Positions 1 through 64,000 of a stretch of DNA of 64,000 nt are shown here, in pieces. Numbering within the stretch: position 1 is the first letter of the stretch; each line of letters opens with the position of its first letter. The stretch covers positions 62,001-126,000 of the forward strand of contig CAXHJY010001750.1 in the NCBI GenBank assembly GCA_964016885.1, given 5' to 3'. A program made the position numbers and the translations under genes. The notes under the pieces were generated by a model. The model worked only from the letters and a program-made list of their open reading frames with translations, made no database searches and was not told the origin of the DNA. Source of the DNA: Eledone cirrhosa. Lineage: Eukaryota.

Positions 1-86
1 ACCCATGTGGCCTTCGAGGGACCCTCAGTTTGACATGCCTGCCCTAAAGGGTGAAAGCAGCAATTCTTTGCTTAAACTTTAATCTG

Positions 87-126
<40 letters not shown>

Positions 127-229
127 CATCATCACGTGATATAGGAGACAAAAACAAGGCACATATATTTCTAAACGAAAAGAAGACTCACATCTCACTT
201 GATCCACTAATAATGATGATGATGATGAG

Positions 230-263
<34 letters not shown>

Positions 264-1643
264 AGATATAATGAAATAGCAAAAATGAAATGAAAAAAAA
301 AACATAAAATAAAATAAATGCTGAATATCAACAGTACAGTGTTTATTATTGTTATTTTTATGTGTATTTCTCTTGCTTATGGTGATTATATATATATATA
401 TATATATATACATATATATACATGTATATATTTATCTAATATATGTAAGAGAAAATATGTAAAAGTATGGCAGCAAAATTTATTTACACATACACATACA
501 TGCATGCATACATATATACACATACACTTATACATACATACATACGCACACTCACTCATGCATGCACATACATATTTGAATTGCAGTTCTATAAACACTA
601 CTTCAAAGCAAAAAAAAAAAATAGTAAAATGATAATAATAAAAATAATAATAAAAAAAATAATAATAAAGCTGAATTTAATAATATCTTTTGTTCCGCTC
701 ACCCCTCTTCCTCTGAGGTGCTTCTTCAGAAAAAAAGGAAAATAAAAGGGATGAGAAAGGAAGAGGACATATAGAGAGAGATAGGAGAGGATTGAGGGGG
801 TAGAGAGGATATTTTGTAGTAAGAACCCCGCCAAAACAAAATCTACAACACTTTTTGACTTTCCCTTCAGCAGCATGGATTCTGTTAACATGGAAAATCT
901 TTATTTTTAACGAACCATTGGAATACTTTTCAAAAACAACTTCAATTTGTAGTTTAACTCAAATCCGTTATTTTTTTAACCTCTTGCCTTTATTTTATAT
1001 CAACATTGTGTAGTATTTTCTCTTTTTTAAATCATCTCCATGTAGCATTTTAAAATCCTCTTTAAGTAGTATTTTAAAATCCTTGTGTAGAATTTTAAAA
1101 TCATTTGTGTAGTTTGTGTAGCATTCTTTTTATATCATGTTGTATTTCAAAATCTTTATGTAGGGTTTTAAAATCATCATTTTTTTTTTTTTAAATCATC
1201 ATTATGTTGTATTTTAAAATCATCATTTAAAAAAAAAAATCAGTATGTTGTATTTTAAAATTTATGTAGCATTTTTATATCATCTTTGTGTAGGATTTTT
1301 CTTTTTAAATCAACATTATGTAGCATTTTTTTTTTTTAAATCCTTTTAAAATCATCTTCGCGTAGTGTTTTCTTTTTTATTTTAATCTTTATTTCTGTGT
1401 ACAACCATCAGAAAGAAATCATACAGATTCCAAGAGGGAATAATATTTTTCTCCATCTTCTTGAAAAAAAAACAATATATCAGAAAATCATACAATTCTG
1501 TCATCAGCATCATAATCCTGTCATCACCATCATTATCATTTACATCACCACCGTCTCACCATCGTCATCACTATCACCATCTTCATCACAAAAGAAACTA
1601 AAAAAAAACATACAGCTCATTATATCAGTGGAACTTATTTTTC

Positions 1644-1675
<32 letters not shown>

Positions 1676-2256
1676 TTGTGTATGTGTGTGTGTATGTATA
1701 TATATGTGTGTGTGTGTGTATATATACACTACACATACACACATATAAATATATGTGTGTGTGTGTGTATATGACCCTGACTCAAATCTTGATCCAACCT
1801 CAACTCCAGGCTCTTATTCATCAGATCTGTTTGTTGCTGTGCTTACACCAATCAAGTGTGGGATGAGGGAAGTGGAGGAGGGGGATGGCAGAAAACAAAC
1901 AAAAACGAAAAAGACGTGACACACACACACTCAACAATAGTTTTATATTGTTTGTTTGGCTTTTGTTTTTTTTTGTAAGAGAGAGAGGTGACTGTTTTAT
2001 ATAGTATATCATGTTTAGAGTAAGGAGAGAGAGAAAGAGAAGAGGAAGAGGTTTGTTTCATATATAGTAATTTAACATATAGGATCTTTACATAACATTA
2101 TGAAACCTTCAAAATGTGTGGTTTTGTTTCATAGAACCAGAACCTGCTTTGGATGGGTTGGTATGAAAGGGGTTTAATTAAATGTTTATTGTATGTTTAA
2201 ACAAGCTATAAATTGTAATCAAAGCTATACAAAATAAAATACTACTACAACTAATA

Positions 2257-5200
2257 ATTGTTTCTACTTTTGGCACAAGGCCAGCAATTTGAAGGGCAAG
2301 TGAAAGCCGATTAAATCGACTCCAGTTCGTTACTGGTACTTTATTTTATCAACCCCTGTAAGGATGAAAAGCAAAGTTTAACCTCGGTGGGATTCGAACT
2401 CAAAACGTAAAGGGACGTAAAATACAACTACTACTACTACTACTTCTCATAATAATAATGGTTTTTGATTTAGGCACAAAGCCAGCAATTTGAAGGGAAA
2501 GGGAAAGATCGATTAAACTGACCCCAGCGCATTACTGGTGCTTTATGTTATCAACCCCATAAGGATGAAAGACAAAGCAAACCTTAGCAGATTTGAACTC
2601 AGAACGTGAAAGGATGTAACTATATGCCACAAAGCATGTTGTCCGATGCTCCACTGATACAGCCAATCCACCACACTACTGCTACTACTACTAATAATAA
2701 TAATTTATTGGCTATAAGGAAAGCTGGTGATAAGTTTTTGTGGTCAGACATTTTTTTAATGAAAGTATGTCTGTTGTCACCCCTCATTTGTATTCTGGTG
2801 TGTGTCTAGATGAAATTACATGGTCTGTGCCAGCATGTGTATATGTGTTTGAATTTGAAGATGACCAAGCTAGAAAGCATACATAGATCACATTTTGGAA
2901 AAGAATGCTGGCCCTTTCTCAGATGTGGCTAACCAAATGCACACACAAAAACAATATTGGAAGTACGTTAGGTTATAGTAAACTGCTGCAAACAAAGTCT
3001 CCGCAACTCTGTCCACTTTTTCCACTCCTAGGAGTCGACATGCCAAATTTGTTCGACTGTTTTATAGTCCATCTTGCACTGCAAGCAGCTTACAAAAAAG
3101 CTAACATACTTTCAAAATTCAAATTTGCTCAACACTTCATAAAACGATTATTTCTTTGTTTATATATATAGGGTGTCACAAAAAAAAATGTATACACACT
3201 GCAGCAGTATTCTAAAGTGTGTATACATTTCTTGGAGACACCTTGAATATATATATACATACATACAGGGTGACCCCAAAAAATATATACACACTTCAAC
3301 AGCATTCTAATAAGCGTGTATACGTTTTGGGAGGGGACACACCCTGTATGTATATGTATATATATATATATATATATGGATATTTTAATTTCCTATCCAC
3401 ACGAACACGTTTTTCTCACTGATTAATGAGTTCACTCTGGTTGTTGGGTCTGTATTTTAATGATACAAATTTAATTAAATCATTAAGTGAGTGAGAAAAT
3501 GACCGAGGCTGTGTCGATTCTATTTGACAAGCTTCGTTTTAAATATATATATATATATGTATATATATGTACAGGGAGGGTGTCCAAAAAAATATATACA
3601 CATTTCAACAGCATTCTAATAAATGTGTATACATTTGTGGGGGACATCTGTGTGTATATATGTTTATGTGTGTCATCATCGTTTTACTTCCATTTTTCCA
3701 TGCTTACATCGATTGGACGGGTCTTGGCCAGCACAGCATTCCTTCACTTGTTGCAAGGCTTTAGTCATCTTCTCTGCGAGCATCAGCGATTTGAGATCAG
3801 CCCTCACAACCTCTGACCAGGTCTTTCTTGGTGTCTCTGTGTATGTATGTTTGCATTGATGAGTATATGTATACACGTGTGTTTGAATCTATGTGTGTAT
3901 GTAACTGTTCCACTTCAGAGCAATTTCCACACTGATATGAAGCCCATGGTTTGGCAGGAAGACAATTTTTGTTTACACTAAATGTCATTTTTGTTCATCA
4001 CTTCAAGATATGGAGTTAACAGTAGTTGGAGAGAGAGAATAACACACACACAGGTAGAAGGTGCAATGATAGAATTAGACATACACACAGGGAGAAGGTG
4101 CAATGAGAATTACATATACACACACAAGTAGAATGTACAACAAGAGAGAAAGAAAGAGAGAATTATACACAGCCTACACACGGCTTACACACACACATCG
4201 TATACACATGGAAGAGACAAAAACAAAACGCATATTTCTTTACATATAACACTCCTCAAGCAGCTACTTCTCTCTTTATCTTTCTCTCTCTGAAATGTAT
4301 AGGAGGGGAGAAGAAAAAGCCCGCCCCAATTAACTTTTTAATTAGGCATTACTTTATTAGGTTAGAACTAATTAGTGTTAAGTAACTCACCCAATGACAA
4401 GCCTCTTTATATGTCTGCAAGGGAGACATTACATATCACAAATGCAACATCCCTTTCTAGTTGGTTTCCTGGGGATAGCCACCTCTGTGTGACAATGGTG
4501 ATAATAATGATTTCTACTTTTGGAACAAGGCTAGCAATTTCCCCAGTGCATTACTGGTACTTTATCTTATGAACCCCGTAAGGATGGAAGGCAACGCTAA
4601 CCTCGGCGGGATTTTAACTCAGAATGTAAAGGACCGTAACTCTATGCTGCAAATCATGGTGTCTGATGCTCTACCAATCCACCAACAATAGTGATAATAA
4701 TGGTTTCTGATTTAGGCACAAGGCCAGCAATTTTAGGGGGGCATTGGAAAGTCAATTCAATCAACCTCACTGCATTACTGGTACTTTATTTTATCGACCC
4801 TGTAAGGATGTAAGTATTAATGGTAAAGCTAACCTCGGCAGAGTTTGAACTCAAATTGTAAAGGGACTTAACTATATGCCACAAAGCATCTTGTCTGACA
4901 CTACGGATAATAATAATAATTCTTATCATTAATAATATAATGATTTCTAATTTAGGCACAAAGCCAGCAGTTTGAGAGTAGAAGAAAAGTCGATTATATC
5001 GACACTAGTAATATATTTTATTTACCCCAGAAGAATGAGAAGCAAAGCTGAACTCAGAATGCAAGGATCTTAAACAAATACTGCTACATATTTGTGTGAT
5101 GCTCTTACGACTCAGGCAATCCACCATCATTGATAATAATTGTTTCTACTTTTGGCACAAGGCCAGCAATTACCCCCAGTGCATTACTGGTGCTTTATTT

Positions 5201-6200
5201 CATCGACACTGTAAGGATGAATGGCAAAGTTAACCTCAGTGGGATATGAACTCAGATCGTAAAAGGCTGCCGGAACTCTATGCTATAAAGCATGGTGTCT
5301 GACCCTCTACCGATACTGCCAATCCACCGCCCTAGTAATAATAATAATAATAATTGTTTCTACTTTTGGCACAAGGCCACCAATTATCCAGTACATTACT
5401 GGTACTTTATTGTATCGACCCCCGTAAGGATGAAAGGCAAAGTTGACCTCGGTGGGATTTGAACTCAGATAATAATACAGGCAAAAGGCCTTAAATTTTT
5501 CAGGGTAGGGGAAAGGAACAGACAATAATAATAACACACCAGTATATGACTGGTACTTTATTTTCTGAACCTCAGGAAAAAGGGAGAATATAAAAAAATT
5601 ATAAACAAAGAGAGGAAAAAAAACAGCAGGGGAAAGCAATGAGGGGTGTGCTGGAGCAAAGCAGACCATAATAGGATTTGAACACAAGAAACAAAGAGAT
5701 TTAAAGGAAATAGAGAGGTATTTTGTCCATTGCTCTACTGGTTCTTTCTAAACCCCCAGTACCCCTCAGAAACCCCGCTCTGATTTCTTACATAGGCACA
5801 AGTCTAGAAATTTGGGAGGAGAAGGGTGTGTGTAGTCTTTTGAAATCGAACCTAGAGTACATAGCTAGTACTTACTTATTTCACTTTGCAACTGCCAGCC
5901 CACACATTAGACTGAACAGTTAACTGGGATAATGATGATGAATGAGGATGATGATAATGATAAGAATGGTTTCTACTTTTGACACAAAGGCCAGCAATTT
6001 GAAGGGAAAAGGGAAAAGGAAACTCGACTAAATCGACCCCAGTGTATTACTGGTACTTTATTTTATCGAATCCATAAGGATGAAAGGCAAAGCTAACCTC
6101 GGTAGGATTTGAACTCTGAGTGTAAAGGGTCGTAGCTATATGCTTGCAAAAGCATATAGTTCTCCGAAGCTCTACCGATACTACCAATCCACCACCATAA
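2257..6200 (-). mobile_element. Cluster of about 9 tRNA-derived SINEs with a Meta-like central domain, all minus strand
   Basis: Recurrent reverse complement of ..ggattggcagtatcggtagag..gagttcaaatcccgccgaggttaactttgcctttcatccttacggggtcgataaaataaagtaccag..ggccttgtgccaaaagtagaaacaatt(att)n, with A/B-box-like motifs. Confidence 0.85.
3165..3650. mobile_element. Three short Tc1/mariner-like MITE remnants
   Basis: (ta)cagggtg..aaaaaatatatacacac..cagcattctaat..gtatac..ggacaccctgta units at about 3168, 3264 and 3570. Confidence 0.55.
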
Positions 6201-7719
6201 TAATAATAATAATTGTCAGCCAGAAATTAATATGTGTATGTGTGTTGTTTGATGCATGGTGTGTATATGTGTAGTGTTAGTATGTGATGTGTAAGTCTGA
6301 CGAAACCAACCAAAAAAAATGAAACTTCTAAGTCACTGACAACCTTTCCAAGTAAAAATAAAATCTATACTCTACTCATATGTATTGAGTGCTCTCATTC
6401 AGTCTAAATCCACAGTATTTATATGTATTGTGGTTGGTTATACGTAAAATACACATTAATACACACACATATATATATACTCACATGCTTTTATATATAT
6501 ACACACACATATATATACATAAAGATGTATGTGCGCACATACTTAAATATAGATATATGAATATATATATAATATATATATATACTCACACATACACAAA
6601 CATATATTTATATATACACACACACATGTCAATATATATATATAGACACACACAAATACAAAAATTATAATAAAATAAAAAGAAAATCTTGCTTAAAGAA
6701 CAAATTAAAAAAAAGTGACTGAAGCGTGTTGTGGGGTGGGGGGAGTAGTGGGTGGGAGAATATACAAAGGCATGAGTGGGGTGGAAGGGTTCAATCAAGG
6801 ATGTGGGAGGGGCGATACAGGCTTCAATTGTTTTCATTATAATCCAGGAAGGAGGTGACTGTGGCTTTAGGTTTTTTGTTTTTATTTTAGTTTGTCAAGG
6901 AAACCACATCGGTGGGATATATGGGAGTTTTGGGGGCTGGTGCGATTTGATACATTGTCAGGGAAAGGGTGGGTACTCCTTCTCTAGGAAAATGTCCCAT
7001 TATACATATATACACATATGTATATGGGATGTGTATGTATGTCTGTATATATATATATAGAGAGAGCGAGAGAGAGAGATCTGTGTTAGAGGGTATATAC
7101 ACATATATATATACATATCTGTGTTAGAGGGTATAATATATATATATATATAATATATATGTATGTATTTAGATATTATAAAGAATAAGTGTATGGTTAT
7201 TTAGGTTTTTCCTGTTGCTTTTAGGAGGGTAAGGAAGGAGAGAAGGAGAGAGACTATATATATGCATGTGTGTATATATAATATATATATATGTGTATGT
7301 GTGTGTGTGTGTATATATATACACACACACACATACACATAGTGACCTATACCAGTTAACTGTAGTCCCCTCATCAATAAAAACATTGCATTGGACAAAC
7401 AGACAGACAGACAGGTATGCTAACCAGCTGTCAATCAGTGAAGTCAGTGAGAGAAATATCTTGTGGTGAAGGATTGATGGTGGTGGTGGTGGTGGTGGTC
7501 TTGTTGTTGTTAGTGGTGGCGCAGCAGAAAGAATTTATTTTTTGGAGATTTTTTTTTAGTTTTTTTCATTTTTATATATATTTGTTGCTGCTGCTGTTGT
7601 TGTTGTTGTTCTTTTGGTTTTATTTTTTGTTTTCCTTCCATTCCATTTTTTCTCTTTTTCTTCTTTTTCCTCGGACACCATCTATATCATCAACAGTTAT
7701 AAGTAGAGAGAGAAACAAC

Positions 7720-7890
7720 TCACTGCTGTATTTCACAAACGTATGTGGCTGGAAATAGTCCTTGCAGCCCTCGAGTATTCTCTCCTCTCCACCAGTTTTC
7801 GTCTTTCTTTTCTAAAACTGTGATTATCTCCCCCTTTTGTAGCTGCAACTCTTCGGGGTACTGAGGATCAAAGTCGAACGATGCTTTTAC
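7720..7890 (-). CDS. GRB2: GRB2/drk-like adaptor, last coding exon (C-terminal SH3)
   Basis: Translates VKASFDFDPQYPEELQLQKGEIITVLEKKDENWWRGENTRGLQGLFPATYVCEIQQ*. SH3 motifs (xFDF, ELxL, WWxG, GLFPxxYV). Acceptor tttctgttctccttgcAG at 7891; TGA at 7720-7722. The four exons total 597 nt in one frame. Confidence 0.95.
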   Translation of the reverse strand, partial: VKASFDFDPQYPEELQLQKGEIITVLEKKDENWWRGENTRGLQGLFPATYVCEIQQ

Positions 7891-7919
7891 CTGCAAGGAG
7901 AACAGAAATATATATATAA

Positions 7920-8197
7920 CAGGGATACGTTGTAGTGTGCGGGAGAGAAGACTGCGATGGTATGGACATGTGATGCGCATAGAGGATGACCGCTGGGTAA
8001 AGAAGTACCAAGAAATCCCAGTAGAAGGAAGACAACGAAAAACATTGGCGGAGGTGGTGACAGCAGACCTCAGATCGCTGAAACTCACAGAGGAGATGAT
8101 GAAGAACCGTGACAAGTGGAGAGATGCTGTGCTGAATAGGACCCATCCCACCCTTGCAAGCAGGGAAAAGTGGACGTAAAATGATGATGATGATGAT
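7920..8197 (+). mobile_element. RTE LINE 3' end
   Basis: RERRLRWYGHVMRIEDDRWVKK..DKWR followed by an (ATG)n tail. Confidence 0.85.
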
Positions 8198-9740
8198 ATA
8201 AACAAAGGAAATATTTTTGGAACATGGCAAGCGAAGTTTAGAATTGAAATAGAAATAGAACCTTTACTGTAATATTGACTAAATGATATAGTCTAAGAAT
8301 GGAGCTTATAAAACCTGCTGAACCCATCTTTTTCCAGTCAGTGGGTTTATACACTCTATTGTTAGGTGTGTGTGCACGTGTTATATATATATACACATAG
8401 AGAGAGAGAGAGGAGGATGATGATGATGATATATATGACGGGCTGTTACAGTTTCTGTCTACCAAATTCCCTTCACAAGGCATTGGTCAACTCAAGGCTA
8501 TAGTAGATGACACTTGCCCAGGGTGTCGCATAATGAGACAGAACCCTGAACTAAGTGGCTGTGAAGCAAACTCCTTAACTCCTTAACCAACCAAACCAAA
8601 ACCAGTTCTGGTTCTATGAAATAAAGCCACCCATCTTAAAGGTTTCCACATTAAGTTACTATCTTAGTAATGAAATAATTAATCATTTCAATAAATCCTC
8701 CAAAATTCTTCATTAATTAATTGAAATGAAGTCTATTTCATTAGAAATGCAGTCAAAGGGTTAACCATTCAGCCATGAATGCACCTAAAAAAAAATTCAA
8801 TTTATAGCTCACACCTATTTAGGTTTACCTGGCCACATAGAAAGCTAATTGTGGGTGTTTTAATAAGGGTCTGTAACCTTATCGTGAAAAGTAGTACAAA
8901 ATAAAGTCGCTCAAAGACACAACACACTACAATCATGAGCCAAACACCTAACCACTAAGCAATGCATGTGTGTGTGCTTCATCATCACCTTTTAATGTCT
9001 ATTTTTCCCTGCTAGCATGGGTGAGACAAGTCAGATCAGATATATATATATACATACACATACACAACAAATGCAAGGCCTACACAATCGACAAACATGG
9101 CTGATAATGATGATAGCTAAGGCTGCAGCCGAAGCACTACAAACTTCATTTTAAGGGCCAGGAAATACTTGAATGAGTACTGATATATTGGCGACCCTCT
9201 TCAAATCTCAAGTAAGACTCACAATGGAGTACTTCTGCTACATATGCTACAAACACACACACAGATACATACATATGTGCACAGAAATATATATACACAT
9301 GCACGCACACATTTTCCACAACATTGAAAAGGTTACCTGTCTGATTTGTAAAAAAAAAAATATAATCACCTCATAACAAACTACCTATGCCTTTTTCATT
9401 TGATTTCTGACCAACCACTTTACAGAGTATACAAAATGCATTTTATTGTGACACAAGTAAGGTTGTCATGTCCACTGGGAGGCTAATAAGTACTGTCCAC
9501 TCTATATAATCTCCCCACCCCCACCCCAGAAAAAAAAAAGAATGTTAGTGAGAAAAGGGGGTGGGGTGGGGTGAGAACAATAGTACGGTAGGGGAAGGCA
9601 GGAGGGGACAGTGGTAGCTACTTGGAATTCTCTATTACTGTCTCATCATACATACCACATAGTGACTGAAAGAATGCCATTGACTGTAAGAGGAGAGTGA
9701 AAACTCAGCCTTAAATAAATGACTAATATATATATATATA

Positions 9741-10030
9741 TCATCATCAACGTTTAACGTCCGTGTTCCACGCTTGCATGGGTTTGGACGGGGGTAGTCC
9801 CACTTGAGGCAAGAGTGATTGTCTTGCTCGCATAGGACTGTCTGGCAGGTTTTCTACAGTTGGATGCCCTTCCTACCACCAACCACATTTACAGTGTGGG
9901 TCTGGGAGGTTTTTACCGTGTTGCCTACACGGCCACATTACAGCGTGGACTGTGTGTTTTTTTGTCGTGACACCTACACGATCTCATTTGTTTCGGCCCG
10001 GATGGCGCGGCACCAACATAACTTTACATA
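9741..10030 (-). mobile_element. RTE-tailed non-autonomous retroelement with internal about 42-bp subrepeats (copies 13080-13348, 15430-15735, 16845-17070, 26120-26378, 36445-36845)
   Basis: Shared ccacactgtaaa(g)tggtcgtgtaggtgtcacgacaaaaaa subrepeats, ggaagggcatccagctgtagaaa, and a 3' aacccatgc(t/a)agcgtggaa..gacgttaaa(tga)n tail. Confidence 0.75.
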
Positions 10031-10200
10031 GGACGGGGTGGTGTGGATGGGGTGGGGGGTGGTGGTGGTGGGGCGGGGTGTATTTTGTTAGAGATGCCTA
10101 CTGGCAAGGCGGGTCTTCTCTGTTACTGAGTACCGCCAAAGGTCTCGGTCCAGTGACATATATATATATATCTCTGTGTGTAGCTTATTACTATATATAT

Positions 10201-10232
<32 letters not shown>

Positions 10233-10838
10233 GTACATATACACACACACACAGATGAAGCAACTATGCTGGAACTTTGATTCACTACCACTTTTCTACT
10301 TACAAATATATTTCTACACCCTTGCAAGCAGGGAAAAGTGGACGTAAAATGATGAAAGTGACTCTACTCTTATTTAGTGCTCAATCAGTTCATTTTGTAA
10401 TGTTTTAAATACTTCAGAACTTTAAACACATATTCTAGCATATAAACATAAACACATATACCTATATGCATAATATATATATATATATATCCATGCTAGC
10501 GTGGAAGATAGACGTTAAACGATGATGATGATAATATATATGGAAAAACACGCTTGAGAAAGATGATTATATATATATATACATATATACCATCATCATC
10601 GACCACTTTACGGTGGACATGACAACCTCACTTGCACCACAATAAAATGCACCCTGTACACTCTGTAAAGTGTGTTGTACTAATAATATATATACATACA
10701 TATATGTAGAGGTTATATTTAATTTGTTGGGATACAACAAGCAAAATATTTTTATAACTGATATAAAGCACTCAACAAATTATTGGAGTAAATATACAAT
10801 ATATTAACAAATGGAAACTATATTTATAAAACCATATT

Positions 10839-10904
10839 TATTTCATTATACATATTTCAAGGGCCACCAAAGCAGATTATGGTGCGCTTTCATCAGATAA
10901 AATA
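10839..10904 (-). ncRNA. Type I hammerhead ribozyme (intronic, sense to GRB2-like gene)
   Basis: UAUUUUAU-CUGAUGA-AAGCGCACCA..UGGUGGCCCUU-GAAA-UAUGUA-UA|AUGAAAUA: 8-bp stem I, near-palindromic minimal stem III. Confidence 0.78.
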
Positions 10905-11126
10905 TAATATAGATTAGTTTTTATATGTTTAGTACAGATTAAAGGTTAAAGCAATAAATTTGTGATTTCACACTAAGTGGGATCATCTGAAACTGGGAAA
11001 AATCAATCTGTAGATGCAGGGTGAAAGCAAAAATGTTTTACTTAAACTTTTAATCTGTACTAATAATAAACATTTGCTCTACAGGTTTATATATATATAT
11101 ATAATGTAATAAACAACACAATATAA

Positions 11127-11203
11127 TTATCCCATTACCTAAGGTTTCACAAAGTCAGACGATTCTAACAGAAACGTCTGATTTCGTTCATCAGATGAAA
11201 TAA
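11127..11203 (-). ncRNA. Type I hammerhead ribozyme (intronic, sense to GRB2-like gene)
   Basis: UUAUUUCAU-CUGAUGA-ACGAAAUCAGACG..CGUCUGACUUUGU-GAAA-CC(UUA)GG-UA|AUGGGAUAA: 9-bp stem I, about 12-bp stem II, short stem III, GUA cleavage triplet. Confidence 0.8.
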
Positions 11204-11494
11204 AATAAATAGCTCTGTACAAGAGATAGAGCACTCTTCTTTCCTTTACTTTTTCTATGGAAATACTTAACACACACACAAATATATATATATATATATA
11301 TCATCATCATTATATATATAATGTATGTCTCTCTATATATATATATATATATATAATTTCAAGTGCTACAATATAACATTCTAACCTTGCACGAACAAAC
11401 CAAAGATTTCAAAAAAGTTAATAATAATAATAATAAAAATAATGATAATAATGATAGAGCTAAGTAGGTATTCCAACATGCCACTGTTTATTTC

Positions 11495-11572
<78 letters not shown>

Positions 11573-12114
11573 CTGGCTATCAAAATCAAATGAGTCACCA
11601 ACTATGAAGTGATGGTCATTTGCTGGGTTTTAACTGGACACATGCACACACATGGACCGAGGCACTCACACGGATAGATAGACGCACAGACATACACAGA
11701 CATACAAATACGCACGGATACAGAAGAGTGGAGTTGGGCAAGCTTATAATTTCAAGGAACAAAATAGACATACTACAGCTATTAGAAAAGAGGGAAAGGT
11801 GGTGATGTGGTGATGTGGTGGTGGTAGTAGTGGTGTAGCCATTGCCATTGGTCAGTGGAAAGTGTTGCAATTATCACCTACTTGGAGGAACAACAACAAC
11901 AACAACAACACAGTGCAGCTCTTGTTTCAAAGCTCCACTATACCAGAGACACATACACACACACACACACACAAAACACACATCCTGCTCTACTTTACCT
12001 AGATATATATAATAGCATGTACTACTGCTGCTCACTCACTCACCCCTTATATATATTTACATGCATATATATACATATACGAGCGTGTACACACAAATAT
12101 ATACATACAAATAT

Positions 12115-12147
<33 letters not shown>

Positions 12148-12162
12148 ACATTTATTTATATG

Positions 12163-12212
12163 ACACGCTGAATGAGTTGGGGTGATTAACCCAACGAAAC
12201 TTAAGTACCTGT
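12163..12212 (+). ncRNA. Degenerate hammerhead ribozyme
   Basis: CUGAAUGA (one extra A)-GUUGGG..CCCAAC-GAAA-CUUAAG-UA|CCUGU; perfect 6-bp stem II and palindromic stem III. Confidence 0.55.
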
Positions 12213-12270
12213 ACATATCACTGTGGTAACTAATTATATATATATTTATATATATATAATTAATTTCCCT

Positions 12271-13054
12271 CAGGGAAATGGCCTTGCTCAGTATGTAGGA
12301 AAGGTGTAGGTAGGAACTCCATTCTCTGCCCCAAATGCAAACAATGGGTACACAAGAGATGTAGCGGGATCTCAGGAAGCTTAATTAAGAATGTAGGCTT
12401 CACATGCAGCAGCTGTACTGGGACAGCAAGCAGCAAACAAGTACCACCAATCTCTGGGAGGGCTCTGTAGAGACAGTAGACAGCTTCTGCTACCTAGGTG
12501 ACCGATTTAGCAGCGGAGGTGGGTGTTCAGAAAGTACAATAACTAGGGTAAGAACGGAATGGAAGAAGTTCAGGGAACTACTACCACTGCTAGCTGCAAA
12601 AGGCTTCTCCCTCAAAATGAAAGGCAGACTGTATGATGCATGTATCTGAACAGCAATGTTACATGGTAGTGAGACCTGGGCGCTGAAGGTGGAAGACTTA
12701 CGTAGATTAGAGAGAAACGAAGCCTGCATGCTCCGATGGATGTGTAACAGTAATATACGCGAACGACAAAGCATAAATGAATTGAGAGAGAGACTGAGCA
12801 TAAGAGGAATCAAATGCTGTGTGCAGGAGAGGCGGTTGCATTGGTATGGACATGTGATGCGTATGAAGGATGACAGGTGCAGAGCACTAGAAGCCGATGG
12901 AAACCGCGGAGTGGGGAGACCCAAGATGACCTGGGATGAGGTGATAAAAGCCGACCTTACCCAATTACACCTCTCAAAGGCGATGACACACAACCGTGAC
13001 CTCTGGCGTCACGCAGTAATACAGAGTTCCCGACCTCCCATGGGTACAAGCTGA
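12271..13054 (+). mobile_element. RTE-clade LINE 3' fragment
   Basis: VETVDSFCYLGD, WKKFRELLPLL, MLHGSETW, ERRLHWYGHVMRM, RGVGRPKMTWDEVI; internal stops. Confidence 0.9.
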
Positions 13055-13611
13055 AGCATATAGACAATATGCCCCCACACCCTCCCACTGCAAGGTGGTT
13101 GTGGATGTGTCACGGCAAAAAAGCACCCAGCCCACACTGTAAAGTGGACGTGTAGGCGCCATGAAAAAGCACCCAGCACTCACTGTAAATGAGGTTGGTG
13201 TTAGGAAGGGCATCCAGCTGTAGAAATCAAGCCAAATCAGTTCCTGTATGAGCAAGGCATGGTCAGCCGACCAGACACTGCCCACAACAGGACAACCCGT
13301 CTAACCCATGCTAGCGTGGAAGAACAGACATAAAACGGTGATGATGATATATCTGCCTGTCACAATGTAAAATAAAATATTTTGCTCAAGAACATAACAC
13401 ACTGCTTATCAGTCAATCACACACATATATAATGAATGTTTGACTTTTCCATGATACCATGGATTAGAAGGGATATTTTGAGGCAATGTTTTACAACCTG
13501 ATACCCTTCCTGTCACCAACCCTTTTAGTCAGTTCTCAAGACATACAGTGAATCTCTTCTAAGTCAGATACACACAGACACACACAGTGTGTGTGTGTAT
13601 ATATATATATG

Positions 13612-13930
13612 TTGGAAAATGTGTGATATCCTTGGTACAGTTAGGTATATTTGAAAAAAGGAAAAGAATGACTTCACTTGTAGTTCTAAATAATTTGATT
13701 TAATTTTATAATATTATGAGTTGGTAAGTTCTTTGTCAAACTGAGATTAGTTTGACAATCGCCACCGCCACCAATGAATGCGAGAAAGTTCTCCAGGAAT
13801 CTTTAAAATTCTTCCCACCAAAGTCAACAAAGAACTTACTAGATCTACCAACTCATAATATTATAATATTATAAAATTAAATCAAATTATTTAGAACTAC
13901 AAGTGAAGTCATTCTTTTCCTTTTTTTCAA

Positions 13931-13935
<5 letters not shown>
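13612..13935. mobile_element. Fold-back element with about 90-bp inverted arms in (TA)n
   Basis: Arms 13646-13736 / 13827-13935; an internally deleted hairpin copy at 43245-43410 shares the same flanking tail. Confidence 0.75.
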
Positions 13936-13963
<28 letters not shown>

Positions 13964-13983
13964 AATGAAATAATTGGTCCTTA

Positions 13984-14226
<243 letters not shown>

Positions 14227-15051
14227 TCAGAAGGGAGGTAGGTGTAAAAGCTAAATTTATTGTCTTTAATTTGGTATTTATGCCAACCCTCTCCCATGGT
14301 CATGAATCTTGGGTAATGACCGAAAGAATATGAAAGCAAATACAAGGAGCCGAAATGGGGCTCTTCTGAAGGGTCTTTAGATAAACGTTACTTGATAGAG
14401 TGCGTAGCTCAGAATTGAAGAAGTTGCTCCAGGAAGAGCTGCTTTTTCTCTGAATTGAGAGATCATAGATCTGCTGGCAGGAGACCCAGGGGTGGACGCC
14501 AAGTAAGGTGGTTGAATAGTATCCATGTGCTCAGCTGGTCTTGCTCAGAGATCCAGCCAGATTAATTAGAGGCAGTTGCTACTGGCAGGACCCTCTGGAA
14601 GGTGTGCTTCAGGATTCTGCCCTCATGCCCTTCTCAGGAATAAGGGGGCAAAAAGAAGATAATTTTTATTATACTTCAGTAACATAATTAAAGAGCCAGG
14701 CAGAAACCAAAAACAAAAGAGAAAATTGAGAAGAGGGTAAACTTCAGAATGAAGTGTATGCTATAGGTTTCTTGAATGTTTTAATGATAGGGGCCACAAT
14801 CCTATCATGAAAAAGAGCATAAAATGAAGCATCTCACACAAGAATAGGACATGATGATCAGTCCAAAAGCCTAACCACTAGGCTACATGCCTTCAGCAAG
14901 TGTTCCTTTTCAAATTAATTGTCTACATCTGGATGCCCTTCCTGGCATCAACCCCTTTTAGTCACCTCTTACAACAGGCAGGAATATGCTATAGCAACTC
15001 TAAACAAGACACACTGACAATTTAAACTGGGTTATACACAAAATACACTTA

Positions 15052-15261
<210 letters not shown>

Positions 15262-16422
15262 TTATATATATATATACACACACATTATATCTACATTATT
15301 ATATATATATATATATATACACACACATTATATTTACATCATTATATATATATATACACACACACACAGAGTATGCACCACCCTACCCCATCCATGCCCA
15401 TACATCCTCCATGAGGACAGGCTGAAGTATACATCCAGTGAAGCCTCCAGCCCACACTGTAAAGTGGTCATGTAGGTGTGTCGCAACAAAAAAAGCGCCC
15501 AGCCTACACTGTAAAGTGGTCGTGTAGGTGTCATGACAAAAAGCACCTAGTCCACACTGTAAATGAGGATGGCGTTAGGAAGGTCATCCAGCTGTAGAAA
15601 CCAAGCCACAATCCGTTCTCTGTATGAGCAAGACATGGTCACCTGACCTGGCATTGCTCACAACAGGATAACTCGTCTAACCCATGCTAGCTTTTAAAAA
15701 TAGACGTTAAATGGTGACGATGATGATGATGATGAAATCATCTTTGTTTTGTTTGTTTTTTCCATGCTTGCACACCACCATTTGTTGGATTCCTTCATCA
15801 TCTCTTCCGTGAGCTTCAGCAATACAAGATCAGCATTCATTATCTCAGGCTGGTGGATTGGCAGTATCGGTAGAGGGTCGGACGCCATACTTTGACGCAT
15901 AGAGTTACGGCCCTTGCCATTCTGAGTTCAAATCCCGCCAAGGTTAACTTTGCCTTTCATCCTTACGGGGTCGATAAAATAAAGTACCAGTAATGCACTG
16001 AGTTTGTGCTTAACGTAGAAACAATTATCTCTGGCCTGGGTCTTCCTCTACTGCAGCTTTCTGGGGCAGTAGAGATGATATAATATAATATACATCTTTG
16101 GTACATATAATGATATATATATATATTATATATAAATATAATGATATATATATATATATATATATTATATATAAATATAGTAAAATAAAAAATATATTTA
16201 TTTATGCATAGTATATATATTATATTTTTTACAATTTGCGTGTAGGCAGGTCTCTGGAAATAGGGGGAGGGGGCTGGGGGTACTGTGTGACTGTGAGAGG
16301 GGCCGGTGGCCCAAAACGTTTGAGAACCTCTGCCTTAACCACTAAGCCACAAGCCTTCCCAAGTCTAAAACTCTGTCATGACACACCCCCCCCCCCCCCC
16401 CAAAAAAAAAGCTGTTACTTAC

Positions 16423-16520
16423 GGATGTGGTTTTAGTTGTATGTAGTTATATGGAACGTAACCCTCTGAGCCATATTGTTCAGCTTTATACCACATTTTT
16501 TCTTCATCCATACTCAATAT
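16423..16520 (-). CDS. GRB2: GRB2/drk-like adaptor, coding exon (second half of N-terminal SH3)
   Basis: Translates ILSMDEEKMWYKAEQYGSEGYVPYNYIQLKPHP, cf. GRB2 [33 protein letters not shown]. AG acceptor at 16521-16522, GTAAGT donor at 16417-16422. 98 nt, same length and phases as the human GRB2 exon. Symbol indicates family; may be a paralogue. Confidence 0.93.
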
Positions 16521-16780
16521 CTGAAATTATATTGGAAAAATATATTTAAAAACAAGACAAAAAGCAGTCTATACATGTTTGTGTGTGTGTGAATATCAGC
16601 ATCATTTTTATCATTTTATACCTGGTGGTCTATTCTAGTATAGGCCTAACAAGCTGTTTAACCAATGCCAGGATGGAAAAGCATACATAAAATGATGATG
16701 GTAATTATATATATATTTATATATTTCATATAGAAATGACTCCTCTGGGACTAGAACTGTTTTATTTGTTTGATTATGAA

Positions 16781-16812
<32 letters not shown>

Positions 16813-17489
16813 TGGAACCACAACATCCAGTCCAAACTAATGAGATTGTGTAGGTGTCACGACAAAAAAAAACACATAGTCCACACGCTGTAATGTGGTC
16901 GTGTAGTTAACACGGTTAAAAGTTCCCAGTCCACACTGTAAATGTGGTTGGTGTTAGGAAGGGCATCCAGCCGTAGAAAACCTGCCAGATAGTCCTATAT
17001 GAACGAGACACGGTCAACTCTCATCTAACCCATGCTAGCGTGGAAGATAGATGTTAAATGATGATGATAATGATACACACATAATTTATATATATAAAGG
17101 TTTCAACTTCAAGAATCTGAGAGAATTGTCCATAAAACAAGGAAATGACAAAAGATGTCTTGCGGTGTCCATCAAATCTGTGAATGTCAACTAAGATCCA
17201 TTAATGAATAATCTGTCTGTCTCTCTCTCTGTGAAAGGGAACAACAGGGGCTTATGATGGTGTGAGAAGGAGTAACAGGGACCCGTGGTGGGGTCTGTTG
17301 AGACAGATGAATGACAATAAGATATGATGGTGGTGTGTATAGAGACAGATAAATGAGAGGGATGAGGTGGCAGTGTGTGAATGAGGAATAGAGATAGATC
17401 TTTAAAGACAAATAACTAGCAGAGGGGTGAGGTGGTGGTGTAAGAGGGGGAGAATAGAGTGGGGGTTTGTTGAGACAGACAAATGACAG

Positions 17490-17590
17490 AGGGGTGAGGT
17501 GATGGTGTGGAAGGGAGGAGTAGGGTGAGGTGATGGTGTGGAAGGGAGGAGTAGGGTGAGGTGATGGTGTGGAAGGGAGGAGTAGGGTGG
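17490..17590. repeat. 31-bp G-rich tandem repeat x3
   Basis: gagtagggtgaggtgatggtgtggaagggag repeated. Confidence 0.85.
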
Positions 17591-18115
17591 CGTCTGCTGA
17601 GACAAATGGATGAGAGGTGAGATAGTGACATAGCTGCCTTTCTTTAAAGGACAAGAGCAAAGTTGTTAATAGACCACATATTGTGTGTAGTGGTGGTGTG
17701 GTGTGGTGTGTGTGGAATTAGTGTGTGTGGAAATACAGAGAATAGCAAGAAAGAATTACACAGAGAAAACAGGGAAAGAGAGGGGAGAAAAAACTCAATA
17801 TTTATATGCAAGAAGAAACAAAGGTGGATATGTGTGGGTGTGTGCAGTGAAATGGCATAATCTCGTGGGGGTATGCATTTCCCCTCTCTGAATTCAAATC
17901 CCATCAAGGTCAACTTATCCTTTCATCTTTTCAAGGGAGATAAAAAAGAAGTTCTAACCCAGTATTGAAGTTGATTCTTCCTCTATCTCTCTCCTTCTCT
18001 AGAAGGAATCAGTTGTGTTCAGAGCTGATGAAGGGATAGGCTCCAGCAGGTTTAAAATGTTCAACTATTTCATGACAGCAACCATACGACTTGATCTGGA
18101 GTTTCAGATTCAAAC

Positions 18116-18172
<57 letters not shown>

Positions 18173-20439
18173 TGTGAAGATTCATGGTATAGAGAACGGG
18201 AAGACCACAGGTCAGGGTAGAGCTCAATGCACATTTAGGTATAGTAATTCAGAAAATCCCAGCTTGTAGGCCATCCGAAACAGAGTGGGCTCTCCATTAG
18301 GAATTTACTAATTACTATATTTGTGTGTGAATATATATATATATCGACAGTCGATTGACTTTCGTCAAATCGGACTGAGGAAACAATGTTTCCATTAGTC
18401 TTTCTAATTGCTAATAGTATCTAACGGTCACAACTCCAGGTAAAAGGAGCAACGTGAAATATAATGTCTTGCCCAAAAACATAACGCATCACCTGGTCTG
18501 GGAATCAAACTCACAATCTCACGATTGTGAATTCAACTCAGCCACACACCTTCACATATCTATATATATATATATATAAGGGTAAAAACCCTCTTTAGCC
18601 AGGAATGACTATGAGATTTTCACCGAGAAAGTTCCCCGCCAAAGTACACAAGTCCAGTCAAGGTTGCTTGTGGAAGACCAACATGGTGGCTACGAAGATT
18701 CAACAACAGAAACAGAAATGTTTAGCTGCTTTACAGCGTCCCTTGTTTTCCATTTTTTCTTTATGCTTCTTTTGCCTTCCCCATTTTTATCCCTCTTGTT
18801 TTTGTTTCTTAACTGTAAGTGGTACTAGATACCTCTCCTAGTCTGTCATGGCTTACTAGCTCTATACAGATGCTTAAATTGATTAAATATATATATATAT
18901 TCACACAGATGAGAACACCTAAGTTGATAATTCCATACCATTTACAGTTCTATATTTATTCTGGTGAGAAATTATCTCCATATAGGAAGATAATTTCACT
19001 TCCAGAAATATATTTCTCTCAGGTCAGTCTAGCAGTAGTATTGTGGTGGTAGTGGTGGTAGTAGTAGTAGTAGTAGTAGTACATCCCGTAATCCTGGTAT
19101 ATATAGCATACCAATGCTGGGCTCCAAAACTTTAATATGTTCCAACATTATTGCCATCATTATTGATGGCATAGGCCCACAAATAATAATAATAATAATA
19201 ATAATGTAGTTGTGGATTTGTGCCAAAATTAGATACCCTCATTATTATTATTGATTTTTTTTTTTAATGGGGCATTAGGTGAGCAGAATCTCTTGAGCAT
19301 AGAACCATAAGCCATGTGGTGTTTGTACTGGCTCTACATTTTCTAATCAAATCCCACTGAAGCTGACTTTACCTTTGATCCTTCTGGATTCACATTACTC
19401 TATATTAACCCATTACCATTTAAAGTGGCCATATCTGGCCAGAATTCTCTCACCTCTTTCTCTTCCAACCGGCTGTAACCATCTGCTCATACTGATGTTA
19501 AGGTATCGTTCTCAAAAAAATAACATCAAAATCTCATAGATTCAATATTATGTGAGGTCTTTATTGTGAAAATATAATAGAGTAATGTAATTGTTAAAGG
19601 GTTAGAGGGTTCTTATTTAACTCTTTTGATACAGCACCAACTAAAAACAGCTCAGGTTCTATGAAACAAAACCACCCATATAATTTTATATTAAGTTATC
19701 TTAGTAATGAAATAATTAATTTTAGAGAGAAAGTGAGAGACAGGAAAGAGCAAGAGAGATATACTAAAAAGAGGAAATACAGAAAAAAAGAATGAAAAAA
19801 GGGAAGAAAGAGGTGAAATGTAGAAAAAAGTGCAAGCAAGATTATTTGGTTAATATGAAATTATAGAGAAAGTGTTCCCCAGAGTGGTAGTAGTGGTGGT
19901 GCTGCTGATGATAGTTGTGAAGATGGTGATGATGTAGATGGCAATGATGATGATGACAATAGTGGTGATGATGAATATGATGATGGTGGTGGTGGTGGTG
20001 ATGGTGAAGAAGAAAATAATAATGAAGACAATGATGATGATGATAAGTTATCAAAGCTCGGATTAATGCAAGCTGGCATCACTTTACAGCTTTGCAGGAG
20101 TTTTGAGGCAACATATGGATCTGCTTAGAGCAGCAGGCTCAAATACAACATGTTTGTAGTAGTAGTAGTAGTAGTAGTAGTAAGCTGGATATCAGATGTC
20201 AAAATTTGTGGGTGGGAGAGGGTGATGATGTGCAGTAGCATACAGTGCACAACACTGTATGCTACTGTAGCAGTGGAGGTGGTGGTGATGGTGGGGTACA
20301 GAAAACGCATCAAGTAAGGAAACCAGGAAAACAACAGACCAAGAAAACAGTTCTTAATTTACCTCAAACAAACATTAACCCTTTCGTGATATTTCTAATG
20401 AACAACACCACCTATGGCTTACAAATCCTAGAGTCAAAG

Positions 20440-20625
20440 AATTGCGGGACAGGTTTTATGGCCAATACCATCCGACAGGAGACCCCGAGGTAGACCATGA
20501 GCAAGATGGTTGGATAACATCCATGAATGCAGTTGGTCTTGCTTGGGGATCCATCAGGATCATTTGGAGATGGTTGCTTCAGATAAGACTCTCTGGAGAG
20601 CATGTCTGTGAACTCTTGTTCCCAC
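20440..20625 (+). mobile_element. RTE-like LINE 3' fragment (related copy at about 14350-14640)
   Basis: One frame reads RRPRGRP*ARWLDNIH..ASDKTLWR. Confidence 0.6.
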
Positions 20626-21721
20626 ATCTTTCTCAGGATTACCTCTTTAGCATTTAAACCAGCCGTATCCGACCAGAATTCTCTCACCTCCTTCTGTTCA
20701 AACCGGCTGTAACCAGCCACTTATATTTAAGTTAAGGTATTGTTCTTAAAATATAATATCATCATCAAAATCTATAGATTCCATATCATGTGAGATAAAG
20801 CCATTACCATAAAAATATAATAGTAGAATAATGTAAATGCTAAAGGGTTAAAAGTAAGTGAAGATAAAGAGTAGCATATTGACTGTGTTAAATCAGGTTT
20901 AGGATTGTATCCCAAGATGGTGAATCATCAGAGTTGTAAGGACATTGGATTAACCCTTTAGCATTTAAACCCACTGTATCCGGCCAGAATTTTCTCACCT
21001 CTTTCAGTTCAAACCAGCCATAACCAGCTGCTCATGCTTATGTTAAGGTATTGTTCTCAAAATAAATAATATCAAAATCTCAGATTTGATATTATGTGAG
21101 ATAAAGTGTTTACTGTGAAAATACAATAGGAAATATATAGAGTAACGTGAATGCTAAAGAGTTAAATATGCCTCGGGTTTTGTTCTTGCCCACTGTGCTC
21201 TGAGTTCAAATCCTGCCGATGTCAACTTTGCCTTGGAGACAATTTTTCCACTGTCTTCTTCTCTGGAAAAAATCAGCTGCTTTCCAACCTGGAGAAGGAT
21301 GGATTCTACCAGGTTTAAAATGCTCAGTCATGCTGGATGTAGGGACAGCATCCTTTATGACTCTAAGAAGAGTTATGGGTCCTTTACCTACCTACATACC
21401 CTACACTAATCTCTGTATGCCGTAAGAAGTACCTATAAAGGGGTGGTGTCATGAAAGGCATCCACCAGTAAAACATTTCCCCAGAATGTCATGTTCAACC
21501 CATGCCAGTATGGAAAAGTCAATGTAAAATCAACAATGATGATGATAATGATGATACCGCCTAACAACCATTTCACTTCGTGCATCACCATGGCAACATA
21601 TAACAACATGTTTAGACTGAATGCCTTGCTTAAACATTGTTTGTGTTCAGGTAGATAAGAGAGAAGCTATTTTAAAATTTTCCATCAAATTAAAATTGTG
21701 TGTGTGTATGTGAGCAAATGT

Positions 21722-21759
<38 letters not shown>

Positions 21760-22043
21760 CAAATGTGGTGTGTGTGTGTGTGTATATGTACAAGTGTGTG
21801 TGAGCTGTGTTGCCGTAACTAACACGTACTGATACCACCCATACATCTTACACATCAAGATCAAGATACCCTGCTCTATACACGCATACACCCGTATACA
21901 CATCTAGATACCTGCTATATACGACCAACACTTCAAGATAACCCCCTTCTACACCCACATACCCCCATAAAGATAAAATGTTATCAGCTGATAGCAGAAA
22001 TTACTCAATTACAGGAAGCTCCCCCACCTTATATGTGTATGTG

Positions 22044-22075
<32 letters not shown>

Positions 22076-23169
22076 ATGAATATATAACCATACAGAAAAA
22101 TACACCTTATATGTGTATATATGTATGTGTATATATATATATTATATATATATATAATGAATATATAACCATACAGAAAAATTAGCATGCATATATATAC
22201 ACACATATTTTCATTGACTATATACTTCAAAACCTTTCTATACCCACACACCTGTAAAGAATTCCTTTCTAATTCTCTCTACCTTCAGCCAGGTGGATAT
22301 TTTTTTGTTGTTGATAGGAAGAGAGATGGTGGAGGTAGTGGTTGTAGTGTTCTGGGTAGATGTATTAGTGGTAGGTGGTGGTTGATATAGTGGTAAGTGA
22401 TGGCTGTAGTGTTGTGGGTTAGGGTTAGGTGGTAGTGTTGTAGTGTTGTGGAGAAGCAGGTAGAAGCGCAATCAACATACAAAAGGTAAACTCTTCTCTA
22501 ACAACAACATCTCATTCAAACAGAACCAAAATCTTCTTCCAACTCAAAACCACCATTTTTCATTCATCTGAAATACTAATATACAACTGTTGCTGCTGTT
22601 GTTACAGTTTGCATTTTGCAAGTTTAACTGGCCTCTTATGAGGCTAGATTTCAAGGGAAGTTTATTGGGTGTTTTTTAATGATAGAGGAGCCCCCAGTCT
22701 TAACATGTCACTGTTATTTCTTGTGACAGGAGGCAGGATTTGAACTCAGAGTGGTGTGTGTGTGAGAGAGAGAAAGAAATGGATAGAGATGGGAGGGAGA
22801 GATAGATGGGCAGAGGGGAAGGGAAAGAGAGGGGGTGAATAGAAAGAGGGAGAGAAAGAAGGAGATGGTAAGAAAGAAACCTTATAGTTAATGAAAAACA
22901 AATGAATAAAAGTGAATCAGTGAACCAGAGTGATGTTATAGTAAGCTGATATATTTGGTGATTGATTGACAGGAACGAGGAGCAGGAGATGGGGAAGAAA
23001 AGGATGTGAGAGGAAGGATAGAGCAGATTTAGAGGAATGCACAGCATGCAGCTGGTGTTACTGTGCAGCAATATAGCAAGATGAAACCTTACACTGCATC
23101 ACTCTGATACCATGCCCAGTAGCAAGGAAAAAAACAACAACAAAACACTTGATGAACTCTTAACATCCG

Positions 23170-24210
23170 GTAGTATTGGTATTTTTTTTAACTGTTTGGT
23201 TAATGTGGTCTCATGTGGTTTGTTAATTCAAGTACTTGTAGTATATTTACTAATGGACAGTTTGTTGTGGAAATTTGCAGTAAACTAAAGTAACAATTTT
23301 AACCCTTTAGCATTTAAACCGGCTGTATCCGGCCAGAATTCCCTCACCTTTTTCTGTTCAAACAGGTTGTAACCAGCTGCTCATGCTTATGTGAAGGTAC
23401 TGTCCTCAAAATAAATAATATCAAAATCTCATAGATTCAATATCATATGAGATAAAGCCTTTACTGTGAAAATATAATAGTAAATATAGAGTATTGTAAA
23501 TGCTAAAGGGTCAAACTGTTTGACTAATGTGATCTCTGGTTTGTTAATTCAAGTACTTATAGTATATTTACTAATGGACAGTCTGTTGTGGAAATTTGCA
23601 GTAAACTTAAGTAACAATTTAAAATTTTAATGTGATGCAGTTATAACGTCTTCTAATTTTCAAGAATGTCTTACTAATGTGGTTTTATGTGCTTTGTTAA
23701 TTTAAACCAGCCATATCCGGTTAGAATTCTCTCACCTCTTTCTGTTCAAACTAGCTGTAACCGGCCACTCATACCAACGTTAAGATATTGTTCTCAAAAT
23801 AAATAATATCAAAATCTCATAAATTTGATATGTGAGATAATTATGTGAGGTAAAGCCTTTACTATGAAAATATAATAGTAAATATATAACGGTTTAATTA
23901 AAATGTTTATAGTATCTTAACTGGTGGACAGACAGATCATTTTGAAAATGGTCGGCATTAGAGTAAAGACTAATTTTTAATGTGATTCAGTCATAGTGCT
24001 GGTTTGTATTTTTTTAGACTGTTTCGTTAATGTGGCCTCGTGTAGTTTTTAAATTTTTTACTACTGAACAGATTTGCAATGGAAATTTGCAGCAAACTAA
24101 AGCAATGACTTTCATTTTTAATGTGACTCAACCATAGTGCTGTTTTGTATTTTTCAAGAATGTCTTGCTAATGTGATCTATTGTGGTTTATTCATTCAAA
24201 TTTTTACAGT
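23170..24210. repeat. Degenerate about 120-bp tandem repeat family (also 37310-37760, 63100-63200)
   Basis: Recurrent ttaattcaa.tgtttatagtat.tttact..tggacag.ttgttgtggaaatttgcagtaaactaaag..ttttaatgtgatgcagt, interrupted by piggyBac MITEs. Confidence 0.7.
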
Positions 24211-25867
24211 AACTTTTCATCCAAACATAACAACCTATAACTAAACACAGTTCTGACACTCTAAACAATATTAATTTTTTTCTGTGAGCTTCAGCAATCA
24301 AAGGTCAGCATTCACATGGGCATGGGTGGTGAGAGCTGACCTCAGCTCGCTGAAGATCACAGAGGACCCATCCCACCCTTGCAAGCAAGGAGAAGCAAAC
24401 CTATGATGATGATGATATAGGTACAAGGCAGGACATTTCAAATAAAGGGTATAATTGATTAAATTACCCCCAGGACTGAACTGGTTCTGATTTTATCAAC
24501 ACCCAGAAGGATTAACCCTTTCTAATGGAAGACACTGCCTAAAATTTTCAGTTAATTATGTTAATAATCAAGAATTTGGACAGATTTAGTAGTATAACAA
24601 ACTTTTTCATTATAAATTTGATATTTGGAACATAACTTAAAGGTTCTTACATAGAATTATGATGGAATGTTTTTAGGTAAATATAAACAATTTCAAAACA
24701 GTTTTGGAACATTGGACCAGTTTCAGGCAGTTTGTTATCAAAAGGATTAAAGGCAAAGTTGATCTCAGCAGGATTTGAGGTCAACATGTATAGGGACATA
24801 AATAAATAACCACAAGGCAATTTTGTCGGACGCTCTACCAATTCTGTCAATCTACCGGAAAGCAGGCTGACAGTTTCCTTAAAGTATATATTTAAAAATG
24901 GATGAATAACAAGTTCCATAACACATTCCAGTCATATTACAGAACACGCACACTGGATAGACAACATGCTGGTGCTACATTATATATATATATGAACACA
25001 AACTAGATGTTGTCACTCTGCTGTTGCTACATATACACATATATATTTATATCTTTCTCTCAAATATATACAAATAATATGTGTGTGTGCGTGCATGCAT
25101 GCTAGCATATATAAGCACACACATGCACTTATATATATATATATATATATACTTTGTTTTCTGAAGGAAAAGGTGGCAATGTCTTGTGCAATGACTTTGA
25201 GGTTTCAGCACAAGCTTCTTTACATATAAAGTAAAAGGGGTATTCCTAAAATAAAGTTAATGATTCATAGTTAACAATATATACTGTATATATATAATGT
25301 ATATAATAAACTATTAGAAATATTATATACTGTATATACTTTTTCTTCTTTGGCTCCTTTAGTTCTATAGAGCAGCGGTCCCCAACCACCAGGCCACAGA
25401 CCGGTACCAGTCTGTGGATTATTTGCAGCCACACCAAAAAAAAAATAATCCTTAATTATGGCTCCAAGACAACATCCAAGGAAGACACTCACACACAACA
25501 TATATATATATATACATACATACACACAAACCCCCCACAATCACACACATATATTCACACAAACCCCCCCCAATCACATACATATATTCACACAGCGATC
25601 CTATGTTCAGAAACCCCACAATCACAGACACATAGTCACAAATTAGCAAAATTAGTAAGAGGAAAGTTGTGTATCAGCAGAAGACAAATAAAAAAGGCAA
25701 TGATTCAGAACCCGAAAGAAAACAGTGCTCATGTTACAGTCACAGACACATATATGTGTATATATCAATATATATATATATATATACTCACACACACATA
25801 CATACGTACATACATACTTATGTACATATAAACAAATACCCAACCACAAACACACACATAGCCACAT

Positions 25868-25903
<36 letters not shown>

Positions 25904-27134
25904 GTGTATATATGTATACACACACACTGTAAGAAATGTGTAGAATATTCCAGCAGCAGTTCTTTACATGTGAAGCGATGTATAATAATAATAACTACTA
26001 CAATGGAAAGAAAGAATACCAGGAATGCTGTCCCAGCAACATTTTACTCTATCACAGTATAAAATGATGTGTTGTTGTTACTACCCTAACTTTGGCAATA
26101 AGAACACACAATTATACATCATCATCATCAACGTTTAACGTCCGTGTTCCACGCTTGCATGGGTTTGGACGGGGGTAGTCCCACTTGAGGCAAGAGTGAT
26201 TGTCTTGCTCGCATAGGACTGTCTGGCAGGTTTTCTACAGTTGGATGCCCTTCCTAACACCAACCACATTTACAGTGTGGGTCTGGGGGGTTTTTACCGT
26301 GTTGCCTACACGGCCACATTACAGCGTGGACTGTGTGTTTTTTTGTCGTGACACCTACACGATCTCATTTGTTTCGGCCTGATATATATTTATGACAATA
26401 TGTACATTCCTGAGGATATGTAGACCGACAGGCAATTGCCTCGTGTATGTAGTGGTATGGCTCACCGTTAAATGTTGAAACGTATGTAGGATTAAAATAA
26501 TGTTTTAAGTAAACTTGGTTATATCTCCCTCTATTTATTAAATTATATATATAAATATATATACACACACATGCAAGACACAATCACCAGACCTCAAATG
26601 GGACTAACCCATGCCAGTGTGGAAGATAGGCGTTAAATGATGATGATGATATATACACACATATATATAATACACACACATACACATATATAATTTTATT
26701 TTGTTTAGAAGTGACTTTTACAGGAGTAAATCTGTTTTATTTGGTGCTAAGATTTCCAGCACCACTGGAGTGATACCTTATTTATTAACCCCGAAAGGAT
26801 CAAAAGGAAAGACAAACTCAACAGTGCTTGAACTCAAAGCATGAAGAATCAGAGCAATTACTACAATATAACCATTTTAAAAAAAAAAAAAGAAGAAAAT
26901 TATCCTTTTCTTTCTTGGAGAAAGAAGGATGGAAAGAAAGTGAAATGGAGAACTCAGTGAAATAATTAGACAAGCAAATTGAAATTTAACGTTAATCAAC
27001 AATAATTAATGGCAGGCATGCAACAATGATTTTTCCACTGTGTGAATATCTTAATGCAACACTTGCTCTGTCTACTATATATCATTGTTGTTGTTCTTTT
27101 TATTATTATTGTTATTATTATTATTAGTATTATT

Positions 27135-28110
27135 CAGGGCGGTGAATTGGCAGTATCAGTAGAGCGTCAGACATGCTTCGCGGCAGAGAGTTACGGCCCT
27201 TTGCGTTCTAAGTTCAAATCCCGCCAATGTTAGAATTGCCTTTCATCCTTACGGGGTCAATAAAATAAAGCATCAGTAATGTACTGGGGTCGATTTAATT
27301 GACTTCCCTCCCCTTCAAATTGCTGGCCATGTGCCTAAAGTAGAAAAAAATAATTCTTATTATTATTATCGGTAGCGGGTCGGACTCCATGCTTTGACGC
27401 ATAGGGTTACGGCCCTTGCCATTCTGAGTTCAAATCCCGCTGAGGTTAACTTTGCCTTTCATCCTTACGGAGTCGATAAAATAAAAGATCAGTACTGCAC
27501 TGGGGTCGATTTAATCGACACCCCCCCCCCCCCGCGACCCCAAAAAGTTGGGTCTTGTGCCTATAGCAGAAAGCATTATTATCATCATCAGTACAGCTTT
27601 TTATGTTGAGTTCAAATCTTGTCTCTCATCCTTCCACAATCGATAAAATAAAGCACCAGTAATACACTGTGGTCGATCCCCTTCAAATTGTTGGCTTTAT
27701 GCCAAAAGTAGAAACAATTATTATTATTATTATTATCATCAGTAGAGGCAGTGGATTGGCAGTATCGGTAGAGAGTCGGGCGCCACTTTACGATCTGAGT
27801 TCAAACCCCGTCGAGGTTAACTTTGCCTTTCATCCTTACGGGGTCGATAAAATAAAGTACCAGTAATGTACTGGGTAATTGCTGGCCTTGTGCCAAAAGT
27901 AGAAACAATTATCATCAGAAGAACTTCACACTAAATGCTTTGCAGTTTTAGTAACAACTTTCTACACTGAGTTCAAATCTTGTAAAGGCCAGCTTTGTCT
28001 CTCATCCTTCCAGAATCGATAAAATAAAGAACCAGTTAAGCACTGGGGTTGATATAATCGATTTCCCTTAACCATAAATTTCTGGCCTAGTACTTAAATT
28101 AGAAATTATT
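27135..28110 (+). mobile_element. Head-to-tail array of about 5 copies of the same SINE
   Basis: Same consensus, plus strand, separated by (ATT)n tails. Confidence 0.85.
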
Positions 28111-28985
28111 AACTGGAACCACTGTCTACCTAAACAAGCCAGAATCCACATCTCACATACATATGTTCTGCTTTTGATATGGTTTCTACAGCTAGATGCC
28201 CTTCCTATCACAAACCAATGTACTTCACTGCACCTTCCTCTATCTATATATCTCCAGTGTTAAATAAGTCACTGTACTTCAGTGCAACCCTTTTTTTATA
28301 TATTTCCATGTTGAATATATCAATGTCCTTCATTGATCCCTTCCCATGATGGTTGGATATCATCAAGGAAGAACTCCAAGAGACTCTACATCAACTTGGA
28401 GGATGCAGAGGAGTTGGCAGGGGACTGTCAGTGATGCAGGGCGCTGGTGGACCTGATCAGCTCTACACACGCTACAATGCTTTGGGATTGCTCACTTAGG
28501 ACGACACCAGCCTTGTTGAGCAACTGCAAGTAGAAGAATGCTAAATGTATCACTGTATTTCACTGTCCCCAGTACACATACATATTTATTTAAGCACATC
28601 TACATATCTCCAGTATTAACCCTTTAGCATTCACATTACTTTATATATACTATTGTATTTTCATGGTAAAGGCTTTATCTCGCATAATTATCTCACATAA
28701 TATCGAATCTGAGATTTTGGAAGTATTTATTTTGAGAACAATACCTTAACATCAGTTTGAGTGACCAGTTACAGCCAGTTTCAACAGAAAAAGGTAGAGA
28801 ATTCTGGCCGGTTTGAACATTAAAGGGTTAAGGTGGTGAATTGGTGAAATCATTAGAGCGGCAGATTAACCTTTCATTATCATATTTCTAATGAAAGACA
28901 CTTTCCTATGATTTTTCAAATCATTTTGAAAATAATCGAAAATGGGGAGTTAGAAATATAATTTTCTCATTATAAGGTTGGTGTT

Positions 28986-29201
28986 TAACCCTTTAGCATT
29001 TACATTACTCTATATTTACTATTATATTTTTATGGTAAAGGCTTTATCTTACATAATATCGAATCTATGAGATTTTGTTGTTATTTATTTTGAGTACAAT
29101 ACGTTAACATCAGTATAAATATGCTAGTTACGGCCGGTTTAAACAGAAAGAGGTGAGAGAATTCTGGCTAGATACAGCCGGTTTAAATGCTAAAGGGTTA
29201 A
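28986..29201. mobile_element. piggyBac-type MITE, about 210 bp (at least 12 copies: 19405, 20640, 20950, 23299, 28616, 32091, 35398, 60239, 60566, 62165, 63440, 63910)
   Basis: TTAA-CCCTTTAGCATT...AATGCTAAAGGG-TTAA terminal inverted repeats with TTAA TSD. Confidence 0.85.
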
Positions 29202-29973
29202 GGTGGTAGAGTGGTAGAATCAGTTGAGTGTCAGAGAAAATGCTTTGTGCTATTTAGTTACAAGTTTCTACATTCTAACTTCAAATCCTTCTGCTTTGAT
29301 AAAATAAAGTACCAGCTAAATACTGGGATCAATATAAGTGACTACCCCTTCACCAAAATTGTTGGCATTGTGTTAATGTTAGAAAGAATTATCAAGTTAG
29401 GGTTTCGAATATAACAAAACTCTTTTGTTATCATATTTCTAATGAAAGATACTGCCTTTCATTTTCAAATAATTTTGAAAATAATGAAGAATTTGAAGGG
29501 ATTTAGAATTCATGTTTGGAACAAAAGTTATCCGTTTCATTACTATATTTCTAGTGAAAGACTCTGCCCATGATTTTCAGATAATTTGAAAATAATTGAA
29601 AATTTGGAATGATTTTGAAACATGACTTATTCATTATTTAGCTGGCTGGCGTTTGGATCATAACTTAACTCACCACCACAAACATCACCATCACCACCCC
29701 AAATACCATCACTATCACCCCCCCCCCCCCCACAACCACCCCAAATACCAGTACCATCACCACCACAAATACCATCATCACCACTCCAAATACCAGTACT
29801 ATCATCATCACTACCACCAACCCAAATACCACTACCACCGCCACTATATTTTATATTACTGGTGAAGAATATTGTTGATAAGAACCGAAATGCAAAGAAT
29901 AAACATAAATAAATATTGTATTCCTTGTTGTTCCTCAGTAGGCCATGTGCAAAATGAAAGACCATTCATTTGT

Positions 29974-29988
29974 GTTGCCCATGGCAAC
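29974..29988. promoter_or_regulatory. RFX X-box candidate
   Basis: GTTGCC-CAT-GGCAAC, a full match to GTNRCC-N0-3-RGYAAC in non-repeat DNA; second site GTTGCCATGGTGAT (minus) at 21584-21597. Confidence 0.4.
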
Positions 29989-31369
29989 AGATAAACTACT
30001 TTTGAGAAAAGAAAGAGAAAAAGGGGCAGAAGGAAAATGCATTAAATATTCATGTTACACAGGCAGCTACAGTTTTCCTCTACACCTGTTATAATCTTTA
30101 GCCAAACTGAGATTATATCCTCTGGTTCCACTACCCAGACTTGGTCAGCTGGCAGTTAGATACTGGTTTCTTATTTAAGCAAAAGACCTGCAATTTTGGG
30201 AGAGGGAGGGGAAAATTGACTAAAACGACCCCAGTGCGGCGTGACAGGTACTTTATTTTATTTGACCCAGTAAGGGTGAAAGCAAAGCCAATCTCAGTGG
30301 GATTTTAACTCAGAAAGTAAAGGGACATGCTGCAAAGTATGTTGTCCGATGATCTACCGATACTGTCAATCTACCAGCTACATAATACTGTCTCTTCTGC
30401 TCGCCTGGCAATCCTGAGCCAGTCCAGCGAGATACCCTCTGGTCCTAACAGGGAGTCTTGGTAACCTAGGAACTCCTGGATGTGTTCTAGATAATGTCTC
30501 TTCTATCAAGCGCATTATTCGCGCCAAGTGAATATTTAATATTTTTTCAAGATGCATTAAAGCGAATTCACATACTTCAAGTTTATGTAAAAAGCAAACA
30601 GACTGTGTGTATATATATATATATGTATATGTGTATATATATATATACACATACACAATGAGCTACACAGTTTCTGTTTATCAAATTTCATTCACAAAAC
30701 ATTGGTTAGTCTGAGGTAGAAGATACTTATCCAAGTTGCCACTGAAACACACCATCAAACGCATCATATATACAATTTTATTATCATTATATATATGCAT
30801 GATTGCGTGTGTATACATATATATATATATATATATACATGCATGCACATATATTTACATTCACATTTATTTATACACTCACTCCATTCTATAAACATCC
30901 ATACAGTCAAATTTCCATTTAACCTCCATAGAAAGCAGGTTGCAGATTTTTTTATAACAGATTGTAACAGAGTAGAGTAGAAATCAATCACAGATCAAAA
31001 ATCCAATAATCACTGCCGTTAATCAAAAGCAACATATTTATGAAGGTGATGATGACACTAATACTGATGATGAAGGTAATGATGTCAATAATGATGACAA
31101 AACAAATAAGAAATAGGATAAAGAAAATTATAAATCCTAGCCAATAAGAAATGTTTAAAAACAGAAATGTGCCCACCCCCACTCCTAGCTGAACTGTTTA
31201 CACACTAAATTGTGAACTTAAAGCCTCAAAATCCTTGTTTACAGCTGACGTCTTTAAAATAAACCATATTTTAAAGAACCAAACTGCTAATGTATCAACA
31301 CATTTACTGCTAAGATTCGTAGCAGTATAAACAAACACATCATTATATTCAAACATTTATTATCATTTA

Positions 31370-32780
31370 GTCAGGGTAGTTATGTCCTGAGTTCAAATCC
31401 TGCTGAAATTAGCTTTGCCTTTCATCGTTACAGGGTCGATAAAATAAAGCACCAGTCAGTAATGGGGTCAATTTAATCGACTTTCCCTTGCCCTTCAAAT
31501 TGCTGGCCTTGTGCCGAAAGTAGAAACAATTATTAGTAAGGGCAGTGGAATGTAAGTATCGGTAGAGTGTCGGACACTCTGCTTCGTGGCTTTACATTCT
31601 AAGTTCAAATCCTACCAAAGCTATCTTTGTTTTTTCATCTTTACGGAATCAATAACATAAAGTACCAGTAATGTACTGGTTTCATTTTAATTGACTTTCC
31701 TTTTCTCCCAAATTGTTGGCCTTGTGCCTAAATCAGAAACATTATTAATAGGGCGGTGGATTGGCAGTATCGGTAGAGGGTCGGACGCCATGCTTTGACG
31801 CATAGAGTTACGGCCCTTGCCATTCTGAGTTCAAATCCCGCCGAGGTTTACTTTGCCTTTCATCCTTATGGGGTCGATAAAATAAAGTAATAGCTGGCCT
31901 TGTGCCAAAAGTAGAAACAATTATTAATAGGGTTAGGGTGGTGAAATGGTAGAATTTGTAGAATGTCAGATAAAATTCCATTGCAGTATTTGTTCTGGCC
32001 CTTTACATTCTGAGTTCAAATCCCACTGAGGTCTAATTTGCCTTTTGTCCTTCTGAGATTGATAAAATAATGTACCAGTCAAGTAAGCTTTAACCCTTTA
32101 GCATTCAAACGGGCCATATCCGGCCAGAAATGACTCACCTCTTTCTGTTCAAATCAGCTGTAACTGGCCACTCATACTGATGTTAAGGTATTATTCTCAA
32201 AATATATAACATCAAAATCTCATAGATTTGATATTATGTGAGATAAAGCCTTTACTGTGAAAATACAATAGTATATATAGTCAGTATGAGAGGCCGGTTA
32301 CAGCCGGTTTGAACAGAAAGAGATGAGAGAATTCTGGCCGGATATGGCCGGTTTAAATGCTAAAGGGTTAAAAAAACAAAACAAGAAAAAAGTAGTGGTT
32401 AGGCAGAATCGTTAAAGTGTTGAACAACTACTTTGCAACATTTGTCCTGAATCTTTTTTTTCTGAGTTCAAATTCCACTAAGGCCAATTTTGCCTTTCAT
32501 TTATTTGCCTTTCCTTATGGGGTCGATAAAATAAAGTACCAATGAAGTACTGAGGTCAATTTAATCAACAACCCCCTCCCTCTCATAAATTGCAGGCCTT
32601 GTGCCATTGCTAGAAAGAATTACTATTTGGTTGGTAGATTTGGCAAAATCATTAGATAGATGCTTTGCAATATTTTGGGGGTGGGTGGAATGGTGTGGGA
32701 CTCTTTATGTTCTGAATTAAAATGCCATCAAGGTCAACTTTGCTTTTCATATCTTATAAAACCACTAAATAAAGAGCCAG
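31370..32780 (+). mobile_element. Array of about 6 copies of the same SINE (further single copies 15848-16027 +, 44716-44900 +, 51230-51415 -, 52994-53183 -, 63199-63382 -)
   Basis: Same consensus; 31749-31923 is near full length. Confidence 0.85.
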
Positions 32781-33186
32781 TTTAGGGAGGTGGGTTGGTA
32801 GAGCATCAGGCAGGATCTTTCTTTCTCCTCTTTTTTTCCCCCAGTGCCATCAGTGTTAAGTTGCTGAGAATACAAGACAACCCACATAACAGGATGCCAG
32901 TCCATTGCAAGGTTAACCTCCAGCTGCTGCTGCTAGTACTGATTTTCAGTTGATTTTGCTGAAGTAATGTGAAATGAAATGTTTTGCTCAAGAATACAAC
33001 ACACCAACCAGTCCAGAAATCGAACCCATGATATTATGATCAGAAGTCCAACACCTTAACTACTAGGCTACACATCTTCAGACAAAATACCTCCTATCTG
33101 TTCCAGCTTTGTGTATTCTGAGCGGAAATGCTGCCTCCAGCTACCAGAAAAATGGTAATATGCTAGAATTGGGGGCTCTTTATCAT

Positions 33187-33427
33187 TAACCTTTACATTA
33201 CTGCATTTCTAATGAAATATACTGCCTATGTGTATCAATTAATTTTGAAAAATCTAATGAGATAACTAACTTTTTCATTAGTAAGCTGATGTTTGAAACA
33301 ATACTTAACATTTCTTAAATAAAATCATGATGGAAGGTTTTAGTATAGGGGTAAACATTTAAAAAATGAGCAGTTGTGTATCATAAAACCAAGGTGGTTT
33401 TAGGTGAGTTGGTATCAAAGGGGTTAA
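33187..33427. mobile_element. Second TTAA-flanked MITE family (also about 8580-8764, 34918-35227, 62034-62622)
   Basis: ttaacctt...ttggtatcaaaggggttaa termini and a shared internal tttctaatgaaa..actgcc motif. Confidence 0.6.
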
Positions 33428-34653
33428 ACGACTCATGAAACCTCCTATGAGATTCAACATCATAGGAAGCCAGCTAAACCTACACAAGCGTGGGCCGTAA
33501 CAACAGCAACATTTCCTTAACACAGATAGCCTCTAACAATAGACCGCAAACAGGCAGCATCTGTGAGAAACTAACTTCACATTTTGACGATCATTAGTGA
33601 CAAGACACAGGAGACAAATGATAAGAAAATAATAATTAGTGAAAACAGCTTACATGTCTAACGGCACAAACATATTAATTAAACATATTTGTTTTTATCA
33701 TACTAATTAATTGTGAATTGTAACAGCTAAACTATTAGCTTGTGTGTGTAAATACAGTTGTATATATGTATGTATGTAGTAGACTTTTGGGTGGACCTAT
33801 CAAAGATATTCTAACATTGCGAGACTGGTACAGACCAGAACAAATATAGAAGTCCTTGGCCAGAGATCTTGTTCCAAAAGATATATCTACTTTTTTACAC
33901 AGCTTTACTGGGTGTATGTGCATTTGTGTTCTCAGTGATAAAGCACATATCTAACTGATAGGAATCTACGTGTTAAACTATATCTGGTTTTATTAACAAA
34001 TGAACACCAAAACATGTTATAAGTTAGCTGCTAAAATTTTAAATGGCGATGATATAAAAACATCAAGAAGAGTATCTGGTCATAGAAAATACCTGCCAGG
34101 AAAAGAAATCTCATCTAACCAATGCAAGCATGGAAAAACAGACATAAAAATGATGATGATGTATGGTTCAGAGTGTCTTGAGCATTCTAACTGGCCATAG
34201 CTAGTCAGAATTCTCTCACCTCACTTCTTTTTGTTCAAACCGGCCGCAACTGGCTACTCATACTGATGTTAAGGTATTGTTCTCTAAATAAATAATATCA
34301 ATATCTCACATTCAACATTATGTGAGATAATTATGTGAAGTATAGCCTTCCAACCCATGCAAGCCTGGAAAAGCAGACATAAAGGCATTTTACCTGAGTT
34401 TCTAAACTATTATTTATAATGACACACTAATTAATTTCTATACATACACACACACACGCATATATATATATATCAATCATTACACACATGTTGAACTAAC
34501 AAGCTTGTCTACCAGCTTTTACTGTAAAAGCTTAGACTAACCCAAAGCCATAGTAGTAGTTACTTGCCCTAGGTGGCGCCACACAGTGGGATTTCTTTAT
34601 TTACGTTTTTACATCCTTCTTTCCCATCCTTTCAAAATGGGGAGTGTTTAAAA

Positions 34654-34691
<38 letters not shown>

Positions 34692-36053
34692 AAAAAAAAC
34701 AAAACAATTCATTTAAAATAAAATAAAATAAAATAAAAATCAACTATAAAATTATCGCAAAGAATTACAGAATATCATTTCAGAGTCTAAAATACCAACA
34801 TAGCTTCTACTTGTATTACGTATTACTCATTTAGAATCATTCTTATCAGTAACAGTTTTCAAATTATATCATGAAAATTTATACGACAGCACGAAAGATT
34901 AGAACTGAGGAGGTATTTAACCCTTTTGATACAAAACCGCCTAAAACTGGTACTGGTACTGGTTCTATGAAATGTAATCATTCCAACCACTCGTTTTAAC
35001 CCTTTAGTTATCAAACCACAAAAAACCGGCTCTGGTTCTATGAAATAAAACCACCCATTTTAAAGGTTTCCAATTTAAATTTAAATTTTCCAACATAATT
35101 TTTTATAACAACCTTACGTTAAGTTATTATCTTACTAATGAAATAATAATTTTAGTGAATCCTTCAAACTTCATCATTCATTAAAATAGAGTGTATTTCA
35201 TTAGAAATGCTGTTATGAAAGTGTTAAAGAAGGTCTAGTTTAAATTAAAATCTTCCAACATAATTTTATATAAGAGTAATTTGGAAAGTGATATTTGTAA
35301 GAAGGCAGATCAATGCAAAATGGATGGTGAGATGAAGGTAATGCATGTTAGTTACCTGGTAATCTTTTTTGTTCCTTTTCTCCTAATATTCCAGGACTTA
35401 ACTCTTTAGCATTTAAACCAGCCATATCCGACCAGAGTTCTCTCACCTCTTTCTGTTTAAACCGACCGTAACCGGCCACTCATACTGATGTTAGGTCTTG
35501 TTCTCAAAATAAATAATATCAAAATCTCATAGATTTGATATTATGTGAGATAATTATGGGAAATAAAGTGTTTACCATGAAAATATAATAATAAATATAA
35601 AGTAATGTAAATGCTAAAGGGTTAAAATTCCCTTCATCAGCATTGCCTTCACCTTACCATTAATTTTGCATTGTTTAGCCTTCTTACATATTATATATTA
35701 TATACAGTGCTTCAAGCAAACTATAACATTTTATTATATAAAAATATTTAGTTGATTTATGTCAGAAATACTTTCTTAGTAATGAAATAGTTAATGATTT
35801 TAGCAAGTCCTTTCAAATATTTCAATAATTAATTAAAATACAGTGTATTTCATTAGAAATATTGTCACACATGGGGTAAAATACAAAGCACTATTTTTGA
35901 AAAAATAATAATTAGAATAAATTTATAAACAAACAATTGATTGAGATCGATCTAAACCAAGCAGCACAATGTGGTGCCTGGTTTAGGAATCAATTCCCTG
36001 ACTATACGAAGATGAGTCCAACACTAACCACTAGACCACTGATTATTAAAATA

Positions 36054-36209
36054 CCATATTTCCTGGTGCCGAAGACACTTCATCCCCGAGCATGCACCCT
36101 AATTTTGAGAAAAAAAAATATTAAACAACCTTCGGCCTCCGGGACACACGGTAGATTTTTGAGACTTATTTCAGAAAAAAAGAAGCATCTTTGATGCCGG
36201 GAAATACGG
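36054..36209. mobile_element. pogo/Tc2-type MITE
   Basis: TA-ccatatttcctgg...ccgggaaatacgg-TA termini. Confidence 0.7.
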
Positions 36210-38577
36210 TACTTATGAGCAGTTTGAAATGGGACCTGCTTTTCACATCTGGCCTGGGCCTGATCAACCAGAAGCTGACCTGGGTTAAACAACAACATGC
36301 AAGTCAAGAGATTGGTAATCTACAAAATTTACCAGCTTGAGAGAGGTGGGGGGGGGGGGAGAAACAGATAAAGAAGAGTGAGAGGGAGGAAGAAAGGGGT
36401 GAGAGAATAAGAAAGCTAAATAGTGCATAAGAGGGAGAGATCATTATCATCCTCATTTAACGTCCATTTTATTTTTCTATGCTAGCATGGGTCTGTTAGC
36501 ATGGTCCCATTGTGAGACAAGCAAGATGAGATGACTATGTCTTGCTTATACAGAACTGATTCTGGCTTGGTTTCTATGGCCAGATGCCCTTCCCAATGCC
36601 AACCATATTTAAAGTGTGGACTTGGTGCTTTTTGTCAGACACCTACACAACCACTTTACAGTGTGGGTTGGGCACTTTTTATTGTGACACCTACTGGCTA
36701 CTTTACAGTGTGGGTTGGGCACTTTATGTTGTGGCACCAAAGCAACCACTTTACAATATGGATTGGGTGCATTTTATCGTGGCACCTACATGCCCACTCT
36801 ACAGTGTGGCCTGGGTGTTTTTTGTCATGGCACCAAAACAACCACTTAGGCACAGATAGCGAGAGAGAGAAAGAGAGAGAGCAAGAATGTGAGAAACAGT
36901 GCACAGTGTAGATCTTTTTTTTAAAAATAATTAGGTTTAATTAAATTCATTTGTTCCATTATTCAACAATATATTTGAAAACAGTAAAACAGAGAACTTC
37001 ACTGTGAATAAAACAACAACAGCTACAACATGGGTCATTTTGCCAAGTCTTTGGCAAAATGTTTGCAGAGATATTAATGTAAATTTGAAGTTGAAAACAA
37101 AAGACGTTGCTATTCTTTACTCATAAACTTAACAACGCAAACGTTTCTGCAGCACTAGAGAGCACACACCTAGGTTGTTCACCAAGCTGTCTTGGGCGCT
37201 CATCCAAATTTTACAAGGTGTAAACAATGGAAAACAAACCTTTCTTGACAAAAGGAGGGAAAGTTAGCTCATAACATGCTGTAATGATTTAGCAGAAAAT
37301 ACATAAAAACAGTTTTGTTACTCAAATGTTCATAGTATCTTTACTACTTGACAGATTGTCATGGACATTTGCGGTATTAGAAATAAAGGGTTTAATTATT
37401 AATGTAATGCAGTCATTGTGCTGTTTCGTACTTTTAAAGAATGCCTTGTTAATATAGTTCCTCTTGTTTTGTTAATTCAAATGTTTATAGTATATTGACT
37501 ACAGGACAGATTGTTGTAGAAATTTGCAGTAGTAAAAGTAAAGACTTTAATTATTAATGTGGTACAGTCATAGAGCTGTCTTGTACTATGCAAAAATGCA
37601 TTGTAATGCAGTTTAGTTAATTCAAATGTTTATAATATCTTTACTACTGGACAGTTCATTGTAGAAATTTGCAGTAAACTAAAGTAAATACTTTACTGTT
37701 TAATGTGACAGTCACAGTGTTGCTTTATACTTTTCAAGAATGCCTTTCTAATGTGATTTCATGCAGCATAGGACATTAAGAGTTAAAGTGAAAACATGAG
37801 ACATTGCTTTTCTTTACTTATAAACTGAACAACGCAAATGCTTCTGCAGCACTTGGTAGAGAGCATCGTAGTGGTTCACCAAGTTGTCTTGGGCTCCGAT
37901 CCAAAATTCATAAGATGTAAACAATGGAATACTACTATTTCTTGACAAAAGGAGGGAAAGTTAAACAGATTTAATGAAATACACTATTTCAAGTAATTAA
38001 TGAAGAATTTTGAGGGATTTACTAAAGTTATTAATTATTTCATAACTAAGATAGTAACTTAAGATATGACTGTTATATAAAATAATGTTGATTTTTTTTT
38101 GATTTTTTATTTCAATGCATGCATGGCCCTGTAACTGCTGGGGAAGTTGTAGGAGCACTGTATTGACTGACATACAGTATTTTATGAACATTTTAAAATT
38201 TGGTGGAGTCCTTCTCCTTCCCAAGTCTGAATACAGTAGATTTCTTCAATAGAAGGATTGAGAAAATGATATAGAGGGAGAATCAACCCCAGTACTAAAC
38301 TGGTACTTCTTTTTTTATTGACCTCCAAGGGATGAAAAGTAAAGTTGACATCGAGGGAATTTGAACTCAGAGAGCCGCAAAGCATTCTATCTGAAATTTT
38401 AATAACTCTGCCAATTTGCTGCCTTTCAATACAAACCTCTTAAAATAAGAGGTTTTTTTTTCATAGAACTAGAGGCAGTTTTGAGTGAGTAGAGTTGTTT
38501 TCAATATATCATCATCATCATCATCATTGTCCGCTGTTCCCTATTCATACAAATATATATATATATATATATATGTG

Positions 38578-38835
38578 AAGGCACATGGTTTATTGGTTGG
38601 AGTGTCGGGCTTACAATCGTGAGGTTGTGAGTTTGATTCTCAGACTGGGCTTTGTGTTGTGTTCTTGACCAAGACACTTTATTTCACACTGCTCCAGTTC
38701 ACTCAGCTGTAGAAATGAGTTGCGACATCGTTGGTGCCATTAGTGTGCATGGGCGATTGCTGGTCCTCCACAAACAACCATGCCCGGACTTTCTGCCTTG
38801 GAGGGGAACTTTCTAGGTGCAAATCTCATGGTCAT
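38578..38835 (+). mobile_element. Second tRNA-derived SINE family (related minus copies about 18420-18555, 32830-33080, 51720-51880, 52617-52870, 59940-60165)
   Basis: tRNA-like head (ggcacatggtttattggttggagtgtcgg..gtgagtttgattctc) followed by gtgttcttgaccaagacactttatttcacactgctccagttcactcagctg. Confidence 0.7.
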
Positions 38836-39069
38836 TACATTTTATATACCTATACAATGGGACTCTACAACTTCCACCTATCAAAATTTGGTCAACCCAC
38901 ATATGTAATAGAAGACACTGGATGTGGTTAAGGAGTTCATTTAGTAACCTTTTGGTTCTAGGTACAATCTCAATGCACAGAACCTTGGGCAAATGTCTTC
39001 TACTATAGCCTTAGCTTGAGTAATGTGTTGTGAGTAAAATTTAGTGGACAGAAACTTGCAGAAGCCTGT

Positions 39070-39157
<88 letters not shown>

Positions 39158-39439
39158 AGAGAGAGAGATATGTGTGTGTGTATATATGTATGTATGTATA
39201 TGATGATGATATATATATATTTGAATATAAGTGTGTGCCCATGTTTTTGTTTGTGTGTATGTTTATATACCATAACTTAGTGGTTTAACAGAAAAGAGAT
39301 TGAGATAATCAACAAGAAGAATTTTGCTATCTTTCTAATCCCCACCTCATCTTTGTCTTCAAAAATATGAACTTATACTCAGCTCCTTACACTAGCATCA
39401 CCACCACTAACACACCTATAGAACCTTGTGGTTGGTACC

Positions 39440-39890
39440 CCTACCCCAGCTACTACACACATGCAGAGACCTCACCACATTCATATGGACATATACCAGG
39501 AGTTATACCACAACCGCATATGGATATACCATACAAACACATCTTACTACATACATATGGCAGTATTATAGTAGGAGTGATACTATACACACACACTTCA
39601 CCACATGCAGACATATAACAGGAGTTATATCATACACACGCATACATCTCACTACACACATATGGATGTACTAAAGAAGGGTTATTCAACACAAACCTGC
39701 CCACACATGGATGTATAAGAGCAATTATACTACTCACATACATCCCTCACCATACACATATACACATATATATATCTCACCACAAACATATGGATGTTAT
39801 AACAGTTACACTACACACACACATATACATACCTCACCTCACACACACACACACACACACATGTGGATGTATTATAATAGGAGTAATTCT
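39440..39890. repeat. Degenerate 50-60-bp tandem repeat
   Basis: Recurrent catatggatgta..aggagttata..acacac..cctcacc. Confidence 0.6.
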
Positions 39891-39957
39891 TGGAATGTTA
39901 TATCTTTATTTATTTTTTTGTTCCCCAAATACAAATATATATATATATATACGGATT

Positions 39958-39997
<40 letters not shown>

Positions 39998-40760
39998 CAT
40001 ACATAGTGATGGTAGCAACTTAGTAAAGGATTGATGAAATAAAACTCCCACACACTTGTCTCATGTGAAGAACCCAAAAAATTAAATGTTAAACAGTGGT
40101 GGTGGTGGTGGTGGTGGTGGTGGTGATGATTATATTATAAATAACTAACTGACCAAAAAAAACCAAAGGATTTTTAAATAAGTCAAATCTTAGTTTTGAA
40201 TAGCTAGGCTACTTTTCTATGGCAAATGAAAGTGTTGCTGCTGTTTTTGTTTTTGTTATGTTAGTGATGAGAAGAATCTGTTGGAGAGGAAGTTAGGGAA
40301 GGATGTGGTTTTGTTAAGGATTGGGTAAAGTTGTTTTGTGTGTGGTGGAAGCGTGAAAGAGTAAAGATGACAGGATGAAGAGGAGTTAAGTGCTCTCTAG
40401 AGTTATCAAGTTCAAAGAGACAAAGAATGTTGTCATAGTAACAGCATAGTAAGCACAAACATGAAATAGAATAGTCATCTCCAGCCTGGGTCTTTTCATA
40501 TGAAAAGAAAGTGTTTGCTATAATATTTTGAAAAAAAAGGGGGTTCCTATTTTAATATGGAAATATATAGTAATAATAATAAATGTGAAGACTAAAATCC
40601 AAAGAGGGCTCGATAAGGATAAATATATATCAAATATATAAGAACCCTAGAGAAAATATTTATTAAAACAACAGATTAAAGTTTAAGCAAAGAATCACTG
40701 CTCACCCTTAACGGGATCTTCTGAAACTCTTATTATTATTATTATTACTATATATATATG

Positions 40761-41075
40761 TCAACCCAGCGACACCTGCTGCAACAGCCACCCCTCCTCG
40801 CTGGGCTTTTTCCTCACACAGGCTGCTGTCATTCTGATTTTAGAGGAGGTCAGATGTATAGGATCCAAGGATGCCTGAGGTTTTGACGGTGATTGGTACA
40901 AAGAGAAAGTGGCTAGGCAAGCCCTGATATTTACTTTTCTTCCTGTCCTGAATATTGCAGGCTGCAGTACCAGGGTTTGTGACCGAAGTGACAAAGTCTG
41001 AGAACATGTCGCATGTCGCGTCACAGATGAAGAATTTACCTCCCTTGAATGGGAAGAGGGTAATTCCTATTAGCG
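40761..41075 (-). mobile_element. CRE-like non-LTR retrotransposon fragment (restriction-like endonuclease domain)
   Basis: GITLFPFKGGKFFICDATCD..PGTAA..RKKSKYQGL..FLFVPITVKTSGILG..EEGWLLQQVS matches the RLE C-terminus pattern (GxxLxWDxT, KxxKY, FxPxAxETxG, FLxQRIS). Confidence 0.72.
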
Positions 41076-41355
41076 TTGTACGAATTAATACAGATTGTAC
41101 CTTGAGCCGATCGATCATGAAACATGCGTAACATGTGAATAACAATGATAATGCTATATGGATACTACGTTCCTCATTATCATTGTTATATATGTATGCC
41201 TATATGAATGTAAACATATATATATGTATATAATTTATAGAGAAATGTGTAGATAAGACATGTTTACATGCTTAAATATATAAAAATGCATATTTGTCAC
41301 ATTTCCCACACCTTGGTTAAATAACTAATCTCTAGCTTGTACAGATATGAATATA

Positions 41356-41398
<43 letters not shown>

Positions 41399-42303
41399 TG
41401 GCTGCCAACTCGTTTTCGAGTACGGCCACTACTTTATATCTATGCGCTGAACGAGTGTGACTTTTTAGTCCAGCCAGCGACTTGAAAACTCTGGCACAAA
41501 CACTATACTTGTGACAATTATTGACACATAGTGCTGGGCCCATGGTACCATGTGATGACAAGTGCAGAGAGATCTCCAGATATAAAGCAATGCCTGTGCC
41601 GTGAAGCTTTTATAGTGAGCAAAGGCACTGCACAAAGCCAGTCCCACTCTCTTAACCAAGATGATATTTACCAAAAAGAAGAACAAGTCAACATCATTGG
41701 ATACCATCAGGGTTGCAGGTGTTATATCAGAGTTTTCCTTCTCCTAGAATTCTGCCTTGACAAAGGATAAGGGGTCATCTCTCCCGGTGATTTTGGATGG
41801 CCATTGCTCTTAAGAGCTCCTTTGCCCTTTGACAGGTTTTGTTTTTAGTCCTGCAGGATGTCCAAAGTCACCCTCCTCACCAAGAAACCTTGGTGGGGTT
41901 GCCAGTTTAGTCGCCAACAACCCGACCATGAGACAGGTTGCATATATATATATATATACATACACATATATATTCAGATATGAATATATATGTGTATATA
42001 TATATACATATATATATACCTACACACATATATATATACACATATATATTCATATCTGTACAAACTACAGATTAGTTATCTAACCAAGGTGTGGGAAATG
42101 TGACAAACATACATTTTTTATATATTTAAGCATGTAAACATATATAGTCTATCACATGTCTCTTTACAAAAAGGAAATTTTTATATAGAGATTTGCTTTC
42201 AATTTTAGAAGCCAGCCGTAAATATGTGGCCACAACCATCTCTACCACCCACACTACCATCCACATACCACTCTCTTTGATTTGGTAACATGGAAATAAC
42301 AAA

Positions 42304-42425
42304 ACTTACTCCAACACTCGCGGCTTAAGAGAATAGGAAAAAGAAAAGGAAGGAACAAGCTACCTGACAGAATTGTTAATTCCGCCCTAACAACAAACCT
42401 AATGACATCATATAGTTTCCGATTG
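42304..42425 (-). promoter_or_regulatory. Candidate promoter and non-coding first exon
   Basis: Minus-strand GTAAGT donor at 42304-42309, GC box (tccgccct 42381-42388) and CRE-like TGACATCA (42403-42410) in a short unique-looking segment. Confidence 0.3.
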
Positions 42426-42539
42426 TCCCCCTTTTACCATCCCCTTTATATATATATATATATATATATGTATATAACACGCTCCCTGGTGATTTCTCAC
42501 GAATGAAACAGCTCTAGTCCTGTAGAAGCTTTTCTATAT

Positions 42540-42618
<79 letters not shown>

Positions 42619-42944
42619 TATAAACATATGTATGTATTAGAATATGTCTAAAATACTGGAGTATTTAAAATATTAGAATAGTATCTAAATGAGTGCCCAA
42701 TACTTGTGACTATGTAGAAATTTTTTTTTTTTCTATAGAAAAGTGGAAGTAACTTTAGAGTTAGTCACACCCACCCAGCTAATATATATATATATATATA
42801 TAGAAATGGGTGGGTGGTGTGTATATACACATGTTTAACCAGAAGTAATTTTTTTTTACTCTATTCAACCACTCAGCGGTATAGAGTATGTTTTTTTTTA
42901 TTACTACATTCTATAATTCACGCAATAAGGAACCCATATTGACC

Positions 42945-42979
<35 letters not shown>

Positions 42980-45099
42980 ACACGCCATATGTGTGGTGAA
43001 AGGGATATGGTACACACAATATTTACAGGTGGGTGAGAAACACATCATCTTAAATAACCTGACATACACTGAGGTAGAGGAAGGGGGCGAATAGTTTTAT
43101 AGAAGTGGAAGGAAGAGGTAGAAATGATAACAAAACAGGACACAACGAAACAGCCTTTTGAACCTGCTAAAAACAACAGCCAAATCTCCTTCAAATCACA
43201 CCATACTGATTTTTAAAGGAGACGTTAGATAATTATATATATATTGGAAAATGTGTGAGACCCTTGGTACAGTTAGGTATATTTGAAGAAAGGGAAAGGA
43301 TGACTTCACTTGTAGTCCTAAACAATTTGATTTAATTTTATAAAATAAAATTAAATCAAATTGTTTAAAACTACAAGTAAAGTCATTCTTTTCCTTTTTT
43401 TTTCAAATAAATAAATATATATATATATAACATTTGCATGCAGATGCTATAGTCACGATGCGAAGGCCTTTGATCATAGGTATACAGGACAATGTAAGGC
43501 ATGAACCAAAAAAGAAGCCAGCTCTTCATGTGATCGTTCGAATTATTAGAAATAGCAGTTACATACCCATTCAATCATGCTCTATATCATCATTAGGTAA
43601 TGTAATATTCGATACATGATTCTCGAAACACCACCACCACCCCCAAAAATACAAACAAAGAAGGGATGGTCATTGCTCCAACGCTTTTCATAGTAAACAT
43701 TTGGACCTAACTGGGGCTAAACAACAAATGAGTGAAATGAGTCAAACGTGAAAATAGAACCAGAATCTTCCTTCAACCCTCCTTAAAATGAATAGGAAGG
43801 ACATATTTTATAGTGTAATCCTAGATACAGTTTGAAATGTAAAAAAAAAAAAATGGACAATTATAGTCAAAGATGGCTCAATCATAGGTTTGCCAGATCA
43901 AAAATGAGATGGCGGAGCAGGCCCTTGTTTTTATCCATTGTTCCATGATTGCACGGGGCAGACAATGGTTGGGTGGATTTTTATCCTGGTTCCAAGTGAC
44001 GTTAAGCGACTGAAAGTACAAAACTTTCCTCCTTCCCCTTCTTCTAACTTAGTAGTTCGACAAACAGAGAGCGATGAAATAAATACCAAGCCAAAAGAAA
44101 ATATAAATTAGTACTAGGGTTGATATATATGATCACAGTAAAAAGAAAACGAAAAGGCCTAGCTATATATATGTATATATATATATATATATATAGAGAT
44201 AGATATATTTCTTTATTAGCCACAGGGGCACAAAAGAAGGGGACAAATACAAAGGGGGAAGTTTACATACAATAAAAACGTGTAAAATGTTATCACAGAT
44301 GGAATTTAAAAGTTAGTCGATTTTCCCCAATAGAGGGAGAGAGTTTATATGGGTAACACAGACCCCCGAAAAAAATGTGCAACCCTCATCTCCAGGAGTA
44401 CGAAGAGCTTGTACTCCTTTCCTCTCCTCCTCCTTTTCCTCAACCTACAGGCTGATATAGAGAGAAGGCCCATTCACTCGGGCCATTCTCGCCACTTTCA
44501 CCCACCTTTCATAAAACTTGCTGGGGTACAGCACCTCTCTCTCCATCCTGATTCTTCTTCCAAAGTGGTATTTGAAAAAAAGAATCAGTTGTTAGAGATA
44601 GATAGATAGATAGATATATATATAGAGAGAGAGAGAGATATCCCCAGTTAAATTGGGGGTAACCGCAGTTTAAAAAGGTACTCGATACATTAGTTGAGTG
44701 TAAGCATCATTATTTTTGGCAGTATCGGAAGAGGGTCGGACGCCATGCTTTGACGCATAGAGTTACGGCCCTTGCCATTCTGAGTTCAAATCCCGCCGAG
44801 GTCAACTTTGCCTTTCATCTTTACGGGGTCGATAAAATAAATAAAGTACCAGTAATACACTGGATAATTGCTGGCCTTGTGCCAAAAGTAGAAACAATTA
44901 TTTAATATAGAAATGGTTTCTACAGTACTAGAACTGTATCATTCCTACGAATGAAACAGTTTTAGCCCTGTAGAAGCCATTTCTATATTAAATGATATGT
45001 ATGAATATATATACATATATATGTGTGTGTGTGTGTCATTTCACTCCAGAATGAAAACATAGCTAGCATATATATATATATATAATGAAAAATTGAACG

Positions 45100-48000
45100 G
45101 GAACAAAACAGAGAGGCAGTACAACAAATGTTTATTAATTTCACGCTCTTGAGAGTGGGGTGGTGGTGGGGAACGACGTTTCGGGCATAAGCCCTTCTTC
45201 AGGTGAAAAGTGTGTGGGAAGAGAGTTCAAAGGGTGTGTAGGGGAGTGGTGGAGAGACATATAGCAAAAAGAGGGTGAGAGGAAACGGTGCAAATGAAAT
45301 TAAAAATAAAGGCATGATCAAAATAAAATTAAAATGGGGTAAAACAGGTGGTGGAAGGGTGTGGGGCGTGTAGGGGTGGTAGTGGGTGAGTGGGGAGAGG
45401 GAGACGGGGTGTCCGAGCGAGGAGGGCTGAAGGTGGTGTGTGTGTGTATGTGAAAGCAAGAGTTGGGGGAAGAACGGGGTTGCATGTTCAGGAAGAGGTG
45501 TGTGTGGGGTGGGGGGGGGGGGGTGCGTGTGTGGATAAAGGGGTGGGGGGAGAGGAATCCGGAGGCTGAATGTGTAAATATGTGGTGGTACGCACGTGTG
45601 TGTGTGGTGTTTAAGCGTGTTGTGGGTGTAGGTGGCGTGTGGGAAAAAAAAAATTATTTTTGGGTGTGTCATAAAGGTGATTCCTTAAGATGTGGTGGGA
45701 TGCTTAATTCCGGGATCAAGGTTCACACACGTGTAAAGAGATTGGTCTGAAGAGGGGAGATGTGGGGTGCGCGCGCAACAGGAAGTGGTCAAGGCAGCAG
45801 GAGTGTGATGTGTCTGTGGTCAGAGGGCATAGAAGCAGTAGGGTAAAATGGTGAGTGTGTGTTGTGTGTCTGTGTGTGCAGGGAGGTGGTCAGAGGGCAT
45901 AGCAGCAGTAGGGTAGAATGGTAAGGGGGAGAGGATGGGTAGGTGTGAAAGTTGGAGTGAGGAGGCGGTGTGTGTGTATTAGTAGAGGTGTTAGTGGGAT
46001 GAGTGTGTGTTTGAGAAAGGGTGTGGGTGGAGCGGGGAGAGAAGGGTGTGGGGGCCGATGGAGGGTGTGTGGTGTACTGGTGTGTGTGTTTGGTGAAGGG
46101 GGTGTTAGTATACAGGAGGTGGAGAAAGGGTTGAATGCGGGTGTGAGTGGGGGGTCAGTGGTGGTAGGTGGTGTAAGAGGGTGTGTGTGTACGTGTGCGT
46201 AGGGTTGGGGGGTGTTAGTGATGTTAGTTGCGTGTAGGGTGGGTGGTGTAAGTGGGTGTGTGTGTTCGTGTGCTTGGGGTCAGGGGGTGTTAGTGATGTT
46301 AGTTGCGGGGTGGTGGGGTGGATGTGTGGTGGTGAGGGTTAGTGGTGGTGGTAGTAGGGTGTGTGTTTAGTGTGAGCGCGTGTATATATGTGCCGGTGGG
46401 TGTGTGCGTGTGATAAGGAGGGGGGAGGAGAGAAGGGAGGGATGTAAGTATGTTAGTTGGGGAAGGGTGGTCGGATGTGGGGTGGAGTGGAGGTGTTAGT
46501 AGTGTTAGTTGTGGGGTGGGCGGTGAAAAGGAGGGGTGTGTTAGTGGTGTTAGTGGGGGATATGTGTGAGTGGAGGGGGGCGGTCGAAGGCTAAAGGAAT
46601 AAGGGTGGGGAGTTCAGGCCGGGGGGGAGTGTGGGTCTGTAAGATGAAGATGGTTCGTTGTTCAACTCTGAGGAGATTGGCCGGTGTTCCGTGGCATTGG
46701 AGTAGGCCACAGACTGTGAGATGGCGTGCGGAATGTCCAGGGGCACCAAAGTGGCGGGCGATGGGGGAACTACCACCGAGACAAATATCCCGGAGGTGCT
46801 CAGTGAATCGGTCCGCCAGGCGACGTCCAGTCTGTCCGACGTAAGTCGCGCTGCACTCCGTGCAGCGAAGTCCGTAGACTAGGTTGGAGGAGGTGCAGCG
46901 GAAGGCATGCCGGACAGAGAGAGTGTGGCCGTTGGGACCCTGGAAGGTGGTCGTGTTGGTGATGTGGGGACAGATGTTGCAGCGGGGCGTAGAACAGGGA
47001 AAGGAACCGGGGTGGGGGGGCGTGGGTTGGGGGTAGGGAGCTGTGGACGAGGAGGGTGCGGAGATTGCGTGCGTGTTTGAAAGAGGGGAGTGGTGGGGCT
47101 GGGAAGATGTGGGAGGTGGAGGGGTATGGTGGAGGGGTGGTAGGTGATGGGGAAGGGGAGACGGTGGGTGGGTGGCGTGAGGTGAGGGTGGTGGAGCGGT
47201 GGACAGCACGGGCGCGGGTGAGAGCGGTGTGAACGAGAGAGTGGGGGTAACCTCTGCGGATGAAATGGCTGACTAGGGAAAGGGCCTGGGACTCAAAGTC
47301 GGCATCTCGGCTCCAGATCCTGAGGAGTTGGTAGTAGGGAATAGAGCGTTTAGTGTGTGTGGGGTGGGAAGAGGTGAATCCGAGGTAAGAGTGGAAGTCG
47401 GTGGGTTTGAAGAAGGCGGAGGTGACGTTCGAAGGCGACGGAGATGTCTAAGAAGTGGACGTGGGTGGTGGAGATAGAGGTGGTGAAGTGGAGGGAGGGG
47501 TGGAAGGAGCAGAAGGAGAGAAAGGAGTCGAGCTGTTCTCGGGTGAGGGTCGTGGCTCCGATACAGTCGTCGATGTAACGACCGTACAGTTCGGGCGTGG
47601 GGCCGGTGTACTGGGCAAAAATTTGGGCCTCAACATGGCCAACAAAAAGGTTGGCATAGTTTGGGCCCATGGCTACCCCCGTGACCTGTTGGTAAAACTC
47701 ACCCGAGAAGGAGAAATAATTGAGGGTGAGGACCAGCTCGGCGAGGCGAAGGAGGGTGGGGGTGGAGGGAATGGGGGAGGAGCGAAGGTCGAGGTAGTGT
47801 TTGAGGGCGCGTAGGCCGTCGGCGTGGGGGATGACGGTATAGAGGGACTTGATGTCTAGGGTGAAGAGGAAGGGCTGTGGGCCGGGTGGGTAGGTGAAGG
47901 AGTCGAAAAGGCGCAGGGCGTGGTTGGTGTCGGAGATGTGGGAGGGGAGGGTGGTGATAAGGGGGGGGGGGGGATGGAGTCGAGAAAGGCGGAGATGAGT

Positions 48001-48210
48001 TCGGTGGGGCAGTTGCAAGCGGAGACGATGGGGCGGCCGGGGTTGTCGGGTTTGTGGAGTTTGGGGAGGAAGTAGATGGTGGGGGTGCGGACGATGAGGT
48101 GGGAAGCGGTGGGAGGGAGGAGGAGACAAGGTGTTGGATGGTGGAGGAAACTTGTTGTTGGTAGAGGGGTGTGGGATCGGAGGGTAGAGGGCGGTAGAAG
48201 AGGGGGTTAC
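45100..48210 (-). mobile_element. Penelope-like retroelement (Neptune-type), 5'-truncated and frameshifted; RT + Cys linker + GIY-YIG endonuclease + long 3' region
   Basis: ORF 47350-48129 has RT motifs LFTLDIKSLYTVIPH, GVAMG, YGRYIDD, VHFLDISV. ORF 46550-47209 has CSTPRCNIC, CTSSNLVYGLRCTECSATYVGQTGRRLADRFTEH (GIY-YIG) and IARHF. Hammerhead near the 3' end. Confidence 0.93.
45173..45204 (-). ncRNA. Minimal hammerhead ribozyme of the Penelope pLTR
   Basis: Minus strand CUGAAGA-A-GGGC-UUAU-GCCC-GAAA-CG-UC: intact core, 4-bp stem II, palindromic ACGU stem III, weak stem I. Confidence 0.8.
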
Positions 48211-48223
48211 GGATATATATATA

Positions 48224-48580
48224 TGCAGAGGTTATATTTAATTTGTTGGACAAGCTTAAACATTTTTTATAACTGATATAAAGCACTCAACAAATGGGTG
48301 GATAGTGGATATCCAGCGAATTTCAACCGTTGAGGTTGTCTTTTTCCGGGTATGTCAATATTTATTTATAAAACAAATCTGTATTTTATCTGATGAAAGC
48401 GCACCATAATTTACCTTGGTCGCCCTTGAAATATATATAATAAAATAATTATGGTTTTATAAATATAGTTTCCATTTATTAATATATTGTATTTACTCCA
48501 CTAACTTGTTGAGTGCTTTATAACAGTTATAAAAATGTTTAAGCTTGTTGAATCCCAACAAATTAAATATAACTTCTGCA
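48224..48580 (+). mobile_element. Non-autonomous hammerhead-bearing fold-back element in (TA)n
   Basis: About 70-bp inverted termini (48224-48295 vs 48506-48580), internal hammerhead, flanked by (TA)n. Second copy on the minus strand at about 10705-10910. Confidence 0.75.
48382..48447 (+). ncRNA. Type I hammerhead ribozyme inside a fold-back element
   Basis: UAUUUUAU-CUGAUGA-AAGCGCACCA..UGGUCGCCCUU-GAAA-UAUAUA-UA|AUAAAAUA; perfect 8-bp stem I; same family as 10839-10904. Confidence 0.8.
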
Positions 48581-49404
48581 TATATATATATGTGCAACCA
48601 CGCAGCACGCCATTTTTCATATATATATATATATATACTCACACGCACGTGTGTATAGAACTATCTAGAAACTGAAAGTGCTCACACATAATACAATATG
48701 TGTGTATGTCACTGCATGTTTTTCTACGGTCTTCCATACATCATTGTATGCTAGTTGCTAGTAAAAAGATATTAGGAGAGAGAGAGAGATGAAGTGAGCG
48801 CCACTACAACTAGTGAAAGTCGTTGTAGTAGTCGGGGCGATGGCGGCGGTGGTGGAAGGTGATTTGATGTTCGGTTATGGGGTCAAGTAAAATAGAAATC
48901 TTTAAGTGCAGATATTAAACAAGTGTCAGTGAGAGAAGGGGAGGTTGGGAGGGAGTAACAGGTGAAATAAGGGGTGTAGTGGTAGGAATAAGAGCAATAG
49001 ATACCGGATGAACTTGAGAAATGGTATGGTGGTGGTCACAGTGGTGTTGGTGTTGAGGTAATGAAAGTTGAGGTGGTGTTAGTGACGTGTGGTAGTGCTG
49101 TTGGTGGTGGTTGCGACAGTAGTATAAATGGTAATGTTCGTTGTGGATGAAGAAAAAGTAAAACAGCCACAGCAAAGCAACAACAACAAAAGAAAAGCGA
49201 CAATAAACAAAAAGGAAAAGGCTCTGATCCCTTAAACAACTGTTTTTACGATTTTAGGTGTGAATGTTCCGTCTGAAAAGACAGACCGTGCCATGTCAAG
49301 TTACAATAGTTACTTGACATGGCACAGTCTGTCTTTTCAGATATGTCCCAAGGCTCTGATACCAACACCATAAACACAGAGCTGGCATATCTAAGAACTG
49401 ACTA

Positions 49405-49451
49405 ACTGCCTGATGAGGTCATAACCATTCAATCGAAATATATATAGCAGT
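49405..49451 (+). ncRNA. Minimal type I hammerhead ribozyme
   Basis: ACUGC-CUGAUGA-GGU..AUC-GAAA-UAUAUA-UA|GCAGU; perfect 5-bp stem I, weak stem II, palindromic stem III. Confidence 0.72.
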
Positions 49452-49504
49452 AAATAAAGGATTATGAGTTCATGCAATTGACTTATGTTTCGTCACTATA
49501 TATA

Positions 49505-49540
<36 letters not shown>

Positions 49541-49833
49541 CAGAAGCCTGACATTATTTATGTAAGCGGACGGTACTTGATTTAGGAGCCGCAGAAACCC
49601 AAATACTGGATTTTACCAACCTTCCAGGGGTCCGGGTAAATTTTCAATACCCGAATTACTTGATCGTTTTTTGGGCTATGCGAATGATTGTTTAACCATC
49701 GTCTCAGTGTGTTTGGCGTTTAACGTTTGTCATAGCTCTGGTTCATCTGAACCATTGAGCACTTGCCTCACATCTCGGAGGTTGCTTTTCGTTATTTCGT
49801 GGGCCGAAATGCGAATCTCGATAATTTATGTTT

Positions 49834-49874
<41 letters not shown>

Positions 49875-49884
49875 TATAAGTTAA

Positions 49885-50105
49885 AACAGAAAACAAAAAC
49901 AAAGAGTGCAGTACAAAGTGTTAGTATTAGGTTCACGCTTGAGAGTGGGGGTGGGACGCGACGTTTCTGGCATAAGCTCTTCATCAGGAGAAAAGTGGGA
50001 AGGAAAAGAGTTCCGAGGGTGTGAGGGGGAGTGGTGGAAAGACATTAAAAAGGGGGTGGGAAATGAAGGGAAAGAAAAAAAAAATTAAAATTAAACAAGT
50101 GGTGA
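49885..50105 (-). mobile_element. Second, diverged copy of the Penelope terminal (pLTR-like) segment
   Basis: Aligns by eye with 45100-45330 (aacaaaac..ttcacgct..gagagtgggg..gacgtttc.ggcataagc.cttc.tcagg.gaaaagtg..ggggagtggtgga), same orientation. Confidence 0.8.
49958..49990 (-). ncRNA. Minimal hammerhead, degenerate (pLTR copy)
   Basis: Minus strand CUGAUGA-A-GAGC-UUAU-GCCA-GAAA-CG-UC; stem II damaged. Confidence 0.6.
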
Positions 50106-50126
50106 ATATATATAATATAGAAATGG

Positions 50127-50174
50127 CTTCTACAGGACTAGAACTGTTTCATTCGGAGAGAAATCATCAGGAAG
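50127..50174 (-). ncRNA. Type I hammerhead ribozyme
   Basis: CUUC-CUGAUGA-UUUC(UCUCC)GAAU-GAAA-CAG(UUCUAGUC)CUG-UA|GAAG; all three stems present but with a U-U closure of stem II. Related degenerate copies near 42485, 44950, 54350, 55575, 55750. Confidence 0.7.
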
Positions 50175-50840
50175 TCGACTAAGTCGAGTAATATGGTGGT
50201 AGGAGAGGGTGGAGGTCATTGGTTGATGGATTTAACGCGCGTCACCAACCAATAAACGTAATGAAGGAGTAACCAATCTTGTTATCTTATTTCACTATAA
50301 TACACTCTGTCTAGCTCTACACCTCGACACTTACGCTGCTGGTACACGTGTCTGGAACGCTCAACCACTTGAACGTTAAGTTCTTAAGCAAGCTGTTCGG
50401 TTGATCGAACAACTGTAACATTGATCGTCGATATCGACGATGGTCCATTCCACCCCACCCATCCACATAAATACATGCATGCATACTTCCACTGTCTAAA
50501 TATAGTGAATGAAGGAAAAATCCCAATCAACTGAGACCATCCTTATCATTTTCATGACCAAAACTTCCTGTAGGAGTGTCCAGTCATAGAAGCATGAACC
50601 CGATATCCATGTTTTGCACATTGACCAGTGAAGATACACAGACCTAATGGTGACTCATTTCATAGTCTTTTTTGTTTTGTTTTGTTTTGTTTTGTTGTTT
50701 TTTTCAGCTAGTATTTGCACACGCCCACTACGCAGGTAACAATTGCAACACTTGACATTTTCACCAAAACGATACATCCCTTGATGTATCTTGAGCTGAG
50801 ATCACCAGTGCTTCGTTATCTCTTTTTCGATCACTGCAGT

Positions 50841-50996
50841 TAGTGCCGGATTTACCATTGTGCTTAAGCACAGGGCCCCGTTGGCCAAGGGAAGCCATCT
50901 TCCTGCCAAAAAAACGTTTTACGATGAATTTTTCAAATGTTTTAGGACTCACAACTTAACTAGCACAGGGCCTCATTTGTCCTGAATCCGGCACTG
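50841..50996. mobile_element. hAT-type MITE
   Basis: agtgccggatt / aatccggcact TIRs; degenerate 8-bp TSD actgcagt / gctgcaga. Confidence 0.7.
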
Positions 50997-52414
50997 GCTG
51001 CAGAACCAAACCCCTAAGACCTTTCATTCAAATATTTGTCGTTCATTCACCAATTATTCATGCAATGCCTTTCCAACTACTGCATGTCTTTTGGCAGCAA
51101 TGACTCAAGACTCTTCTGTACTATCGAGCTGTATGTGTATGCATGTGAGTATACATCCATATATGACTGAATGAATACATATCTATAAAATTCTGTTAAG
51201 TTAAAAAGTCCTCACTCAAAAATAAATATAATTGTTTCTACTATTAGCACAAGGCCAGAAATTACTCAGTACATTACTGGTACTTTATTTTATCGACCCC
51301 GTAAGGATGAAAGGCAAAGTTAACCTCGGCGGGATTTGAACTCAGAATGGCAAGAGCCATAACTCTATGCGTCAAAGCATGGCGTCCGACCCTCTACCGA
51401 TACTGCCAATCCACCATACCCGAAGAATATAATGGAAATATGACAGTGGAAAAAAAAGCAGCGGGGAGGAGAGACAGTCTGCACCACTTTGTAGGAACAG
51501 TAGCTTTCCTTCACCTAGTACAATATATGTAAAGCAAAATTCAACAGTCCAAACTTTGGCCACAAATAATAAGAGAAGTGTTCAGCACTATGTATGTGCG
51601 TGTTGTTAGATCTCCGTCGGATCCGATGAAAAATGTTCCAATTTTATGATCGATGGAACAACCTGCTCGTGAAATCAGGATACCCTTATAGTTCTGAATG
51701 AGGTTCAGGGAGACACGGTTGAGCCTTTGAATTACAAAGTACAACTCATAATTTTTTTCAGTTTGGTGGACTGAAGCAACGTGAAATAAAGTGTCTTTCT
51801 CAATGATACAATGCAGCGTCAAGAATCGAACTCACGACCTTTAGAATCGTGAACCGAACATCCTAACCACCATGCCAAGCATGCATATATATAAGGACGA
51901 CGTGTTACTATTTAAGACCATTATTCAACCTAGTACCCTATAACTCTATACTCAAAAAAAAAAAGTAGGGTGAAGATATAAGGATTATCTGCCCTACAGT
52001 TAAGTATCTACTGACCGTAGGGCATAAAATCCTTATATTTCTATATACACAGCCATCAAGCACATACGGAGATATATAGATATGTGTGTGTGCGTGCTTG
52101 ACGGCTGAGAGGAAAGAAGTAGAGTTTAAATATTCATTTTAAGGCTAAATAGTGAGTCTTGTTACACTGGAGTTTGAATGTTAGTTCTTGTCTGTCTGTC
52201 TGATGACCTTGTGGTAAACAGGCAAAACTCATTATGTAGCCTTAATAAAATGAATATATATACATCGCTCCTTTGTCATGCGTCTCTCAGAGACCAATGT
52301 CTGTCCTTAGGGCATCAACATATGTCATCCTTGGTCTCACTCTTCAAGTAGGACAGAGACCGTTGGAGAGAACTCATCCGTGGATCTCAGGAATATTACC
52401 CGCCCTATATATAT

Positions 52415-52595
52415 ATAGGAAAAAGTATGATCCCAACGGCAGAGCTCAAGCCGTTTCGACGGCTATTTCTGGACGAAACGGCTTGAGCTCTGCCGTTGGA
52501 GTCATACTTTTTCCTATTACCCACTCTACTACCCTAAGTATTGAGTACTCTGGTGCGTTATGGTCCATCTGGTTCCTTACCACATCTCCTTCGTT
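52415..52595 (+). mobile_element. Fold-back element with 3' half of a hammerhead
   Basis: About 43-bp inverted arms containing GAAA-CGGC..GCCG-UU, then an about 80-nt tail ending in (TA)n; paralogue at 54844-55020. Confidence 0.7.
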
Positions 52596-52872
52596 ATATA
52601 TATATATATATATAAAGTCTGTCTTAATCCAGAAGGCTCATTTGGGCGGTGCTTATCCCGGTTTCATGGCGTGAAGCGACTGAGAGTACAAGGCACCCCA
52701 CTGGACAGGAAACCAGTCCATTGCAGAGTTAATTAAACCCCCAGCTATTGCTGGTACTCATTTTCAGCTGAGTATACCGGAGTAACGTAAAATGAAGTGT
52801 TTTGCTCAAGAACACAACATGCAACCCAGGAATCGAACCCACGACATTATGATCGTAAGTCTAACACCCTTG

Positions 52873-52926
<54 letters not shown>

Positions 52927-54427
52927 GCAAACATTTCATAATGCGTTCCACAGATTCCATCAATTTATCACCACTCGCTCCGTTGTTCTAAATAATTGTT
53001 TCTACGTTTGGCACAAGGCCAGCAATTACCCAGTGCATTACTGGTACTTTATTTTATCGACCCCGTAAGGATGAAAGGCAAAGTTAACCTCGGCGGGATT
53101 TGAACTCAGAATGGAAAGGGCTGTAACTCTTTGCGTCAAAGCATGGCGTCCGACCCTCTACTGATACTGCCAATCCACTGCCTTGTTCTAAATAATAACC
53201 ACGAACAAGATATCTATCTAACGCAGACCAAAATTCCACAAATCCTGGTATGGAGGTGCTTGGGGGTGGGCTGGGGCTGAGGGTAGTGGTGATTATTGAC
53301 CCCCGGGGTTAAATTTGTTACATATTATTATTATTATCAATCCGAGAACCAAAATTAGATAGAAAGAACTAGTATATGATTTGAACTAGGAACCGAGAGA
53401 AGGTTCGTTCAGTAGTAGGTCGAGTCGAGACTAGCAGAAATCGTTAAAAGGTTAAATAAATAAGGTAAAGGAAAGCAAATATATATATATGAGTTTATGT
53501 GTGTGTGTGTATGTGTGTGTGTATATAAATATATATATATGTATGTATTTGTGTTGGTCGTCGTCACTCCAAGACAGTAAGAACACTGAACAAGTGTTTC
53601 ATATAATGTTCGGTAAGAGAGTGACGGAGGAAAGGAGAGGAGGGGGGTAAAGTACGAGGCAGACAGTCAGTCGGTGTATATAGGCCTCTGTCTGTGTGTC
53701 TGTGTGTGTCTATGCTGCTTTACTAACCATACTTGCTGATAATGGTGAGTGATGATGACGATGATGATGATGATAAATAACGGTGCGGCTGATTGTCGTG
53801 GTGGTGGCGGCGGCGGCGGTAACGATGGTTGGCCTTTCTACCATCTATCTACCACACTACCAGTAAGTTTTAAAAACCACCAACAGAGCAAAGAACCAAT
53901 CTCTCTCTCTCTCACACAGAGACAGACAGAGAGAGAGATATATATATATACGTATATATATATATTGAAGAGAAGTAATTTCTAAAAGACTAATTCTATC
54001 CGATTCTGTGGTGAAATCACCAGATATGGAATGAAACTGCGCCAGTCCTGTAGGAGTCACTTCAATTCGAAATAAAATCCATTACCCTCCCTCACTTCAA
54101 ATGCTGTCTCCTGCCGTTCTTATATATACACTACGTGTGTTTGTGGATATCATCATCATCATCAAATATATATATATATATGGAGGAAAGGTTAGTTGTT
54201 ACCAGTATGACCGTTATTCAACTAAGTACTCAATACTTTAAAGTGTAGTGGAGAGGGCATTTATCACAAGACCATTTGAGCTGTCGAAACAGTTTAGGCT
54301 CCACTGTCAAAATCACATGCCATGAATAATGCATACACACATTATACAAGACTAAAACTGTTTCATTCGTATGAACTCCCCTGGAATGTCCATATATATA
54401 TATTGTACTACAATAAAACTCACCTCC

Positions 54428-54489
<62 letters not shown>

Positions 54490-54843
54490 GGAGGTGAGTT
54501 TTATTGTAGTACAATAAAGCAATGCAGATATCGGATAAGAAGCACTCTACAGTTTGTAGGACTGGAGTATACATAATATATAAGAACAAAAGATGGTTAA
54601 AATACATGGAACTCTTTTAACCATCTTTTGTTCTTATATATATATATATATATATCATATCAATTTTGAATTGACCGCATGCGGTCTTTTTTACGAGTAT
54701 GTCACATTTTATACATCTAATATTGTATTTTGTCTGAATAAGGCATACTATAAATTAGTATCCTTGAAATATATATAACGAAATATATTATGATGCTATA
54801 GTGATATATTCCATTTATTACTATTATTATTTTATATATATAT

Positions 54844-55020
54844 ATAGGAACAAGTAAGACCCCGACGGCTGAGCTCAAGCCGTTTCGACGGCTAATTCTG
54901 GAGTCGAAACGGCTTGAGCTCAGCCGTCGGGGTCTTACTTGTTCCTATTACCCACTCTACTACCCTAAGTATTGAGTACTTTGGTGCGTTTTGGTCCACC
55001 TGGTTCCTTACCACATTTCC
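54844..55020 (+). mobile_element. Fold-back element with 3' half of a hammerhead
   Basis: Perfect 46-bp arms (54844-54889 / 54903-54948) with GUC-GAAA-CGGC..GCCG-UC; tail nearly identical to 52517-52590; (TA)n flanks. Confidence 0.75.
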
Positions 55021-55073
55021 TTATATATATATATATATATATATAAGTCCACCTGGTTCCTTACCACATTTCG

Positions 55074-55136
<63 letters not shown>

Positions 55137-55192
55137 AGGTTAACGGGACTAGCATAAGGTCTCCCTGCTAGTATATGTGAGTGCGTGTGTGA

Positions 55193-55226
<34 letters not shown>

Positions 55227-55237
55227 ATTCCTTACTA

Positions 55238-55297
55238 TTCTTTCTGACGACTGAAGACATATAAATACCTGTCCTCAAGAAACCACTGGTAAATGAA
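55238..55297 (+). ncRNA. Hammerhead ribozyme, partly degenerate
   Basis: CUGACGA-CUGAAGACA..UGUCCUCAA-GAAA-CC(ACU)GG-UA|AAUGAA. The downstream tail (ataattat..tgttgtttattacat) matches that of the 11127-11203 element. Confidence 0.6.
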
Positions 55298-55327
55298 ATA
55301 ATTATCTAATGTTGTTTATTACATAAC

Positions 55328-55371
<44 letters not shown>

Positions 55372-55807
55372 TTACAGGGTTGTGTCACGGGGCTAAGACA
55401 GTTTAAAAAAGGGTACTTAATACATTGGTAGAGTATAGGCACCTTTATTATATATCTCATCATCATCGATTAACGTCCATCTTCCACACTAGCAGGGGTT
55501 AGACGGGCCCTATTTTGAGGCAAGTTGTGTCGGGTGACCGTGTCTCATTCATATAGAGGTGTTATATAGGACTTCTACAGGACTAAAACTGTTTCATTCA
55601 TATGAAATCACCATGAATGTGTTATATATATATATATATATATATAGAAGTTATTCCCGGGTTCAATCAGGGCTAACCACAGTAAGTAAGGTACTCAATA
55701 CATAGCAGAGTATAAATATTTAATATAGAAAATGGCTTCTACAGGATTCCTGATGATTTTTCCCGAATGAAACAGTTCTAGTCCAATAGAAGCCATTTCT
55801 ATATTAA

Positions 55808-55838
<31 letters not shown>

Positions 55839-56230
55839 CATGCAAAATATACAAGAGATCAAAGGCTAGAATGATTCGTTGCGTATACAGATAGACAGTG
55901 GTTCTACACACTACAAGTGTTGAGATATATATACAGAAACATCCACAGTGGAATGGTGGAATTGGAGGAAAGGCGTGTGGAGAGAAAGAGGAGAGGGTGT
56001 GTCTGCCGATAAGTTGAAATGTACTCCAACCTGGAAAGAAATATACATGTAAGAAAACACTGACACCACACACATACATTATTGTTGTTGTTGTTAAAGG
56101 AACACTTTGGACAAAGAATCCTTAAAGCAATATCTACATTCTTGTTTCCTTAAGTGTAGAGTACTATGCTGAATAATGGTTTTAACTAGTAACATCTCAT
56201 CTGGTAATATATGGATAGATCCAACTGTTA

Positions 56231-57530
<1,300 letters not shown>

Positions 57531-57606
57531 GAGAGAGAGAGTATCATGATTTTACCAGTTTTTAACCAGTATGACTTGTCTCGAGTCTTACATATATGTG
57601 CGTGTG

Positions 57607-57687
<81 letters not shown>

Positions 57688-58144
57688 ACATACATATAGT
57701 TACACACAGACACTTGTCCACAATAAAATATATATACTCTGCTATATTTCAGAGAAAAAAAATGGCAAAAAGGGCGGTGTTAGGATAACGGAATGTCAAG
57801 GATTGTGTATATATATATATATATATGGCGGCGGCGGTGGTGGTGGTAATGTGAAGAAACAACGTCTTATAAACAGCACACATACATACATACACACACA
57901 CACACACACTATAAACCACAGACACACATACACATACCACATACACACACACACAATCACAAACATACCACATACACACACACACTGTGTAAACATAGAG
58001 GAGACATGTCAGCACAAGTAGACACACACACGCACACATACCGGCACACATACAAACAAGGACTGGCGGAGAGAGAGGGGGGAGAGAGAGAGATCAGGTC
58101 ACAGCTGATAGAATGGGCCAGAGAGAGAGAGAGAGAGAGAGAAA

Positions 58145-58715
58145 TGGGTAAGAAAAACTAAGTTATCATCATCAATGATATAGAGAGTAAAAGAGATAGG
58201 GTGGAGGTGGAGAAAGTGTAACAAAAAAAACTAAATTATCATCATCATCATCATCATAATAAATGATATAGAGAGTGAAAGGAGAGGGTGGAGATAGAGA
58301 AAGCGTAAAAAAAAAAAACTAAGTTATCATCAGCATCGTCATAAATGATATAGAGTGATAGGAGAGAGAGGGTAGAGAAAGTGTAAGAAAAAAACTAAGT
58401 TACCATCAGCATCGTCATAAATGATATAGAGTGATAGGAGAGAGAGGGTAGAGAAAGTGTAAGAAAAAAACTAAGTTACCATCATCATCGTCATAAATGA
58501 TATAGAGTGATAGGAGAGAGAGGGTAGAGAAAGTGTAAGAAAAAAACTAAGTTACCATCAGCATCGTCATAAATGATATAGAGTGATAGGAGAGAGAGGG
58601 TAGAGAAAGTGTAAGAAAAAAACTAAGTTACCATCATCATCGTCATAAATGATATAGAGTGATAGGAGAGAGAGGGTAGAGAAAGTGTAAGAAAAAAACT
58701 AAGTTATCATCATCA
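58145..58715. repeat. 76-bp minisatellite, about 7 copies
   Basis: Unit aaatgatatagagtgataggagagagagggtagagaaagtgtaagaaaaaaactaagttaccatcagcatcgtcat recurs at 58343, 58419 and onward. Confidence 0.9.
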
Positions 58716-58966
58716 TTTCTATCATCATAAACGAAACAAATAGAGAGAAAGAGAGAGGGGCTGACGGAGGGGGGGGGGAGTAAACGCGCAGACAAGATTT
58801 AATTAAATTCCTAGTACTGGGGGTAAGTAAAAGGTGATGATGACGATGATGATGATGTGAAGATAAAATAATTAAAAAGGTTTCCTTTCCATCTACATCG
58901 TTACAATCTGTATGGTAATTGTTTAATTAAAAGCTGACCTTTATACGATATACATATGTGTGTATA

Positions 58967-59006
<40 letters not shown>

Positions 59007-59149
59007 GTGTACATACACAAACATGTGTTTATAAATAACATAAATATACACACACACACACATATATATTTATATATATGTGTGTGTGTGTCTTTGTATG
59101 TGTTTATAAATAACATATGAGTATATATGTATGTATGTATGTGTGTCTG

Positions 59150-59185
<36 letters not shown>

Positions 59186-59399
59186 TATATACACGCGCGT
59201 GCGCGCGAGACATGTCATGATCTTGGTGGTTTAAACATCAAGCTCTGTGGCTGATGTTTGGAATATAGAAAGAGGGTGGGAGATAGCAGGTAGTAAAGAG
59301 AGGGAGAAAAAACAGTGACAGAGAGAGAGAGAGAGAGAAAGTGAGTGAGAAGCTGAAAACACTTTTTATTCTCTTCTAATAGTAAAATATCCCAGGAAT

Positions 59400-59532
59400 C
59401 ACCGTCACCGTCTCCACATTTCTCCACCACCGTCACCGTCTCCACATTTCCACCACCACCGTCACCGTCTCCATATTTCCACACCACCGTCACCGTCTCC
59501 ATATTTCCACACCACCACCACCACCGTCTCCG
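59400..59532. repeat. About 28-bp tandem repeat x4-5
   Basis: caccgtcaccgtctcca(c/t)atttc(ca)cac units. Confidence 0.8.
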
Positions 59533-60963
59533 TCTTCACATTTATCCCCACCACCACCACCATCGCAATAACAATAACCGTCACTATTGTAAATCCAAAC
59601 ACCAACCATTCTAGAACCCTGTTGCCAAGGAGGAGCACTAGATGGCATTGCCCACTATTTTTCGATGATGCACCCTTAGAATTATAAAATAGAGTTTATG
59701 GGGAGAGGGGGAAGAAAAAAAAAAAAGAAAAAAAAACGTCCTGAAATACGTTCTTTGTGGAAAGATTGCCCACCCAGAATTTTCTAAAATACCTCACCCA
59801 CAAACACCAAAACTAGATGACGCCCTGCAACCACTCCAACTGGGATGAAGTCATGTCGGATTCACTGTACATAGGAAAAAAAGAGATGGTATGATTGTCT
59901 GGAACGTCTAGCACTAACCATTATCACTGTTGTTGTATTTAACGTGCAAGTGGCTGAGCATTCCACAAATACGCATACCCACAACACAGCTCCCAGGGAG
60001 ATTTGGTGTGACAGTACGATAAGATTGGTTCTCTAAATTACTACACTGAGTGGACTGGAGCAATGTGAAATAGAATCTTGTTTAAGGATACAACATGCCA
60101 TCGAGAATCAAACTCAAGACCTTATGATCATAAGTTGAACACCTTAATCACAAAGTGACATACCTTAATAGTGAGGCTTATAAACTGTAGTTAAATTTAA
60201 TTTGTGTTAAATTTTTTAATACATACTGTGTTGTACATTTAACCCTTTAGCATTTCAACCGGCCATATCCAGCCAGAATTTTCTCACCTTTTTCTGTTCA
60301 AACCGGCCATAACCGGCTGCTTTTACCAACGTTAAGGTATTGTTCTCAAAATAAATAATGTCGTCATCAAAATCTCATAAATTCGATATAATGTGAGATA
60401 AAGCCTTTACCGTAAAAATACAATAGTAATGTAAATGCTAAAGGGTGTGATAAATTTTCCTTCTTTGTAGACAAATATTAGAAAGCTTACTAAGACCCAT
60501 CCTTAGTATATATCCAGATCAAGATTGAACCCCTAGCTAGGATCTTAGCCATCAAACAACATGCCTTAACTCTTTAGCATTTACATTACTCTATATATGC
60601 TATTATATTTTCACAGTAAAGGCTTTATCTCACATAATTATCTCACCTATGAGATTTTGATATTATTTAAACATCAGTATGAGCAACCGGTTACAGCTTG
60701 TTTGAATAGAACAAGGTGAGAGAATTCTGGCTGGATATGGCCGGTTTAAATGCTAAAGGGTTAACAGAAGATCTCCAAGACAGCCATGTTTTGGTTGTCA
60801 GGTGACATAAATAGGGCATATCAAAACAAAGAGACAGTAAAATATGGCTATGATAAAATATGAACAAAGTAGACAAATTAGTTATTGATTATAGCATGTT
60901 TTAAAGTCATTTTACGCAGTTAAACCAGCCTTGAGGCTCCATGACATAGGGTTCTGTCTGGGG

Positions 60964-61146
60964 CAGTGGTTTCCAAAGTGGGTTCCGCGGAACCCAAGGA
61001 TTCCGCAGAGGAGTGTCTGGGGTTCCATGAAAAAAGTAGAAGAGTATATTTATATTAGACCATATAACAGTATTAGACTTTTGGGTTCCCTCAAAAGTTT
61101 CTGAACTAAAAAGGGTTCCGCGTTTGAAAAAGTTAGGGAAACGCCG
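60964..61146. mobile_element. hAT-type MITE
   Basis: cagtggtttcc../..gggaaacgccg termini with a near-perfect 8-bp TSD (gtctgggg / ctctgggg); internal gggttccgcggaaccc palindrome. Confidence 0.75.
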
Positions 61147-61649
61147 CTCTGGGGTAATGTTTTAGAGCCAGATGCCCTTCCTGCCACTAATCCTTTTAGT
61201 TGCCTCTTACGACACACAGAGATATGGTGTAGCTATTCTAAATTGAATACAGTCATGACTAATGGCGTATGGTTATAAACGCATAACTTCTGAACATGGC
61301 TAATACATCAAATAACTATATACATTATACAGAGTAACTATAAGCCTAATCAACTAATGAAATGAGCTTTTCTGGGTGAAGAGGTTTATCTGCCAAATTT
61401 CTAGTAACACTATCAAAATTGAGGTAGTATAATTTATATAAAGTATTGTCAAATATGTGCAGCAGAGCGTTGCTAATTAACATCACCCTCCATTGCCTAA
61501 ACTCAAAATATCATAAAATATAAGGTAACATTGTAAACATGTTTTTGTTTTCTTACTTTACTCTAACTGTCACTTCTGTATTACTAATTTGTATGGTAAC
61601 AGCTTTCCCGCCAAACAGTCATAACTATGGAAAATCTAGCACGGTTTCG

Positions 61650-62030
61650 TTCAATACTCAGTCTGGCTGCTATACAAAAATGTTGCTGCATATGGTGCTT
61701 AATGTTTCATGAAAACAGAAACTCACCAGCAGAGAATTGTATCAACAGCTTCCACCAGTAATGGAAAAGATAAGGCAGAGGAGAATGAAATTTGCAGATC
61801 ACTGTGTTCGTCACCATGAGGAGATAGCAAGTGATCTTGTTCTGTGGGAACCATTAGATAGAAACAGAAACAGGGAGAAAAGGAAAAGAAATTACATTGA
61901 TAACCTGCTGGAAGATACTAGAGTGGATAGTGTGGGAAAGCTCAGAATACTGATGATGAATAGAGAGAGAGCTTCGGAGGGCACATGTAAAGACAGATGG
62001 GTGGCCTGCCAGTCGGCATAGATTGATAGA
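61650..62030 (+). mobile_element. RTE-like LINE 3' fragment
   Basis: KIRQRRMKFADHCVRH..LVLWEP..NYIDNLLEDT, typical of an RTE ORF2 C-terminus. Confidence 0.75.
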
Positions 62031-64000
62031 TAGTTAACCTTTTTGATACAAACTCGCCCCAAAAAAGCCTCTGGTTCTATGAAACAAAGCCACCCATTTT
62101 GAAAGATTCATATTTAAATTAACAGCTCCCTCCCCTCAACATATCTGACATAAGAAACTTTTGTTAATCCTTTAGCATTTACACTACTCTGTATTTACTA
62201 TTGTATTTTCACAGTAAACACTTTATCTCACATAACATCAAACCTACAAGATTTTGATATTAATTTTGAGAACAATACCTTAACATAAATATAAGCAGCC
62301 ACTTATAGCCAGTTTGAACAGAAAAAGATGAGAGAATTCTGGCTAGACATGGCCGGTTTAAATACTAAATACCCTCTACATAATTCTCTCTAACATTTAA
62401 CAAGATCAGCAATTTGTGGAGAGAGGAAGTCAGTTGTATTTTACTGGTACTTTTTATCGATACCAGAAAGATCAAAAATAAAATTGATCTCAGAGGGATT
62501 TGAACAACCAAATCTGTCATTTTAATAATGAAATAATTTATAATTTTAGTAAATCCGCCCAGCTTCATTAACAAATTCAAATGCAGTATAGTTCACTAGA
62601 AATACGGTAATGAAAGGGTTAAATTAACAAGCCAAATTTGAAACAGTAGCCTTTTATTCCTATACACTGAGAAACATGCTGCTTTAATAGACACTAAGGG
62701 GTGTCCCACTCCTAATGGTCTAACAGTAGATTGAACACCAAGTCCCTATGTAGTATAACTGGGTGGGTGGTCTAGGAGATGACAACTCTGAGCATAAGCA
62801 CCCCACTACCTTTGAGTGCCTGTGTGTAGAGGCAAAGGCTAATGGAGTCAACCCCAAGAGTGAATAAGGTCAGAAGAGAAATCGGGCCCCACCAACCATA
62901 TGCATCACCAAGAGAATATGAAGGCACAAAATATAATTAGAAGAGAGGATATATTCAGATCTTAAGAAATTTTCATATGCCTGAGTTTGGTAAAATATCT
63001 TTCTGTTAATGCTATTGTAGCTGGAATTGTCAACAATATTCTTAAACTAACACTAACATTTGAAAATATCTCACAATGTTTGTAATTAGATACTTAACAT
63101 CCTGTAATGATTTAGCCAGGTTTGTTAATTCAAATGTTTACAGTATCTTTATTGGTAGAGAAATCATTGTGAAAATGTTCAGAATTAGAGTAAATTTTAA
63201 TTGTTTCTACTTTTGGCACAAGGCCAGCAATTATCCAGTGCATTACTGGTACTTTATTTTATCGACCCCGTAAGGATGAAAGGCAAAGTTAACCTCGGCG
63301 GGATTTGAACTCAAACCATAAAGGGGCGTAACTCTTTGCTGCAAAGCATAGCGTCAGACCCTCTACCGATACTGCCAATCCAGTAAATTTTAATGTGATG
63401 AAGTCAGAACTGTTTTGTTTAGTTATGTCATTGCTTGTTTAAACCAGCTGTATCTGGCCAGAGTTCTCTTACCTCTTTCTGTTCAAACCAGTTGTAACCG
63501 GCTGCTCATACTGATGTTAAGGGATTGTCCTCAAAACAAATAACATCAACATCTCATAGATTCAATATTATGTGAGATAAAGCCTTTACCATGAAAATGC
63601 TGCAGTACATATAGAGTAATGTAAATGCTAAAGGGTTAAAGCATAATTTTTAACTCTACAAAATACTTCAGCAATGCTGATATAGTCATTGCCTCCATCT
63701 CTCCCCATCTCTTACTATTATAAGAAAATAGGGACCCATGTTCTGGCCGCCCAGCGGACAGAATAGAGAAGGCATTTCCCCAAAGGACGGTGAGGGATAC
63801 GCTCTGGAAAAGCTATTCCAGCTCGTGAGGCTCATACCTGCAGGTAGCCAACTCTGTGTTCTTTACAAAACTATCTTGCTAATAATGCAGTTTCATGTGA
63901 TGCTGTACATTAAACCCCTTAGCATTTAAACCAGCCATATCCGGCCATAATTCTTTCACTTCTTTCTATTCAAACCAGCTGTTCATACTTATTTTAAGGT

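Follow-up and report, generated by a model that had tools for sequence, protein, structure and literature searches.

Can an intron cut itself twice and set free a small RNA? The question is raised by two hammerhead motifs within the window, by which we mean the whole 64,000-nt stretch of Eledone cirrhosa DNA analyzed here. The original prediction placed both ribozymes on the sense strand of the last intron of a GRB2-like gene and held that they could sever this intron and release a 289-nt linear or circular RNA, as in retrozymes.

Two hammerhead motifs in the last coding intron

The host gene was delineated from Pfam matches to its SH2 and SH3 exons and from splice sites read by eye (Table 1), and the placement in the last intron holds in the sense of the last coding intron. 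This phase-0 intron is 6,099 nt long and carries the two motifs, A and B, near its middle. From the domain order, we take the gene to be GRB2. Its SH2 exon is single-copy in the 3.0-Gb assembly, which contains neither a second copy nor a haplotig of the gene and therefore offers no empty site for comparison. Two fragments of a LINE-type retrotransposon C-terminus also lie in the host intron, at 12264-13054 and 7865-8179 on the plus strand, antisense to the gene, and similar frames are present in loci L122 and L232. Of additional note, the base composition at positions 44001-50000 is strongly skewed toward G, unlike in the remaining window (GC 0.59 and skew +0.62 at 46-48 kb).

A type I descriptor scan of both window strands found A and B on the minus strand, that is, the pre-mRNA strand, each with the CUGAnGA / GAAA / UH core and three helices in type I order. 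Hammerhead A has C3 at 11194, H17 at 11136, a GUA triplet, a stem I of 9 bp, a long stem II, and a helix III of 3 bp with a 3-nt loop; hammerhead B has C3 at 10896, H17 at 10847, an AUA triplet, a stem I of 8 bp, and a helix III of 2 bp with a 4-nt loop. The scan thus reproduced the strand, the intact cores, and the stem I lengths of 8-9 bp that had been claimed for them, together with the cut positions (11136/11135 for A and 10847/10846 for B) and their spacing of 289 nt. There are 3 strict type I matches in the window and 0 in each of 40 block-wise dinucleotide shuffles, and the two motifs in the intron are real; Rfam at gathering thresholds gave no match in the window, and hence none to any hammerhead model. 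The third strict match, at 48390-48439 on the plus strand (element 48382-48447), has a stem I of 8 bp and is a diverged copy of the B lineage. A weaker candidate at 49402-49454 (+), with a stem I of only 5 bp, is probably part of another repeat family, because similar sequence flanks locus L025.

Table 1. Features of the host gene and of the hammerhead-bearing region (positions in the window)
Feature	Position	Strand	Basis
First SH2 exon	15199-15053	-	Pfam
Second SH2 exon	13990..14170	-	Pfam; splice sites by eye; single-copy test on SH2 exon
Last coding intron of the SH2-SH3 adaptor (GRB2-like) gene	7891..13989	-	Splice sites by eye
C-terminal SH3 exon and stop codon	7720..7890	-	Pfam; splice sites by eye
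Family A's own 3' extension (tail) as an inverted copy, facing repeat A head-to-head	11203..11280	+	Own-genome copies
Repeat A: 5'-truncated pLTR end of a Penelope-like element family (likely), TA run at end	11088..11202	-	Own-genome copies
Hammerhead A	11126..11203	-	Descriptor scan; fold z -3.97; 9-nt palindromic helix III segment
Repeat C: inverted pair, ~170-nt hairpin	10934..11103	.	Own-genome copies, folding
Repeat B: 5'-truncated pLTR (10921-10789) and 3' extension (10788-10686)	10686..10921	-	Own-genome copies, parent ORFs
Hammerhead B	10839..10904	-	Descriptor scan; fold z -0.63; 8-nt self-complementary helix III segment

Three repeat families between the predicted cuts

Own-genome searches divided the region between the cuts into three dispersed repeats, A, C, and B. 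Copies of A and B are 5'-truncated, have TA runs at the end, may carry a 3' extension, and often have an inverted partner; 5' truncation, inverted partner, optional 3' tail, and (TA)n flanks, the features of a Penelope-type insertion, are thus all present, and one survey reports the same anatomy for Penelope-like elements (PMC8557442). The tail of family A follows the hammerhead on the sense strand in loci L005, L013, L022, and L030. Sequence shared by A and B is limited to short AT-rich matches, none longer than 22 nt, and the 289-nt stretch likewise has only short AT-rich matches to its neighbors. For repeat C, there are 2,692 candidates genome-wide, and the 40 scored are 74-81% identical over the whole length and up to 93% per arm; no hammerhead was found in C at 10934-11103. 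Across the genome, copies of C form inverted pairs, head-to-head and flanked by TA, and may have a tail. To judge from these copies, C looks like the end of one more Penelope-type family, of which the part retained has no hammerhead.

The arrangement of the three does not recur: we found neither the C/A nor the B/C junction at any of 285 other loci (1.45 Mb in total), which include loci chosen for A, B, or C. One contig, among the pieces listed for 9000-13000 from three contig runs of one sample, spans 10896-11067 with zero differences, so that the B/C junction is also present in sequence other than the assembly, which may nevertheless come from the same sample. None of the pieces listed from these runs, among which repeat copies dominate, bridges the C/A junction.

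These observations bear on the idea that the 289-nt stretch is the monomer of a non-LTR retrozyme lying between its two hammerheads, to which we give next to no credence. Its length does fall within the range of 170-400 nt given for animal retrozymes in PMC7229834, and true retrozyme-like arrays do occur in the same genome; but the A-B locus has no tandem repeat and no consecutive homologous units, its two ends are as dissimilar as described above, the A-C-B unit is confined to this one locus among those searched, and the true arrays consist of 310-nt units that are 99% identical. One such array (L155:112-3603; G000:C3:190000112-190003603, minus strand) comprises 11.3 tandem copies at 34% GC, every unit carrying a type I hammerhead whose helix III segment is a 6-nt palindrome, and adjoins an assembly gap. 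A 26-nt motif from it occurs 3,963 times genome-wide, and in the first 100 places listed, the family forms mostly arrays of 310-311-nt period, often head-to-head like Penelope-type insertions. As a candidate source of circular RNA, this family far surpasses the A-B locus.

Repeat B is, on the identity of its copies, young. Of 818 candidates, 40 were scored; in the resulting list of 46 matches, 14 places besides this locus match it at 100% over all 91 nt. A 21-mer from it has 5,586 exact occurrences genome-wide against 0 for the control. The hammerhead lies downstream of its shared upstream sequence in 29 of 30 loci. Seven of the 30, selected for ORF remnants, were extended, and we directly observed an RT-endonuclease ORF upstream of B in all 7; in 3 of them (L254-L256), B also stands just before the ORF start, giving the order pLTR-ORF-pLTR. 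Locus L254 illustrates this layout, with B at 2684-2816, its extension to 2905, the ORF from 2945, and the second B at 6448-6577. While the parent ORFs were not recognized in a Pfam search, ESM Atlas scores of 0.95-0.97 link them to clusters with HTH_animal (17-76% of members) and GIY-YIG (35-60%). By eye, their translations contain DKT, RWR in place of RWK, a CxCX5C linker, CxxC, CxH, and a C-terminal endonuclease. Judged by these sequence features, B is the pLTR of a young Penelope-like element with Hydra-clade motifs, the clade being read from the motifs in the translations, and its hammerhead tests as a Penelope-like pseudo-LTR hammerhead.

A Penelope-type RT adjoining one B copy (L056) was rejected as the parent of B: of 30 loci, B lies near it at the source locus only. 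This RT belongs to a separate family (L056:2393-3091 and L241:2-2848) with 22,365 candidates, the best 150 of which have 94-100% amino-acid identity, and at 29 of 30 loci examined, the RT has neither an A nor a B hammerhead within 1.5 kb.

Repeat A is older than B by the same kind of evidence: of 1,445 candidates, 40 were scored, and the best copies elsewhere show 87-94% identity; a degenerate 26-nt pattern has 261 exact matches genome-wide. In 30 family-A loci, 20 of them extended, no intact parent of at least 90% identity was found; a Penelope-type RT lies near 1 of the 30 and, after extension, 1 of the 20, at the same place. We then have 29 other Hydra-type loci, found by searching with the RT from this single RT-bearing locus. 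In 16 of these (a few of the loci overlap), an A-like hammerhead (72-82%) lies within 1.5 kb of the RT, and in 10, it stands in sense orientation just before the ORF; for comparison, A-like matches appear in 2 of 58 sampled 10-kb stretches. The A-side translations contain, by eye, DKT, RWK, a CxCX5C linker, CxxC, CxH, and a C-terminal endonuclease, and the B-side and A-side ORFs are 36.6% identical. A is therefore likely an older pLTR from a related Penelope-like lineage, which we infer to be a sister lineage. Among the Hydra-type elements are some, such as L284:751-2892 and L285 (G000:C516 and G000:C1), with 714-aa open frames at many places and a pLTR hammerhead core CUGAGGA; these frames suggest a young, possibly active Hydra-type family.

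How often do such motifs fall together? A sample of 58 stretches of 10 kb at round coordinates (579,600 bp in total) contained 12 strict hammerheads, with 0 in the reversed and 0 in the complemented controls; two further stretches from the window's own contig, analyzed apart, contained no hammerhead match. This density of ~21 per Mb corresponds to ~60,000 Penelope-type hammerheads in the genome, extrapolated from 12 in 0.58 Mb, and arithmetic from it gives ~190 same-strand pairs within 300 nt genome-wide without clustering. We directly observed one same-strand pair of different-family hammerheads among the 58 stretches, 260 nt apart and with one A-like member (L151:5700-6060; G000:C2:290005700-290006060), so the background rate of mixed pairs rests on one event. 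Five more same-strand non-identical pairs, 336-542 nt apart, occur in 134 family-centered loci (the sets partly overlap), and one of the five consists of two B-lineage members. The same-strand mixed arrangement is plainly not unique in this genome, and close mixed pairs are expected to number hundreds at least. With separate repeat families, unique junctions, and mixed pairs elsewhere, the caveat attached to the original prediction, that the two ribozymes come from different families and may be paired by chance, is borne out.

Predicted cleavage and the fate of the intron

Based on these findings, we propose, with a probability of roughly 0.87, that the locus is a stack of three repeat fragments: the pLTR of a young Penelope-like retrotransposon (B), an older pLTR likely from a related lineage (A), and an unrelated hairpin repeat between them (C), likely brought together by separate insertions into TA-rich DNA and predicted to release no 289-nt RNA. 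The locus would be ordinary, since its motifs are the ends of two very common element families that, together with the intervening third repeat, were likely stacked by chance. Reverse transcription of such an element would start near its 3' end and usually abort, leaving a hammerhead-bearing end with or without a tail and often with an inverted partner. The TA runs left by each insertion may attract the next; at this locus, A would have inserted earlier and B recently. Hammerheads of the A and B type would be suited to cleavage as self-dimers within tandem RNA of the element, and a lone B, having no partner for a self-dimer, would be silent. A is perhaps slowly active by itself, and the host pre-mRNA is probably still spliced.

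The helix III segments are consistent with this. Of 78 distinct hammerheads, 71 have an A15.1-U16.1 segment that is self-complementary throughout, where the descriptor forced the outer pair only, although the 71 are not independent because they come from few families. A self-complementary helix III is a signature of ribozymes working as self-dimers; Penelope-like hammerheads reportedly cleave as dimers, a result attributed to Lunse et al. in 2017. The palindromes of A and B differ and do not pair with each other, with duplex energies of -8.4 (A.A), -2.2 (B.B), and +0.7 kcal/mol (A.B).

In constrained folding, the active monomer lies 3.4-5.7 kcal/mol above the ensemble for A and 8.5-10.1 kcal/mol for B in context, and the pairs of B's stem I have probability 0.00 in three context lengths; as a control, the dimer in a natural array of the same genome lies 5.6 kcal/mol above the ensemble. 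Since the energy of monomeric A is no worse than that of the true-array dimer, A alone could cut slowly, whereas the active fold of B is predicted to be rare in context. These energies are relative hints only, because the nearest-neighbor model omits core and tertiary contacts and the co-transcriptional order of folding, and the measure does not rank isolated motifs, since isolated B (5.5 kcal/mol above the ensemble) is no worse than the isolated monomer of that array (6.7 kcal/mol). A mixed A-B double hammerhead was suggested by the cross-compatibility of the stem I arms (10 Watson-Crick pairs one way and 8 pairs, including 3 G.U, the other way), and hairpin C brings the two ribozymes close in the predicted fold; this candidate was rejected, with 1+2 pairs in helix III and an energy of 23-31 kcal/mol above the ensemble.

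It is improbable that the motifs, though brought together by chance, both cut as independent monomers, perhaps with the help of a protein, and yield a 289-nt chimera that RtcB could circularize as a by-product. The cores and stems of A and B are intact, and RtcB circularizes retrozyme monomers in vitro and invertebrate retrozyme hammerheads can cleave efficiently (PMC7229834), while the hammerhead of an anole Penelope-like element is described as cutting in vitro only once its protein is added (PMC11167929). Against this stand the predicted state with both A and B active, 12.8-14.1 kcal/mol above the ensemble, and the lack of pairing in B's stem I. In addition, the minimal metazoan Penelope-like hammerheads are described as having no monomer activity and low activity as dimers (PMC4209133), and RNA-seq is said to show no read ends at the anole cut site (PMC11167929). 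The severing of the intron and the release of a retrozyme-like RNA are thus not supported, given the mosaic of three repeats, the non-pairing helices III of A and B, the predicted rarity of B's active fold, and the mixed pairs elsewhere. Modeled in this way, the A-C-B locus appears to be transposon debris from which a circle is unlikely.

It is very unlikely that the host has co-opted one or both hammerheads, most likely A, to tune maturation of the adaptor mRNA through co-transcriptional cutting of the last intron. The motifs are in sense orientation within a single-copy gene, the core of A is intact despite ~10% family divergence while 14 of 29 other A loci lack a central descriptor match, and the CPEB3 intronic ribozyme offers a precedent (PMC10919898). 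Yet the other 15 of the 29 A loci likewise keep an intact core, and B is too recent to show host selection, being identical to many copies. Moreover, an account citing Dye 2006 and Fong 2009 states that introns cut by slower hammerheads are still spliced, and reports from cited work that a fast HDV ribozyme blocks splicing (PMC2995048).

A broader idea, which we regard as quite improbable, is that unlike Penelope-type hammerheads, stacked by chance within introns that are transcribed, serve as a nursery of new circular RNAs: hairpin C would hold the cut ends, ligation would rebuild a chimeric hammerhead, and reverse transcription would found a new retrozyme array. If that happens, the chimera would combine the core of B with the 3' arm of A, having an 8-bp stem I and keeping B's self-complementary helix III, and an active element would reverse-transcribe the circle. 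Such pairs would number hundreds to thousands in this genome, making it a place to test how retrozymes are born. A circle from this locus, if made, would show that retrozymes can originate from transposon debris. On the reading we prefer, the stack of three repeat fragments, the A-B locus itself matters little, as one among the many Penelope-type hammerheads of this genome, and its modest use is to point to abundant, partly very young Hydra-type elements with hammerheads.

Comparison with known systems

The closest known systems are the hammerheads that metazoan Penelope-like elements carry in their pseudo-LTRs (Cervera and De la Pena 2014, PMC4209133), which resemble A and B in type I topology, a long helix II, and a small palindromic helix III suited to dimers. 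They too occur mostly as single motifs from truncated elements, with opposite-strand pairs 100-700 bp apart and thousands per genome. Stem I is longer in A and B (8-9 bp) than in the Schistosoma motifs (4-5 bp), the 3-bp helix III of A may permit some activity as a monomer, and here the two motifs come from different families.

The parent of B is similar to the Hydra-clade elements with a C-terminal endonuclease (C-terminal EN+; Craig et al. 2021, PMC8557442): it has the same single ORF with a C-terminal GIY-YIG-type endonuclease, DKT, RWK (RWR in the B parent), CxCX5C, CxxC, and CxH, and the same pLTR hammerheads, (TA)n targets, inverted 5'-truncated partner, and optional tail. It differs in the distance from pLTR to pLTR, ~3.8 kb for B against generally <3 kb in the Hydra clade, and in the optional extension, ~80-100 nt against 30-40 nt. 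Few Hydra families are recorded outside cnidarians in that source, whereas they are abundant in this genome. In the published full text searched (mostly open papers, without supplements), we found no description of these hammerhead-bearing cephalopod-type Hydra families; the supplements of PMC8557442 may list some.

Like the A-B locus, animal non-LTR retrozymes (PMC7229834; Li et al. 2026, 10.64898/2026.07.22.740005) have two same-strand type I hammerheads 170-400 nt apart and a low GC content. A retrozyme repeats one unit in tandem, each copy with the same ribozyme, while A-C-B is a one-off mosaic of three repeats. The CPEB3 ribozyme (PMC10919898) is likewise a self-cleaving motif on the sense strand of an intron, self-cleavage of A and B being a prediction. 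That ribozyme is HDV-like and highly conserved in mammals, whereas A and B belong to high-copy repeats, and one of the two copies is very recent.

Follow-up and report, generated by a model that had tools for sequence, protein, structure and literature searches.

Two fold-back insertions in the 64,000-nt stretch of Eledone cirrhosa DNA analysed here (the window) each consist of an inverted arm without a tail that meets, head to head, a tailed forward copy of the same sequence, and on balance we favour an origin of each from two separately primed cDNAs of a Penelope-like element (PLE). Three findings count for this reading: the inverted arm is the longer one in 3 of the 3 tailed fold-backs that could be resolved, the family has two fixed 3' ends, and the two arms of an insertion share alleles. 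Such a layout, a truncated copy in inverted orientation plus a tail at only one end, is standard for Penelope-like elements, and in that respect the structures are a known kind of genomic debris. How the inverted repeats and tails of PLEs form was described as "still undefined" in 2021 (PMC8557442), and the abundant short inserts studied here are a useful handle on this open question of mechanism.

Architecture of the fold-backs

Copy A opens with a tail-less inverted arm (54844..54902, minus strand), made up of 46 nt that are mirrored by the forward copy and 13 nt of native upstream sequence that form an apparent loop; the outer end of this arm is the family's proximal 3' end and adjoins (TA)n. 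A 5'-truncated forward copy follows (54903..54948, plus strand), reading GTC-GAAA, a 5-bp hairpin and TC and ending at the proximal end, and it continues into a 74-nt tail found on this side only (54949..55022, plus strand), which reaches the distal 3' end and then (TA)n. The (TA)n run behind A also contains a tiny additional piece (55047..55073, plus strand) that repeats the distal part of the tail. Copy B has the same order of (TA)n, inverted arm, forward copy, tail of ~74 nt and (TA)n. Its tail-less inverted arm (52415..52474, minus strand) includes 14 nt of native upstream sequence and has 1 nt in common with the forward copy (52474..52593, plus strand), which runs from C-GAAA, passes into the tail at 52518 and then into (TA)n, and is of a different subfamily from that of A. 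The arms of A (54844-54889 and 54903-54948, 46 nt) are 100% complementary with a spacing of 13 nt, and those of B (52415-52458 and 52474-52517, 44 nt) are 95% complementary. These two fold-backs had been reported in the earlier note together with a third near 44902, and inverted repeats were recovered at all three places, the third spanning 44897-44996.

By BLAST, A and B belong to one family (90.7% over 183 nt), and the whole insert measures only ~180 nt. The copies stand 2.4 kb apart with equal orientation and outer ends, and their junctions agree within 1-2 nt; their flanks are unrelated apart from (TA)n, of which the AT-rich, animal-type window DNA is full. Counting the G of GTCGAAA as +1, A has an inverted arm extending to -13 and a forward copy beginning at +1, and its junction homology is 0 nt; in B the inverted arm extends to -14 and the forward copy starts at +3, with a homology of 1 nt. 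Each arm has private sequence, 13-14 nt on the left and the 74-nt tail on the right.

An older relative of A and B, copy D (54182..54310, no strand assigned), sets an inverted tail-like piece head to head with a forward core piece (22 of 30 positions identical). Its right side is disrupted, and for this reason copy D was dropped as proof of a zero-overlap junction. The core piece (54279-54310) stops exactly after GTC, the predicted cleavage site, in what is a single example with the right side disrupted. Separately, a perfect tail-to-tail inverted pair of 30 unique nt surrounds a long (TA)n run at 54401-54516. Assembly error may have produced it, or it may be genuine; in reads, the A family too shows a tail-to-tail joint, from 54948 to 55022.

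Two fixed 3' ends in reads and contigs

With positions 54884-55022 as reference, we compared 4 of 14 sequence runs at 80% likeness. The tables of this comparison are represented by 40 of 129, 12 of 26, 12 of 20 and 24 of 506 rows, and counts of junctions drawn from them are lower bounds. The family accounts for 13,481 of 17.1 million contigs in run X1, 21,479 of 12.5 million reads in X12 and 22,185 of 12.8 million reads in X13; the latter two are reduced-representation libraries, whose read counts are not copy counts because an AATT site lying 8 nt upstream of the arm seems to be where most of their reads begin (judged from a median loose length of 8). In run X6, from another organism, a related tail family is represented by 250 of 17.6 million contigs, mostly less than 95% alike and with tail variants like those of copy D. 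Scans with the family pattern found no locus in contigs from metagenomes or from prokaryote genomes.

Depth on the reference begins abruptly at 54903. The letters before this position are the reverse complement of the A loop in 9,515 of 21,479 reads (X12), 9,104 of 22,185 reads (X13) and 156 of 13,481 contigs (X1), and further upstream those reads continue with sequence unlike the right arm of A. In A's own orientation the loop has a depth of 0-6 (X12) and 2-25 (X13), compared with about 12,000 just downstream. Because ~9,000 reads per run show its reverse complement before 54903, the 13-nt "loop" is native upstream sequence of the family, carried backwards on the left arm. A search of the 64-kb window with the upstream motif gave two matches, and these are the inverted arms of A and B only. 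The turn in A and B had earlier been placed at the loop of a hammerhead stem II; this assignment falls, as the loop is native upstream sequence and the GAC beside it merely mirrors GTC.

Tail-less ends at 54948, running directly into (TA)n, are found in 3,738 reads of X12, 3,453 reads of X13 and 117 contigs. Since only so few reads end there, most reads with the reversed loop must stem from tailed forward copies. At the distal end, 1,190 and 1,455 reads and 53 contigs extend from 55015 through a short extension into (TA)n (end about 55022). The family is thus shown to have two fixed 3' ends separated by 74-80 nt, and it is with the proximal one that the inverted arms of both A and B end on their outer side.

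These ends bear on the idea that the host repaired the insertion break by templated fold-back synthesis, with the element's enzyme not involved. Short templated inverted duplications are reported at yeast DNA breaks (PMC11724301), and a DNA-transposon-like repeat of the window has a fold-back form as well (32089-32372). We regard host repair as very improbable for A and B, for it leaves unexplained why the outer end of the arm coincides with a fixed end of the family that thousands of reads share, and why the arm contains element sequence that is missing from the forward copy.

Junctions recovered from the reads are biased to the geometry of A and give no frequencies, the reference mainly detecting junctions with a spacer as in A, and the outer ends of their inverted arms are mostly not visible. 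Within these bounds, forward starts across reads and contigs range from -7 to +90, with starts also at +23 to +90. Opposite-strand joints, at least ten of them, connect 54903 or 54904 with 54925-54987, and in 8 of the 12 joints listed the reversed loop is joined to forward starts at 54945-54992 after 1-7 extra letters, several of which extend the reversed native sequence. In two of the tables, at least nine and at least three rows fall at 54897-54903. Several junctions near +1 (starts -7, -6 and -5) hold native letters missing from A and have homologies of 1-2 nt, so that these variants arose independently; another, in 19 of 21 X13 reads, has molecules that end at 54894 and a C at 54903. Junctions near GTC-GAAA therefore arise repeatedly, yet they are not restricted to that spot, and homology across junctions is 0-2 nt. 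An apparent cluster of joints at 54942 was not used, as it may be an alignment artefact of a variant with a 1-nt indel.

Subfamily alleles shared by the two arms

Over the 44 arm positions, A and B differ in both arms at four sites (8, 14, 21 and 27), compared with two arm-private changes, one in each arm of B (17 and 18); under independent mutation, this pattern has a chance of ~2e-6. The earlier observation that the arms co-vary within each copy is borne out for A and B. It does not extend to the fold-back at 44897 (C1), where 5 of 45 sites differ between the arms and one of these five is polymorphic in its family.

Three of the four co-varying alleles of B are common in the A/B family (54922 T in 32%, 54935 A in 28% and 54941 T in 24% of X12 reads), and so are two of B's tail alleles (about 45% and 43%). 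Because A and B differ at 5 of the 6 listed family sites whose variant is present in at least 24% of X12 reads, and A additionally bears one near-private allele, the two copies are of different subfamilies, with both arms of each carrying the subfamily's alleles. If sites are independent, the probability that a family member drawn at random agrees with B at five polymorphic sites is 0.01, and with A 0.08; linkage between sites would lift these values to at most about 0.24 and 0.36, respectively. Since the alleles that co-vary in B occur commonly in the family as standing variants, each inversion probably formed during insertion, from a template lineage of its own. The proposal that each was templated from its own copy during insertion is to that extent upheld, both by these common alleles in the two arms and by the several junction sequences near one spot. 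The allele sharing fits one RNA or sister RNAs equally.

That A and B are ordinary MITEs with terminal inverted repeats, or artefacts of assembly, is extremely unlikely. Perfect arms such as those of A would suit either reading, and palindromes beside (TA)n trouble assemblers. In a MITE, left arms would group with other left arms; in the comparison of A and B each follows its own partner instead, and the inverted repeats do not stand at both termini, the right arm being internal and continuing into the tail. Most family reads lack the arrangement of A, and related junctions occur in raw reads of another sample (the 19 X13 molecules ending at 54894); it is such related junctions, not the exact junction of A individually, that the reads confirm.

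A further alternative holds that the hairpin is itself part of the mobile unit, or that A and B are a local duplication, with the arms kept alike by template switching or gene conversion. The short distance between the copies, their equal orientation and ends, the agreement of their junctions and the rarity of the arrangement in reads speak for it. It has to contend with the different subfamilies of A and B, their unrelated flanks and the several junction sequences near +1; moreover, homogenisation is not general, since older fold-backs keep private differences between their arms (5 of 45 in C1 and several in F2, described below). We consider this alternative improbable.

Hammerhead-like features of A and B

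In the forward copy of A, GAAA, a 5-bp hairpin and TC resemble the 3' half of a hammerhead, with GAAA, a stem III and a UH triplet all present. The stem III-like hairpin pairs in copy D too, but the changes fall at CpG sites. Directly upstream of GAAA, CUGANGA is absent from A, B and the 44897 copy. The earlier note was right in reporting the 5' half as missing; its replacement by an inverted copy of the 3' half does not apply to A and B, where the sequence upstream is native. Because this native sequence lacks CUGANGA (none is found in the 30-nt upstream consensus of the A/B family, agreement 0.62-0.69), the 5' half has not been replaced at the turn; it lies further upstream or does not exist.

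Rfam gave 0 matches at the gathering threshold, and its 114 sub-threshold E-value matches are mostly generic hairpins, with no hammerhead among them. The native strand of A/B folds as one long hairpin. With a candidate 3'-half-like motif as the sequence evidence, derivation of A/B from a hammerhead is unproven. A type II hammerhead was rejected, there being no CUGANGA downstream. Also rejected was a non-LTR retrozyme, which by definition (10.64898/2026.07.22.740005) comprises at least two tandem units that all carry a complete hammerhead; A and B occur singly, as dispersed inserts, and lack a full hammerhead.

Other fold-back families in the window

We examined nine fold-backs, comprising 8 of 47 inverted-repeat rows and one more (C2) found by BLAST; the remaining rows are of low complexity, MITE-like or without paralogues. 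C1 (44897..44996, plus strand) has arms of 48 nt that are 88% complementary (44897-44944 and 44949-44996), turns at a native 3-bp stem II (TTC/GAA) and has no tail. It gives no BLAST match to A or B and hence represents a separate family, C. For this copy, then, the earlier claim of a turn at stem II stands, while its kinship with A and B and the co-variation of its arms do not. C2 (55717..55813, plus strand) keeps CTGATGA and turns 3 nt upstream of it, its inverted arm ending in stem III. A third copy of family C (50109..50185, minus strand) has a complete type I hammerhead motif with stems I, II and III and no inverted arm. Relatives with an intact hammerhead, which the earlier note asked for, exist in this sense for family C, where CTGATGA is kept at 55750 and 50170. 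Most copies of family C are 5'-truncated within ~10 nt of the hammerhead 5' half (42477, 54342, 55572, 16722 and 55750), and reverse transcription therefore often ends there.

The fold-back of family K (10929..11090, plus strand) carries on its tail-less inverted arm a spacer that includes a hammerhead-like 5' half, CAGATGA; its forward copy starts ~5 nt before GAAA, and its tail is ~28 nt long. The 43-nt spacer matches a paralogue at 40690-40760 only when reversed (score 28 versus 10), and about 3,000 random windows gave no match. CAGA(T/A)GA stands in place of CUGANGA in two copies of this family (10929-11090 and 40654-40740) and is possibly a core variant. In family F, F1 (13611..13935, minus strand) has a tail of ~37 nt on one side, and F2 (43243..43409, minus strand) has the outer end and tail of F1 with a 3-nt spacer; no hammerhead was seen in either. 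The arms of F1 (13654-13935) show no substitutions over ~70 nt and have 9-nt and 8-nt indels at small palindromes, which suggests slippage in separate synthesis passes. Family G (48225..48579, plus strand) has an intact minimal hammerhead motif at 48390, and its inverted arm ends well downstream of the motif. Family E (52124..52263, plus strand) keeps CTGATGA in a degenerate core, with the turn upstream of it.

Across this set, only C1 turns at a native stem II (1 of 9); C2, E and G keep the core, turn elsewhere and have the spacer in forward orientation. Where a core with GAAA is present, the forward copy starts 1-11 nt before it in 4 of 7 fold-backs. The tail-less inverted arm reaches further 5' in all three resolved tailed fold-backs (A, B and K), and F2 is a tie; the tail-less symmetric fold-backs (C1, C2, E and G) say nothing on this geometry, "forward" being set there by length.

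Our own hammerhead descriptor found five complete motifs in the window, compared with a mean of 0.05 and a maximum of 1 in 60 shuffles. These type I or minimal motifs, at 10896 (-), 11194 (-), 48390 (+), 49410 (+) and 50170 (-), belong to several families, and none is recovered by Rfam at gathering level. The motif of family C at 50170 (-) has the core motifs and stems I, II and III.

Penelope-like elements in the window

A decayed Neptune-type PLE occupies 45109..50088 (minus strand), with its RT and GIY-YIG frames in pieces and with direct terminal repeats. RT motifs lie at 47350-48231, and a Zn-finger and GIY-YIG at 46550-47272, the GIY-YIG match having E=0.004, below the curated cut-off; the RT frame gave no Pfam or PDB match. 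The terminal repeats are 76% alike over 209 nt and contain minimal hammerhead cores (45179-45202 and 49964-49987), and the element is split by the family G fold-back at 48225. It shows that PLEs were active in this genome. BLAST gave no match between it and A/B.

Comparison with EN+ PLE insertions, as described in PMC8557442 and PMC3846280, suggests that A and B are likely Penelope-like insertions, an identity drawn from layout alone, with no RT gene linked to A/B. The published insertions consist of an inverted 5'-truncated copy and a one-sided tail of 30-40 bp, and A/B agree with them in the head-to-head inverted arm adjacent at the 5' end, the tail at one end, strong 5' truncation and microsatellite targets. 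A one-sided tail is present in A, B, F1, F2 and K; truncation is variable, with starts from -7 to +90, and (TA)n lies on both sides. Several families neighbouring A/B also have hammerhead motifs. A/B differ in the size of the insert (~180 nt), in having no linked ORF, in the length of the tail, which is 74-80 nt in A and B (~37 nt in F and ~28 nt in K), and in a tail-less arm that reaches further 5' than the tailed copy, a feature not given by self-priming from the tailed cDNA. With respect to the PLE hammerheads described in PMC4209133, families C and G and other window copies are alike in having type I or minimal motifs, whereas in A/B only the 3'-half-like motif is seen and the 5' half was not found.

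Self-priming and the two-cDNA reading

A 2013 proposal derives inverted pLTRs from self-priming (PMC3846280): one cDNA folds back and copies itself, and an endonuclease would then trim the product at the proximal site. This accounts directly for identical arms. C1, with its turn at native stem II and 3 nt of homology, and the forward-oriented spacers of C2, E and G agree with it, and the proximal end of A has an ATT motif, at which the Anolis enzyme preferentially cuts. The tailed fold-backs argue against it. In a snap-back at stem II, as the earlier note envisaged, the tailed cDNA must reach further 5' and pair at the turn, and A, B and K show the opposite, with homologies of 0 and 1 nt in A and B. 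Because each arm holds sequence that the other lacks, simple snap-back is excluded in these three unless the spacer was later flipped by arm recombination or partly deleted. Self-priming thus has to invoke a further event for every resolved tailed fold-back (3 of 3), and even with the spacer flipped back, A would have 0 nt and B 1 nt of priming homology. If the arm ends at 54948, the contig joints with starts at 54945-54992 would overlap it by no more than 4 nt (outer ends not visible), and the arms of C1 differ at a family-polymorphic site. We judge self-priming, with the later flip or deletion that it requires, to be unlikely. As to whether the fold-backs are a trace of how inverted pLTRs form, the PLE layout matches; the self-priming route is the one already published, and the geometry of A/B argues against it.

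In the two-cDNA reading that we favour, the element's protein would nick both target strands, and each nick would prime one cDNA. The tailed cDNA would start at the distal site and the other at the proximal site; their template would be a single RNA or sister RNAs from one source locus, both would stop early, and end-joining would seal them. The recurrent forward stop just before GAAA would be an RT stop at the hairpin and not priming at stem II. We infer these priming, stalling and joining steps from the structure of the products: two cDNAs from two fixed ends would give the fixed outer end, the one-sided tail, the allele sharing, either spacer orientation and the short homologies. Counting against the reading, A and B have a near-identical junction, yet the depth of this arrangement in reads is at most 25 versus about 12,000, a coincidence that is unexplained; C1 fits snap-back; and the A/B tail of 74-80 nt exceeds the published 30-40 bp.

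Two known systems offer parallels. In vitro, the Poseidon protein of Anolis cuts and extends both strands, uses two RNA start sites, one at either end of the tail, and probably acts as a dimer according to prediction (PMC11167929); shared with A/B are the two 3' positions bounding the tail, the AT-rich targets, the cutting and extension of both strands and a hammerhead-like motif upstream of the starts. The accessible part of that report does not deal with inverted arms, and its transfer to fold-backs would be by analogy. For L1, twin priming and dual priming have been described (PMC2837659), likewise with two cDNAs from two target nicks and little or no microhomology at the join. L1 differs in that its second primer pairs with internal sites that vary from case to case, usually with a deletion as the result; in A/B the second start is fixed near the 3' end, with the consequence that the arms often overlap and form a hairpin.

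A narrower version is possible, and we put it forward only tentatively: the inverted repeats of PLEs with one-sided tails would arise by twin priming on one RNA that has two fixed sites for the start of RT, with the leading cDNA, which lacks the tail, reaching further 5' and the tailed one stalling behind it or at the hammerhead region before the two are end-joined. If true, one-RNA twin priming would explain the inverted pLTR, the asymmetry of the tail and the identity of the arms, and would replace self-priming. The same-RNA and two-RNA versions fit the A/B data equally. In the literature covered, mainly that openly accessible, we found no application of twin priming to PLEs.

Other features of the window

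The repeats of the window probably lie in introns of a host gene, and a short exon-like stretch at 7720-7870 (-) encodes what we take to be an SH3-like peptide. The sequence at 12650-13054 (+), which gave no Pfam match, is presumably a fragment that resembles the C-terminal end of a LINE protein of RTE type. Further small hairpins, for which the window holds no paralogues, are present at 51976-52038, 54577-54641 and 49272-49341, the first two flanked by TA. An abundant MITE-like repeat of ~220 nt with short terminal inverted repeats is found at 32089-32372 and 60239-60764 and in about ten other copies; in one copy the left 92 nt form a fold-back, and at one locus two units stand head to head as a dimer.
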